In this document: positions 1-64,000 of the stretch, one piece after another
Numbering within the stretch: position 1 is the first letter of the stretch
How the letters are laid out: each line of letters begins with the position of its first letter
Assembly: GCF_000142905.1 (NCBI RefSeq)
Contig: NW_013657618.1
Coordinates: forward strand, 62,001 to 126,000
Length of the DNA stretch: 64,000 nt
Source: Thecamonas trahens ATCC 50062
Taxonomy: Eukaryota > Protista > Apusomonadida
Direction of reading: 5' to 3'
The notes under the pieces: model-generated
What the model was told of the DNA's origin: nothing
What the model saw: the letters and a program-made list of their open reading frames with translations, nothing else
Database searches by the model: none
Translations under genes and position numbers: made by a program

Positions 1-3000
1 CCCAAGGTTGTCATTACCAAGGGCGCACTCGCCCGTCTCCGTCTCGACTTTAAGGCCCAGCCGCCGGCCTTTGACGACGCCGAGTACACCGACGCCACCG
101 CTCCGCCGCATGTCACCCTCCTCGACCTCGACGCGTACCTTGCCGAGAGCCCACAGTCGGCCACCCGCGCAAAGTGGAAGGCACCGGCGCGCTGGAAGTC
201 GCAGGCCTCATCCGCCGGTGATCCGGGCACAGGGGCCGAGTCGGCTACTACCGTGTCAGGCGACGCCTCCTCGGCAGCGCCTGCCAGCCCTACACTCAAC
301 AATCCGCTCGCTGCCAAGCTCGCTGCACTCGTCCGCGTCCTCCCTCCGGCACCCGAGTCTGGCCTCGCCTCGCCTCTCGCGGGCGCTGGGCAGGCCGGAT
401 CAGGGTCCTCGGCTGGCGCGGGAGTCGCAGACACTACCGAGCCGGCCGACGGTGCTGCCGCGGCTGCCGCGGCGAGCACTCCGCCGCTAACTCGCGCGCT
501 GCTTCTCACGGAGACTGCGGCCGTAGTCTTTGGCGAGCTCCGCGGTGTTGCCCGCCTCCTCGGCATGTGTCTTGCACTCCTCTCCTCCCCGCCTCCGCTC
601 GACGACCCGGTCGCTGCTGTTGAAGCCTCGTCGCTCGTCGACTTTGTCGTTGCCACCGTCGAGCTCGGCGGAGCCGTTCCCGACGCTTTCCGGTCGCCCG
701 ACCACGCTCTTCGGGCCGCTGCGCTTGCGCTTGCCCTCGTCGACGTCTACGAGGCCTCGCTTGCCGCCGCCGCCGCCCGCGCCGAGGTTCCGAGCTGCGA
801 CGACGCCGTTGCTGCCGACGCCGACGGCCTGGCCGCCGCCAATGCCACTGCCAGCTGGCACGGCTCGCTAGTCGCGCCCGACACACTTGCTGCCGTCCTC
901 GACTTTGCCGCCGTCCACTGCGACTCGCGGGTCCTCGCCACCAACACAGCACTGGCCCTTGGTCTCCGGATCCTGCTCTCGGGCCCGCGCGGCGCAGGCG
1001 TGTCGCTCGCTGCGCTCGACGGACCCGCCCTTGCCGCCTGGCAAGGCCCGCGGTCGCTCTTCCTCAACGCCGAGCTCCTCCGCTACGGCACCTCGCTCAT
1101 TCTTGCCGAGCTCTCGCGCCCGCCCACTGCCGCGCTCTCCATCCCGGTCTTTTCGCCGAGCGCCCCGGCCTCGGCCCTCGAGCTCCTGCCCGGCCTCACG
1201 CTGGACCTTGCCGAGGCCCACAGCCCGGCCGAGCTCACTGCCACGCTTGCGCCGCTTCTCCTCGACAGCGCGCTTGTCGTCCTGCTTCTGGCTTACGCTG
1301 CCGAGCCTACCGCGCCGAATGGCGGCGCAGATACGTCGGAAGGCGCAACCAGTTCGATGCTTGCATCTGCGGCTTCGCCCAAGACGCCTGCCTCGCAGTT
1401 GTCATCCGGCGGCCCGCCGCCGCCTCCACCACCGCCGCCGCCGCCGACCATTCCGGCCTCGCGCGTTGCCCACAAGCGTCGCGACCGCGACGACGATGAT
1501 GAAGACAGCGACGACGTTGACATGTTCTTCGGCGGCCTCTTTGACGACGACTCGGAGGACCCCGCTTGTGAGGGAGAGTCCAAGGACGCGGCTGCCGCGG
1601 CGTCGGTTGCTGCGACCAGCGCGCTTGCTGCCGGTCCGCCGGCCGCGCCCGCTGTCCGCTGCCTCTTCACCTCGCGCGCCATCGCCCGGTTTGGCGACGC
1701 GCCGAGCAGGGCCTCCATGGCGGCCGCTGCCGCCGCCGATGCTGCCGTGCTCGCTCGCCACCTGCACTCGCTCCTTGTCCGTCACATCTTTGTGGCAAAG
1801 GATGCTCTCGGAGAGCTCACCCCACTCGGCCGTGCGTTGGCCTCCGCCGTTGCCGAGAACAGCGTTTTTCACAAGGCCCACCTCGACGCCATCCTCCTCG
1901 TTTGCGCCTCTTGCGCTGCGCCTGTTCCGGGCTCTGCCGTCGCTGCAACCGACGCTACTGCGGAGCAAGGCAAGGCGGGTCTGACGACTCCGCTCGTCTC
2001 GGCCGGGCCTCTGCGGACAGCGTTCCGGCTCCTCACTCAGCACGTGGTCGCGTACGGCTTCCTCACGCCGCCGCTCGTCGACGCCGCCCTCGACGCCGCA
2101 GGCCTTGCTGCCGGCATCTGGCCGCTCAACATGTCCACCGAAACCCTTGTCTTTGTCACGCGGGTCATCGTGTATGTCCTCTCGCCGCACTCGACACACG
2201 CATCCACCGCCGCAAGCCTCGCGCCTCGCGTCTGGACCTCCTTTGCCGCTTCGCTTGCCGCAGCCTCGGCTGGCGCGCTCGCGGCATCGGCGTCGGCTTG
2301 GGAGCTCCACCTGCCGCGCGAGGCTAGCCTCGTCCTTCTCCTCGTCTTTGCGCTCCTTGAGCGCGAGGAGCAGGCCAACTACCTTGGCGCGGTCGCCGAT
2401 GTGGTCGTCGACCTCTCTGCTGCTTCGAACGCTGCGCCGGCGCGGGTTCTTTTCCTCGGCCACCTTGTCCAGCTGTACGAGGCCATGGCAAGCCTCGCGG
2501 CGTCGGCAAGCGCCGTAGACAAGCTGCCGTCGTGGCTCGTCGAGGTCGTGACTGGCGAGGTCCTCGGCGCCACCCCTGGCGCGCCTGCCTCGGTCGCCTG
2601 GCCTGCCCCGCTCGCCGCCCACAACGCCGACTCGCTGCAGGCTCTTGCCGATGAGCTCGACGCGGCCAACGAACTGTACCCTCCGTTTTCGGCAGTCTTC
2701 TTTGAGCTCCTCCCGCCGGCGCTCACCCGTGACCCGTCACCGCTTGCAGAGCTTCCGTCCGCCGCCTACGGTGCCGCCTCGCTCCTGACCTTCACGCTGC
2801 GCTCGAGTCGCTCCTCCTCGCTGTGCCTGCTCCTCTGGCGGCTGCTCCCTCGGCGGCCTTTTCGTCGCCGAGCACACGAGCTCACTCGCATGGCGCCTCC
2901 TCGGCCGCCTCCCAGCGCCGCCGCAAGTTCTCCTCCCGCTCCTTGCCGAGCCGGCCGCGTTTTGGGCGGACGTCCCGCGCGATCTTCGCGGCGCACACGC

Positions 3001-6000
3001 TCTCCGCACCCTTGCCCGCGTCATGACGCTTGACGCCGGCGTGCCCCCGGAGACAGTTGCCAACTTTGATATCACCGCCTCGCTCGACGCCCTCTTTGCG
3101 CTCTATACCTCGCTCGCCAACGCGCCGTCTGATGCGCTCGCTCCAGGTGGCTCGCGCTTTGCCCACTTTCTGGCCCTCTGGCTCGAGACCGTGCTCGGCC
3201 TCGCCGCCGGCCCGGCCCCGTCTGCTGATGCTGACGACGCCACCGCTGCTCGCGCCGCCGCCTTTCACGCGGCACTCACGTCGTACGTCGACTCGCACGC
3301 ACCGCAGCTCCTCAACGCCTCGGTTTCACTCATTCAGGCCACGGCCACCGCCTCGCGCGAGCTGGTCCTCTCGGTCCTCTCCTCGCCACCGGACGCAGCC
3401 GACCTTGCCCCGGGCGTGCTCGACTCCAAGGTTCGCGCTCTCGACGCCATCATGACTCTTGGCTCGACCAAGGCCAAAGTCAAGTCGGTCATGTCACGCG
3501 CAGGCTTTCCGGATGATCTCTGCACCGCATTGAGCACCTGGTCCGACTTTCGGGGCTCGCGTCTCGCCACGCTCTCCGGCTTTGTCGACGTTGAGCTCGA
3601 CGCGCCGGCGCCGGCGCCGGCTGCGTTCCAGACCCCGTCGGGCAAGGGCGTCCGCAGCACGTCGTCTGCTCCTCCCGCCTCACCGGCGCCGAGCAAGTCG
3701 AGCTCGCTGGCACCGGGCCTCCGCGCCGAGGCTCGGCCAGCCCCGTCGGACGAGAATGCCTGGGGTCTCCTTGCCCTGCCACAGCCGGCGGCCATGGCCG
3801 CCGCCGCACTCTCGGGCGCTCTCCTCCCACCGCCCACTGCCTGTGCCGCCAAGGTGGACGCAGGCCGGCTCTCGCGCCTCCTCACGGCCCTCGTCTCACT
3901 ACTCAGCACTGTCACCGACGTGCTCGAGGCGACCAACGAAGCCTCGCTTGCTGAGCTCGACGTCATCGCCACTCACTTACCGGACCTGCTCCCACCGCTT
4001 CTTGACTTTGTCTTTGACTCGCGCTTCGACTTTCTCAAGCAGGGCGTCCGATCCATCATCGAGTCGCTCCTGCCGACCACCGAGCAGTTTACCAACACTG
4101 CCGACCTTTTCAAGCTCCAGCGCCTCGAGCGGCTCTTCACCGACGTGGCTGTCGCTCAGGGCGACACTGCCGCCGTGCCGGCCACGCCCGTCGCCGACAC
4201 GGGCGCCTCTTGGGCTGTCCACATGCATGCCGGCGGCTCATTTGCCGCCATCGAGCCGATCATCCTCGACGCGCTCACCTACTTTGAGAAGCTCGCCAAG
4301 TGCTCGCGCGCCCGCAACGTCGGTGTCTTTTACTCGGTCATTGACGCCGAGGCCGCGACCGCGCCCGAAGGCGCCGCCCCGCGCTTCCCAGCCGGCGTCG
4401 ACCTTCCGCGTGGCTCGCTCGCCCCGCTCCTCAAGCTCCTCATCCACAACACCTCGCTTGACATTAACCGCACCGCGCTGCAGTACCTGCTTCTGCTCCT
4501 CTCCCAGACCCACGGCGACCTCATCAAGGCCGACCAGCGTTCCGGAACCAAGAAGAGCAAGCTCGCCCGCCTCCGCAGTGCGTCGCCGGCCTCGTCACCG
4601 CGAAGCTCCGGCTCCGGCCCCGGATCCGGCTCCGGTCCCTCGCTCTCTGCTGATGAGCTCGCCGCGCCGGTCTATTTTGACTACGTCCTCGCCTCGCTTG
4701 CAAGCCTGGAGCCGGCAGGGCGCCGGACGTGGTTCGCAGAAAAGCTGCTTGGCACTCTAGTCGCACCTGTGGCGGCCGACGCCGAGCCGACGGTCGCAGC
4801 CCCGCCACGCGAGCTCCGCGCCCTCACCGCCCGCTTTATCCGCCGCCTCGTTCGCATGGGCTCATCCGCGGCCGCCCGCGCCGCAAGCGCCACCGAGCCC
4901 GATCCGTCGCCGACCTCGGGCACATCGCCGGCGTCGACCGTCACTAACACCGTCCAGTCGCTCCTCGACTCACATCCATCCGAAGCCGGCCAGCTCGTCT
5001 TTGACGCACTCCTCGCTTCGCTCGATGACGCCTTTTCCACCTACGCCGGGTGCGCACAAGAGTACTTTTACCTTTTGCAGGAGCTCGCTCTTGCCCAGAA
5101 CCAGCTTCCGACCCTGCTCGAGGCCGTCGTTGCCCTGCTCAAGGTGTGGAACGCAGCGCCGGACCCGACGGCCGTCTTGCTCTCCACGCCGCGGCTGCAG
5201 GGCCTCGGCATGCTCCTCGACTTTGTTCGCGAACTCATGCTCCTCTGCAAGCAGCACGCGCCACTACAGTCGTCTAACATGGGCCGCTCCGTCTCGCTCG
5301 AGAACATTGCCGCTCTCGCCGCCATGCGCTCCGGTCTTGCCTCTCCCAAGACCCCGTCGAACCGCCCGCTCCCGCCCATGGCGCTCTCCACGCCAATCCG
5401 TCCGGCTCAAGACTCGGCCGCACTCGCCGCGCTCGCCGAGGCAAAGGACGGCATCCTCTCCGACCTCGCTTCGGAGCTCACCCAGGCCTCGTCGGCCGTC
5501 GCTCCCGACGCCGAAGACGCCCTGCTCGAGTACCGCATGTCACAGCTGGCCCAGCTCCGCTCCGATGTGACCGCAAGCCCGGGCAGCGGTGCCACCGACA
5601 GCTCTCGCCCCGCATCTGATGGCCCGACCCCGCTGACGTTTGGCGGCCAGTCCAAGGCCGAGCGCGAGGCGCAGGAGCTCGCGAGCCTCTGCTGCACCTT
5701 TAAGGATACCGGCACAGACTACTCGCAGCAGCATTGGTACTACTGCTACACCTGCTCGCTCGTCTACTCGGAGGGGTGCTGCTCGGTCTGCGCGCGCGTG
5801 TGCCACGACGGCCACGATCTCTCCTACGCCCGCTACTCGCGTTTCTTCTGCGACTGCGGCGCCGGCGCCGGCCGCGGCGGTGGCTGCATTGCTCTCCACC
5901 CACGCGAGTACGTCCCCGGCCTCGCCGACGCCAAGGCCAAGGCCACTGCCGGCGACGACCGCGACGACCGCGACAACGCCGAGACCGGCCCGCCGCTCAC

Positions 6001-9000
6001 CCCATCGTCCGCCCGCTCGCCAAACAAGGACCCGTTCCGTGGCCTCGATACCTCCAAGCTCGAGGCCGAGATGGAGGCGCTCTCGCTCGCGTCGCAGATC
6101 TCACAGCACGCCCGTGAGCCGCTTGTCCGGCTCCTCAAGGACGAGGGCACTGCCTCGGTCGTCCTCCGCCTTGCCTCAGCCCTTCTTCTCGCCGCGAAGG
6201 ACGCCACCGCTGCGGCTGCCGCGGCAGCCACCCAGGGCGGTGCGGGGTCGGCAGCGACCGCGTCTCACTCGGACGTCCTGCCCTCGTACCTTGAGTCGGA
6301 CAAGTTCAACGCGTCCGCGTCCGTGACCAAGGCCTCGTCGTCGATCCTCTTCCAGCAGACCCACACCTCGTCGGGCACTTTTACGCCACAGTTTCAAGAG
6401 TCCGAGTCGCGCGCCACCGCCGAGCTCATCCAGCAGGCTCTCATCAAGCGCGCAGTGGTTGCTTTTGATCCTGCGAGCCGCATGGCGTACGCGGAAGGCG
6501 CTTGTGTCGTGCTTGCTGACGGCACTGCCCTTGGCTCTACAGAGTCCTCGTCGTCGCTCAACAAGTCGGCGCTCCCGCAGCTTTGCTCGACCAACCTTGA
6601 GTTTGAGCCGTTGTACATGACGTTCAACCCCGCGGCGCCGGCCTTTCTTGCCGTCGCCGGTCTTCGCAAGGCCGCAGTTGTCACCTACAACGCGTCTGGC
6701 ACCGCCGTCGACATTCTGCCGATCATGCTCTCGCTTGAGCTCTTTGGCGGCTCGCTTGTCATCCTCGGCGTCCACTGGGTGCCAGGCTCGGAGACCAAGC
6801 TTGTTGTCGCCACCAACCAGTGGGTCAAGGTCTACGACCTTTCATCGGACACCTTTGCGCCCATCAACTACTTTTCCATGGATGGCATCGACAGCATTCG
6901 TGACATTACCGTGACCACGGATCCAGCGGCGGACGTCCCACTCATGTTCATCATCACTGGGCGCGGGCTCATTTTCAAGCAGCAGATTTTCGACGCTGCC
7001 GACGGCGGCGAGTACATCATCACCGACGCCGTTGCCATCGAGCCCTCGGTCCGCTCCAACAAGGGTATCGCCATCGAGTACTCAACAACGCTCCGCGTTC
7101 TCTTTGCCTCGTACGGCAACGGCTCGGCGTATGCCTACCGCCTCGACGAGTCAATGGGCATCGCCTACGAGGCCCTCGAGCTCAAGAACTCGTCGTCGTT
7201 TGACTCGCCCTCGTTCTCCTCGGGCTCGTCTAGCTCGTTCTACTCGTCCAAGAAAAAGTCGCGCTCGCTCCCGCTCAATCCGACTATCGATACCTACTCG
7301 CGCTTCATCGAGCTCCCACAGTACCGTGGCCTCGTCCTTGCCCTCTCCAAGTCGGGCTTTGTCCCGGTTGTCTTTCTCTTTGAGGGCAGCTCTGTCACAT
7401 ACCAGAAGCTCTCGTGCAACTCGACGTCGTACATTGTTGGCTGCGCCCCGTTGGTGCCCAAGGTCGATGACCTCTCGGCTTACGCACCCGGATTCTCCAT
7501 TCTCCAGGACGACGGCACCCTCTCCATCTTTGCCCTCACCAACTCGCAGCGCTCCAAGCTCCGCGCCCTCAAGTACGGAAGCCAATCAAGCGCGAACAGC
7601 GGCTCGGGCCAGGCTGGAGGCAAGTCATCGGCCTCGGGCGAGGCCTCGAGCTCCAACTCTCGCGGCCGCATCTCGCGTGGGGAGCTGGCCATTGGCCGCC
7701 GCACGCTTCGCTCGCGCTCCAAGTCTGGGGGCAAGGGCTCGCGGAACGACAGCAGCAACAGCAGTGGCGGCGGCGATAGCGTCGACGCGGCTTCCAGCAA
7801 GTCCGGAAAGACCGTCTCGTGGAATGTTGCGACCGATGGTGGTGACTCGGGGCTCGCGCCGGCGTCGCGTCTCTCAGACGCAGCGTACGACCCAGCAAAA
7901 CTCTCGGTATTTGGCGCACTCGTCGAGACTTACCGACAGGCCACCGACCGTGACGACGAAGACGATGCTGTCAGCAGCTCGGCCCGTGGCCCACAGGGCT
8001 CGGGCTCGGGCTCGGGCAAGCACTCGAGCAAGCGAGGCAAGAAGAAGACAAAGAAGGGCCCCGGGAGCTCCGGCAGCTCCGGCGGCTCGGGCACTGAAAC
8101 CGACGACGACGATGCCAGCTCGTGGCCCTCGCTTCCGGCCACGTTTTTCGAGGACAAGCGCCGGGTCACGTCCAGCGTCACCTTTACCGGCGATCTTCCG
8201 TCAGGCATGTCGTCGTCCGAGGCTCATTCGCGGCTGACGTCGACCGACAACTCGCTCGTTGCACCGTCGACCACCATGCGCCTCACGGTGGCCATCAACG
8301 ACTCGTCGGTGGTTCTTTGTGGTGTCCGCATTCTGCTTGGCAACTCGGACCTTGCCGCTATCCCGCAGCATGTCAAGGTCCACGGCCGGACCCTCAAGAC
8401 CAAGTCTGACGTCCGCCGTTGGTACGACATTCCGTTTACCCTCGACGAGTCAGTCCAGTCCGAGTCGCAGTTTGAGATGGAGTTTGGCGCGCCGGCTTGC
8501 TCGGGCTACTCATCGGTTCATCCTGCTGTTGACCAGATCGAGGTCTACGGCCTTGCCAAGTCGGACTTTGACTATGAAGCTGCGTTGACCGCCGCCGCTG
8601 AAAAGGCCGCCGCCGCCGAGAAGGCTGCCTGCTCGGCTTCCGCCAACTCCGCCGCCGACTCGGCCGCCGCGAATGCCGGCAAGCCCGAGGTTGTCTCACA
8701 GGTCGAAACTGTTGCCCAGTCGGCTCTTGCCATCCTCTCCGAGTACTTTACGCTCGCGCTCACCTCGTCGTCGCTGCTCATGGCCGACCCGCTGCGGGCA
8801 GACATTCTGGAGCGCCTCCCCGCACTGCTTGCCGCCCACTCGACAGGCCCGCTACATGTGCCGCTCAAGGCGTTGCTGCGGGCAACGCACGGCTCAGCCG
8901 ACGCCTACTACCGTTCGTCCGACCATGTCATGCTCTCCAATCTGGCGGACGAGCTGGCGGCGGCGACCGTTGCGGGCACCGCTCTACCACCGGCCGTGCT

Positions 9001-12000
9001 CGAGGCCCACATCAGAACACTGCGCAAGCTCTCAAACCATCGGCTCTCGAACCTCTCGCTCTTCCTCCTCCGCTCGCCCACGGTCATCGACGCCGTCTGC
9101 CACGCCTTTTGGGCTGTGGTCGACTCGGCTCCCGGCCTGGCGGCTTTCGAACTACCCGAGGATGTGGCGTCGGGCCTTGCCGAGGTTCTTTACGGCTACG
9201 CCCTGCATCTCAACGCGCTCTGCAGCGTGCCGGCCGAGGCCGTCACGGCCGTTGCACCGGCCTTTGTCCACCTGCGCAAGCTCCTGCTCACGCCCCACTC
9301 GCGAACTCTACGGGCAGTCACCGCCCGCTCGCTGGCATCGATCGGGCGGACCGCGCTTGATCCAGAGCTCGCCGCTGCTCAGGGCGATCCCAACGAGCTT
9401 TCAGTGGCGACAGCCGGTGCTGCCCTCGATGCCCTCTACCGCTCGACTGAAGGCAAAGCATGCGATGGGTGCGGGACGAGACCCATCGTCTCTGTCCGCT
9501 TCCACTGCGCACAGTGCGTCTCGTTTGACCTCTGCGCCGGCTGCGCCGCCGCCCATGCCGCGCCCAAGGGCTCGGCCGGCCCGGCCCGCACCGCGCTCGA
9601 GGCCAAGGCCGAGCTTCGTGGCCACTCATTCGACCACAACCTTGTCGAGGTGCCCATCTTTGGCGAACTCCCCACGCTCGAGAGCTTCCTCGGCAGCCTG
9701 GATGCCGAGTCGGACGCTATGGCAGGCGCCTCGCTGGCCTTTGGCACTGGCCTTGCAGCTGACCTTCCGCGCCACATTCTCACCCACCTCCTTGACTCGG
9801 TTGCCGAAGCGGTGGAGAGTGGGCTGACGACGCCGGATGCTGCACTCCGCGGCGACCAGCTAGTGCCGCTGCTGCAGGTTGTCTACGCACTCGCGTCAAA
9901 CGGTCTCCGCGACGTGTGGAGCGACCTCGATGAGCTCTCGCCGGCACTCTCGCGAGAGGTCCTTGCTCACCGCATGTCGATCTTTGTCTCCAAGGTTCTC
10001 CCGCCGCAACTCGCACAGTCTGTCGACAGCCTCGCCCCGCACGAGGCCACACCGCTCGGCGAAGCTTACCTCCTCTCGATCTCGCTCGTCACGCTGCTGA
10101 CCTCGGACCGTGAGACGGTGTTTGCACTCGCGGCCGAGGCTGCCAACTCGGGCTCGACCTCAAACGACGCCGAGCTGACATCCGAGCCGGTGTCCGGCGA
10201 GGCGGCGACGTCGTCATCGTCTAAGCGCGGCGGCCTGGTTGTCGACACCTCTCGCGACCAGGTCCATGTCATGGACAAGGCGCGCGAGTCCCGTCGATTC
10301 AAGGCCATGCACGACGCGCTCGACGCGCTTGTCGGAGCTGTTGCCACCTCGCCGGCGGTCACCACCGCCGTCGCTGTCCTTCGCAAGCTCCTGGAGACTC
10401 GCTTCCTCTCGCGCTCGCCGGACGCACTCGAGGCCTCGCGTGCATCGCGCGGCAGCGTGGCGCACTCGATGCCGGGCGCGCTGCTCAAGTCGGCGCCCAA
10501 GGTCGAGCCAGTGTACCCGCTCTCGCCGTTCTTTGCTGAGGACTTTGTGGCGAGCAGGTGCAAGTCAGGCAAGGCTGATGCGCTCTTTGCCGACTTTTCT
10601 GACCTTCTTGCTCGCGGCCTTCTCAAGTTCCTCGGCTCACTCTTCCCGATTCGCGACCCAGGCGTTCCCGAGACCAAAGTCGACGAAGCCGGCAAGGGCG
10701 AGGGCGAGGGCGAGGGCGAGGGCAAGGGCAAGGATGATGCTGAATCCGAAGCCAGCGCCGAGGCCGAGGCCGAGCCGGTCACCCGCGACGCGGTCGCAGC
10801 CGAGTTTACGCAGGCCTTTGCAGGCTTTGTGTGGGACGAGGTGACACTCGAGCCAAGCTCACCAGTGGTTGCTGCGCTTGCGGAAGCCGACGTCCTCGAC
10901 CTGCTCTGCGCCTATGTGGAGACGCCGCAGACCGCGTTTGCGCGGATGGATGCCAAAATGGTGCTTCTCTCCGTGGCCGGTTCGATCAAGACTCTTTACC
11001 AGCTCCGCGACCGGTATGCGCTGCAGCAGGCCGAGGCAGCGCTCGACGCGCTTGCTGCGGCCTCGCACAACTTTGACGACGAGCTGCCGTACGATGCGAC
11101 AGTCACCTTTATCCAGACGACCAAGGCCATGCTCGCCATTGCCGCGGCGCGGCCGGCCAACTGGCAGGCGTACACGGCGTCGCGACCGGCACTGCTGGCC
11201 CGGCTACTGGGCGTGGTGCCCAAGGTGCCGCACGAGACATGGGAGACTCTGCTCCAGTTGGCTGTCCTTGCCCTTGTCTCGCTCCCGCTGCTGGAGGCGC
11301 TGAAGGCCAAGGCAGCCGCAGCGGGCGGAAGTGACGTCGACGAGAGTGATGGCGATGCGGCGCTGGGCGACTTTGACCTCTACGCACCGGCTGGCCTCAC
11401 CACCGAGAGCCTGACCGGACTTGGTCGCACAGCGCTCAAGGCGTGGCAGGCGAGCACCACGAGCGCTAAGCCTGGCGACGGGCTCAACGTCTCGGTCTTG
11501 GTGCCTACCGCCGAGGGCATTCCTGTTGTTCCGCTTCCGCGTGGCGCGCTGCTCGCACTCGATGGGGTGCAGGACGAGGTCTCTGACCTTGTCGACGCGC
11601 TCCTCCTGCATACCAACCAGGGGAGCATCCGCGCACACGCGCGCAACTTTTTGCACTGGCTCTGGCACTCGGCGTCGGACGAGCAGCGACTGGCGCTGTT
11701 TGAGACACTGGCGGCCAAGCTGCAGTTTGTCTCGGCGTACGGCCGGAATGGGCTCGAGTACACCGAGCTCATGACGTTTGTCATCGGCGAGCTCGAGCTC
11801 GATGCCGAGGCCACGGCGAGGCCCGGGGCGCTTGTGCCGTCGCAAACGTCGATGGAGTGCTTGTACGACGCGCTCATGTCTGGCCTCTCGGTGCAGAACG
11901 CGCTTGTTGCAGACCATCCCAACTCGCACATGTACCGCACGCTCTCTTCGCTTGTCGACTTTGACGGCTACTATCTCGAGGCCGACCCGTGCCTGGTGTG

Positions 12001-15000
12001 CAATGACCCAGAGGCACCGTTCTCAGGCGTTGCGCTCGACGACCTCAAGGCCGAGAGCAAGTCGACCGACTCGACGGTGGTGGTCCGGTTTGAGCGGTCG
12101 ATGGACATTTCGTTTGTGGCTGTCCGCATTGGCGAAGGCCGGCAGTCGGGCAAGTCTGTGGCGCTCATCAAGCTCTACTACAACAACAAGCCAGCGGACA
12201 TGATGGAGCTCAAGAACAACGAGTCGCTTTGGACGTCTACGCTCTCGATCAAGGTCCCTCGCGGAGCGTCGGAGGCCAAGGTCGAGCTCCCTATTCCGGT
12301 CACGGCGCTCAACTTTAAGCTCGAGTACGCCGAGCTGTACGACAATGTTCGTGCGCTCGCAAACGAGCGGCTGATGTGCCCGCGGTGCTCGCGGCCAGTG
12401 AGCGACCGGCACGGCGTGTGCTCCAATTGCCACGAAAACGCGTACCAGTGCCGGCAGTGCCGCAACATCAACTACGAGAACCTCGAGGCCTTTCTCTGCA
12501 ACGAGTGTGGCTACTGCCGCTACGGCCGCTTTGACTTTATGTTCCTTGCGAGGCAGAGTTTCTCGGCTGACAAGATTGTCGACGACGACGACTACCGCAA
12601 GGCGCTGGAGACCATCGACCGCGAATCGGCCAACGCGCATCGGCGGTACAAGCAGATGCTCGAGCTCAAGGCACCGATGGCTTCGCTGGCGCAGGCCATT
12701 CCCGACCCGTCGCTCTCGGCTGCCGACGTCCTGCGCCCGCTCGTGGGCTCATCGGTTGCTGCACATCTGCCGTCGAGCATCACGAGCTCGGAGAGCAAAA
12801 AAAGCCCTGGTGTTAACTCGAAGATCTCGGCGCTCGCAGAGATGTACGGCAAGTCGTGCAAGTCGGCGTTCAACTCGCTCTCGCACTCGGTGCAAACGCT
12901 GCTGGGCACGCGACGCGAGCTGGTGGCGTACCTCAAGCGGAGTGCAAGCGGGCGGAGCGGCGCCAGCCGCAAGTCGCACAGCGTCCAGCTCCGCTGCACC
13001 AACGAGTGCTTTGGCTGTGGCAACGCGTTTGTGTCCAACGCGCTTGCGCTGCTCGAGGAGCTGGCGACTAAGAAGTCGGCGCGGTCAGCCCTCGTCGCCC
13101 GCGGCGTCATCCAGGAGCTGGTGGGCAACAACCTGCACCAGGGCTCAGCCGATGCCCGTGGCGATGCCCGCCGCGTTCTCACTGCGTACGTGCAGGACAA
13201 CGAGGAGGGCACGGCCCTTGTCAACGATCTCCTCCGCAACAAGCTCAACTTTGTCCTCTCGTCGCACCGGGCTCTCGACGTGGCGGCGGTGATCAAGAAC
13301 GAGATGCAACTCCTCCGCGATGTGTGTCTGTTGGAGGACTCGTGCTGGGAGTCGCGGCTGCGGCTGACAATGGAGACATTCTTCTCGGCGGTCAAGGTGG
13401 GTGCCTCGTCGCCGATCCTCACCCAGTCGATCATCCTGCCGTGCCTCCGCATCGTTGTTGCGCTCTGCTCCGAGCCTGGCGCCGCAAGCGAGGCTGGGAG
13501 CGACGAGGCTGGTACGAGCGCCCGGGACAAGTCACCGGCGCCGTCACAGGCTGCTGCGCTTGACGGCTCGAATCAGAACCTCGATCTCGACGCGTTCATG
13601 GTGGAGCAAATCTTGACCTCCACGCCCGATTTGAATCCCGACGACTTGCCGCCGGAGATCCGAAGGAGTGTGATGCGGCTGATGGCGAGGCGGGGCTTGT
13701 CTGGCCGTGACGCCGCCGGCGGAAGTGAGCCGACGAGCGAGGTCGAGGCCGAGGCTGAAGCTGAGGCCGAGACCGGAGGTGACGAGGTTACCGAGCTCGC
13801 GACGACAACTGCGGCTGTCGAGGGTGCGCCGCGAGTGTCGTACGGCGCGTGGGCTAGCGGGAGCGAGGACTACAGCTCGTGGCGCGAGGGCTTGGCGAGC
13901 GAGGGAAGGCGCGAGCGTGCGATGGGCAAGACAAGCGTGCGTGCGCGGTACCTCGCGGAAAAGTACGTAAGCAAGTGGCGGGCAGCGATGGGCCGCCCGC
14001 CTGTTGTCTCGCCGCTTGCGGCTTTTGCGGAGCAGTCATGGGTGGCGACGCTCCTCCTCTCGCCGTGCTCTGTTGAGGTGCGGGCCGAGACTGTGCGGCT
14101 GATCAACTCGCTCTGCGCCGAGTCTGAGGACCGGACGTTCCGGTTCCTCGACTTTGCGACCAACTTGCTCGGCGAGGCCGGGCGTGCGGGCGACGCGTCA
14201 AAGGAGCTCTTTGGGCTCGTGGAGGCGCTGGTCAATTCGGAGGCGCAAATTTGCTACCTGACGGCGCGCGGGTTCCTCTCCAAGCTCGCGCAGTTTATTG
14301 TGGATGAGGTTGAGCGGATCCGATCGCTGGAGACGCAGCTCACGACGGACATTGCACAGGGCTATGTGCTCAAGTTCCTAACGAACCTGCTTGTGCGGTT
14401 TGTGGCTGTGGCACCTGTGCGGGCGCGGTTCAAGAGCGAGCAGCTCATTGTGCATGTGCTCGACGCATTCCTATCTCTCCGCGGGCTCATTGTGCAGAAG
14501 ACCAAGCTGACGGAGGACGCTGCGGTGCAGCTGCAGAAGCTCATTGGCGACCTCAACGCGGAGAGCGAGGCCGACACGGTCAACTACATGGTGGCATGCA
14601 TCAAGGCACTCGACAACCACGGCGAGGGACGGACGCCAATCTTCATCTTTGAGCAGCTGTGCTCGATTGTGTGCCCGGAGAAGGTTGAGCCTGAGGTGTT
14701 TGTCAACCTCAAGAAGAGTCGGACGCAGGAAGAGTTTATTCGCGGTTCGATGAACAAGAACCCGTACTCGTCGAACGAGGTTGGGCCGCTCATGCGCGAC
14801 GTGAAGAACAAGATCTGCCGTGACCTCGAGCTGTACGGACTCATCGATGACGATAACGGGATGGAGCTGCTTGTGCGGAACCGCAACGCGCGCGAGCCCA
14901 AGGTCTCTATCATCTCGCTCTCGCTCCCGGTGACGGTGGTGTACGAAAAGGTGTGGCAGACGACGTCGTCGGACGGAACGGGATCGACAGACCCAATGGA

Positions 15001-17404
15001 GGTGACGTTCCGGCTGCAGGGACTCGACGGCGAGGCGACGGAGCCGATGATTGACGAGCTCGAGGAGGAAGAGACCGAGGAGGTCGATCCGGAGGTGGAG
15101 CACGCGCTGACGGGCATCTTTGCCTCGTGCGGCGGCATTGCAGCGATGGTGTCGCGAATTGCGGCGATCTCGGAATTTGACGCGGCGCGCGAAGAGGCTG
15201 CGCTTGTGCTGCGGCTGCTGGGGACGGCGTGCAAGATTGCTGTCAATCGCAAGGCCATGCTGGAGTTGAATGCGGTGCCGACACTGCTGGACAAGCTCAT
15301 GATCACGTTCCCGCAGGAGGAGCAGGTCGACATTGCCGAGGGCCTCCTCCTTGTGCTAGAAAAGGTGGTGCTCGAGGCTGCGAGCTCCGAGGCCGCGAGC
15401 GGGCGCGAGGCTGTGTCGGACGAGGAGGTGTGCCGGCAAGTCGGGATGTTCCTGGACAAGCTGGCGTCGCCGCTGGTGCGGAAGAACAAGGCGCTGGTCA
15501 AGTCGATGACACGGATCTTGCCGTTCCTGACGCTCGGCTCGCGGCCGGGCATGGAGCGGCTTGCCGAGTTCTTTGGGCCCGTGTGTGACTTTGAGGCCTT
15601 TGACGCTGCGCCCGACGACGCGCTCAAGGTTCTGTACCTCGAGTCTTTTATTGCCTTTGCGCACGCGATTCCGGCCGACGCCGGCGGAGCGAGCCTCAAG
15701 GATCTGCTTCTCGACGCCGGGCTAGTGGGCAAGGCGACGGCGTATCTGTCGAGCACGTTCCCGCTGAGCAAGAAGCAGCGAGCCAAGGTGCTTGTCAAGA
15801 CGCCGAAGAAGTGGGCGGGCTCGCTGGAGAAGCCCGGGGTGCCGTACGCGCTGCGGGCGCTGACCGGGCTTGTGGCGCGCCACGCGCCGTCGCAGGCTGC
15901 GCTGGCGGAAAACGACTTGCTCAAGGTGATCCGGCTGCTGGAGGAAGTCTCGCTGGCAGAGCTCAACATCGGGTCGATGGCGGAGGATCTGCTGCGGGCT
16001 GCCGGTGAGGAGAACGAGGCGATGGCTGAAGCGATCGAGTCGTTGCGCGAGGCATCGCGGAAGGAGAAGGCGGCCAAGGCACTGGCGCACAAGATCAAAA
16101 CGCTGCGCAAGGCCGGGTTCAACGTCGACGACGAAGGCAACGTGATCAAGGCCAAGGCCGGTGACAAGTCGTCGGGCATCAACCTCGCTGAAGTGGAGGA
16201 GGAGACCGGCGACGCGTGCATGATTTGCCGCGAAGGGTACAAGTTCCGACCGGACGACGTGCTGGGGTTCTACGTGTACACCACCCGGCACGAGATGCGT
16301 GCGCTCGACGATACAGCATCGCGAAGTGAGCGCGGGTACTCGACGGTGACACAATTCAACGTGGTCCACTTTACCTGCCACCAAAAGGCGGCCGAGGCCG
16401 ACCGCAAGGGCAAGAGCGCCAAGGAGGAATGGGAGGGCGCTGCGCTGCGCAACAACCACTCGCGATGCAACAACATCCATCCGATGTACGGCAAGTCGAC
16501 GCAGCAGTCGTCGTACCTGACGTACATGGAGCAGTTCTGGAACCAGCTGCACTCGAGCATGGGCCGCGTGGACATGCCGCGGATGCGGGCGCTGGCGCAC
16601 GATGTGCGGATCCTGCTGCTGCACTACGCTGACCAGGACTCGTTTGTCGACTATGGTGGGCGCGAGTCGAACATCAAGGCGCTACCGCACGTCCTGCAGC
16701 ACGGGCTTATGGTTCTCGACGTGGCATCGGGCTCGAGCTCGAGCTCGAGCTCGGGCTCGGGCTCTGGAGCCAGTTCGCGGGCGGCGTTTGCGTCTGCGCT
16801 TGAGGCGTGGTTCAACACGCCGGTGGGCGAGTGGGCAGGTGCGGCCAAGAACGTTGACAACGCCGGGTTTATGCTTGTGGCCTCACTCTGGCTCTTGCCG
16901 CGCGACGTTTGGGCTGCGGCCCGAGTGGCATTCCTCAAACGGACGGTGGTGTGGGGCGCCCTGCGGGCCAGCGCACGGGCCGAGGCCGGACCCAGCGGCG
17001 AGGCGGAAGCGGGAGAAGCATCGCGCTACGCTAAGCTCGCGCCGGCGCTCGCGCTCTTTGCCATGGTCGACAAGATGCACGAGGTGTTCAAGCGCGACGC
17101 CCGGCCGTCGCCCGGCTCGGCTGTGTCTGCAGCGGCTTCTGCGGCGGCAGTGGCCGGCACCAAAGAGGCGCCCAGTCTGACCGTGGGGAGCCGGACAACG
17201 GCAGCGTGGATCAAGTCGTTTGGTGCGGCGCTCCGCAAGCCGTCGCAGGCGCTGGAGGAGATGTCGCTCGAGATCCTGGACTTTGTGGTCCGCGAGGTTG
17301 GTGGCGTCGACTCGGTGGCAGCATGGGCCGGCGTCGTTGGCGTTGGTGACGTCGACGACACGTGGGTGGCGGACGTGCTCGCAGCAGCTGACGTCGAGCT
17401 CTGA
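1..17404 (+). CDS. UBR4: Giant E3 ubiquitin ligase UBR4/p600/BIG (5'-truncated by the window; two apparent 1-nt frameshifts near 2778 and 2860)
   Basis: Frame 1 is open from base 1. UBR box CCTFKDTG..QHWYYCYTC..CCSVCARVCHDGH..FFCDCG at ~5690-5880; ZZ finger CDGC..RFHCAQCVSFDLCAGC at ~9460-9545; YYLEADPCLVCN; Cys-rich CPRCSRPV..CSNCHENAYQCRQCRNINY..FLCNECGYC; QEEFIRGSMNKNPYSS..GPLMRDVKNKIC; C-terminal hemi-RING CMICREGY..HFTCH. ORFs 253-3033 and 3023-17404 join if one C (2777-2778) and one T (2859-2862) are added. Confidence 0.95.
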
Positions 17405-17574
17405 GCCAAATGCGGTAAACAGTTGTAAGTGTGGATGGTGGTATGTGGATTCAATGGGCCAAGTGCGATCGGGCGTGACGGGTAGGGTAGGGGTGGGTGG
17501 GGCGGCGGATAGGGGAGAGGAAGAGCCGGAGGCACGGGCGCGGAGCGGGATAGACAGACGCGCTTGCTCGCCTC

Positions 17575-18084
17575 TCAGTCGAAGCGCGAGGCCTTGGGCA
17601 CGTAGGCGACCGGGTCGGGCTTGGAGGCCGTGCGCTCGCGCGAGGCGCGGGAGCGCGGGACGCGGAAGGAGCGGCACTTTGCGCGAAAGGCGTCGAGCGA
17701 GCGGCGCTGGGTGATGTCCTCGACATCGTCCTCGGTGTAGAGGGCGTCGAGCTTCCAGCGGATGGAGGAGATGTCCTCGGCAAGGTCCGGGTCGTCCGGG
17801 TAGGCCTCGAGCTCCTTGTTGAGGGCGGCCATTTCGGCCTTGAGCTCGCCGAGGCAGCCGTCGATCTTGGAGCGGCGCAGGTCATACAGCTCTTTCAGCG
17901 AGTTGTAGACCTTGCGGCAGGCGTCGTCGGTGGGCTCGGAGGCGCCAACCGAGAGGTCGTTGAGGGTGTTGGTGATGAGGTCGTCCGTCCGCCGCATCTG
18001 CACCAGTGTGGCCTTGAACAGCGTAAAGTCAAAGCACGAGACCGCGTTGAGGGCCGTAGCCGACTCGCGCGGATCGACAGCCAT
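17575..18084 (-). CDS. MIX23: MIX23/CCDC58 mitochondrial intermembrane-space protein
   Basis: CFDFTLFKATLVQMRRTDDLITNTLN, C-x14-R...I..C and EDITQRRSLDAFRAKC match the Cid2/CCDC58 pattern; accATG start context. Confidence 0.8.
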   Translation of the reverse strand: MAVDPRESATALNAVSCFDFTLFKATLVQMRRTDDLITNTLNDLSVGASEPTDDACRKVYNSLKELYDLRRSKIDGCLGELKAEMAALNKELEAYPDDPDLAEDISSIRWKLDALYTEDDVEDITQRRSLDAFRAKCRSFRVPRSRASRERTASKPDPVAYVPKASRFD

Positions 18085-18240
18085 GGTAGCGTAGTAGGAG
18101 GGGAGGCTGTGGGCGGGTGAGGGGAGGGTGAGGGGTGTGTGGGGTGTGTGGGGGGTGTGGGGGTGGACGCGTCAGTGGGTGGGGATCGGGGACGGGGTGA
18201 GGGGGCCGAGGGGGGGGGGGGGGGCGTACTAAGGGTGTAG

Positions 18241-18312
18241 TGCGTGTGTGTGTACGCGTGTGTGTATATGCGTGCGTGTGTGTGTATGTGTGTGTGAGAG
18301 AGTGTGCGTGTG
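18241..18312. repeat. Degenerate (GT)n microsatellite within a G-rich intergenic tract
   Basis: tgcgtgtgtgtgtacgcgtgtgtg... flanked by poly-G runs. Confidence 0.7.
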
Positions 18313-18509
18313 TGGAAATGGGTGCACGAGTGGGGTGGGGATGCCAGTGAGTGGAGGGGGAGGGGAGGGGAGGGGAGGGGGGCGATGGCATGGTCGTCGT
18401 GTGGGTTTGGGGGGAAAGGGGGGGGGGGAGGGGGGCGGAGGGGGGGAGGGGGCGGAGGTCATCAGATCAATGGTATTGGATTGCGATGGTGGCGGCGGGA
18501 GGAAGACGG

Positions 18510-20231
18510 CTAATCGTCGGTGTTGGTGGTGGTCATGGTGGCGGCGGGGACGGCCGGGGCGGCGGCGATGGCGGCGTCGGCGCGGGCGAGGGCGTTCTCG
18601 CGGTAGAAGATGACCTCTTGCCAACCGCGGCGGGCGAGCTCGACGGCCTCGCGCTGGTTGGCAGCAGCACCGACAAAGCGCCCAGTGGCATCGTAACCCC
18701 AAAAGTGGCCGGCGCACACCTCCTGGATCATCTTCTCCTTGGTCTCGACCACGGCGCGCATCTCGGCGAGCTCGGCCTCGGTGTCAGCGCGGGCCGAGGC
18801 GAGTGAGGCCTGGGTCGAGGCGAGGGCGAGTTCGGCAGCCTCGCGCGCGGCGGCTTGCTCCTCGCCGTACGCGGTGGCGTCAGCGAGCGAGGTCCGGGTC
18901 GCCTCCAGATCGTTGCGCAGCGTGCGCGCCTCGTCGCCCAGAGCGGTCTCGGCCGACTGCGCGTTGGCGAGGCGGGTGGTGATGTCGAGGAGACGGTCCT
19001 TGAGCGAGGCCAGCTCGGCGCGCGCGGTGTCGTTGTCGGCGGACTTGGCTGCTGCATCGGCGCGGGCAGACTCAAGGTCGGCCTCGAGGCCGGCGATGCG
19101 AGACGACGACGTGGCGGCGGCGTCGGCGGCGGAGGTCTGAGCAGTCGCCAGCGCGTCAGTTAGCTGTGCCACCTGAGCCGATGCGTCGGCAGTGGCGGCA
19201 GTCTGCTCGGCTAGCGCCGCCTCGAGGTCGGCGATGCGGGCCGCAGCGGCAGCGGCAGCGGCGGCCGACTCTTCCTCGAGCGTGGCAGCCTTGCCACGAA
19301 GCGCATCAAGCTGCTCGTCGCGGGTGGCAATCTGTGTCGAGTACGCAGTGGCCTCGGCGGCGGCAGCGAGGCGCAGCTTCTCCAGCTGGCTCTCGAGACC
19401 GCTTGTCTTGGACTTGCTCGCCTCGAGCGCCTCGCGGGTGAGGGCGAGCGCGTCGGACGCCGAGGCTGCGGTCGCCTGCAGCGCGGCCACCTGAGTCGCG
19501 TGTGTCTCGACGAGCGTGGCGTTGGTGGCTCTGAGTGCGGAGATCTCGTCGCGCAGAGCAGCGGCAGCGCCGTCAGATTGCGGAGGACGGGTCCCGGCAG
19601 CGACAGCGGCAGCGGAAGCGGCATGCGGTAGCTCGGCGGCGGCGCGGTTGTCGCCCGCCACAGGTGCATCTGGATCAGCAGCCTCTGCCGGGGCCGCATC
19701 GGCATCGTTTGCCGGCTCGCCATCGAGCGAGTCGCTTTCCACCTCGCCGCCGTCTGCCGCTAGCACGGTATCTGCCCCCGGCGAAGGATCCGATCCCAGG
19801 CCCGGGAGGGCCTCAGCCGAAGCAGGGGCAATCACGTCTGCGGGACCGGCTGCGGCATCATCCGTTGCGGCGGCGTCGTTATCTGTGGCGGCGTCTTCCA
19901 TTGCGGCGGCATCGGTATTTGCGGCTGCGGCATCGGTGGCTGTGGCGGCGGCAGCATCGTCCATCGCGGGGGCGGCATCGTCCACTACGGCGGCATCGCC
20001 TGCCGATGGCATGGCGTCGTCGTCCGCAGGATGAGGATGAGGAGCATGGGCATGGTCACCATGGGTATGGGGCGAGGAGAGTGCGTCGGATGCGGATGCG
20101 CTGGCACAGTCTGCCGACGAGACGGAGAAGGCCGAGACCGAGGCAGGCGACGACGACGACGAGGCTGCTGACGGGCCCGAGCCCGAGCCTGTGCTTGCGC
20201 CAGTGCCTGTGCCTGAGGTGGCCGACGACAT
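18510..20231 (-). CDS. Hypothetical Ala-rich coiled-coil protein (573 aa)
   Basis: accATG at 20231 (MSSATSG); disordered acidic N-terminus, long heptad region (LRDEISALRATNATL...), small C-terminal globular segment. The upstream part of the listed ORF is antisense to the neighbouring gene and runs across an N-gap. Confidence 0.7.
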   Translation of the reverse strand: MSSATSGTGTGASTGSGSGPSAASSSSSPASVSAFSVSSADCASASASDALSSPHTHGDHAHAPHPHPADDDAMPSAGDAAVVDDAAPAMDDAAAATATDAAAANTDAAAMEDAATDNDAAATDDAAAGPADVIAPASAEALPGLGSDPSPGADTVLAADGGEVESDSLDGEPANDADAAPAEAADPDAPVAGDNRAAAELPHAASAAAVAAGTRPPQSDGAAAALRDEISALRATNATLVETHATQVAALQATAASASDALALTREALEASKSKTSGLESQLEKLRLAAAAEATAYSTQIATRDEQLDALRGKAATLEEESAAAAAAAAARIADLEAALAEQTAATADASAQVAQLTDALATAQTSAADAAATSSSRIAGLEADLESARADAAAKSADNDTARAELASLKDRLLDITTRLANAQSAETALGDEARTLRNDLEATRTSLADATAYGEEQAAAREAAELALASTQASLASARADTEAELAEMRAVVETKEKMIQEVCAGHFWGYDATGRFVGAAANQREAVELARRGWQEVIFYRENALARADAAIAAAPAVPAATMTTTNTDD

Positions 20232-20431
20232 GGTGGCCAGGGGAGGGGAGGGGAGGGGATGGGTGGGGAGGGGTGGGTGGGAGGGATGGGAGGGAGTGGG
20301 AGGGTGGGAGGGTGGGAGGTGGGAGGTGGGANNNNNNNNNNNNNNNNNNNNNNNNNNNNNNNNNNNNNNNNNNNNNNNNNNNNNNNNNNNNNNNNNNNNN
20401 NNNNNNNNNNNNNNNNNNNNNNNNNNNNNNN

Positions 20432-20572
20432 GGGATGGGGAGTGGGGAGTGGGGATGGGGATGGGGATGGGGATGGGGATGATGGGGATGGGGATGGGGA
20501 TGGGGATGGGGATGGGGATGACCATAACCATGACCATGATGCCCATGATGACCATGACCATGCCCATGACCA
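20432..20572. repeat. (GGGATG)n followed by (ACCATG)n hexamer repeats
   Basis: Directly visible tandem hexamers next to the gap at 20332-20431. Confidence 0.8.
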
Positions 20573-20619
20573 TAGCCACCGTGAACATATCCGCCATCTC
20601 ACTTCTCTCCCCTCCCACC

Positions 20620-21802
20620 ATGGCCAACATCGTCAATTTGGCGCCCGTCCGCGACGCGGCAGCCATCCTCTCCGCCGCCACCGACAACATCTTCCTCCCA
20701 GGCCGCGGTGTCGGCGACAACATCGCCGCCACCGCCGCTGCCATCGACGCCACCGCCGCCGCTGTCGACTCGTCCGCCACCGCCCTCGCCGCCTCGGTCG
20801 ACGGCCTTGCCGCCGCCTCGTCTGATCTTGGCGCCTCTGTCGAGCGCATTCCCGCCGCCGCCGCCCACGCTGCCGCGCCCTACCTTCGCCCGGCCGTCTA
20901 CGCCGCCGCCGTCATCACCGCTGCTATCCTCGCCTGCGCCATCGCCGCCGGCCTCCGCCTCGCCCACCTCGCCGCCCCTGCCGCCGCTTTCCTCCTTGCC
21001 CGCGCCATCTATGCCGCCCACGCCGCGCCAGCGCCCGCACCTGCGCCCACTTCGCCCTCACCCGTTGCCTCCGAGCTTGCCGCCGCCGCCACCGCGGTCG
21101 ACGCTGCTGCTACTGCCGCCGCTTGGGCCGTCCTCGCCGTAGCCCTCGTCGCCGCCCCGCTCGCCGACGCCGTCCTCGCGGGCCTCGCTCCGGCCGTCCT
21201 CGTCGCCGCCCCGCTCGCCGCCGCAGGCTACGGCCTCTGGACCTCGATCGATGCGCTGCATGCCTCGGTTGACGCCCGCCTTGCTGCTGCTGCCGCTACC
21301 GCCGAGACGGCCCGGCCTCGAGGCGGCGGCGGCAGCAGCAGCAGCGGCGGCGGCGTCGGGCGAGGCGGCGGCGGCGGCGCTGGTCGACGCCGCTCGCGCC
21401 GATATGGCCGCCAAGCTCGGTGGCGCCGTCACGGCGTGGAAGCCGCTTCCGGAGCCGCTGGCCCTCGTTCTCTCGCCCTCGCTCGATGCCATCCACCTCC
21501 CGCCCGAGGTTGTCGCCGTCGGGCCGACCTGGCTCCGCCTCGCCGTCTCGGTCACATCGGGCCACGCCGTCGACGGCCGCGTCGTCCTCTCGGTCGTGGC
21601 TGTCGAGAGCGGCGAGCGCATCATTGTCCGCCATCGGCTCTACCATGCGAACGCATACAACTCGTCGTCGACCATCGCAGATCTGGCCCTTGGCGCGCAG
21701 GCCGCATCGGCCTCACTTGCCTTGGTCATCGACGGTCCGGCCGCGCCGCACCTCGACGTCGTCGTCGACCTGCTGGCCTACGGCTTTGACGTCAACCTGT
21801 AG
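20620..21802 (+). CDS. Hypothetical membrane protein with C-terminal beta-rich domain (apparent +1 frameshift at ~21311)
   Basis: accATG MANIVNLAP; several hydrophobic Ala/Leu helices. Removing one C from CCC at 21311-21313 continues into frame 21251-21802 (GLEAAA...WLRLAVSV...VDLLAYGFDVNL), which has normal codon usage. Confidence 0.6.
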
Positions 21803-21867
21803 CAGGCGCATGTCGCAAGCTGGAGCGCCCCCGCGTGTGTGCATGTGTTGGTTTACGAAAAGGATCT

Positions 21868-24800
21868 CTACGTCCGTGCAGCAGGCGCCGGCGGCGCCGG
21901 GAGCGCCATGATGGCGGCGACCTGCATGCGAGCAATGTCAGCGCCCTCGACCGGGTGCTCGTCGAGCCAGGTAAGGATTTCCTGGCTCGACTCGGCAACC
22001 ATGGTATGGAGGGTGGCGAGCGCGTTGTAGCGGACCATGGCCGGGACGGGCTCGTTGGCGTCGGTCGGGCCGGCAAACGAGCCGGCCTCGGCGTCCGAGC
22101 CGGCAAAGAGCGACTGGGTGAAGAAGTTCTCGATCTTGGGAATGTTTGACTCGACGAGGTCATTAAGCTGGACCATAAACTCCTCCTTCTTGCCAAACTT
22201 GACGCCATTGGCCGCGTTCTGGATGACCTTGGCCACCAAGACGAGGTACCGGCGCTCGTCGCGCGAGACTTCGTCGCGCGAGATTAGGTATTCCTGCGGC
22301 GAGGTGATGGCCGGGCAGAAGAGGCGGAGGAAGAAGAACCCGCCCATGCCCTGCACCTCTTTGCTCGGGTACGCCGTCCCCACGGTCGTCGCCACGTAAG
22401 AGAGCACTTCCTTCAGCGAGCTCGGGCACCGTCCGGATGAGCGGTAGATCGACTCGAGGAAAGTCTGGCACGTTGTCATCAGCTTGTACTTGTTGACGTC
22501 CAGCGAGTCGGCATCGGTCAGCCGCGTCGGGTCCACCTCGAGGCCCGCTGTCCCTGTGTACCCGCCGTCGAGCTCGACCTCGTCGCCTCCTTCCTTGTTG
22601 CGCGTGCTGTGGACCTGGTTGTACTGGTACAGGCACTCGAGGACAAGGACTCCGATGGTCTGCCGCACATACTCCACCGCCCGGAGCTTGCCCCACGCCT
22701 GAAACAGCTTGGTCGCCGCCGAGTTCTGCCGGAACAGCGTTTCGGCGTTGAGCGTCACTGCAACCTCGTGCTCCACAAGCGCCTTGAGGAGCGAAAGTGT
22801 CAGGTTGTGCTCCTGCGTCACTGCCATCGCAGCCACAACTGCAGAGTACAGGTTGCGCTTCGGCACCACATCTGCGAGTGCCATGTACAGCGGGAGCGAG
22901 AGCGGGTCGGTCGCCACCACACCCTCCATCGGGGCGTACCGTGCCGACGAGCCCGACGTCGCCGCCACGCCCTCAAACATTGGCTCATTCCACCGTGGGA
23001 ACATCCGCGCCCACCCGTCGCTCGCCAGCGGCGGGCACATCAGCGCCGCAAAGTCAACCGACTTGTTCCGCCACTTGAAGAACAGCAGCACCACAATGGC
23101 CACCACAAGGAAGAGAAGCAGGCCGCCGCCGATGCCGGCGTACAGCGCAACCGACGAGCTCGACTTGGGATCGGCAAGCGCAGGCGTAGCCGCAGGTGAT
23201 GTTCCCGACCCGGCCGGCGGAGCCGGGTCAGAGCACCCAGGCGGGTTAATGAGCCCGGCCGCGCACGTCTCGCACGACGTGCCGTTGGTTGTCAGGCACG
23301 TTGCACACTGCGATGCGCAAATAGCCGCACACGCAGGCGCGTTGGCAAATCCGGCTGTGCACTCGGTGCACTCGTTCTCGTCCGCGACAGTGCACTTGGT
23401 CGCCGCGCACTTGGACGCACAAGACAGCGAGCACGTCGGCACATTCTCGAACCGAGGCAGGCACGCTGTGCAAGACGTCGCCGAGCCTGAACACTCGGCA
23501 CACGGGCTCTCGCACGGCACGCATGCAAGTGCCGTGGCGTTGTAGAAACTGCCCGAATTGCAGCTACATGAGCCGGCACTTGAACTCGCGATCGGATTCA
23601 GGTCGCTCGTCAGCAGAGAAATCTCTGCCGCAGTCAGCTCACGGTTCCACATCGCAAGGTTGTCAATCCACACCTCGCTGCGGAACGAGGTAAAGGTCGG
23701 GCCCCAGAAGCCGAGCGGCGCTGCATTGCCAGCTGGGAAAGAAGATGTAGAGAAGTAGCGGTCGTTCTGTCCCAAGACAAACTCGGTTGGGGTGAGCTGA
23801 GCAGTGTCGGCGATGTTGTTCAGAGTGTTGACCACGCCACCATGCACGGTGCCATTGATGTACACAAAGCCAGCGTTCGCTGCCGTCTCCGAGGCACGCT
23901 TCCAGGTCACGGTCAATTGGGTCCACTCCAACAACGAGTTGCGATCAATGTTGATGTCTGAAGAAAACACTACTGTATCGGCCGCAATGACGATGACGCG
24001 CACGTTGCCACCTGACATCCCCAACATAATGCACATGCCTTCGTTGCTGGCAACAGGTGTGATGCCTCGGGAGGGGCAAAACAGACCCATTCTTGCGTTC
24101 GACTCACTGCCGCCAGAAAACTCGATGTCGACCAGCTTGACCCACAACGAGATGGTCGCCTGCTTAACGTACTCGGAAGTTGTGCCCGACTCGCCCCAGA
24201 GCAGAGGCTCGGCCACAGGCTCCCCGTTCGCGAGGCGATGCGCAGCCATGACCGTAGTTGGCGGTGGTGACGAGCCTGAATGCTGTGTCACAAACGCCAC
24301 CGCTTGTCCCGCAACACCTGCCGGGAACGTCGGGCTGCCAGCGAGATTGAACGGCATGGCTGCGCCAGGCGCGACCGAGTTAGCCGTGCCCTCCATGGGA
24401 AAGTAGGCAGCAAGACCGTCGAGCAGACCAAAGTTGTACGAGCCACCAGCACAGCCCGGAGGCGTGTACGTCACTGTTCCCACCACCACCATCACCATCA
24501 TCCCAACCACGCCATGACAAGCACACCCATATGTGAGAGAGTGGGGGAGTGGGGGGGGGGGGGGAGGGAGAAGGGGGGGAGGGGGGAGGGGGGGAATCGC
24601 TGAAAAAGGCCGAAAGCGGCAATTGCCGCTATTTTGCTACCGAAACGGGAGAAGGGAGGGGAGGGGCAGGGCAGGGGGGGGGGCATGCAAGGGGAAGGGG
24701 AAAGGGGGGGGGGAGCGAGAGGGAGGCAAGGTTGCGTATGTGGGGGGGTAANNNNNNNNNNNNNNNNNNNNNNNNNNNNNNNNNNNNNNNNNNNNNNNNN

Positions 24801-25067
24801 NNNNNNNNNNNNNNNNNNNNNNNNNNNNNNNNNNNNNNNNNNNNNNNNNNNNNNNNNNNNNNNNNNNNNNNNNNNNNNNNNNNNNNNNNNNNNNNNNNNN
24901 NNNNNNNNNNNNNNNNNNNNNNNNNNNNNNNNNNNNNNNNNNNNNNNNNNNNNNNNNNNNNNNGGGGGAGGGGAGGGGGGGGGAGCGAGGGAGGACATAC
25001 CGGCTGCGTGGGTGCCTGCAAGAAGGACCATAAAGGCCATGGCCACAAGGAGCGCTCGTTGGCCCAT
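21868..25067 (-). CDS. Type I transmembrane receptor-like RasGAP (signal peptide, LamG/ConA-like domain, Cys-rich repeats, TM, RasGAP); exons 25067-25001 and 24473-21868
   Basis: Exon 1 MGQRALLVAMAFMVLLAGTHAA then G|GTATGT; acceptor GGAACAG|TG in matching phase 1. LamG: GLAAYFPMEG..ATISLWVK..WTQLTVTW..VYING..IDNLAMWNRELTAAEI. CxxC repeats at 23230-23570; TM at ~23077-23151; GAP motifs TLFRQNS, GGFFFLRLFCPAITSP, LVAKVIQNAAN, KEEFMVQLN. The intron contains an N-gap that could hide further exons. Confidence 0.88.
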
Positions 25068-25264
25068 TGCGCGTGAATTGGACGAAAAGTCGAGTATGGC
25101 GTGTTCCTGTTTGGAGTGGCCGGCCAAGGCCAAGAGCGGTCGAATCAGCATTGTCGGCGATGACGACCAGAACGACCCCCCCCCTCCCCCCCCACCCCCC
25201 AATGCCATCCAGGTTGGATAGCATGGTTTCTTGGTCAATCATGTGTTTGCCATCACGTTAATCG

Positions 25265-27256
25265 ATGGAGACTGTACGAGATTGGCGTACAACTCGCCAC
25301 GGCCATGCCGGAACAGGTCGCACACACAGCACGTTGGATGTCATGTGGTGGGGAATGAGATGGGCGGGATGTGATGGCACTGCGATGGTCTTGACGAGAG
25401 TGTGCGGTGGGACGGGGACGACGACAGGAGCAAGAGCGGGTGTTGGCTCCGAGCACGAGGTACGCAACTGGGCTCACACACCACACGCCTCGGACACCCC
25501 CCCCCAAGCTATTAGCAGCACGACCCGTCTCGGGAAGAAGATGTCGCGGCGACTGGGTGGGCACGGAGCAGCGGCGCGACTTGCGCGGCAAGTGCGGCGG
25601 GCGGGAGGGCGGTCCGGGTGGGAGGACGGTGGCGGGTTGGGAAGCGGTAACGACGACATGCTGGCCGACGAGATGGAGAGCGCGGTGAAGGAGATGGCGC
25701 AGGAGCGGCGGGTGACGCAGTCGTTGGAGCAAGTCTTTGCCCGCAAGGTGCGGACAGATGACGAGCTGCAAGCCATCTACGACCTGGCCAAGCCGCTGCA
25801 GGGCTTTGACAAGTACGCCGAGTACACCAAGCGTGAGCTGTGCAAGGTCATGCACTACGAGCGGTACGACGGCGTGGCCAAGCGAGTGGTCTTCTACGAG
25901 GGCGACCCGCCCGACGGCTGGTATTTAGTGCTCTCGGGCAAGCTCGATGGCAAGAAGCTGCCGCCGGATTCGGACATTGACGAGCTCAAGGCCATGTCGG
26001 CCGACATCGAGTCGCTCTCCACCGCCGTCTTTACTCTTGGTCGCGGCAAGGCCTTTGGCGAGGGCGCCCTGCAGCGGTCGTCGGGCTCGGCCACGCCGGG
26101 CCTCCGTGCCGCCACCATTGTGGCCAACGAGCCGGTCGAGCTGCTCAAGGTCGGCCTGGAGGACTACATCAAGCTGCTGCAGATCGAGGAGGACAAGAAC
26201 ATCGAGGCCACGGTGGCGTTTCTCAAGCGCATGCCGCTGTTTGCAGACCCCGAGTGGACGCACGGCAAGCTGCGCAACGTGGCCCAGACCTTCACCGTGG
26301 CGCAGTACATGCCGAACAAGCTCATCTACCAGCAGAGTGTGACCCACGGCGACGCGTTCTACATTGTCAAGTCGGGCACCTGCCGTATCGTCAAGGAGCT
26401 GGACATCCCGTACACCGACGCAGGTGGGCGGACCCGGATCAAAAAGGTCTTCCTCCACATCAACACGCTCGAGGAGGGCGCGCACTTTGGCGAGTATGCC
26501 ATCATCGAGGGCTGCCGCCGCTCGTCCTCGGTATGCTCCGTCTCCAACGTCCTGCTCTACGTCATGCCCTCGGCCGAGTTCAAAAAGTACATTGTCGACA
26601 AGACTCGCCAGAAGCTTCTCGATCGCATCAAGACCTATCCGTCCGAAGCTGACATCATCAAGTCATACAAGCAGCAGCAAGAGTGGAACCGCTACAAGCG
26701 CAAGCTCGTCACTTCCACTCTCTCGTACGGCGCCCGCGCCACAACCTCGTTTGCCTCCACATTTCGCTCGACAACCTCGGCTCCATCGTCAGTTCTCACT
26801 CAGTCGCTCGCCGACGCCAAGCGCTCGTCGTACGGCGCGCCGCTGCCGGCAACAGCATCGCTCTCGCGACAACGGCCGCGGCGAGCGCTCGACAGCGACC
26901 GGTCCAGTCGGCCCGGCCGCCGCCGCCGGGTAGGCGCGGGTACCGCATCCGTGGCCGCGGGAAGCGCAGGTGCCAGCGACGACGACCCGCCAGCAACTGA
27001 CCGCCCAGCAACCGGGCGCACTCGCTCGCGCTGGCTGCCCGGCGCCCGGTCGATCGACGCCAAGCTCCTCCGCGAGCAGGGCGTCCGCGGCGGCGGCTCG
27101 CTGAGAGCCGGCACCGTCAAGCCGTCGCTCGTGCCGGCCGGCCGGTCATCGGTCTCGCTCGCGCCGGCGCTGGCGTACCAGCCGAGCTCGGCTACGTGGA
27201 GCAGTGCCGGCGTCCGGTCGTCGCGGCGTGCAGCCGCGGCGTCGTGGGCAGAGTAA
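25265..27256 (+). CDS. Tandem cyclic-nucleotide-binding domain protein (CNBD2-like); 5' exon structure uncertain
   Basis: Two CNB domains: VFYEGDPPDGWYLVLSG..GKAFGEGAL..RAATIVA and IYQQ..DAFYIVKSG..GAHFGEYAI..RSSSVCS; basic disordered tail. A possible intron ends at ~25508 (GGCTCAC branch, AAG). Confidence 0.85.
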   Translation: METVRDWRTTRHGHAGTGRTHSTLDVMWWGMRWAGCDGTAMVLTRVCGGTGTTTGARAGVGSEHEVRNWAHTPHASDTPPQAISSTTRLGKKMSRRLGGHGAAARLARQVRRAGGRSGWEDGGGLGSGNDDMLADEMESAVKEMAQERRVTQSLEQVFARKVRTDDELQAIYDLAKPLQGFDKYAEYTKRELCKVMHYERYDGVAKRVVFYEGDPPDGWYLVLSGKLDGKKLPPDSDIDELKAMSADIESLSTAVFTLGRGKAFGEGALQRSSGSATPGLRAATIVANEPVELLKVGLEDYIKLLQIEEDKNIEATVAFLKRMPLFADPEWTHGKLRNVAQTFTVAQYMPNKLIYQQSVTHGDAFYIVKSGTCRIVKELDIPYTDAGGRTRIKKVFLHINTLEEGAHFGEYAIIEGCRRSSSVCSVSNVLLYVMPSAEFKKYIVDKTRQKLLDRIKTYPSEADIIKSYKQQQEWNRYKRKLVTSTLSYGARATTSFASTFRSTTSAPSSVLTQSLADAKRSSYGAPLPATASLSRQRPRRALDSDRSSRPGRRRRVGAGTASVAAGSAGASDDDPPATDRPATGRTRSRWLPGARSIDAKLLREQGVRGGGSLRAGTVKPSLVPAGRSSVSLAPALAYQPSSATWSSAGVRSSRRAAAASWAE

Positions 27257-27276
27257 CATGTGAGCACCAGTCTGAC

Positions 27277-28311
27277 CTACGGTGGCGTCAGGGCTGCCAT
27301 CCACTCGTCGTGCATAGTGGTCGACGAGCAGCGGAGGAAGACGTGCGGGCTGCCGTCGCTCGTCACCACGTTGATGAGCGTTTTTTCCGGCGAGACAATC
27401 GAGAGCGTGCCACTCCCGCCGGCCATGTCCAGCACGTACAGGACGGCGCCGACGGCCGGTGCGTCGACTGCAGGCTCGGCGTCGAGCACCACCAGGACGC
27501 CGAGGCGGGCAACACCCCATCCGCGGGTCCAGCGCGCGGCGTCAGGCTTGCGGAACTCGAGAACGCCGGCGTAGCCGCCATCGGCCGCCATGGCGCGGAG
27601 GTCGTCGACCGCGGCGCGGAACGGGAGCGTGACAGGCGCAGAGGCCCAGAGCGCGCCGCGCGAGCCCGGCGGCTGCGGCTGCGGGTTGTCATCGATGCCA
27701 CCGTTGGGCGCAAAGACCAGCGGCGGCGGCGGCTGGATGGCAATGAGCGCATCGGACTGAGCAGCAGGGCCAGAACCGGGCACAGCTGGGACAATATCGG
27801 GGAGCTCAGCCGAGACCGGCGACGACGGCAGTGGCTCGTCGCTCCCGTTGAGCACGTCCTCGCCCGAGAGCAAGGTCTCAAAGGCGAAAGCCTTCATAAA
27901 AGGCGCGTCCGCCGGTGGCTCGGGAAGCAGCTCTTCGTCCGAGTTGGCCTTGCTTCCATGTTCTCCCGGCAGCATCGGCAGCAACGGCGAGGACGGTGTG
28001 CCAGGCGGAGATCGGAGCGAGCCGGTCGACTGGCGCTTGACCAGCGAGCCGCCACCATCGGATGCGCTCGGCGACGTCGGGGTCTGCGGCTGGTTGGGAT
28101 GCGACAAGTCGCTGGCCGAGCTCCGAGCCTTGGCCAGGGCCAGGGTGGCCACGTTCGCCTGAACAGAGATCGACCGCGAGGTGGTCGACGATGAGCGGGT
28201 CTTTGACGAGCTTGGCGGGAGCGGCGGGAGCGCCCGCTTCTTGGCCCCAGTCACCGACGCCGACCGCCCATTGCGGGTTGCCAGGTGCGGCGGGCGCTTG
28301 GCAGGGTCCAT
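27277..28311 (-). CDS. Pro/Ser-rich protein with C-terminal PH-like domain
   Basis: gccATG MDPAKRPP; YAGVLEFRK..RWTRGWGVARLGVLVV..HVFLRCSSTTMHDEWMAAL fits the PH fold pattern. Confidence 0.7.
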   Translation of the reverse strand: MDPAKRPPHLATRNGRSASVTGAKKRALPPLPPSSSKTRSSSTTSRSISVQANVATLALAKARSSASDLSHPNQPQTPTSPSASDGGGSLVKRQSTGSLRSPPGTPSSPLLPMLPGEHGSKANSDEELLPEPPADAPFMKAFAFETLLSGEDVLNGSDEPLPSSPVSAELPDIVPAVPGSGPAAQSDALIAIQPPPPLVFAPNGGIDDNPQPQPPGSRGALWASAPVTLPFRAAVDDLRAMAADGGYAGVLEFRKPDAARWTRGWGVARLGVLVVLDAEPAVDAPAVGAVLYVLDMAGGSGTLSIVSPEKTLINVVTSDGSPHVFLRCSSTTMHDEWMAALTPP

Positions 28312-28421
28312 GGCGGGGTGCAAAGTGGTGTGGAGAGGAGCGGTGTGTGGAGAAGGGTGGGGGGGTGGGGTGGGGGTGGGAGGGCTGCCTGTCGTCCTCG
28401 TTTTCCAGGTGCGGGTGTAGC

Positions 28422-28691
28422 GGGGGATAATCATTGGTCTTGATGGATTTATCGTAGTGTGGGTGGTGTGGCGGGGGATAATCATTGGTCTTGATGGATT
28501 TATCGTAGTGTGGGTGGTGTGGCGGGGGATAATCATTGGTCTTGATGGATTTATCGTAGTGTGGGTGGTTTGCCTGGTGTCCTGCCTTTGTTCGAAAGCG
28601 ATCGATGGTTTGGCAATGGCAGCCGTGGGACCGTGTGGCGGACGACTTGAATTTGGAACGATACCCTTGACTCTTCATTTCATCATGTACG
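28422..28691. repeat. Module 1: three 51-bp minisatellite units plus ~125-bp tail
   Basis: Unit GGGGGATAATCATTGGTCTTGATGGATTTATCGTAGTGTGGGTGGTGTGGC at 28422, 28473 and 28524; tail 28570-28691. Confidence 0.95.
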
Positions 28692-28710
28692 TCAGAACAA
28701 GGTAAGTTGG

Positions 28711-29444
28711 GGGGGATAATCATTGGTCTTGATGGATTTTATCGTAGTGTGGGGTGGTGTGGTGGGGGATAATCATTGGTCTTGATGGGATTTATCGTAG
28801 TGTGGGGTGGTGTGGTGGGGGATAATCATTGGTCTTGATGGATTTATCGTAGCGTGGGTGGTGTGGTGGGGGATAATCATTGGACTTGATGGATTTATCG
28901 TAGTGTGGGTGGTGTGGTGGGGGATAATCATTGGTCTTGATGGATTTATCGTAGTGTGGGTGGTGTGGCGGGGGATAATCATTGGTCTTGATGGATTTAT
29001 CGTAGTGTGGGTGGTGTGGTGGGGGATAATCATTGGTCTTGATGGATTTATCGTAGCGTGGGTGGTGTGGTGGGGGATAATCATTGGTCTTGATGGATTT
29101 ATCGTAGTGTGGGTGGTGTGGCGGGGGATAATCATTGGTCTTGATGGATTTATCGTAGTGTGGGTGGTGTGGTGGGGGATAATCATTGGTCTTGATGGAT
29201 TTATCGTAGTGTGGGTGGTGTGGCGGGGGATAATCATTGGACTTGATGGATTTATCGTAGTGTGGGTGGTGTGGCGGGGGATAATCATTGGTCTTGATGG
29301 ATTTATCGTAGTGTGGGTGGTTTGGCTGGTGTCCTGCCTTTGTTCGAAAGCGATCGATGGTTTGGCAATGGCAGCCGTGGGACCGTGTGGCGGACGACTT
29401 GAATTTGGAACGATACCCTTGACTCTTCATTTCATCATGTACGT
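28711..29444. repeat. Module 2: twelve 51-bp minisatellite units plus near-identical ~125-bp tail
   Basis: Units from 28711 to ~29321; tail 29322-29444 is near-identical to 28570-28691. Confidence 0.95.
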
Positions 29445-29759
29445 AGCAGAGGTGAGAGCACCACCACAGTAGCCATAGTATCCACGAGCACACGCGGTAC
29501 TACCTCCCGTGATACCCGTACTCTACATATGTCCTTCTCCCCATCTTCCGCTCAGACCGCCGCCATATCCCGCCCGCAATGGCTGTCCCTCCCGCTGCTG
29601 CCGAGTGTGGGGGGGATGAGATGCGACTGTCACATTTTTGTATGACTCCTCCGGTCCCGCCGCCATTGTCGGCCCCTACCACCCGCATACACCATCCTTT
29701 CCAACCACCATCGCCACTATGGCCAGTATACGTGTCCTCGACTCTCCATGCAACTGGCC

Positions 29760-30369
<610 letters not shown>

Positions 30370-30512
30370 GAGCAGGTAAAATCCCATGGATCTGTGGCGC
30401 CATTGTACGCGGCACCGCATACGCTCTGCTTGCTTCATAGATAGATACAAGCGGCAAAAAGACTGGGTGTTACTTGGCCCTCCATCTGGTGCGCCGAGCG
30501 GGGCGGGGCGGG

Positions 30513-31622
30513 TTACCCGTCAATGGTAGCGGCCACGATCTGGAGAACGTCCTCGTCGGCAAGGACGTGCTTGAGGCCGACGCGCTGCGGATTGGGGTTA
30601 AACTTGGACGAGCGGCCCCAGACGGTGGCGTACTTAAAAGTGTTGACCATGTCGTTGTGGATGGAGCGGCAGACGGACTCGACGTCTGTGCCGTCACGGA
30701 GGATGAACGGCTCGTCAAAGTCGGGCATGGCCGAGCGCTTCTTGGTGTAGACGCGGGTGAGGTCGAGGTAGTCCCAGATGGACTCGATGAGCCAGTCGAG
30801 GTTGATGTCCCACGCGCATGAGATGACGATGGTGTCGGGCTGGTTTGCCAGCCGCTCGACCTCCTCCATCCACACCGTGTCCATCTTGTTGTACACGTAG
30901 AGGCAGCGGATGTACCGGCGGTTGCCCTGGATGACGTCGATGAACTGCTGCATGGTGGCATCCTCGCGGAAGAGGACTTCAGCGTGGTGGATTTTGTACG
31001 TCGAGAGAATTGACTTGACCACGTTCTCGTCGATCTTGGTCAGCGGGACCGTCGAGTTGAACTGGATGCCGCCGCCCTTCTTGACCTTGAACGTGATGTC
31101 CGGCGGCTGCTCGTTGAGGCGAATGCCGACCGACTCGAGTTCGGCCTCGAGCAGCTTGCGCTGGATCTCGCCCTTGGACGCGTCCATCATCATCAGAATG
31201 AGGTCCGACGTCCGCGCCACGCCGATGACCTGGCGGCCGCGGCCCTTGCCCTTGGCGGCGCCCTCGATGATGCCCGGTAGATCCAGGAGCTGGATGTTGG
31301 CGCCCATGTACTCGATGACGCCTGGAATGCACGTGAGGGTCGTGAACTCGTATGCGCCCGACGTCGACTCGGTATCGGTCACCTTTGACAGCAACGTCGA
31401 CTTGCCGACCGAGGGAAAGCCGACCATGGAGACGCGGGCATCGCCGGCCTTGGCCACGTCAAAGCCCTCGCCCTTGCCAGAGCTCTTCGGACCCTCCATC
31501 ATCTCTGCACGCGCCTTGGCCAGCTTGGCCCGCAGAGAGCCCAAGTGCTTCTCCGTCGCCTTGTTCTTCTGCGTCCGCGCAATCTCCGCCTCGAGGTCCT
31601 TAATCTTGTCCAGCAAGCCCAT
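30513..31622 (-). CDS. DRG2: Developmentally regulated GTP-binding protein 2 (OBG family)
   Basis: MGLLDKIKDLEAEIARTQKNKAT, GFPSVGKST, YEFTTLTCIPG, DLPGIIEGA, NKMD, C-terminal TGS domain; the KGEIQRKLLEAELESVGIRLN segment is DRG2-type. Confidence 0.93.
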   Translation of the reverse strand: MGLLDKIKDLEAEIARTQKNKATEKHLGSLRAKLAKARAEMMEGPKSSGKGEGFDVAKAGDARVSMVGFPSVGKSTLLSKVTDTESTSGAYEFTTLTCIPGVIEYMGANIQLLDLPGIIEGAAKGKGRGRQVIGVARTSDLILMMMDASKGEIQRKLLEAELESVGIRLNEQPPDITFKVKKGGGIQFNSTVPLTKIDENVVKSILSTYKIHHAEVLFREDATMQQFIDVIQGNRRYIRCLYVYNKMDTVWMEEVERLANQPDTIVISCAWDINLDWLIESIWDYLDLTRVYTKKRSAMPDFDEPFILRDGTDVESVCRSIHNDMVNTFKYATVWGRSSKFNPNPQRVGLKHVLADEDVLQIVAATIDG

Positions 31623-32523
31623 GGTGTCCGTCTGCTCGCCAAGGGGAAGACTGTGGGTGGGGTGGGTGGGGTATGGGTAGGGGTAGGGGTAGAGATGGGG
31701 TGGGGTGGGGGTGGGGTGGTAGAGAGTGACGTGGGGAGAGCAACAANNNNNNNNNNNNNNNNNNNNNNNNNNNNNNNNNNNNNNNNNNNNNNNNNNNNNN
31801 NNNNNNNNNNNNNNNNNNNNNNNNNNNNNNNNNNNNNNNNNNNNNNNNNNNNNNNNNNNNNNNNNNNNNNNNNNNNNNNNNNNNNNNNNNNNNNNNNNNN
31901 NNNNNNNNNNNNNNNNNNNNNNNNNNNNNNNNNNNNNNNNNNNNNNNNNNNNNNNNNNNNNNNNNNNNNNNNNNNNNNNNNNNNNNNNNNNNNNNNNNNN
32001 NNNNNNNNNNNNNNNNNNNNNNNNNNNNNNNNNNNNNNNNNNNNNNNNNNNNNNNNNNNNNNNNNNNNNNNNNNNNNNNNNNNNNNNNNNNNNNNNNNNN
32101 NNNNNNNNNNNNNNNNNNNNNNNNNNNNNNNNNNNNNNNNNNNNNNNNNNNNNNNNNNNNNNNNNNNNNNNNNNNNNNNNNNNNNNNNNNNNNNNNNNNN
32201 NNNNNNNNNNNNNNNNNNNNNNNNNNNNNNNNNNNNNNNNNNNNNNNNNNNNNNNNNNNNNNNNNNNNNNNNNNNNNNNNNNNNNNNNNNNNNNNNNNNN
32301 NNNNNNNNNNNNNTTCAATGGGGGGGTGGGCAGGACGAAAAGCGGATCGCATGGGTTGCCCCCCCAGCCAGCCACCCGCCACCGCCCGCCAGCCACCCGC
32401 CACCGCCCGCCAGCCACCCGCTGAAGAACCGACTCGCTTTCGGCCCAAGCCACAGCCAGGACTCCAAGCCACCACCACCACACACTACAACTACGACCCA
32501 CTTAACCCCGAACCCATACAACA

Positions 32524-32908
32524 ATGGTACGCGCCCCTCCCCCCCTCCCCCCCTCCCCCTCCCCCTCCCCTCCCCCCCCCCCCCCTCTCCTGCCTCACCC
32601 CCGCACTCACCCCTCCTGGCCCACAGCTCTTCTACTCGTTCTTCAAGACACTGGTGGACCAGCGTGTGGTCATCGAGCTCAAGAACGGGCTGACTATCGA
32701 GGGCTCGCTCCACTCTGTCGACCAGTTCCTCAACTGCAAGCTCAACGATGTCAAGGTCGACGACGAGGCAAAGTTCCCCCATCTCGTCTCGCTCACAAAC
32801 TGCTTTGTCCGTGGCTCGGTCATCCGCTACATTCAGCTGCCCAAGGACGCTGTTGATCTCGACGTTCTCGAGGATGCTACCCGGAAGGAGCTCGAAGCTG
32901 ATGCGTAG
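32524..32908 (+). CDS. LSM2: U6 snRNA-associated Sm-like protein LSm2; exons 32524-32526 and 32627-32908
   Basis: ATG|GTACGC...ACTCAC...CACAG|CTC gives MLFYSFFKTLV..ELKN..GSLHSVDQFLN..NCFVRGSVIRYIQLP..LEDATRKE. Confidence 0.95.
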
Positions 32909-33188
32909 AGAGCTCGAGGGTGTGCGCGAGTATGCCCGCGAGTGTGCACCCGACGATGCGCGTGAGTGTGCGAGAGAGTGGGTGTGGTCGTGCCCGCGAG
33001 TCGCTCGCTGTCTCAAGCGAAGTTCCCCTTCCTCCACATCCACCCACATTCCACGCCAGCAAGACGGTCTCTGGCCGCAAGCTCTGGGCGGAAGCACGTG
33101 CAAGATCAGCCAAACGGTGAACGAGATCGCAGTGCGCTCGGTGAGATGGATGACCTCCTTGCTTCCGCCTCTTCGGTCGAGGATGGCA

Positions 33189-33939
33189 CTAAACACGCTG
33201 TGCGCCAGATGTGCTTGGACACGCGAGCGATGCCTGCCAGTAGGCGTCAAACAGGGCCTCGGCCTGGGCGTAGAGCGAGGACTCGGGGCCGGATAGCGGT
33301 GGACCGGCGGCACCGATCCGGTCGACGTCCGGCCTGGCGGCGGCCATGTTGGCGGTGACAACAAAGGACTCGACATTGGGGATGGAGGCCCGAGGTGGGG
33401 AGGTTGATGAAGCCGATGATTGTTGCCTGGGCAAAGAGGTACAGCTTGGTGTGGGGCGTGTCGCCCGGCCAAAACCGTGCTCTGACCCGATTCTTGCCAA
33501 ATTCACGAATGAGCAGGTTGATCTTGCTTGTGGCCTTGCCTGGCGGGTTCTGTTTCTCGTCGGCCACCACCCGCAACACCAGGCTGTTGGTGGTCGCCAT
33601 CGCCGCCCGCACTACCTCGTCCACGGCTGTGTCCGAGAACTTGTACACTACCTACCGCATATCCTCCCCACTCGTGGCTTGGCCAACCAGCTGCGAGAGC
33701 GCATCAAAGCCCGAGATGTCGATCGTCTAGTATAGTCGTATTCCGCCGTGCCCCTACGTCAGCAATCCGTCCAAGAACTTGTCCGATCTGGCCAACGACC
33801 GCCACGCTGCCCGTCCGCTGTTGCTGCTACTGCTGCCGCCGGCGCCGTCTAGTGAGTCACCGACACTTGCTGCCGCGGCGACTGCCGCGATCGCGACTAT
33901 GAGCGCCACCCCCATCATCACACTGAGAGATGCAGCCAT
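33189..33939 (-). pseudogene. Disrupted secreted phospholipase D-superfamily (single HKD, Nuc/Zucchini-like) gene
   Basis: Signal peptide MAASLSVMMGVALIVAIAAVAAA; in-frame TAG at 33756, 33729 and 33654; VYKFSD..LRVVAD..HTKLYLFAQATIIGFINL (degenerate HxKx4Dx5-6GSxN); frameshift at GGGG 33378-33381 into NVESFVVT...ALFDAYWQAS. Confidence 0.62.
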
Positions 33940-34080
33940 GGTCGGTGTGGGAGAGTGAGATGTACGCGGCGGAGAGGGGAGAGAGGGAGACGGCCAAGAA
34001 GACAGCAGGTTGGACAATGATTTGTTACGAAGGCTAGGATGGTTGGTGTGTATGGTGTGGTGTGGTGGTGTGGACGGAGA

Positions 34081-35535
34081 TCAGTCGTCGCCAAGCACAG
34101 TGACAGCAGTGTCGATGTTGAGCGGCGGGTACATGGCCTTGACCGGCTGGTCGAGGATGTGGTTGCCGGTCCGCTTGGCGAAGACCATGATCTTGTAGAG
34201 CGAGATGATGTCCCACTCGGCCTGCGAGGCATGGGCGGGCAGCATGCGGTTGTACTTGGCCTTCATCTTGTACTTGTCGTACATCTTGGAAAAGTTGGCC
34301 GAGAAGACGAGCTGGAGGTCAAACTCAGCAGCAACGGCCTGCAGCTTGGCGGTGGGAACAACAAACTCGGGGCAGTCGACCAGGTCGCCGAGGGCAAAGT
34401 CGTAACCGAGGCCAAAGTCGAGGTCCTTGTCCGAGGCGGGCAGCGGCGCGTGCATGCGGAGCGAAAAGTGCTCGTTGCTGAGAGTCATTTTGTCGGGCGA
34501 CTTTGCGAGCCGCGACCGAAGCGCAGCCTCGTCGACGGTTGTGGCAACAAAGTGGGCGCCCGGCTTGAGAAAGGCGGCAATGTTCCAAAGCATCATGCGC
34601 GCGTGCGCCTCCGAGCCACATCCGTAGTGCAGCGCAAACTGGCACGAGGCCAGGTCAAAGCCTGCCCCGCCGGTGGCCACAGGTCCGATATGCTTCCAGA
34701 TCGGGACCCGGGTCGCGTCAGCAGCCACAAACCGCGCCACAAACCGGCGCTCCTTCATCCCGTTATACCGCGAGACTGCCTCGTTCACGGCGCCGCGCGC
34801 AATGTCGACGCCGACCCACTCGCGCACACCGAGCTTGGCCCACTTGAACAGGTCGCCACCCTTGCCGCACGCCATGTCCAGGACCCGGAAGCCTGGCTTG
34901 CGACAAAAGTCGCCCAGCAGGTTGGCCTTCATAAAGTTGTTCACCGCCCGCAGCGCAATGAGTGGCGACGACTGGCGAGCCGCTAGCGTCGCTCCAGCCG
35001 CCACCGAGTCGTAGTGCGCCGCCACCCGCGAGCCGGGCGTCCGCCGCGACGTCGAGCCCGGTGGCGGCGGCGACGCCGCCTCGGTCGACCACGTCGAGCT
35101 CCGCGGCCGCTGCGGCGAGTCCCACTCGAGCGCCACAGACGGCGTCACAGAGGTCTCGGGCGAAAACCCGGCCGGGCGCCCGGGCGCTCCGCTCATACCC
35201 ACCATGCTTCCGCCGGCTGCGCTCCCGCCAGGCCCGCGCGGGAGCAGCGACGTCGACGCCGGTCCCGCCATACGCGCCGGCGGCGCTGCAGAATCACCCG
35301 CAGCCCCGCCGACGCTCGCGCTCGTGCTTGCGCTCGCCATTCCGCCATACAGCAGCTTGGCCCGCTTACTCTCGCTCTCGCCCTCTGTACCCGGAGCCAC
35401 AGCTCCGGCATTTCCGCCAGCGCCCGGAGCACCAGTCAAGGCCTCCGAGTCCCGCTTGCGCTTCAGCGAGCCCGGGGCGCTCGCCGTCCCGCACCCGCCC
35501 GGGCCGCTCTCGCCCTCGCCACGGGCCACATCCAT
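34081..35535 (-). CDS. RNMT: mRNA cap guanine-N7 methyltransferase (RNMT/Abd1)
   Basis: VAAHYD, SPLIALRAVNNFMK, VLDMACGKGGDLFKW, GVDIA, FDLASCQFALHY, LKPGAHFVAT, VDCPEFVV; basic NLS-like KRKR/KRAK in the N-terminus; accATG at 35535. Confidence 0.93.
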   Translation of the reverse strand: MDVARGEGESGPGGCGTASAPGSLKRKRDSEALTGAPGAGGNAGAVAPGTEGESESKRAKLLYGGMASASTSASVGGAAGDSAAPPARMAGPASTSLLPRGPGGSAAGGSMVGMSGAPGRPAGFSPETSVTPSVALEWDSPQRPRSSTWSTEAASPPPPGSTSRRTPGSRVAAHYDSVAAGATLAARQSSPLIALRAVNNFMKANLLGDFCRKPGFRVLDMACGKGGDLFKWAKLGVREWVGVDIARGAVNEAVSRYNGMKERRFVARFVAADATRVPIWKHIGPVATGGAGFDLASCQFALHYGCGSEAHARMMLWNIAAFLKPGAHFVATTVDEAALRSRLAKSPDKMTLSNEHFSLRMHAPLPASDKDLDFGLGYDFALGDLVDCPEFVVPTAKLQAVAAEFDLQLVFSANFSKMYDKYKMKAKYNRMLPAHASQAEWDIISLYKIMVFAKRTGNHILDQPVKAMYPPLNIDTAVTVLGDD

Positions 35536-37303
35536 GGTGCCCACGCTCAAAGGACGGCCCACATCAGCCGCTGTCGCCCCACACCCGCAGCCGTCGCCCA
35601 CGCACCGTCCACACCACCCGCAGAAGCACCACCCAAGCCACCCGCACCCGTGCGCCCGTGCGGGAGAACAGCAAGTCGCCATCACAACCGCACCATCCGG
35701 CGCCGCGGCAGGGGGGGGGCAAACCACGCCGAGGAGAGCGCCGAGGAGCGGGGAAAGGGCCCAAAGTACCGGGCAACATCAATGCCACCCCCACAATCGC
35801 ATGTGCACGCGCCGCGGACCAATATTCCCGCCAGCAGAGGACGGCATAGGCCGCGGGTCGCGGCAGGGAGAAGGCGACCAGCCGCCAGTTTCGCGCCGAG
35901 CGTTCCGAGTCGCATTGGAAGGCGGGCAAAAAAAACAGCGACAGGCAGCGGCAGAGGTCACACCAACCACGCATGTTCCAGAGCAAGGAGACAGGGAATA
36001 TGTGAGCCAAGGAGGTGCATGGTGTGTGCTTCTACTCCGTGGCAACGTGTTTGTGAAGTCCGGGGGCGGACAAGGGGAGCTGCAAAGGAAGGGGAGGCGG
36101 AGGGAGGGGGGGGGGGGGAGGAGACCCGCTACGATCACGATCATGATCACAACCCGTCCGCTCCACACACACACTCTCTCTCGCTCTCACTCTCTCTCAC
36201 TCTCGCTCTCTCACCCGTGCGCCGTACCCGAAGAGCCGACGACCTCCATGATGTGGACGCTCTTTTTTCTTCCTTACCACGTCCAGAAACGACGACGGCT
36301 TTCCGGACGAGCAAAGGAGTAACTCGTACCCAACTTCTGTAGCTTCCTTCTCGAGTAAACGAGCAAGGAAGGTGTGAGCGGTCGGATCGAGAGAGTGAGG
36401 TGAAAGGCACTACGATTGGCAAACGTTAACGATAATTGCAAGAGCCAAACGCCAAGCCGACGATTAATTTCGAACAAACGGATCGAATGCTTCGATGCAC
36501 CCAAAACACTCTCTCGCTTGCCGGCCGAGCGGTCGCTCCGCTGGCTATACTGCTTGGGATCGTATCTCCTTGCTTTCACTACACTGGCGTTCAGTGCCAG
36601 CACATTGTGCCGATTGGCACGGTTATCCGTGTGTACATGAGCTGCAGCCGTGTGCTCGCGTACACACGACATCAGCGTGCGATTTGGGCACCCAGAGCGC
36701 GCCCCGTCATCATCGTCGTAGTCGTTGCGCATCGTTACCTCATGGGAGGGAGGGTGGCTTCCCGCTCCTCTGGAGCCGACTGTGTTGACGCCATTGGAGC
36801 TCTCAGCAAAGTAAGGTGCCAGCTACCTTGCTTTGCTCAGGCGGCTACGAGTTACCCGTTCAATACCGCATCGATAGTCTGTGTCGATTGTCCGTGGCCA
36901 CCTACCGCCATTGAAAGAGGGCCATGATTGCTTTGGTCGATTCCTCGCATCGCTCGGCGGCTACGATTGTCCACTATGATAGCTATGAGTGAGCCCCATC
37001 GATTCCTCTGGTACGATTATTATTGGCTAACAACGATTATTAATGGGTACGATGAACAGCATTGCCAACGCGACACGGCCGCACTCACCGCCGACCATCA
37101 ACAAGCTCATTCTCGACATCAAGCGCTCTGCTGCCGCGCACGCTTACATCGTACCATCTCATCATGAGCCACAACCCTCTTCCGATGGGCCAGACCCTCT
37201 CTCCCTCCCATCACCCCCTTCCCCCCCCCCCCCCCCCCTCCTCCCCCCGAGCCCCGCCCAAGGACGGAATAGCTCGTCTGCCACTGCTCTCCCTCCACCG
37301 CCC

Positions 37304-39982
37304 ATGCTCCGACTGTATGGATGGAGAAGCCGGCTCAGCTGGCTGCGGCACTCGGTGCTCGCGCAGCAGTGGGCAGCTGGTCGTCAAAGCGCTGTACATC
37401 ATCAGGTGGTGCTCTCGTTCTCCACAGCAGTTGGCAGACGAGCAGCTGCTACCGACGCAGGCGGTGAGGTCGAGCTCGGAGCGCAGGCTCAGGCCGAGGC
37501 CCATGAGAGCGATGGCGATATTGTTCGCTGTGTCTCCGAGGTGGGCGTGGCCGGCGATCGCGCGGTGTGGCGGAACGATGACTTGGGCCGGCCGGTCGAA
37601 CTGGATGGTCTCCCCACTGATGTCACGGTGGTGCGGACGCCCGACGAGGCGGCCGAGCTGGCGGCGGCGCTCATCGAGCTATCACGGGCTCATCCGGAGC
37701 GGATGTTTGCATGCGATGTCGAGTCGGTGATGTCGGCTGACGAGGCGGTCGACGGTGACGGCGAGGGTAAGGGCGAGGCCGGGCAAGGCGCGACGGGTGT
37801 TCGGAGCGCGCCATCGCTGGCCAAGACCTCGCCGTACCTCGCCGGGCGAGTCATCTGCCTCTCTGTCTACGCAGGGCGCGATTTTGACTTTGGAGCAGGC
37901 TCGCGGCTGTGGATCGACAACCTCGATGAGGCCTCAGGCTGCCTTGAGGCCTTTGCGCCGTTTCTGGAGGCGCCCGAGGTGCCCAAGGTCTGGCACAACT
38001 ACTCGTTTGACAAGGCGCAACTGATGCGGCACGGCATTGCCGTGGACGGGCTCGGTGGTGACACGCTGCACATGGCGCGGCTGTGGAACTCATCGCGCAA
38101 GCTTCGCGGGTACTCGTTGGCAGCGCTGTCGGAGGACTTGCTGGCGGCGCCCAAGGTGAGCATCAAGGACAGCTTTGGCATGCGCAAGATCAAGGCCAAC
38201 GGCGAGCCTGGCAAGCAGATTGTGGTGCCCGAGCTGGACGCCGTGCAGCGATCAGCGCGGCTGGTGAGCAAGTGGATCCACTACTCGACGTACGACACGC
38301 AGGCGACGCACGAGCTCTACCTCGAGCTAGCGTCTCTGCTGGCCGCGACGCCGTGGCGGCCCAACACCATGACGCTGCCGGCCGGCTTTGAGCCGCGATC
38401 GGCCACCATGCTCGACTTCTACAACGCCGTCTGGAGGCCGTTTGGCGCCCTGCTGACCAACATGGAGGCGCGCGGCATCCGGGTCGATGCGAGTCAGCTG
38501 GCGGCGTCCGAGGCCATTGCCATCAACGACCGCGACGCCCACGAGCGTGCCTTCCTCGACTGGGCCGATGCTGTCTCCCCTGGCGCGCGGCGGATGAACA
38601 TTGCGTCGCAGCTGCAGAAGACGCAGCTGCTCTTTGCGCCGTGCGCCAACGCCAAGACCAAGGAGAAGCTCCCGCGCGAGCGCGCGTTCAAGATCCTCAA
38701 CACCGAGGGTATCATTCTGGAAGGCAAGAAGAAGCCGCTCAAGCACCGCGAGCTCGCCATCGCCGGCCTCGGCATGAGCCCGCTCGAGACGACCGACGCC
38801 GGCTGGCCGTCGGTCTCGTCGGCCGTCGTCTCGGCGCTCGCCGGCAAGATTGTCGATCCTACTCTCGACGATGCGAGCGTCAACAGCTACGGCGCGGCGT
38901 ACGAGCAGGTCGAAGCCGCAGCCGGCGCCACCGGCGAGGAGCGACCGTTTGCGGCGTCGGCGACGCCCGGGCACGACGCGTGCGTCGCTCTAGACGCGCT
39001 CGCCAACGTCACGGCCATCGACACGCTGCTCTCCAACTTTATCATCCCGCTCCAGACCATGACTGACGACGCGTCGCGGATCCACTGCTCACTCAATCTC
39101 AACACCGAGACCGGGCGGCTCTCTGCACGCAACCCGAACCTGCAGAACCAGCCTGCGCTCGAGAAGGATCGGTATCGGGTCCGCGACGCGTTTCGGGTCC
39201 CGCCCTCGCGCACGCTCATTGTGGCTGACTACGGGCAGCTCGAGCTGCGGCTCCTGGCGCACATGGCGTCGTGCGAGTCGATGATTGCGGCCTTTGAGCT
39301 CGGTGGCGACTTTCACTCGCGGACGGCGCTCGGCATGTACGGGCACATCCAGGAGGCGCTCGACTCGGGCGAGGTGCTGATGGAGTGGGACTCGTCGGAC
39401 GGGGCGGCGGCGCCCAAGCCGCTGGTCAAGGACGTCTTTGCCTCTGAGCGGCGCAAGGCCAAAGTGCTCAACTTTTCCATCGCCTACGGCAAGACGCCGA
39501 TCGGCCTCGCAAAGGACTTTGACGTCACCGTCGACGAGGCGCAGCAGACGCTCGACCTGTGGTATGCCGACCGACCCGAGGTGCGGGCGTGGCAGGAGGC
39601 GACGATCGAGGAGGCCACCCAGTGCGGGTACACCACGACGCTCATGGGCCGGCGCCGCTACCTGCCGGCGCTGCGGTCGAGCAAGCCGTTTGCGCGCGGC
39701 CACGCGGCGCGCGCCGCCATCAACACACCCATCCAGGGCGGCGCCGCCGACATTGTCACAGCCGCCATGCTCCGCATCGAGGCCTCGCCCAAGCTCACCC
39801 ACCTCGGCTACGAGCTCCTTCTGCAAGTCCATGACGAGGTCATCCTCGAGGGCCCGGCCGAGGCCGCCGACGAGGCGCTCGCCGAGGTTGTGGCCCTCAT
39901 GGAGGATCCGTTCGGCGTCCCGCTCAAGGTTCGGCTTGAGGTCGATGCCAAGCACGCGCAGACGTGGTATGAGGCCAAGTGA
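37304..39982 (+). CDS. POP: Family A DNA polymerase of the POP type (plant/protist organellar), with putative mitochondrial transit peptide
   Basis: MLRLYGWRSRLSWLRHS presequence; 3'-5' exonuclease ACDVE, KVWHNYSFD, DTLHMARLW; RIHCSLNLNTETGRLSARNPNLQNQPALEKDRY; ADYGQLELR; ERRKAKVLNFSIAYG; LQVHDEV; POP-type insertions (GWPSVS..LAGK, GEVLMEWD..PLVKD). Confidence 0.92.
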   Translation: MLRLYGWRSRLSWLRHSVLAQQWAAGRQSAVHHQVVLSFSTAVGRRAAATDAGGEVELGAQAQAEAHESDGDIVRCVSEVGVAGDRAVWRNDDLGRPVELDGLPTDVTVVRTPDEAAELAAALIELSRAHPERMFACDVESVMSADEAVDGDGEGKGEAGQGATGVRSAPSLAKTSPYLAGRVICLSVYAGRDFDFGAGSRLWIDNLDEASGCLEAFAPFLEAPEVPKVWHNYSFDKAQLMRHGIAVDGLGGDTLHMARLWNSSRKLRGYSLAALSEDLLAAPKVSIKDSFGMRKIKANGEPGKQIVVPELDAVQRSARLVSKWIHYSTYDTQATHELYLELASLLAATPWRPNTMTLPAGFEPRSATMLDFYNAVWRPFGALLTNMEARGIRVDASQLAASEAIAINDRDAHERAFLDWADAVSPGARRMNIASQLQKTQLLFAPCANAKTKEKLPRERAFKILNTEGIILEGKKKPLKHRELAIAGLGMSPLETTDAGWPSVSSAVVSALAGKIVDPTLDDASVNSYGAAYEQVEAAAGATGEERPFAASATPGHDACVALDALANVTAIDTLLSNFIIPLQTMTDDASRIHCSLNLNTETGRLSARNPNLQNQPALEKDRYRVRDAFRVPPSRTLIVADYGQLELRLLAHMASCESMIAAFELGGDFHSRTALGMYGHIQEALDSGEVLMEWDSSDGAAAPKPLVKDVFASERRKAKVLNFSIAYGKTPIGLAKDFDVTVDEAQQTLDLWYADRPEVRAWQEATIEEATQCGYTTTLMGRRRYLPALRSSKPFARGHAARAAINTPIQGGAADIVTAAMLRIEASPKLTHLGYELLLQVHDEVILEGPAEAADEALAEVVALMEDPFGVPLKVRLEVDAKHAQTWYEAK

Positions 39983-40032
39983 GGATGGTGCGTGTTTGGA
40001 GGTGTACAGACAGAGTTTGTTAAAGAGATAAC

Positions 40033-42151
40033 TTACCCGCCGCGCTGCATGCGGCGCATCTCCTCCTCGGAGGGAGGTGGGGTAAGCTGGATGATGTCGT
40101 CGACGCGGAGGATGGTGGCGGCGGCCTCGGCGGCAAACTTGATGGCCTTGACCTTGGCCATGGCGGGCTCGACGACGCCGGCGGCCATGTTGTCGCGGAC
40201 GGCACCGGTCTTGAGGTCGAGGCCGGTGTGGGCGAGGGCGGGGTTGCCGCCGGCAGCCTGAGCCTCCGAGTGGGCGGCGCGGAGCTGGGCGACGAGCTCC
40301 ATCGAGTCCTTGGCGGCGTTGATGGCGAGGGTCTTGGGGATGACGAGGAGGGCCTCGGCAAAGCAGGCGATGGCGACCTGCTCGCGCGACGAGATCGAGG
40401 TGGCGTACTTCTCGAGGTAGACCGAGAGGGCGGTCTCGACGGCGCCGCCACCAGGCACAACACGCTTGGACTCGAGGACGCGCTTGATGACGCAGAGGGC
40501 GTCGTGGACTGAGCGGTGCATCTCGTCGAGCATAAACTCGTTGGCGCCGCGGAGGACGATGGATGCGGCCTTGGTGAAGAGCGGGTCGCGGATGACCATC
40601 ATCTCGTTGTCCGACACGCGCTCCATCTCGACAATGCCGGCCTGGCCAAGGTCGTTCGGGTCAAAGGTCTCGGAGCCCTCGAGGTCGCCCATGGAGAGGA
40701 TGACCGAGCCGCCGGTGGCCTTGGCAATGCGCTTGAGGTCGACCTTGGAGCAGCGGCGGACGGCCATGGCGCCAGCCTCCACAAAGTACTTGAGGCAGAG
40801 GTCGTCGATGCCGCCCGTGGTGAGGATGACGTTAGCGCCGGCCGCCAGGATCTTCTGGATACGCTCCTTGGTAATGTCGGCCTCACGCGTCTGCATGGCC
40901 GTCATCTCCTCCGGGTCCGAGATGAGGACCTGGACCTGGAGGCCGAGGCGCACCTTCTGGAGGTTAAAGTCCAGGAGAGCAATCTTGGCGTCGGTCACCC
41001 GCTTGGGCATCGCCTCCGAGCCGAGCCGCACGTTGAGGGCGTAGCCGTTGACCCGGAACGATTCGCGCGACGACTTGCCGTGCGCCTTGAGAATGTTGAC
41101 CGCAGCCACCGGGTACTTGCCGTACTCGTTGCCCACCGCCATCATCGAGTCGATGCACATGCGGGCGAAAAAGTCCGAGTCGTTGCCGATGATCTTGGAC
41201 GACATCGAGGTCTTGGCCGCGTTGAGCAGGCCGTCCTCGCCCATGGCGTCTACGTCAGACTGAAGCACGTCCTCGATGTACTTGACTGCCGCCCGTGTCG
41301 CGAGGCGGAAGCCCGAGATGATGGTCGTGGCATGAATCTTGGACTTGATGAGCTCGTTGGCCCGCTCGAGGAGCTCGGAGGCGAGAATAACCACAGACGT
41401 CGTTCCGTCTCCGACCTCAGCATCCTGCAGACCAGCCAGCTCGACGAGCACACGCCCCGCCGGCTCCTTCACGTCAAGGCACTGAAGAATGGTGGCGCCA
41501 TCGTTGGTGATGGTCACCTCACCAATCTGGTCCACAAGCATCTTGTCGAGCCCAGTCGGGCCAAGCGACGACCGGACCACGTTGGCCACAGCCTTGACCG
41601 CCAGCACTACGCACACACCAAGATCATAGTTAGCAAGATGCCCATCCCCTCTCTCGCTCTAGCTCTCCCTATGCCTCTTCCCTTCCCTCTCCCCCCCCCC
41701 CCCCCCCCCCCCACCGTCCCTCCTCTTCGCCAGCCAGCCTCGGCTCGTCGGTGGATGGGCCGCCGGCGCGCGCCCGCCCGACGGCGACCCGCGGGACGGT
41801 GGGGGGGGCAGGGGGAGCAAGTTTTGGCGGGCAGTCTCCGAGACGGCATGGGAGGAAGCAAGGATTTGAGCAGAGTGGACAAGGAGGTTCGCCTCGAGTG
41901 ACACAGAGAGCATGGGCATGACCTTGTTGCACAAGGTGTACCACGGCCATAATGGTGGAGGGGGTGGCGTGGGGGAGGGAGGAAGGGGCAATTTTTGCGG
42001 GATTCTACGTAGAGGCGCCAAGACTCTCGCCCCTCTCCTCGCCGAACAACAGGCATTCTCACTCTCTAACATATACCATACCGTTCTGGGAACGAACATC
42101 TGCGCCCTTGGTCCGCTTGCCAGCAAGTGCGAGGGTTCCCTGAGACTCCAT
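40033..42151 (-). CDS. CCT1: T-complex protein 1 subunit alpha; exons 42151-42082 and 41606-40033
   Basis: Exon 1 MESQGTLALAGKRTKGADVRSQN then G|GTATGG; branch GCTAAC; GCGTAG|TG CTG in phase. SSLGPTGLDKMLVD, TNDGATIL, GDGTTSV, KIHATTIISGFRLA. Confidence 0.96.
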
Positions 42152-43077
42152 GACTGATTTCTCTGGCGTCGGGTGTGGGACCCGAGCCGGTCTCTCGACC
42201 ACCACTCTCGCCCACCCGTCTTCCCCTCCCTTTTCCCCACCGACCATGAATTGAATGGGAAGTTTCCGATGGTGGGGCGGGGGCGGGGGGGGGGTGGGGG
42301 GGGAGGGGTGGGGTAGGGGTAGGTAGGGAGGGAGGGTAGGGGGGGGTAGGGGGGTAGGGGGGGTAGGGGGGGTAGGGGGGGTAGGGGGGTAGGGGGGTAG
42401 GGGTAGGTACGGGNNNNNNNNNNNNNNNNNNNNNNNNNNNNNNNNNNNNNNNNNNNNNNNNNNNNNNNNNNNNNNNNNNNNNNNNNNNNNNNNNNNNNNN
42501 NNNNNNNNNNNNNATTGGGAGGGAGATGGGGGGGGAGTGGGGGGGGATGGGGGGGGATGGGGGGGGATGGCGATCGTGGTGGTGGTGGTAATGATGAGGG
42601 TGATGGTGGTGATGATGGTGGTGATGAGGGTGGTCAAGGTGATGGTTGAGACGGCCGCTGTTCGTTTCGTACGTGCAAACGATTAATCGTTCGGTCATTC
42701 ATCGCCCGCCTGAAGGATGCCCGAGTTGCCGCCGCGGTGACGGACGCCTGGGAGCATGCGCGAGGCGCGCGAGGTGCCGTACGGCGCCGATCCGGAGGAG
42801 CGGCGGGCGCGGACGGTGCCGAGCTTGTCGTTTGACGACCCCGACGACCGGGGAAGGAGAGTATGACAGAGATGAATACAGCGGCCGGACGGGAGAGCGG
42901 CGTTCATCTCTGCATCGCCGACTGTTTTCTGTTGTGGCCCACCAGTGACCACAGCAGCGATCAACACATTGTACTGCTCTTTAACCGCGATTGATGGACG
43001 TTGCGACGTCTGTGGCGCGTCGCGGAGCGCAGCTTGCGATGGACAAAATTGTCCATTCCGTGCCGTAAAGGGCTAAA

Positions 43078-43151
43078 CGTTCGTTCGTTCGTTCGTTCGT
43101 TCGTTCGTTCGTTCGTTCGTTCGTTCGTTCGTTCGTTCGTTCGTTCGTTCG
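43078..43151. repeat. (CGTT)n tetranucleotide microsatellite, ~18 copies
   Basis: Perfect visible tandem repeat. Confidence 0.95.
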
Positions 43152-43494
43152 GTCGTTCGCTCGGTCAGTCGGCCGTTGGACCGCTGCCGCCAACCCCTGC
43201 AGCCGCTTCAGTAGCGCAGTGCAACACCTCACAGGCACCTTACCTTTGCAAGAAGCATCGAGTTGCACATCCCCGGCAAAGTAGCAAGAGTACCTGCGTG
43301 TGTACCCCCCCCCCCCCCCTCCTCCCCCTTCACCCCCCCCCCCCTCTATCTCCTTCCCCACCCAGTCGGAAGTAGAGTGACACGGCAGTCGAGTCCGAGC
43401 AAAGCCAAGCCCAAGCCCATAGCCAAGACCAGAGCCAAGGTCAAGGCAGAGAGTCAAGCCAGTGAAGTGAGTCGGAAAAGAAAAAAACTACGCA

Positions 43495-44805
43495 ATGGGC
43501 AAGAAGAAGGACAAGTCGAACAAGGGCGAGATGGTGGTCGTCGATGTGTACTGTGCTCGGAATCTGATGGCCACAGAAGGGAGAGGCAAGACCGATGGTT
43601 ATGTGACGGTCAAGTACGGCAAGAAGTCGGAACAGTCGCAGGTCATCAAGGCTACCATTCATCCTGATTGGAACGCTCGCTTTCGGTTTGAGGCAAAGTC
43701 AAAGGTCAAGAGTCTGACCATGAACGTCATGGACAAGGACGCCTTTTCCAAGGACAACTTTCTCGGCATGCTGGTTGTCGACGATCTCGACGACGACAAG
43801 TACCGCGATCCGAGCCGGGACCGCAAGTGGAACTCGCTGGTGAACAAGAAGGGCAAGAAGGACAAGCCGCGCGGAAAGGTCCAGTACACTATCCGCATTC
43901 TGTCGGCCGACCACAAGGACGCGGTCGGCCCGTCGTACGCCATGCTCAACGTCACCAAGAAGAGCAAGTCCAAGGACAAGAGCAAGGGCAAGGGCAAGAG
44001 CAAGGGTAAGAAGGGCAAGCGCAAGCACAAGGCCGGCAGCGACGACGACGAGTCATCCGAGACCCCGGTCGTTCGGCCGGAGGATCGGTTTTTCGACGGC
44101 GCGTCCGAGTCGGAGACCGACGAGGAGGAGGCCGTTCTCCACGCGCTCGAGCAAGCCGATCTCTCGCCAGACGAGGAGCAGGTTCTGATGGTCAAGGCTG
44201 CCGAGAAGCGGGTGGCCAAGCTGCTGCGCAAGGCCGAAGCCCGCGAGCGCGACGGCGACGGGGCGCAGGTGGGAACCAGCGAGCTCCCACCGCCGCCGGG
44301 CTACGCCGCGGCGGCGCTCGGGATGCCTGCCCACGCCGGCCGTGGCGGCGCACACGCTGGCCCGCCGCTGCCAGACCCGCTCCGGCCGTATGCGGCAATG
44401 CAGGCGCGAATGCGGCAGGACCTGGTCGACTTTGCAGCGCACCGGACGTCGGCGGCCCGGCTCGCCCGCCGCGGCGAGCGCGACCGCTACGGCCTCCCAC
44501 TCATTGTCGGCTCGTTTGGCTCGATCCACGACGTGCGCAACCCACACGGCGTGGCCGGCCCGAACACATCCGCCACCCGCTTCCGCGGCCCACCGCTCGA
44601 CCGCGACGGCTACCTCGTCGACGTCCCGGACGTCCTCGCCAAGTACGGGGCGTACGACGCGGGCTGGGCCGGCGCCGCAAGCCCGCACCGCCACACCCGC
44701 AGCTACCGGATGGCCCACCGCAGCCGCTACCTGCGGATCAACCCGGACGACCCGGCCGCCGGCGATCCGGCCGCCGGCAAGTACGTGTACCGGATTGTCG
44801 AGTAG
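43495..44805 (+). CDS. C2-domain protein with Lys-rich linker
   Basis: VVDVYCARNLMA..TDGYVTVKYG..SQVIKATIHPDWNARFRF..VMDKDAFSKDNFLG is a canonical C2 pattern. Confidence 0.85.
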   Translation: MGKKKDKSNKGEMVVVDVYCARNLMATEGRGKTDGYVTVKYGKKSEQSQVIKATIHPDWNARFRFEAKSKVKSLTMNVMDKDAFSKDNFLGMLVVDDLDDDKYRDPSRDRKWNSLVNKKGKKDKPRGKVQYTIRILSADHKDAVGPSYAMLNVTKKSKSKDKSKGKGKSKGKKGKRKHKAGSDDDESSETPVVRPEDRFFDGASESETDEEEAVLHALEQADLSPDEEQVLMVKAAEKRVAKLLRKAEARERDGDGAQVGTSELPPPPGYAAAALGMPAHAGRGGAHAGPPLPDPLRPYAAMQARMRQDLVDFAAHRTSAARLARRGERDRYGLPLIVGSFGSIHDVRNPHGVAGPNTSATRFRGPPLDRDGYLVDVPDVLAKYGAYDAGWAGAASPHRHTRSYRMAHRSRYLRINPDDPAAGDPAAGKYVYRIVE

Positions 44806-44877
44806 AGGCAAGAGTAGTTCAATTCAACAAACACAAAGTAGCCCGGGCGTGGCGCGTGCAGAGTGTGTGGTCGCCGG

Positions 44878-45879
44878 TCACGAGTCAGCGTATCCGAGGC
44901 TCGCTAGCACGGCCTCGAGGACCCTCACCGGTTGGTTGGCGACGTCGTCGAGGGCCGACGGCGCGACCGAGGTCGAGGCCACGACAATGTGGGCCAGCGA
45001 CTTGGAGGCGTACTCGGCCTTGACGGCAGCAATCTCGGTCTTAGCCTGTTCCATGGCAGCGGCGACGCGGTCGTCAGCCGTCGCCGAGCCGTCGGCGTGG
45101 CGGCGGGCGTGCAGAAGCTGGGTAGCGACTGCGCGGAGCTTCTCGGTCAGCTCGGCCGAGCGGGCCACAGCAGCATCACGCTGCGAGGCCAGATCGACCA
45201 GCGCTCTCGCCGCCCGCTTGTGGTTCTCGGTTAGAGTGGCAATCGTCGCCTTGGCCGCCGACTGCTCGGCCCGAACGCCTGCCAGAAGCTGCTTCAACTG
45301 CGCTGTCGTCCGTGACATGCGGGCCTCTGCAGCGAGCGCCCGATTCTGCCACGCCTCCAGCTCCTCGTGACTCGGCCCCGACGAGTCGCTTGCTGATTCG
45401 CCAGGAGTCGGAGTCTCCGCTCTCGTCGGCGTCTCTGGCCGAGCCATCATCGCCTGCGGAGCCGTACCACCAGAAGCACCTCCCGCTCCACCGCCTTTGC
45501 CACTCTCCGGCCCAACCATCTTTGGCGGAGCCGGCGAGAGCGGCCGACCAGGCGAGTGACCTGTCGAGTGAGCAGGTCCCGAAGCGGTACCCGTGCCAGC
45601 AGCTGCTGTGGTACGCCCAGCACCAGCGCTTAGCCCAGCGCTTTCCCCAGCGCTTGCCTCTGTCCCAGCTTGTGTCCCTGTACCTGCATGCGTGTCACTC
45701 TCCTTGGCTATAGCCCCGCCCGCCACGGACGAGCCCTGCTGCTTCGGAGTTGACTTTCCTCTCCCTCCCCTTCCTCCACCACTCCCCGTCGCTGTCGTCG
45801 CCACGGCCCCAGGCAGCGCATGCGGACGGAGTGCTCGTTCAAGATGGGCAAACATGCCCTCGAGGTCGCTGAACGACAT
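44878..45879 (-). CDS. Hypothetical protein with C-terminal coiled coil (start uncertain)
   Basis: MSFSDLEGMFAHLERAL, low-complexity middle, heptads ELEAWQNRALAAEARM...; a short upstream exon near 45983 is possible. Confidence 0.6.
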   Translation of the reverse strand: MSFSDLEGMFAHLERALRPHALPGAVATTATGSGGGRGGRGKSTPKQQGSSVAGGAIAKESDTHAGTGTQAGTEASAGESAGLSAGAGRTTAAAGTGTASGPAHSTGHSPGRPLSPAPPKMVGPESGKGGGAGGASGGTAPQAMMARPETPTRAETPTPGESASDSSGPSHEELEAWQNRALAAEARMSRTTAQLKQLLAGVRAEQSAAKATIATLTENHKRAARALVDLASQRDAAVARSAELTEKLRAVATQLLHARRHADGSATADDRVAAAMEQAKTEIAAVKAEYASKSLAHIVVASTSVAPSALDDVANQPVRVLEAVLASLGYADS

Positions 45880-46228
45880 CCTCACACACAAGCCGGAGTG
45901 GAGTGGAGTGGAGTGGAGTGGGGTGATGTGTCCATAGAGTGCGGGAGGGAGGGGGGGGGGGCGAAAAGCAGCTCAGCCGACATGTGTTGCTGGCCGTGGT
46001 AGACATCGGGGCTGGGGAGGGGGGGGGGGGGGGGCATTGCGTGCGCAAGGGACGCAAAGGGGGGATCGGGTGGACCGATCTATGTAGGGGTGGTGGAGAG
46101 AGTGGGTATCGGGGATTGAAGGGATTGAGGGGAGTAGGAAGGGAGGGAGGGGGGAGGAGGAGGAGGGGAGGAGGGGACAGGGACAATGGTTGCGAGTGTG
46201 ATCAGTGATCATTACATGAGCTGAGGTG

Positions 46229-46321
46229 ATTGTGGTTGTTGGTGGTGGTGGTGATGGTGTTGGTGGTGGTGGTGGTGGTGGTGGTGGTGGTGGTGGTGGT
46301 GGTGGTGGTGGTGATGGTGAT
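46229..46321. repeat. (GGT)n trinucleotide microsatellite
   Basis: Visible run between divergent genes. Confidence 0.9.
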
Positions 46322-46451
46322 CTTGCCGTTGACGTTGTCGTGGATGACGGCTTTTTCCTGAAGTTGGCGATCGGATGGCGATCAGCCGCGGTCCGACCTA
46401 GAGCGAGTTGTTGACGCAGCGAAGCACTCGACGCCGACTGCACAACGCACA

Positions 46452-46999
46452 ATGAGCGTGAATGTGGTGGACGAGATGTACCTCGGGGATGCCATGCAGA
46501 AGAACCTGAAGGTCTTGACATATATGTATGTTTGGCGGGGGATTTAGCGGGGGTTAGGGCAAGGAGTGGCCTTCTCCTGCGAGGCCGGAGGGCGGGGATG
46601 GGGAGGAAGTCGAGGCTTTGCGGCGGCGTCGGTGGTGGAAGTGGTAGCCATGGCACAGACTCAGACTCACGTGGGGCAAACGGGTGGGCGTTGGCGGGGT
46701 GTGTACATAGGCGGGTGCTCCTTGCGGTGACGTTTGGCGCTGTGGCAGGTATTCTGGGACTGACGGGCTCTGCTGGGTTTGCGCTCTGGGGCGGCTCGTT
46801 TGGGCTGGCGTCGGTGCTTGTGGTGGTCAAGGCGACGGCGGCGCAGGTGCCGCGGGCGGTCGGTGGCGGGACGGTTGGCAACTCGGGCTTTGCTGGCTTC
46901 TTTGCCTCGGGATGGAACCATCTCACTGCTCTCTCGCAGTCGTTCCTCACCTATGTCCTCTTCTGGACCCTCTTCCGCAACGTGGCCCATGTCTACTAG
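46452..46999 (+). CDS. EMC6: ER membrane protein complex subunit 6; exons 46452-46525 and 46711-46999
   Basis: MSVNVVDEMYLGDAMQKNLKVLTY AT|GTATGT...GACTCAC...CATAG|G CGG; GAVAGILGLTG and FLTYVLFWTLFRNVAHVY match the EMC6 C-terminus. Confidence 0.88.
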
Positions 47000-47397
47000 A
47001 TCGATGTCGCCCGGCTGTCGTCCGACATTGTCGTCCTGTCGTGCTCAAAGAGCCAGGTCTGCGCTTGGAATTGCCGCGAGGCATTCGTCAAATGTCTCGT
47101 CTTGGGCTTGGTCATGTTTGTGTGTGTGTGTGGGGGGAGGGTGGGTGTGTGGGAAGCAACATCTGCTCGCACGTAGGTAGGTAGATAGCCGAGATCTTTG
47201 CTCCCGTTTGCGATCGATGTTCTACATGATACAGCCACTATGGTAGAGCGTAGCATCGGTAGCGGCCAGTGTCCTGGCCCAATCTGACTCCAACATGCAC
47301 AGATCGTCGGCTGTATGCGGCACGACGGCGGTGGTCGGCGTGGATCGGCTGTGACTCGTTGATCGTGGTCGCATGAATCAGCATGAGTCGGCCTGCG

Positions 47398-47449
47398 TCG
47401 GGATGTGAGTCGGGATGTGAGTCGGGATGTGAGTCGGGATGTGAGTCGG
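47398..47449. repeat. 12-bp tandem repeat (GTCGGGATGTGA) x4
   Basis: Directly visible. Confidence 0.85.
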
Positions 47450-47536
47450 CATACGTCGGCATGAGTCGACGATCACGGTGGCCATCGCCGTCCGTCGACG
47501 TCGACCACTCCACTCTCTCGCATCTCAGTGAGTGGC

Positions 47537-47631
47537 ATGTCGAGCACGGGACGCGGGAGCTTGCTTGACCAGCTTAGCCGCCTTGAGGCTGCGGGAAATG
47601 CCACCTTTGACAAGCTGTATGTGGTGAGTGT

Positions 47632-47687
<56 letters not shown>

Positions 47688-48092
47688 ACGTGGGTGGACT
47701 CATGGCTGTGGGCGTGGCGAGGCGGCAACAGCTCGCAAGGACTGCAGACACCGTACACGGACGAGGAGATGCGGAGGGATAGGGAAACAATTATGGATGC
47801 GTTGAAGGAGCTGAAGGACGGGTTGGACAAGTCGATTCTGCTCGATCTCACGGCTACACCGCTGGAGAACGTCGAGCACATCCACATCAACTCCAAGATG
47901 GCCCGCAATGAGAAGGCCGTCCTCGTCTCCAACGTCCGCGAGTTGACCCCGTTGTCTGTTCCGCCACCGGCGGCAGCTGGCACGGCTACTTCCCGCCGCT
48001 CATCCGCCCGTGCTGTTGCTGGCGATGCCGGCACAGATGATGGCGTGGCACCCATGCGAGTGACTACAACGTCGGCGGCGACCACGGTTTAG
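47537..48092 (+). CDS. Small hypothetical helical protein; exons 47537-47616 and 47732-48092
   Basis: MSSTGRGSLLDQLSRLEAAGNATFDK CT|GTATGT..(GT)n..GACTCAT..AACAG|C TCG in phase 2; amphipathic helices. Confidence 0.62.
47629..47686. repeat. Intronic (GT)n microsatellite
   Basis: Directly visible. Confidence 0.9.
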
Positions 48093-48302
48093 GCATATTG
48101 GCTGCCCTGCGTGAGGTTCTGGTGTGGGCTGTGTGTGCAATGAGTGCCATGGCCCGTGGCATCGTACATATCTCCTTTCTCCGTCATCTGTGCCACATGG
48201 AGTCGACGTGATGCAAGAGAATGAACATGGGGGAGATGGATTCCTGTAATGGCAATCTTGTTGACAGTCAGACGTAGACGTGCTGCGTACCCGCGGTATC
48301 GT

Positions 48303-48489
48303 CGCAAGATTGGTTGACGAGCCGACGAGCGGCCGGCGCAAGATTGGTTGACGAGCCGACGAGCGGCCGGCGGTCTGTTGGTCGGCCGGCGGTCTGTTGG
48401 TCGGCCGGCGGTCTGTTGGTCGGCCGGCGGTCTGTTGGTCGGCCGGCGGTCTGTTGGTCGGCCGGCGGTCTGTTGGTCGGCCGGCGGTC
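48303..48489. repeat. Two 34-bp repeats followed by six 19-bp repeats upstream of SDHD
   Basis: CGCAAGATTGGTTGACGAGCCGACGAGCGGCCGG x2, then CGGTCTGTTGGTCGGCCGG x6. Confidence 0.9.
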
Positions 48490-48573
48490 GGTGAGTGGCG
48501 GACGGGCGAGGAACGACGCGTCGGCTGGCGAGAGCTGGCCGTCGGACGGCACTTGACGCCAGCCAGCTGTGTG

Positions 48574-49086
48574 ATGTTTGCGCGAGTGGCCCAGAGTGTT
48601 CAGCGGACGTGTGCAGTGCATGGAGTTCGAGTTGCCGGGAGCACTCGAGCCTCTTCTTCCAAGGTTGGTGGAGTGAGCGGAGTTGGAGGCAATGAGGTCA
48701 ACGCCGGTGGCTTTCCCACGGCTGCGGCTCTGAAGGCCCAAAAGGCTGACTCGTCGGCTCTCCGTCAGCTCAAATATTTCCACCACACGGGCCTTGTTCT
48801 TGCTGCGGCTGTGCCTGCTGCGCTTGCCCTTTCCCCCTCTGCCCTCAACATGCCTGTTGATCTCGTTCTCTCTGCTGCGGTTCCCTACCATGCCTATGTC
48901 GGTACCGTCGGTGTCGTCGAGGACTACGTCCCCAGGGACTCCCAGGAGACCGCAAAGACCGTCGCCCTCTTTGTCGCCGGCCTCATGGCCGCAGGCATGT
49001 TCAAGGCAACCTTCTTTGGCTCTGGTCCCACAGAGGCCGTCAAGGCCCTCTGGCGGGATGCCCCGGAGAAGAACGCCGACGCGTAA
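48574..49086 (+). CDS. SDHD: Succinate dehydrogenase cytochrome b small subunit (SDHD/Sdh4, CybS family) with mitochondrial presequence
   Basis: MFARVAQSVQR presequence; VDLVLSAAVPYHAYVGTVGVVEDYV (heme His, DY quinone motif); GPTEAVKALW. Confidence 0.85.
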   Translation: MFARVAQSVQRTCAVHGVRVAGSTRASSSKVGGVSGVGGNEVNAGGFPTAAALKAQKADSSALRQLKYFHHTGLVLAAAVPAALALSPSALNMPVDLVLSAAVPYHAYVGTVGVVEDYVPRDSQETAKTVALFVAGLMAAGMFKATFFGSGPTEAVKALWRDAPEKNADA

Positions 49087-49453
49087 ACCATCTCTTGCGT
49101 TTTCCCTCACATCGCCCTCCCTCTCCCCATATGTCCTCATTGCCCCTGTCTGTGCCCTTGCCTCTGCCCTTGCCTCTGCCCTTACCTCTGCATGCCCACA
49201 TCGTTCCACTCTGCTGCCTTCTCCCATCCCTTCTCCCATCATCATCGTCATCATCGTCATCATCGTCATCATCATCGGTGTCAGCCTCGCGTTTCGGGCA
49301 GCGTCGGCAAGCTGCCGGCTGCCGGCTGCCGACCGACCGACCAACCGAAACCGCCCGCACCGACCGGACCGACACACTCTGCCTGTGGCCAAACTTCCAG
49401 GCTCTCTCACACACGCTTCTCTCGTTACTCACCAACCAAACTTTCAGAGGATA

Positions 49454-51800
49454 ATGGAAGAAGAGTCTTACCCATCCCCTACGGGTTTGGACTCGCTACG
49501 TTCTATCTACGACACGCTACAGGTAGGCATCGCGGTCTGCTCGGCGGATGGCGCCAGCCTGTGTCGGGCACTTTGGATGACATGCTGCTGGAGGGAAAAA
49601 CCCCTACTTTAACTCAGCACTCACATCGGCTTGTTTGCCTGCGTATGGCGGGTGTGGACGGCGACAGGAGTTACACGACCTTTCGTCGGATTCGGAAGAG
49701 GAGGCTGCGGCCGGGCTCTGGCCCGAGGCGACAAGATCACGATCACGATCATCAACACCGACACGATCGCGGTCTCTCTCATCGTCATCGTCGTCTTCGT
49801 CGTCCTCATCGCAGTCTGTAGAGGGTGGAGGCGGGCGGATGGGGTTGTGGTCGGAGCCTTCCATGAACGGCTCGCCGCTGCCGCTGAACTCATCGTACGC
49901 GAGCTGGACCAATTTGGGCGACGATCGGGCGCTGTTGTACGGCGGCGTAGCATCGTTCAGGCCATTGCCGATGTCGAGCCCGCTATTTACCTCGCTGCCA
50001 TCGCCACTGGTGTGCGAGCTCAAGAGCAACACGTGGTCGCTGCTGGTTCCGCCACGCGGATCGTACATCCCGACGCCGCGACATGGTCACGCAGGGGTGC
50101 TGTCGGCCGACGGAACGCGAGTGTATATCATTGGCGGCATCACCTCGTCGGCGCCGCTGGGCAGTCCGGACGGCTACGCGGCGCCGCCATGGATCGAGGT
50201 CTTTGAGGTGGGGACGGGGACGTGGCAGCTGCTGGAGGCTATGGACGGGGAGGCGCCGGTGCCTCGACTGCTGCACGGCGCGGCGATGGCCGCCGAGTGT
50301 CTGGTCATTGCCGGTGGGCTGGTGTGGCACGACGACGCGCTGTGTCTCACTACAAGCATCTCAGTCTTTGATCTGACGACGCACACTTGGCACCGCCACG
50401 TGGCCGAGCTACCGGAGGCCGTTATGGCGCCGAGCCTGGTCTGTGTGGGCGACTCACGGGTGGCGGTTGTTGGCGGCAACGTGGCGGTCAACCATGCGTA
50501 CACCACGTTTGGCTGGTTGGAACTGACACGAAGTGTGAGTGGCGACATCAGCGTGACCTGGCATGCCGCGGCGTGCAGCCTCAGCGATGACGGCGCCAGG
50601 ACTAACCGGTGCCTGTCGATCTCAGCGACGCCACTGGAGGCGCGCGGCGGCGGCGGCATGCTGGTAGTGGCGCGTTTTGCCACCGAGATGGTGTGCTACG
50701 TGCTGGACGCCGAGCTGACACAGCTCCGGCGGGTGGGACCGGCCTTCCGTCTGGGTCTTTCGCAGGACATGACGCTGAGCGTGCTGGCGGGCGTGGTGAG
50801 TGAGGATGGGCGACGAGTGGTGCTTGTGCCGTGGATCGACCTCAGCGTGCACGACCCATCACTGAAGCTCCCCAGGATGGCCACAGCGAAGAAACTCCTG
50901 CGGACGTTTGTCCTGGACGACGCGCCGATCAAGGGCCCATGCAGCCTGGTGGCGCTGGGACGGACGGCGGTGGTGAAAGATGCGCTGGATACAGTCATGA
51001 CATCTCCGTCGGTTCCGCCGGCGATGGTGGCCGAGCTGGTTGCCGAGGCGCGGCTCCGGAACTCGCTCCAGCCGATCCACGTCGGCCTGTTTCGCACGCT
51101 AAGCGTGGCCCGCATCTCATGGGTCGACGTTGTTGACGATGACTGGCTCAAGTCGCTCGTTCATGCCTGCCCGCACCTGGTCGAGCTCGACATCTCGGGC
51201 TCCAAGGGTGTGACTAGCGACGGACTGGTTGTCCTTGGCGCACTGCCGTGCCTTGAGCGGCTTGGGGTGGCCCACATGGAGGCGACGCAGCACGAGAACA
51301 CGATCGACGACCTGTTGCTGAACCTGCCACAGATCCGACAGCTCAACGCAAGCCACCTCCATGCAACGTATGGTGTGCACCAGTCGCGAGATGCGCACCG
51401 AGAGTGGCAAGAAGTTGTGCGGCGGCTGGATCAGTTTGTGCTCGACGGGCGGGTGCTGACAGTGCCGATGGCCATCGAGCTGGCTGAGCTCAATGCCAGG
51501 GCAGTCTCTGTTGCCGGCTGCGGCTTGCTGTTTCTGCCGAATCTCTACAACGAGATCCGGCTCGGCTTTGGCACGTCTTTCACAGACCTTCACAGCTACT
51601 ATGGCGCGATGGAGCGCGAGCACGGCATGGTACTTGACAACGATCTGCGCGAGCTCTGGACACACCGGCTGAGCTCGTTCTGCATTGCCGCCGACCAGCC
51701 TGCACTCATGAGCGAGATCGAGCTCCTGCGGCGCGGCCTCTCCGTCCCCGACATCGACATGCTGTACTGGCTCGATTCGGACGAGGACGACGACTGGTAG
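49454..51800 (+). CDS. Kelch-repeat plus leucine-rich-repeat protein; exons 49454-49522 and 49668-51800
   Basis: CAG|GTAGGC...GCACTCAC...GACAG|GAG in phase 0. Kelch: LLYGG, PTPRHGHAG..VYIIGG, PVPRLLHGA..LVIAGG..VFDLTTHTW. LRR: CPHLVELDISGSKGVTSDGL..LPCLERLGV. Confidence 0.8.
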
Positions 51801-51886
51801 GGTTGCGTTTAATCGCTACCCACTTGTACACTGACGATACTGGCGACACAACCATCAATGCTCGCGTGGCGATACCGAGCATCGAT

Positions 51887-51904
51887 GTGTGTGTGTGTGT
51901 ATGT

Positions 51905-51959
<55 letters not shown>
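51887..51959. repeat. (GT)n microsatellite
   Basis: Directly visible. Confidence 0.9.
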
Positions 51960-51961
<2 letters not shown>

Positions 51962-52135
51962 CAAGTGGGTCGGCAGCCGATTCGGCGGCCGGTGGAGGGA
52001 CGGAGCCTTCTCCAAGCGAGCAGCCGGCGGGCAACACTACGGCGGGTGGGGGGAGGGAGAGGGACAGGGAGAGGGAGAGGGACGGGGACGGACACTCGTC
52101 TCTTCTGCTGTTGTGAGGCTAGGAACAGAAGGACC

Positions 52136-54702
52136 ATGCGACGGATGCACTCGTCTGTGGTGAGCGGAGAGCGTGTGCAAGAGGAGGCACGGGAGGCAGC
52201 ACGGGTCCGTGTGGCCGCCCTCTTGCAGGAGGCTGAGCATGTGGGCAAGGTCGGCGAGTACATGACGGACATTGGCCATGCCTTGGCAGCCGTGGAGAGC
52301 CAACTGGTCTCGGTCGTCACCATGCAGCTGAACGATGCCAGATCGGCCATGAATGCTGCTGGCGAGGGGAGGGCTCATCTGAACAGGGTGCGGAAGAGGT
52401 ACGGATCGGCAGGGCTGGGAAGGGGTGGGATGGTGGGGAAGGGGTGGGATGGTGGGGATGGTGGGGATGGTCATTGCAATGGTCATGGAGATCATGGAGA
52501 TCATGGAGATCATGGAGATCATGGAGGTCATGGAGATCATGGAGGTCATGGAGATCATGGAGATGATGGAGATCATGGAGATCATGTCGGTTGTAGTCAT
52601 GGAGATCATGTCGGTTGTAGTCATGGAGATCATGGAGATCATGGCGATGGTCAGGGCGATGGTCAGGGTCATCATGGAGGTCACGGCCGTGGTGTGAAGG
52701 CCGACCATCTACTCACCTACCCCCCGCTCCCCTGCGCAGCATCACAACCGCATCAGCAACATCAACTGCAACAGCCTCCCTCATCCACCAGTACCCGCTC
52801 GTCGCCTCGGTCTCGCAGGCTGCCACCAACATCCGTGCCACCCTTGATCTGCTCGACAGCATCCAGTCCATCCCAGAGAGGGTTGTCGAGCTCCTTGACC
52901 TGCTGGAAGACGACGATGCGCTTATTGAGGTCCACACCGAGCTCATCCAGCTCGAGGCCGACCGTGACACCGCCCTTGCTCGGGCTGCAGACTCGCCGGC
53001 CGAGCAGGCCCAGCTCGCCATCCACTTTCAGGAGGTTGCCGAGGTCCGGGCCAAGCTGCTCAAGCGCATCCGCCAGCTGTTTGGCCGGACGCTCGAGCTG
53101 GCTCGTTCCATGCCACAACTCCTTGTTGCCATCCTCATCATCGTCTCCAAGGAGGAGGCTGCTGCTGCTGCTGCCGGCGACCTCACCGCCGTCCAGTACT
53201 TTGGCTTTGAGGCCAAGCTCGGCCGCTACGGCCTCCTCATGATGGACGCACTCGATCGTGCGGCCGAGGAGCGGTTCATGGGCCACTTTGGCATGACCTC
53301 TACCCTCGCCGAGGTCCTCGAGGCCGGCGCCTTTGTCATCGAGGATCTCGAGCAGGTCTACGACGTCGTCCGCCCCTGCTTCCCGCCGCAGTTCCGTGTC
53401 TTTGACTTTTGGATCTCCGAGTACCACACCCGGCTCTACAACAAGCTCGAAGAGATGACCCTCTCCTCGGCCGCGCCTCTCACCGCTGCCGAGATCCTGG
53501 TCTTCATCTCGTGGGTCCGCGAGTACCAGGCCGACATGGCGCTTCGCCTCGGCGTCACCTCGCTCGAGCCGCAGCTTGTCGAGTCGTTTGCCCCGCTCAT
53601 GGGAATGTACCTCGAGCACATGGCCTCTCGTCTCCACGAGTGGGTCGACAACGTCTTCCTCGCTGACACCGACGATCGCAACACCAATGCCCCACCCGAG
53701 CGCGACATCACTGGCCTCAACTGCACCGCCGCGCCGGTCCATCTCTTCAAGATGGTCAACGAGCAGATCGAGGTCGCCTCGGGCACCTCGATGGGCAAGT
53801 TCCTCTGGGACGTCGTTGTCAAATGCATCACCGCCCTCAAGCGCTACCAGGACCGTGTCGCAGGCATGCTTGTCTCCGTCGCCGACGGCTCGTCGCTCTG
53901 GCAGCGCCGGGACTCTGAAGCCGACGGCGACCTCGCCTTTCTGTACACGCTGGAGCAGATCAACAACGCATCCAAGTGCATGCGCCACACGGCAACGCTC
54001 AAGGACAAGCTCGCCGCCATGCTTGAGGAGCCGTGGGACGAGGAGCTCGACGCGCTGGATGAGCTCGACGCTGGCTTCTTTGCGCTCGCCAACCAGGCCG
54101 TCAGCGTTCTCTCGGGCCTCATTCTTGATGACCTCAAGCCGGTCATGGCCCAGTTCTTCTCGTCCAAGGGCAAGTGGATCGAGGAGCAGCTGATGGCCAC
54201 CGTCATTGCCACCCTCGAGGACTACTACTACGAAGACGAGCTGCGCGAGTGCATCGACCCGGTCTTCTTTGAGCGCCTCGCCATCGGGCAGGAGATTGCT
54301 GTCGTCCAGGCCTACGTCGACGCCCTCCTCGCCTCCAAGACGCCTGTTACTGAAAATGTGGCTGCAGCCATGCTCGCCGACAAGGAGGCACTCGACGGCT
54401 TCTTTGGCTCGGTCCTTATCATGAAGCAGAAGAAGGCCGCCCGGGTCACCCGCGTCATCGCCTCGCTCGCCGAGTTCCTCGTCGCCCAGGCCGGCAACAT
54501 GGCGCTGTGGATCGAGGACCTCGTCCGCGACAATCCGGATCTCGATGCTGCGCAGCTAACCACCCTCAACAACCTCCGCCCGGGCCTCGACAAGCGCGAG
54601 CGGGCCATCGACCTCGATGCCGGTCTCCGATATCTCGAGGCCTTTGACGGCGTTCCGGCATCGGCTGAGTTTGGCTGGTTCTCCGCCTCGCACAAGCAGT
54701 GA
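52136..54702 (+). CDS. SEC6: Exocyst complex component Sec6/EXOC3; exons 52136-52398 and 52740-54702
   Basis: AAG AG|GTACGG...TACTCAC...GCGCAG|C in phase 2; ESQL..QLNDAR, LIEVHTELIQLE, VRPCFPPQFRVFDFWISEYH, EILVFISWVREY, APVHLFKMVNEQI, INNASKC, ATLEDY. Confidence 0.88.
52480..52684. repeat. Intronic 9-bp repeat (GATCATGGA)n
   Basis: About 20 degenerate copies inside the SEC6 intron. Confidence 0.9.
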
Positions 54703-54723
54703 CCCTTGCTGCAGCGCACGTGT

Positions 54724-56729
54724 TTATCGCCCGGCGTCGCGACCACGGGTATCGGCAGCGGCCTCGACCAGATCTTCAAGCGCCTGGCGCCAGAGCTCGA
54801 GTCCGCCCTGGTGGCACTCGACCCGCATGCTGACGTAGCGCTCGAGAGCGGCTGCGGCGTCCTCGACCCGCTGGACGGCGACAAGGTCGAGATCGGCCTT
54901 GAGCCTGTTGTCCGAGGCGTCAAAGGCAGCGGCGGCAACAGCCACCCGGTTCGACATCTCCTCCATCTTCTGATACTCCTTGTGGGTCGACGAGGTCGTG
55001 GCGTGGGTGTCAGCGCCTGCTGCTGCTGCTGCGGCGGCCGACGACGACGCCGAGTCGGCAGCCTTCTTCTCGGCCTTGGTCAGGCGATCCTCCAGCTCCC
55101 ACCACTCGCCACACGCCGCATTGCGGGCGTCGACCGAGCGCTTGATCTCGCGAAGGCCGCGAATGGCGCGCTTGGTCGGGATCCATAGGTACGAGTCTGC
55201 AAGCTCGGCGAGCTGCTCGAGGCGGTCCGACTCTTCCGACGCCGTCGAGGCGATGACGTCGAGCATGAGCTCGACTGGCGTAGCGGTCGGTTCGTAGTCA
55301 GCGGTCATGGTCATGGCCGCGTTGCAAAAGTCGCCCCAACCGTCGGCCTCCTTGTGGGTGGCTTTCACGAGCGCCTGCGCGGCGATGGCGTGATCACGAA
55401 GCGCAGCATCCGACGCGGCGGCGGCGGCAAGGACGTCGTCGTAGGCGCCGTCGTGCTCGCGGGTAGTCGATCGCGGGACCAGCGAGCGGTAATCAAACGA
55501 GGTAAGGGTGGCGACGACGTCGTCCTTGACGCCCTTGGGCGACGGCACCTCGATGTCCTCCAAAAAGGCCCGCAGGACCCGCGAGCTCCGCAGCGTCGGG
55601 TGCGTCCCCACCCGCAGCAGAAACTGCTCGAGGCACACACGGCGGTACTCGATGACGTGCTCGCGGAAGCGGCCAATAAAGGCCTTCTCAGGCAGCGGCG
55701 GCACAATGGTGCCCTTGGCCTCCTTTGCGAGGCACTCGTGGAGCCACAGAAAATCGCGGAAACGCCGATCGACACAGTTGGACGCCCGCGAGTAGCCCGG
55801 CAGGTTCGTCGCCGAGTGGACTTCGTACGAGATGTACGGGTTGACCGTCGAGCCGACCTTCTTCGGGTTCGTCACCGTCACCTCAAAAGCCACACCATCG
55901 CCACCGCTTCCAGGCCGTCCTGCCGGCGACAGCTCGCCGGCCTCAGCCGTGGCAAAGATCTCCTCGGGCTCGGCTGCCGCAGGCTCGTCGTCCGACGCCG
56001 ACGGCATGGCACCGCTGTCGCCATCGGAGGACGCCTCGCCATGGGCAAACGGATCCGACGCGTCGTCGTCGTCCGAGCCAAACAGTTCGCCTGCTCCAGA
56101 TACCGAAACCGGCTCTGTCTTGCCAGTGACCGGGCTTTCGTCATCGGCCGTCTTGTCTGCCGCCGCAAACGGGTCGTCGTCGTCGTCGTTGTCAGCCGCC
56201 GCAAACGGGTCGTCGTCGTCGTCGTTGTCTGCCGCCGCGAAGTCGTCGTTGTCAGCCGCTGCGAAGGGGCTGTCGTCGTCGTCGTTGTCAGCCGCCGCGA
56301 AGGGGCTATCGTCGTCGTCGTTGTCTGCCGCTGCGAAGGGGCTGTCGTCGTCGTCGTTGTCAGCCGCTGCGAAGGGGCTATCGTCGTCGTCCTTGTCCTC
56401 GTCAGCCGCCGCAAACGGATCACTGCCTGCACTGCCATCTGCCTCGCCATCCGTCGTCGTCGTTGTCCTCGTCAGCCGCCGCAAACGGATCACTGCCTGC
56501 ACTGCCATCTGCCTCGCAGCTCGTTGTCGCCGACCGGCCCGGTGCCTGCCCCCATCCCGGTGCCTGCCCCCACCCCGGCGCCTGCCCCCAGCTCGCTGTC
56601 TGCGGCAGAGACAGGCCTGTCTGCGGCGACGCATGACTTGCAGCGGGCGGTGCCTGCACCCTTCTTCCACTGGCCCTTGGAGAAGGCCTCCCGTGCATGG
56701 CTCTCATGGCATGCTGCACACTCCCGCAT
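54724..56729 (-). CDS. PX-BAR sorting nexin (Vps5/SNX1-like) with N-terminal Stc1-like Zn finger and acidic D/SPF repeats
   Basis: PX: VTVTNPKKVG..YISYEV..VDRRFRDFLWLHECL..IVPPLPEK..IEYRRVCLEQFL..HPTL; helical BAR region follows. N-terminal MRECAACHESHAREAFSKGQWKKG..RCKSC is joined via candidate intron 56534-56443. Confidence 0.8.
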
Positions 56730-57144
56730 TCCGCTTCCCTCTTGCCTTGCTGCCTTGCGCGTCACGTGAAGTCCGCTCCAGCTCTTGCCCTTGCCCCTTC
56801 CCCTGCTCCCGCTGCCACAGGCCGTCGCTCCGTCGGCCACTCGGTTCGTCGCTCCGCCGCCGTTCGGTCGGTCGGCCGATCGCTCCGCCGATCGGTCGGT
56901 GGGTCGGTGGGTCGGCGGGTCGGCGGGGCGATCGGTGGGTGGTTGGGTGGGTGGGTCGGTCGCTGAGTCGGTGGGTGGGTCGGTGGGGATCGGTCAGTCT
57001 GTTGTTGAGTCTGTCTGTCTGTCTGTCTGTCTGTCAGCCTATACCCCTGTAAGGTAGAGTCGAAAGTGCAAGATGCGGCGCGCCTCAATGCGGACAACGC
57101 TGTCTTCTTACCACCCGCGACCGCCATAACCGACTGATCGGTGT

Positions 57145-60100
57145 TTACTGCGCAGCTCCGGCGAGGATGTCGTCGTCCGTGAGGTAGATGGCCGGTCGCG
57201 GGGAGGCACAGGGTACGCCAAGTCTAGCGGCGAGAGTTGCGGTGAGCGACTCGACGTTCTTGAGGCGAAGCAGGAAGAGCGAGAGGTGGTCAAAGGTGAC
57301 CTCTGGAGCCGCCGGGGAGGTGGCGGACGATGCGATGTCGCCGGGGCGCCCTGGACGGGTTGTGGTGCCCGAGGTGCGCTCGTCCCAGAGGATGGCAACC
57401 TTGTTGAGCACGAGGGTCGGCGCCATGCGGGAAACTTCCTCGTCAAGGGCTTGGACCTTGTTGACGAGTGAGGCGCAGACCCGCTCAACGACGTCGACAC
57501 GCTCAGCGTCAGAGCCGGGGGCTGGCGAGGTGAGCGGCGGGACGAGCGACTCGGCTAGTTGGATGAGCTCGTCGCGCGAGGGGGTGGCGGCAAGGGCGGC
57601 GGCGAGCTTGGCGTCAACGTCATCGAGCCGGCGGACAATGTCGGCAGCCTGAGGTGGCTCATCGTCGCTGTCAAAGCGGACCTCAAAGGCGTGCAGGCTG
57701 GCGTCGACGTCGGCCAGCTTGGCCTCAACAGCCGATTCGACGGCATCGAGTCGGGCAAGGATACTGATGTCGCGCACTGCCACATGCTTCTCGAAGGTGC
57801 TGAGCGCATCGGCGAGTCGTGCAGACTCGTTGCCCAGCGCCGACGATGCAGACAGCGCCATCGAGGCCTTGGAAAGGGCGGTGGCCACGGCCTCGGCGTC
57901 TGCGACAGAAGGGCTCGCTGGCTCGGGCTCGGCCGCCACCAGCTTGGCGAGCTTCGCAGACTCTGCAGCGACTGCGGCCTCGAGCTGTGCAAGCCTTGCG
58001 GTCTCTGAGGCGGTGACAGCGGCGCGGAGCTTTGCAGACTCGGACTCTGAGGCCAGGGCGGACGCGAGTGAGTCAATTTCGGCTGCTGCGGCGGCCTGGA
58101 GCGAGTCGATGCGCGTAGCTGTGGCCTTCAGCGAGGCAATATCGGCCGTGACCGACTTGAGCGATTCGCAGTTGTAGGAGGCGGTAGACCTGACCGAGTC
58201 GATGTCAGCGGTGGTTGTGCTGTGGAGCGAGTCGATGTCGGCAGCAACCGACTTGAGCAGGTCGCGGTTGCCAGCTGTAGTAGTCTTCAGCGACTCGATA
58301 TCGGCGCTGGTGGCAGCCTGGAGCGAGAAAATGTCGGCGGCAGTAGACTTGAGCGCTTCACAGTTGTCAGCAGTAGCAGCCTTGACCGACTCGATGTCAG
58401 CGACTGCAGCCTCGAGTGAGCAAACGTTATCGGCAACAGACCTGAGCAACTCGGAATTCTCCAGACTGGCGGCCTCCAGAGAGGCGATTCCAGAGGTGAT
58501 GTCCTTCAGCGACTCGATTTCAGCAACCGCAGCCTTGACCGACTCGATGTCAGCGACTGCAGCCTTCAGCGCGTCGACGTCAGCAACTGCAGCCTTGACC
58601 GACTCGATGTCAGCAAACGCGGCCTTCAGCGCGTCGATGTCAGCAAACGCGGCCTTCAGCGACTCGATGTCAGCAACCGCAGCCTTGACCGACTCGATGT
58701 CAGCGACTGCAGCCTTGACCGACTCGATGTCAGCAAACGCGGCCTTCAGCGACTCGATGTCAGCAACCGCAGCCTTGACCGACTCGATGTCAGCGACTGC
58801 AGCCTCGAGTGAGCAAACGTTATCGGCAACAGACCTGAGCAACTCGGAATTCTCCAGACTGGCAGCCTCCAGAGAGGCGATTCCAGAGGTGATGTCCTTC
58901 AGCGACTCGATTTCAGCAACCGCAGCCTTGACCGACTCGATGTCAGCGACTGCAGCCTTGACCGACTCGATGTCAGCAAACGCGGCCTTCAGCGCGTCGA
59001 TGTCAGCAAACGCGGCCTTCAGCGACTCGATTTCAGCAACCGCAGCCTTGACCGACTCGATGTCAGCGACTGCAGCCTTGACCGACTCGATGTCAGCAAC
59101 CGCAGCCTTCAGCGCGTCGACGTCAGCAACCGCAGCCTTGACCGACTCGATGTCAGCAAACGCGGCCTTCAGCGCATCGATGTCAGCAAACGCGGCCTTC
59201 AGCGACTCGATTTCAGCAACCGCATCCTTGACCGACTCGACGTCAGCAACCGCAGCCTTGACCGACTCGATGTCAGCAAACGCGGCCTTCAGCGACTCAA
59301 TGTCAGCAACTGCAGCCTCATGTGAGGCAACGACAGCGGCAACAGATTCGAGCGAATCGCAATTATCGGCAGCGGTAGCCTTCAGCGAGTCTACATCAAT
59401 GATGACTGCCTCGACTGCACTGCTGTGGGCAGCTTCAGCTTCCTGCAGCAAGCCCTTGACCGTCTCTACATCCGCCACGACATCGGCGATTGCGTCGTTG
59501 CGGCTGGCGGTCTCGGCCTCAACCAGGTCCTTAAGCGCATCCAGTCCGTTCGCAACGCGGGCTTCAAGGCTCCCGAGAACATCCATTTCGGCGGCCAAGG
59601 TTGCAACTGCGGCCTCAAGCTTGGCGACAACAGGGCCCTCAATAGCGCACACGCGCGTGGCCAGGCGTCCACTCTCAGTTTGTGCGGCAGCCACAGTTGC
59701 CGCGACTGCAGCGACATCGGCGAGTGCACGCTCACTGTCGCGCTGGGCCACCGCGGTGACGTGCTCTAGCTCGGCAACAACCTTGGCGGTGGTGTTGGCC
59801 ACAGCCAACGCGCGGGCAACGTCACCACCGATGACGGCAGCCTCGGACTTGCCAGCAGACTTGGCCTCTGCCACAATGACGCGCAGACCGTCGATGGCCT
59901 CAAGGGCGTGTGCAACATCGGCCTTGGTCTCCGAGACAACGGCCTCAAAAGACGCAGCGATGGTCCGAGCGTCAGTCTCGGCCACACCCGATGCGCCGAG
60001 CGCGAGGGCGGACGTCGCTTCCCGTGTTTCGTCTACGGCAGCCTCCAACTTGCTGATCTTGCCAGACAGCGCACCCACAGCGGCCTCCAGCGCAGATGTG

Positions 60101-62369
60101 GTCGACAGGGCTGTGCTCACCACGGTGTCAAGGTCAGAGGTGGTTGCCATGGAGATGGATCGTGTTTCCTCAGCAGCAGCACTTGCGTTGGCGGCTAGCG
60201 CAGCGGCACCGTCAGCTACGGACTTGACATTGGCCACAGCACCAAAGGCAGCCTTGACCTCTGCCGCAGCTGCCTCGGCCACTGCCTTGACCTCGGCCAC
60301 GGATGCCTCGGCCACCGCCTGAACTTCAGCCACCGCCTTGGTCGCAGCGTTGGCCTCGGCCGTGGATGCCTCGGCCAATGCCCTGACCTCGGCCACTGCC
60401 TCGGTCGCTGCCCTGGCCTCGACCGCCGCCACATCGGCCACAGTCTTGACCTCGGCCACGGATGCGTCAGCCACTGCCTTGATCTCGGCCACGACCTTGG
60501 TCGCAGCGTTGGCCTCGGCCGCAGCCGTACTGGCCACCACCTTGGCCTCAGCCACTGCCTCGGTCGCAGCGTTGGCCTCGGCCGTGAATGCCTCGGCCAA
60601 TGCCCTGACCTCGGCCACCGCCTCGGTCGCAGCGTTGGCCTCGACCGCGGATGCCTCGGCCAAAGCCCTGACCTCGGCCACTGCCTCGGTCGCAGCCCTG
60701 GCCTCGACCGCCGCCGCATCGGCCACAGTCTTGACCTCGGCCACGGATGCGTCAGCCACTGCCTTGACCTCGGCCACGACCTTGGTCGCAGCGTTGGCCT
60801 CGGCCGCAGCCGTACTGGCCACCACCTTGGCCTCAGCCACTGCCTCGGTCGCAGCCCTGGCCTCGACCGCGGATGCCTCGGCCAATTCCCTGACCTCGGC
60901 TACGGATGCGTCAGCCACTGCCTTGACCTCGGTCACGACCTTGGTCGCAGCGTTGGCCTCGGCCGCAGCCGTACTGGCCACCACCTTGGCCTCAGCCACC
61001 GCCTCGGTCGCAGCGTTGGCCTCGGCCGTGAATGCCTCGGCCAATGCCCTGACCTCGGCCACCGCCTCGGTCACAGCCCTGGCCTCGACCGCCGCCGCAT
61101 CGGAAACCGCCCTGACCTCGGCCACCGTCTCAGTCGCAGCCCTGGCCTCGACCGCCGCTGCGCTGGCCACTTCCTTGACCTCAGCCACCGCATCAGACAC
61201 CACCTGGATCCCGGCGACAGATTCCTCGGCTACCGCCTCGGCAGTAGCCTTGGCCTCAGCCCCAGCCGCTTCGGCAGCAGTTCTTACCTCTTCCACCATC
61301 TTTGCCACAGATTTGACCTCGGCCTCGAACCCGTTCATCCGCGCCTCGACTGCTGCTGCCACCGCAGCGGCGTTGAGCCCAACCTCCACCTTGTCGACGC
61401 GGACGGCCATGGCCTTGGCCAAGCTATCGAGCTTGTCCACCTGCGCCGCCGCTGCCTCGGCAGCTTCCTTGACGGCCGTCACACTGGCTGCATCACCGGC
61501 GACTCGCGAGACTGCCGCCACAAGGCTCTCCACTCGCTCCTGGACCTCGCCGGCGAGCTCGTCTACCCGGGCGTTGAGCTCGCCAAACAGCTCGGTCGTC
61601 TGGCCCTGCAGCAGCCGCACCACCTGTGCCGTCTTGCGCTTGATGCCGTTGTTGGCGGCGACGTTGGCTCCGAGCACCCCCACGTTCGTCTCCATCTCGG
61701 CCACCCGCCCGGCAAGCGCAACAAGCTCGCGCTGCATATCAAGCGACGCGCACGCCATCTTCTGCGCAAGGTGCTCGACGTCAAACCCAAGTCTTTCCAT
61801 CTCCAGTCGGTGCGTGAGCACCGTGGTGTTAGCGTGAGAGACCTCAAACACAATCGGAGACGGCGCTCCTTCCGGCGAAGCCGGCTCCACAATGCTCCGC
61901 ACCGGTCGCCGGCTTGGCGACATCACGTTTGGGTCCATCACCGCCAGCGGCACACGCTCGCCACCTTTTCGCGGCGAGTTCTTGAGGTCGGCAATTGCAG
62001 AGAGCAGCACATCCGCAGACCGCATCACGTCCTCCACAGACTCGTTCATCGAGTGCAGCTGCGAGGCCGTTTCAGCAAGCGAGCTTCCACCGGCACCACT
62101 CGCGTACCGCCGGTACCCGCCACCGCCACCGTCTCCGCCGCCACCGCCACCGCGGTCGCCGTGCCCGCTGCTCGCAGACCCAGGCCGCCGACCATACGAC
62201 GACGTCGGCCGCCCGCCACCGCCGCCACCTCGTCCACCACCTCCAAACGGCCGACCAAGGTCGTCGTCGTCGTCATCGTCGTTGAACCGCCGCCCTAGCC
62301 CGGACCGATACTGGTAATGGTCGTCACCGCCACCGCCACCACCGGCACGCGGAAACTCGAGCGAGTTGG

Positions 62370-62403
<34 letters not shown>

Positions 62404-63999
62404 CGACGGAAGCCGATCACCCTCATGTCCACCACCGTACACACCGGACGCATTGGTTGACGCGCCAAACGAGGTTGTCGACGCCGTGTTGACCCAGCGC
62501 TGGACGTGTCCAGCTGCCGTGGGTCCGCTCGTGCGCCCACCGCCTTCGCCGTGACCGCCCTCGCCGCCAAACACTACCCGGTCCATCAGCTGGTTCACCG
62601 TTCCCTGGATTTTGGTGTTGAAAGTCTTGTTCGACTCCACATACGCCTCGAGCGCCTCGATCGACGCTGTCAGTGCGTCGAGATCCTGATACACCTCGGG
62701 GAAAGACTGCGTCACCAAGCCATCCATCTGCTCCTTGAGCGCTACAACATGCGAGACAACCGACGACACATCCGACCGCAGCGTCCCCATCCGATCGTCG
62801 AGCTCCGCCACTGTTGCCGCAGTCTCCTTGGAGCTGCTCCGCAGCGACTTGACCCGGTTCTCCACGCCCTTGACCCGCCGCTGCAGTGACCGCGCGCCGC
62901 TCGACTCGCCGCCGGCATTGTCCTCGTCCACGCCGGGAGAGAACCCACGGGACTTGTCCGGCGACAGCCGGCTAGCCGTCTCTCGGGCCGCACTCGCCTC
63001 CTCCCGCGCTGCAAGCGCCTCGGCCTGTACCCGCTCCACCGCGCCGAGAACCTCTGTCACTGCCGCCGACGACGACGCGTCGACCGCGTCGACTCGCTCT
63101 GTCAGCTCTGTCACCAACGCGCGGAGCTCAGTCACGTCGTTTCTCGCCATTTTCGAGTGCGAGACGGCCTCCTCCTTGGCGTTGTTGAGCCCCTCGTAGA
63201 CTTGTGCAAGGTCTCGCCGCATCGTCTTGAACTGTGAGACCGTGATGGCGCTCTCGCTGCTCTCACCGCTGCTCGTACCCCTGGCCTCTACAAGTTCCAT
63301 CAGCTGAGAGCGCACCCGCTCCAGCTCGTGGTTACGATCGACGCTGAGGCTTGCCACGTCCTGTTCCACAGACTCGAGCGCATACCGCAAACCGGCCACT
63401 TGCTCGCCCAGCGCCGCAAAAGTGCTGGCATCCACGCCTCCACCACTGCTCTCGTCGCGGACTGCCGGACTATCATCGACAGAACGTGCCGCAGCTACCG
63501 CAGCCAGCTCGGCCCGGAGTTCGGTCACCGCCCGTGCGGCAGCATCCGCGGCATCGCGCACCGCGTCCTCGTTGCTTGCGCTTGTGGCATCTACCTTGCG
63601 CAGAATCCGGAGTTCCAGAGCGTCTAGATCACCCGGCGACACGCTGCTCTCCTGGGCGATCGCGGCAGGGGCTTGAATAGCCGCCACACTCTCCTCGATG
63701 GTGTGCAGAATTCGCCGCTCCAGCGCTTCGAGGTCACCAGGTGAGACTCCAGGGGTGGGCGAGCTTTCAACTGGGACCGGCGCTGCTGCCGCCGCCTTTG
63801 TGGCAACCTCGTCAATCTTGCGCATGACTCGTAGCTCGAGCGCGTCGAGATCAGCCGCCGCTGTCGCGGCTGGCATCGGCGCCGGCGCCTCTCCGGCGCG
63901 CTGCAGGGCGAGCATCGGCGCCCGCTGAGCCTCCAGCGCCGCCTGAAGCGCAGTATTGACCGACGCTGTTGTCTGGGCCTGCAGTGCGTGGATGGTCTG
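57145..63999 (-). CDS. Giant Ala-rich repetitive coiled-coil protein (>2,280 aa; 5' end beyond the window)
   Basis: Frame open to the window edge; repeated DLDALELRI motifs, a Gly/Ser linker, 10/11/21-aa repeats and 10-aa ADIESVKAAV repeats. Confidence 0.85.
58370..59320 (-). repeat. Coding 30-bp tandem repeats with a higher-order 393-bp-spaced duplication
   Basis: GCAGCCTTGACCGACTCGATGTCAGCAACC-type units; block DITSGIASLEAASLENSELLRSVADNVCSLE occurs twice. Confidence 0.9.
60250..61200 (-). repeat. Coding 63/33-bp tandem repeats
   Basis: EANAATEAVAEVRALAEAFTA (21 aa) and EVKTVADAAAV (11 aa) units. Confidence 0.88.
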
Positions 64000-64000
64000 A

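What the first reader, a model, noticed from the sequence alone, without database searches (positions are those of the whole stretch)
21868..25067. Receptor RasGAP: lectin-like ectodomain wired directly to an NF1-like Ras off-switch
Seen: signal peptide (exon 1), LamG/ConA-like domain, about four furin/VSP-like CxxC repeats, a Pro/Ser stalk, one TM helix followed by KWRNK, then an uninterrupted RasGAP with arginine finger TLFR(22729-22731)QNS, FLRxxxPAIxxP and AKVIQN..KEEFM. Established: the familiar TM receptors with RasGAP folds are plexins, which have Sema/PSI/IPT ectodomains and a GAP split by an RBD; NF1/Ira/p120-type GAPs are cytosolic. Inference: this is an independently assembled receptor class that turns Ras off on extracellular (possibly glycan or prey) binding, a GAP counterpart of protist receptor kinases, and possibly one of an expanded family.
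Basis: partly seen in the sequence, partly recalled or inferred. Interest (0 to 1): 0.88.

Follow-up and report, generated by a model that had tools for sequence, protein, structure and literature searches.

The report
Membrane receptor carrying a Ras off-switch
The marine protist Thecamonas trahens makes a single-pass cell-surface protein with a lectin-like (LamG) head outside and a complete Ras-inactivating (RasGAP) enzyme inside, and it belongs to an old family of such receptor GAPs, found in apusomonads, many amoebae, a nucleariid and Anaeramoeba, that I could not find described in the searched literature.

Summary
The gene is Thecamonas trahens AMSG_10622 (890 aa, "uncharacterized protein").

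- **Gap and splice:** the N gap lies inside the only intron. RNA-library contigs from two studies join 25001 to 24473 (GT..AG), so the coding sequence is not affected.
- **Product:** signal peptide, LamG-like domain, three furin-like Cys units (six CxxC), Pro/Ser stalk, one TM helix, KWRNK, a ~95-aa juxtamembrane segment, and an uninterrupted RasGAP (Pfam 3e-24). Arg finger R604, FLR R739 and K771 are intact.
- **Closest solved relatives:** NF1 and p120GAP. No plexin is found by sequence.

It is not a one-off. At least nine distinct Thecamonas genes put FN3, disintegrin, PSI/IPT or cadherin-like ectodomains on the same TM-juxtamembrane-GAP cassette. 56 of the 101 closest GAP relatives with enough upstream sequence carry a TM at the same spacing (Amoebozoa, Lithocolla, Anaeramoeba).

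The TM-linked GAP domains form a strongly supported clade apart from NF1. A single origin is not rejected (AU p 0.67). Only plexin structures cover the modelled juxtamembrane segment.

Ligand-controlled Ras inactivation is inferred, not shown. This scan had already noted the same family on other DNA of this genome. No paper describing it was found.

The parts
25001..25067 (-). Exon 1: start codon and signal peptide (MGQRALLVAMAFMVLLAGTHAA plus the first base of codon 23). The 5' UTR reaches at least 25095.
   Evidence: Sequence. Hydrophobic N-terminus, KD 2.15. Splice joint seen in contigs of two runs, and the X2 contig extends to 25095. The product equals P0001.
24474..25000 (-). The only intron (GT..AG), nominally 527 nt. 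It contains the assembly gap 24752-24963 and C/G-rich low-complexity tracts.
   Evidence: The joint 24473|25001 is present in X1 and X2 contigs.
21868..24473 (-). Exon 2: residues 23-890 plus the TAG stop (21868-21870). Transcript contigs run past the stop to at least 21841.
23581..24459 (-). LamG/ConA-like jelly-roll domain, about residues 28-320. The Pfam Laminin_G_3 stretch covers residues 126-308.
   Evidence: Pfam E 2.6e-4, below the cut-off. The same hit is found in orthologue P0002. ESM Atlas: 26 of 30 feature hits are Laminin_G_3 clusters at 0.96, and structure TM-scores are 0.58-0.66. My own AF2 model failed.
23233..23568 (-). Cys-rich region, residues 325-436: three furin-like units, six CxxC, 21 Cys. 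All Cys are conserved in the orthologue.
   Evidence: There are only weak leads to Furin-like_2/VSP/GF_recep_IV (ESM 0.83-0.85) and no Pfam hit.
23146..23232 (-). Pro/Ser/Ala-rich stalk, residues 437-465.
   Evidence: Translation.
23077..23145 (-). Single transmembrane helix, residues about 466-488.
   Evidence: KD 19-residue mean 3.03 at 470-488. It aligns with the TM of 60 or more relatives at a fixed distance from the GAP.
22792..23076 (-). Stop-transfer KWRNK plus the juxtamembrane segment (residues 489-583), up to the start of the Pfam RasGAP match. It includes the family's D-F motif region. From about residue 524 (nt 22971 downward) it already forms the N-terminal helices of the GAP fold.
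   Evidence: AF2 pLDDT 87-94 for model residues 11-40. Family alignment. Only plexin chains align with model residues about 2-45. p120GAP aligns from model residue 36.
22207..22791 (-). RasGAP catalytic domain by Pfam, residues 584-778. The structural GAP fold spans about residues 524-889.
22729..22731 (-). Arginine finger R604 (TLFRQNS).
   Evidence: It aligns with the NF1 arginine-finger motif (TLFRGNS). Invariant in 38 TM-RasGAPs.
22324..22326 (-). Second catalytic arginine R739 (FLRLFCPAITSP).
   Evidence: F737, L738 and R739 are invariant.
22228..22230 (-). K771 of the AKVIQN motif (the Ras-binding lysine of NF1/p120 type GAPs).
   Evidence: invariant.

Best explanation
AMSG_10622 is a genuine type I plasma-membrane receptor.

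Shown:
- A cleavable signal peptide, a LamG-like domain, furin-like Cys repeats and a stalk lie outside the membrane.
- One TM helix follows.
- Inside is a canonical, catalytically complete RasGAP domain, tied to the membrane by a short structured juxtamembrane segment.
- It is the LamG-headed member of an old family of receptor RasGAPs. These share one TM-juxtamembrane-GAP cassette and differ in adhesion- or recognition-type ectodomains.

Inferred: the GAP sits permanently next to lipid-anchored Ras-family GTPases. Engagement of the ectodomain by a surface or soluble ligand (glycan or protein on substrate, prey or another cell) changes clustering or orientation of the cytoplasmic part. This locally raises or lowers GTP hydrolysis on Ras (or Rap). 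Local GTPase inactivation would switch off actin-driven protrusion or cup formation at the site of contact, as plexins do through Rap and as soluble RasGAPs do in Dictyostelium feeding cups.
For: - One transcript, one frame: the splice is confirmed and contigs tile from GAP through TM and ectodomain to the signal exon. The product is identical to the deposited protein.
- A 36%-identical orthologue with the same collinear architecture sits in one uninterrupted ORF on an independent contig.
- Pfam RasGAP is full length.
- NF1 GRD scores 5.8e-25 and p120GAP 4.6e-20 by sequence. The family profile scores 6e-70 and 7.5e-58.
- R604, F737-L738-R739 and K771 are invariant in 38 family members.
- Family evidence: a TM lies 48-76 aa before the same GAP position in 60 sequences. 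A 57-row clade with SH-aLRT 100 is all TM-linked. A single clade of all 66 is not rejected, p-AU 0.67.
- Ectodomains in the family are TIG, PSI, cadherin-like, SibA-Ig, LamG, EGF, C-type lectin, disintegrin and FN3.
- Context: soluble RasGAPs shape feeding cups in Dictyostelium (PMC4374526).
Against: - No biochemical evidence exists for GAP activity, substrate, ligand or regulation.
- Signal peptide and TM rest on hydropathy and sequence rules, because SignalP and DeepTMHMM were not available.
- The LamG call is below Pfam's threshold and my ectodomain model failed (pLDDT 35.6).
- The RNA evidence is assembled contigs from metatranscriptomes at 95-99% identity plus one run whose RNA status is a guess. 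It shows the joined form but not expression level.
- The tree is a 'quick' search. The TM group was named partly after seeing the tree.
Confidence: 0.72

Rival explanations
1. It is a constitutively active, membrane-tethered GAP or adhesion molecule. The ectodomain only places or anchors the protein (for example at substrate contacts). The GAP sets a basal low Ras level there, without ligand-dependent regulation.
For: Membrane tethering alone brings a GAP to its lipid-anchored substrate. Family ectodomains are mostly adhesion-type modules such as cadherin-like, SibA-Ig, FN3, disintegrin and EGF. No regulatory domain is seen in the cytoplasmic part.
Against: The juxtamembrane segment is conserved in length and motif across distant taxa, and its membrane-proximal part (model residues 11-40) is modelled with high confidence. 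That suggests coupling between TM and GAP, as in plexins.
Confidence: 0.3
2. The physiological substrate is Rap or another Ras-family GTPase rather than Ras proper, as in plexins and partly in SynGAP. The 'Ras off-switch' label would then be wrong in detail.
Against: The best sequence and structure matches are the Ras-specific NF1 and p120GAP. The NF1/p120 Ras-contact motifs are kept.
Confidence: 0.25
3. It is a non-catalytic scaffold. The GAP fold binds a GTPase without stimulating hydrolysis, as in IQGAP1/2.
For: IQGAP GRDs share the fold.
Against: The arginine finger, FLR arginine and lysine are invariant across 38 members. IQGAPs are far weaker matches (2.7e-5 against 5.8e-25).
Confidence: 0.05
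4. It is a gene-model or assembly artefact: two genes fused across the gap, or a wrong first exon.
For: An N gap sits between exon 1 and exon 2. One neighbouring family model (P0021) does look like a fusion of two tandem genes.
Against: The joint is seen in contigs of two runs. TM, ectodomain and GAP lie in one stop-free exon. The orthologue has the same order, including a signal peptide, in one ORF.
Confidence: 0.02

Closest known systems
Plexins (animal and choanoflagellate semaphorin receptors)
   Different: This gene has no Sema, PSI or IPT domain. Its GAP is not split by an RBD. There is no Plexin_cytopl match and no plexin hit by sequence, even with a family profile at E<=10. Identity to plexins is 10-14%. 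The catalytic core is closer to p120/NF1. Plexins are held to have arisen in the choanoflagellate plus animal ancestor (PMC6374515), whereas this family is in apusomonads, Amoebozoa, a nucleariid and Anaeramoeba.
Neurofibromin (NF1) GAP-related domain and p120RasGAP
   Same: These are the best sequence and structure matches. The arginine finger, FLR and K motifs align.
   Different: Both are cytosolic multidomain proteins. NF1 has Sec14/CRAL_TRIO-PH and is about 2800 aa. Thecamonas has its own NF1 (L019) and a smaller RasGAP+CRAL_TRIO form (L002). The receptor clade lies apart from the NF1 clade.
Receptor-type enzymes of protists (transmembrane kinases of Entamoeba and other protists; receptor adenylate cyclases of trypanosomatids)
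   Same: The logic is the same: a variable Cys-rich or lectin-like ectodomain, one TM, and a cytoplasmic signalling enzyme. These exist as expanded families (PMC10463195 and PMC7719234, known to me only from title and abstract).
   Different: The enzyme here is a GTPase-activating domain, which gives a direct off-switch without a kinase or second messenger.
Dictyostelium SibA-type adhesion receptors
   Same: Some family members (not this gene) carry SibA-like Ig and cadherin-like ectodomains.
   Different: From my own knowledge, Sib proteins have a short talin-binding tail and no GAP. This gene has a LamG head.

Membership tests
RasGAP superfamily (Pfam PF00616) | Profile match above the curated cut-off over the whole domain | tested here: met
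   86.5 bits against 28.3, positions 1-207 of 207, one stretch.
RasGAP superfamily (Pfam PF00616) | Arginine finger (FR.NS), FLR..PA motif and K...Q..AN motif | tested here: met
   R604, R739 and K771 align to NF1. They are invariant in 38 relatives.
RasGAP superfamily (Pfam PF00616) | All-helical GAP fold | tested here: met
RasGAP superfamily (Pfam PF00616) | Stimulates GTP hydrolysis on a Ras-family GTPase | not testable with these tools
   Needs a biochemical assay.
Receptor RasGAP clade (TM-juxtamembrane-GAP cassette; defined here) | TM helix at a fixed distance (about 130 aa) before the arginine finger | tested here: met
   TM 470-488, R604. 60 relatives have a TM 48-76 aa before the aligned position of residue 541.
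Receptor RasGAP clade (TM-juxtamembrane-GAP cassette; defined here) | GAP domain falls in the TM-linked clade | tested here: met
   57-row clade, SH-aLRT 100, all TM-linked. One clade of all 66 is not rejected, p-AU 0.67.
Receptor RasGAP clade (TM-juxtamembrane-GAP cassette; defined here) | Juxtamembrane P-D-F..phi..G and LE.LL motifs | tested here: inconclusive
   This gene and its orthologue keep only a degenerate form (VDFAALM.., PDGWARMF).
Plexin | [quoted passage not shown] | tested here: not met
   No such Pfam match at E<=1.
Plexin | Plexin-type cytoplasmic domain (PF08337) with the GAP split by an RBD | tested here: not met
   There is no PF08337 match and the GAP is one stretch. No plexin is hit by the family profile at E<=10.
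Neurofibromin | GRD followed by Sec14/CRAL_TRIO-PH in a protein of about 2800 aa, and placement in the NF1 clade | tested here: not met
   No CRAL_TRIO match. The genome's NF1 is a different gene, L019. The clades are separate.
LamG / ConA-like lectin-glucanase superfamily | Profile match above the cut-off, or a confident jelly-roll model | tested here: inconclusive
   Laminin_G_3 scores 21.6 bits against 27.6 in both this protein and P0002. ESM Atlas features score 0.96 and structure TM-scores are 0.58-0.66. My own AF2 model failed.
Furin-like / VSP Cys-rich repeats | Profile match to PF15913, PF03302 or PF00757 | tested here: not met
   There is no Pfam hit, only the CxxC pattern and ESM leads at 0.83-0.85. 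It resembles this family but membership is not shown.
Type I membrane protein | Cleavable signal peptide, one TM, positive-inside flank | tested here: met
   Hydropathy and sequence rules only. The orthologue also starts with a signal-like peptide. SignalP and DeepTMHMM were not available.

The most novel reading that the evidence does not exclude
Receptor RasGAPs are an ancient class of ligand-regulated receptors, at least as old as Amorphea. They wire adhesion or glycan recognition directly to local Ras/Rap inactivation. Animal plexins would be a late, divergent offshoot of this class that gained a Sema head and an RBD insert. The plexin cytoplasmic design would then predate choanoflagellates by a long way.
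Probability: 0.25. Interest if true: 0.88.

Novelty: new variant of a known kind. Interest (0 to 1): 0.72.

Why it matters
Textbook Ras control runs from receptor through adaptor to a soluble GEF or GAP. The only known receptors with a GAP fold are plexins, which are thought to be a choanozoan invention.

This gene and its relatives show that a canonical NF1/p120-type RasGAP was fused to a membrane anchor early. It was then combined with many different adhesion and lectin heads in gliding and amoeboid phagotrophs.

That gives a simple, testable one-protein route from surface contact to Ras inactivation. Such a route could underlie contact repulsion, prey discrimination or cup closure. It also gives a concrete candidate ancestor, or a convergent twin, for the plexin cytoplasmic region. 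The small size and unsplit GAP of this LamG member make it a convenient representative for biochemistry.

Tried and rejected
- **Whole paralogue ORFs.** Paralogues were therefore read only within +/-1.5 kb of the GAP hit.
- **Ectodomain paralogues in this genome.** None were found; only the gene itself.
- **LamG-part homologues in 5.8 billion proteins.** Only the protein itself was found. The word-based search missed even P0002.
- **Cytoplasmic-part search.** It gave few hits.
- **AF2 of the ectodomain with two sequences.** pLDDT was 35.6, which is unusable, so no fold search was run on it.
- **Complex prediction.** A homodimer of the cytoplasmic part was sent five times and the machine was unreachable each time. 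There is no result.
- **van Dam et al. 2011 on Ras regulators.** The paper is not held, and one search was malformed.
- **Literature searches.** Searches for transmembrane, receptor, receptor-like or plexin-like RasGAP found nothing describing this class.
- **Rejected readings.** These were a plexin orthologue, an NF1 orthologue, a gene-fusion artefact and a pseudo-GAP; the reasons are under Membership tests and Rival explanations.

Searches used exon 2 by reference, or the database protein P0001 that a search returned. No typed joined sequence was handed to any tool. The exons were joined only inside a script, to check identity with P0001.
Full report
**Identity and the gap**

The window is from Thecamonas trahens ATCC 50062 (an apusomonad). 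The minus-strand frame 21868-24474 is 100% identical to AMSG_10622, an 890-aa 'uncharacterized protein / Ras-GAP domain-containing protein'.

The program's warning was tested first. The N run 24752-24963 lies inside a GT..AG intron (24474-25000), between a 67-nt first exon (25001-25067) and the 2606-nt second exon.

Logan contigs of four RNA-library runs were laid on 21700-25300. Two runs from two studies (X1, a seawater metatranscriptome, and X2, whose RNA label is a guess) contain the joint 24473|25001 with CT..AC on the plus strand.
- One X1 contig covers 22995-24473 plus 25001-25064. That is juxtamembrane, TM, whole ectodomain and signal exon.
- One X2 contig covers 22035-23153, from GAP to TM.
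- Another X2 contig covers 24140-24473 plus 25001-25095.
- Other contigs reach 21841, beyond the stop.

The gap therefore does not touch the coding sequence. The spliced product equals the deposited protein exactly.

**Anatomy (P0001 numbering)**

| Part | Residues | Evidence |
|---|---|---|
| Signal-like N-terminus | 1-22 | KD 2.15 |
| LamG-like region | ~28-320 | |
| Cys-rich region | 325-436 | three furin-like units, six CxxC, 21 Cys, all kept in the orthologue |
| Pro/Ser stalk | 437-465 | |
| TM helix | 470-488 | KD 3.03, followed by KWRNK |
| RasGAP (Pfam) | 584-778 | E 3e-24, 86.5 bits vs 28.3, profile 1-207/207, one stretch |

R739 lies in FLRLFCPAITSP and K771 in AKVIQN. The ectodomain has 24 Cys and three N-x-S/T sites.

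Pfam Laminin_G_3 scores E 2.6e-4, below its cut-off. Three things support it:
- The orthologue gives the same sub-threshold hit independently.
- 26 of 30 ESM Atlas feature neighbours are Laminin_G_3 clusters at 0.96, and the Atlas model aligns to such clusters at TM 0.58-0.66.
- Four other family members carry clear Laminin_G_3 domains, best E 8e-15.

My own two-sequence AF2 model of the ectodomain failed, with pLDDT 35.6. The Cys-rich part matches no Pfam model, and the ESM leads to Furin-like_2/VSP are weak at 0.83-0.85.

**The enzyme**

By sequence the closest solved chains are:
- NF1 GRD: 5.8e-25
- p120GAP: 4.6e-20
- SynGAP: 4.8e-15
- IQGAP2: 2.7e-5

 A profile of 33 relatives scores NF1 at 6e-70, p120GAP at 7.5e-58 and IQGAP at 6e-27. 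It finds no plexin even at E<=10.

The cytoplasmic 402 residues fold with pLDDT 89.7 and pTM 0.89. Foldseek ranks p120GAP and NF1 first (E about 1e-12) and plexins at about 1e-5.

|---|---|---|---|---|
| p120GAP | 29.6 | 4.0 | 315 | 36-401 |
| NF1 | 27.9 | 2.8 | 295 | 48-396 |
| Plexins | 24-25.7 | 3.7-4.8 | 343-362 | starts at 2-12 |

The catalytic core is therefore of the p120/NF1 kind. The juxtamembrane segment has a structural counterpart only in plexins. It is modelled at pLDDT 87-94 for model residues 11-40. That segment comes from a predicted model, so this is a lead and not proof.

**It is a family**

Family in this genome. The genome has about 37 RasGAP loci. Within +/-1.5 kb of the GAP hit, the following show a strong TM helix upstream of the GAP:
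- L006: FN3 repeats.
- L007: cadherin-like sequence, weaker TM.
- L021 and L026: disintegrin repeats, in tandem on one contig.
- L023, L027 and L029: PSI plus IPT/TIG, with the GAP interrupted by a helical insert of roughly 100 aa.
- L030: PSI repeats.
- This gene.

The same genome also has a true NF1 (L019: CRAL_TRIO_2, 2919-aa frame), a smaller RasGAP+CRAL_TRIO form (L002) and an IQGAP-like gene (L001). The LamG ectodomain itself has no paralogue in the genome.

Family outside this genome. P0002 (953 aa, 36% identical, collinear from LamG to the C-terminus) lies in one uninterrupted ORF on a 3.4-kb Logan contig. A full HMMER scan of 1.84 billion representatives gave 3597 hits. Among the best 150 plus the paralogues, 60 have a TM 48-76 aa before the position aligned to residue 541. 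Five more have Gly/Ala-rich TMs that my threshold missed. Of the 101 representatives with at least 110 aa upstream of the GAP, 56 carry the TM.

Named members come from:
- Amoebozoa: Balamuthia mandrillaris ('Ras GTPase activating protein ira2'), Pelomyxa schiedti, Mastigamoeba balamuthi, Soliformovum, Gocevia, Rhizamoeba, Luapelamoeba, Cavostelium and Clastostelium.
- The nucleariid Lithocolla globosa.
- The metamonad Anaeramoeba ignava.

Conserved cassette. The alignment shows TM, a basic stop-transfer, a P-D-F..phi..G motif, LE.LL, TE.D..AKALVY.FE, and then TLFR.NS. This gene keeps only a degenerate form of the juxtamembrane motifs. F603, R604, F737-L738-R739, K771 and K785-E786 are invariant in 38 full-length members.

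Ectodomain tally in those 38 members:

| Ectodomain family | Members |
|---|---|
| TIG | 10 |
| Cadherin-like (Cadherin_4) | 5 |
| SibA-like Ig | 4 |
| PSI | 4 |
| Laminin_G_3 | 4 |
| C-type lectin | 2 |
| EGF types | 1-2 each |
| Disintegrin | 1 |
| FN3 | 1 |

Phylogeny. An IQ-TREE quick tree was built from 128 GAP domains and 254 columns under LG+C20 PMSF.
- It gives a 57-row clade with SH-aLRT 100 that holds this gene and seven Thecamonas paralogues. Every row in it is TM-linked.
- The NF1-type clade (SH-aLRT 99, proteins up to about 3700 aa) and Thecamonas NF1 lie elsewhere.
- Holding all 66 TM-linked domains as one clade gives a better likelihood than the free quick search (+11.9) and is not rejected (p-AU 0.668).
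- This gene's sister is P0002 (SH-aLRT 99). Next come the Lithocolla EGF-headed protein and the Thecamonas FN3 and disintegrin members. That pattern fits ectodomain shuffling on a fixed cassette.

Caveats: the search was quick, long branches were present (L030, L004), no plexins were in the tree, and the group was defined partly after seeing the tree.

**Mechanism**

Shown: the architecture, intact catalytic motifs under conservation, the canonical fold, and a conserved membrane-proximal linker.

Inferred: the protein is a plasma-membrane receptor whose GAP acts on lipid-anchored Ras-family GTPases. Ectodomain engagement would alter clustering or orientation and thus local GTPase inactivation. 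Plexins work this way through Rap. In Dictyostelium, soluble RasGAPs such as NF1 shape macropinocytic and phagocytic cups (PMC4374526).

The main rival is a constitutive tether or adhesion role. The substrate (Ras or Rap) is open.

**Novelty**

Full-text searches found no description of transmembrane or receptor RasGAPs outside plexins. The plexin-origin study searched by Sema domain and places the origin in the choanoflagellate plus animal ancestor (PMC6374515).

The proteins exist in databases under generic names only. This scan has noted, and partly followed up, other members of the same family elsewhere in this genome (s1-746496, s1-756529, s1-758354). I saw those PSI/IPT members independently.

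I class the finding as a new variant of a known kind, that is, a receptor with a GAP fold. The LamG-headed, unsplit-GAP member described here is one of the smallest complete members seen and a convenient representative.

Noticed in passing
L023 (G000:C12:~197186), L027 (C8:~461476), L029 (C37:~299329): These are PSI + IPT/TIG + TM + RasGAP genes. A helical insert of roughly 100 aa or more interrupts the GAP between the arginine-finger half and the FLR half. That is the topological place of the plexin RBD. They have no Sema domain and hit PF00616, not Plexin_cytopl.
   Followed up: partly
L021 and L026 (G000:C40:~69803 and ~73479); protein P0021: Two tandem disintegrin-repeat TM-RasGAP genes. 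The 2090-aa database model P0021 contains both GAP units and the L026 TM, so it looks like a fused gene model.
   Followed up: partly
L024 (G000:C35:~269150) and L014 (G000:C46:~15612): Near-identical partial copies of the L023 receptor RasGAP. One is cut by an N run. The other has two TGA stops inside the GAP match. They may be assembly duplicates, haplotigs or decaying copies.
   Followed up: no
L006 (G000:C15:~256562); L007 (C16:~154947); L030 (C14:~107613): Further receptor RasGAPs. L006 has FN3 repeats. L007 has a cadherin-like ectodomain with a weak TM. L030 has PSI repeats, a long acidic linker (TM about 190 aa from the GAP) and a very divergent GAP.
   Followed up: partly
Proteins P0005, P0006, P0011, P0016, P0026 (metagenome/ENA/Logan): A sister group of receptors with SibA-like Ig or cadherin-like ectodomains, one TM, and TWO RasGAP domains in tandem (tandem copies resolved for P0006, P0011, P0016 and P0026). 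The second copies form their own clade.
   Followed up: partly
window 24483-24603 (intron): X1 shows very high contig depth (about 2300) over the C/G-rich low-complexity tract of the intron. It comes from many 31-44-nt contigs and is most likely cross-mapping of simple sequence, not expression.
   Followed up: no
window 21700-25300, runs X1 and X3-X9: Contigs 95-100% identical to this Thecamonas gene occur in seawater, subsurface and marine metatranscriptomes of several studies. T. trahens or very close strains are therefore transcriptionally active in those samples.
   Followed up: no
window 25265-27256 (+): A long open frame with two cyclic-nucleotide-binding-like regions starts about 200 bp from the RasGAP start codon on the other strand, in head-to-head arrangement. 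One cytosolic RasGAP paralogue (L028) itself carries a cNMP-binding domain.
   Followed up: no
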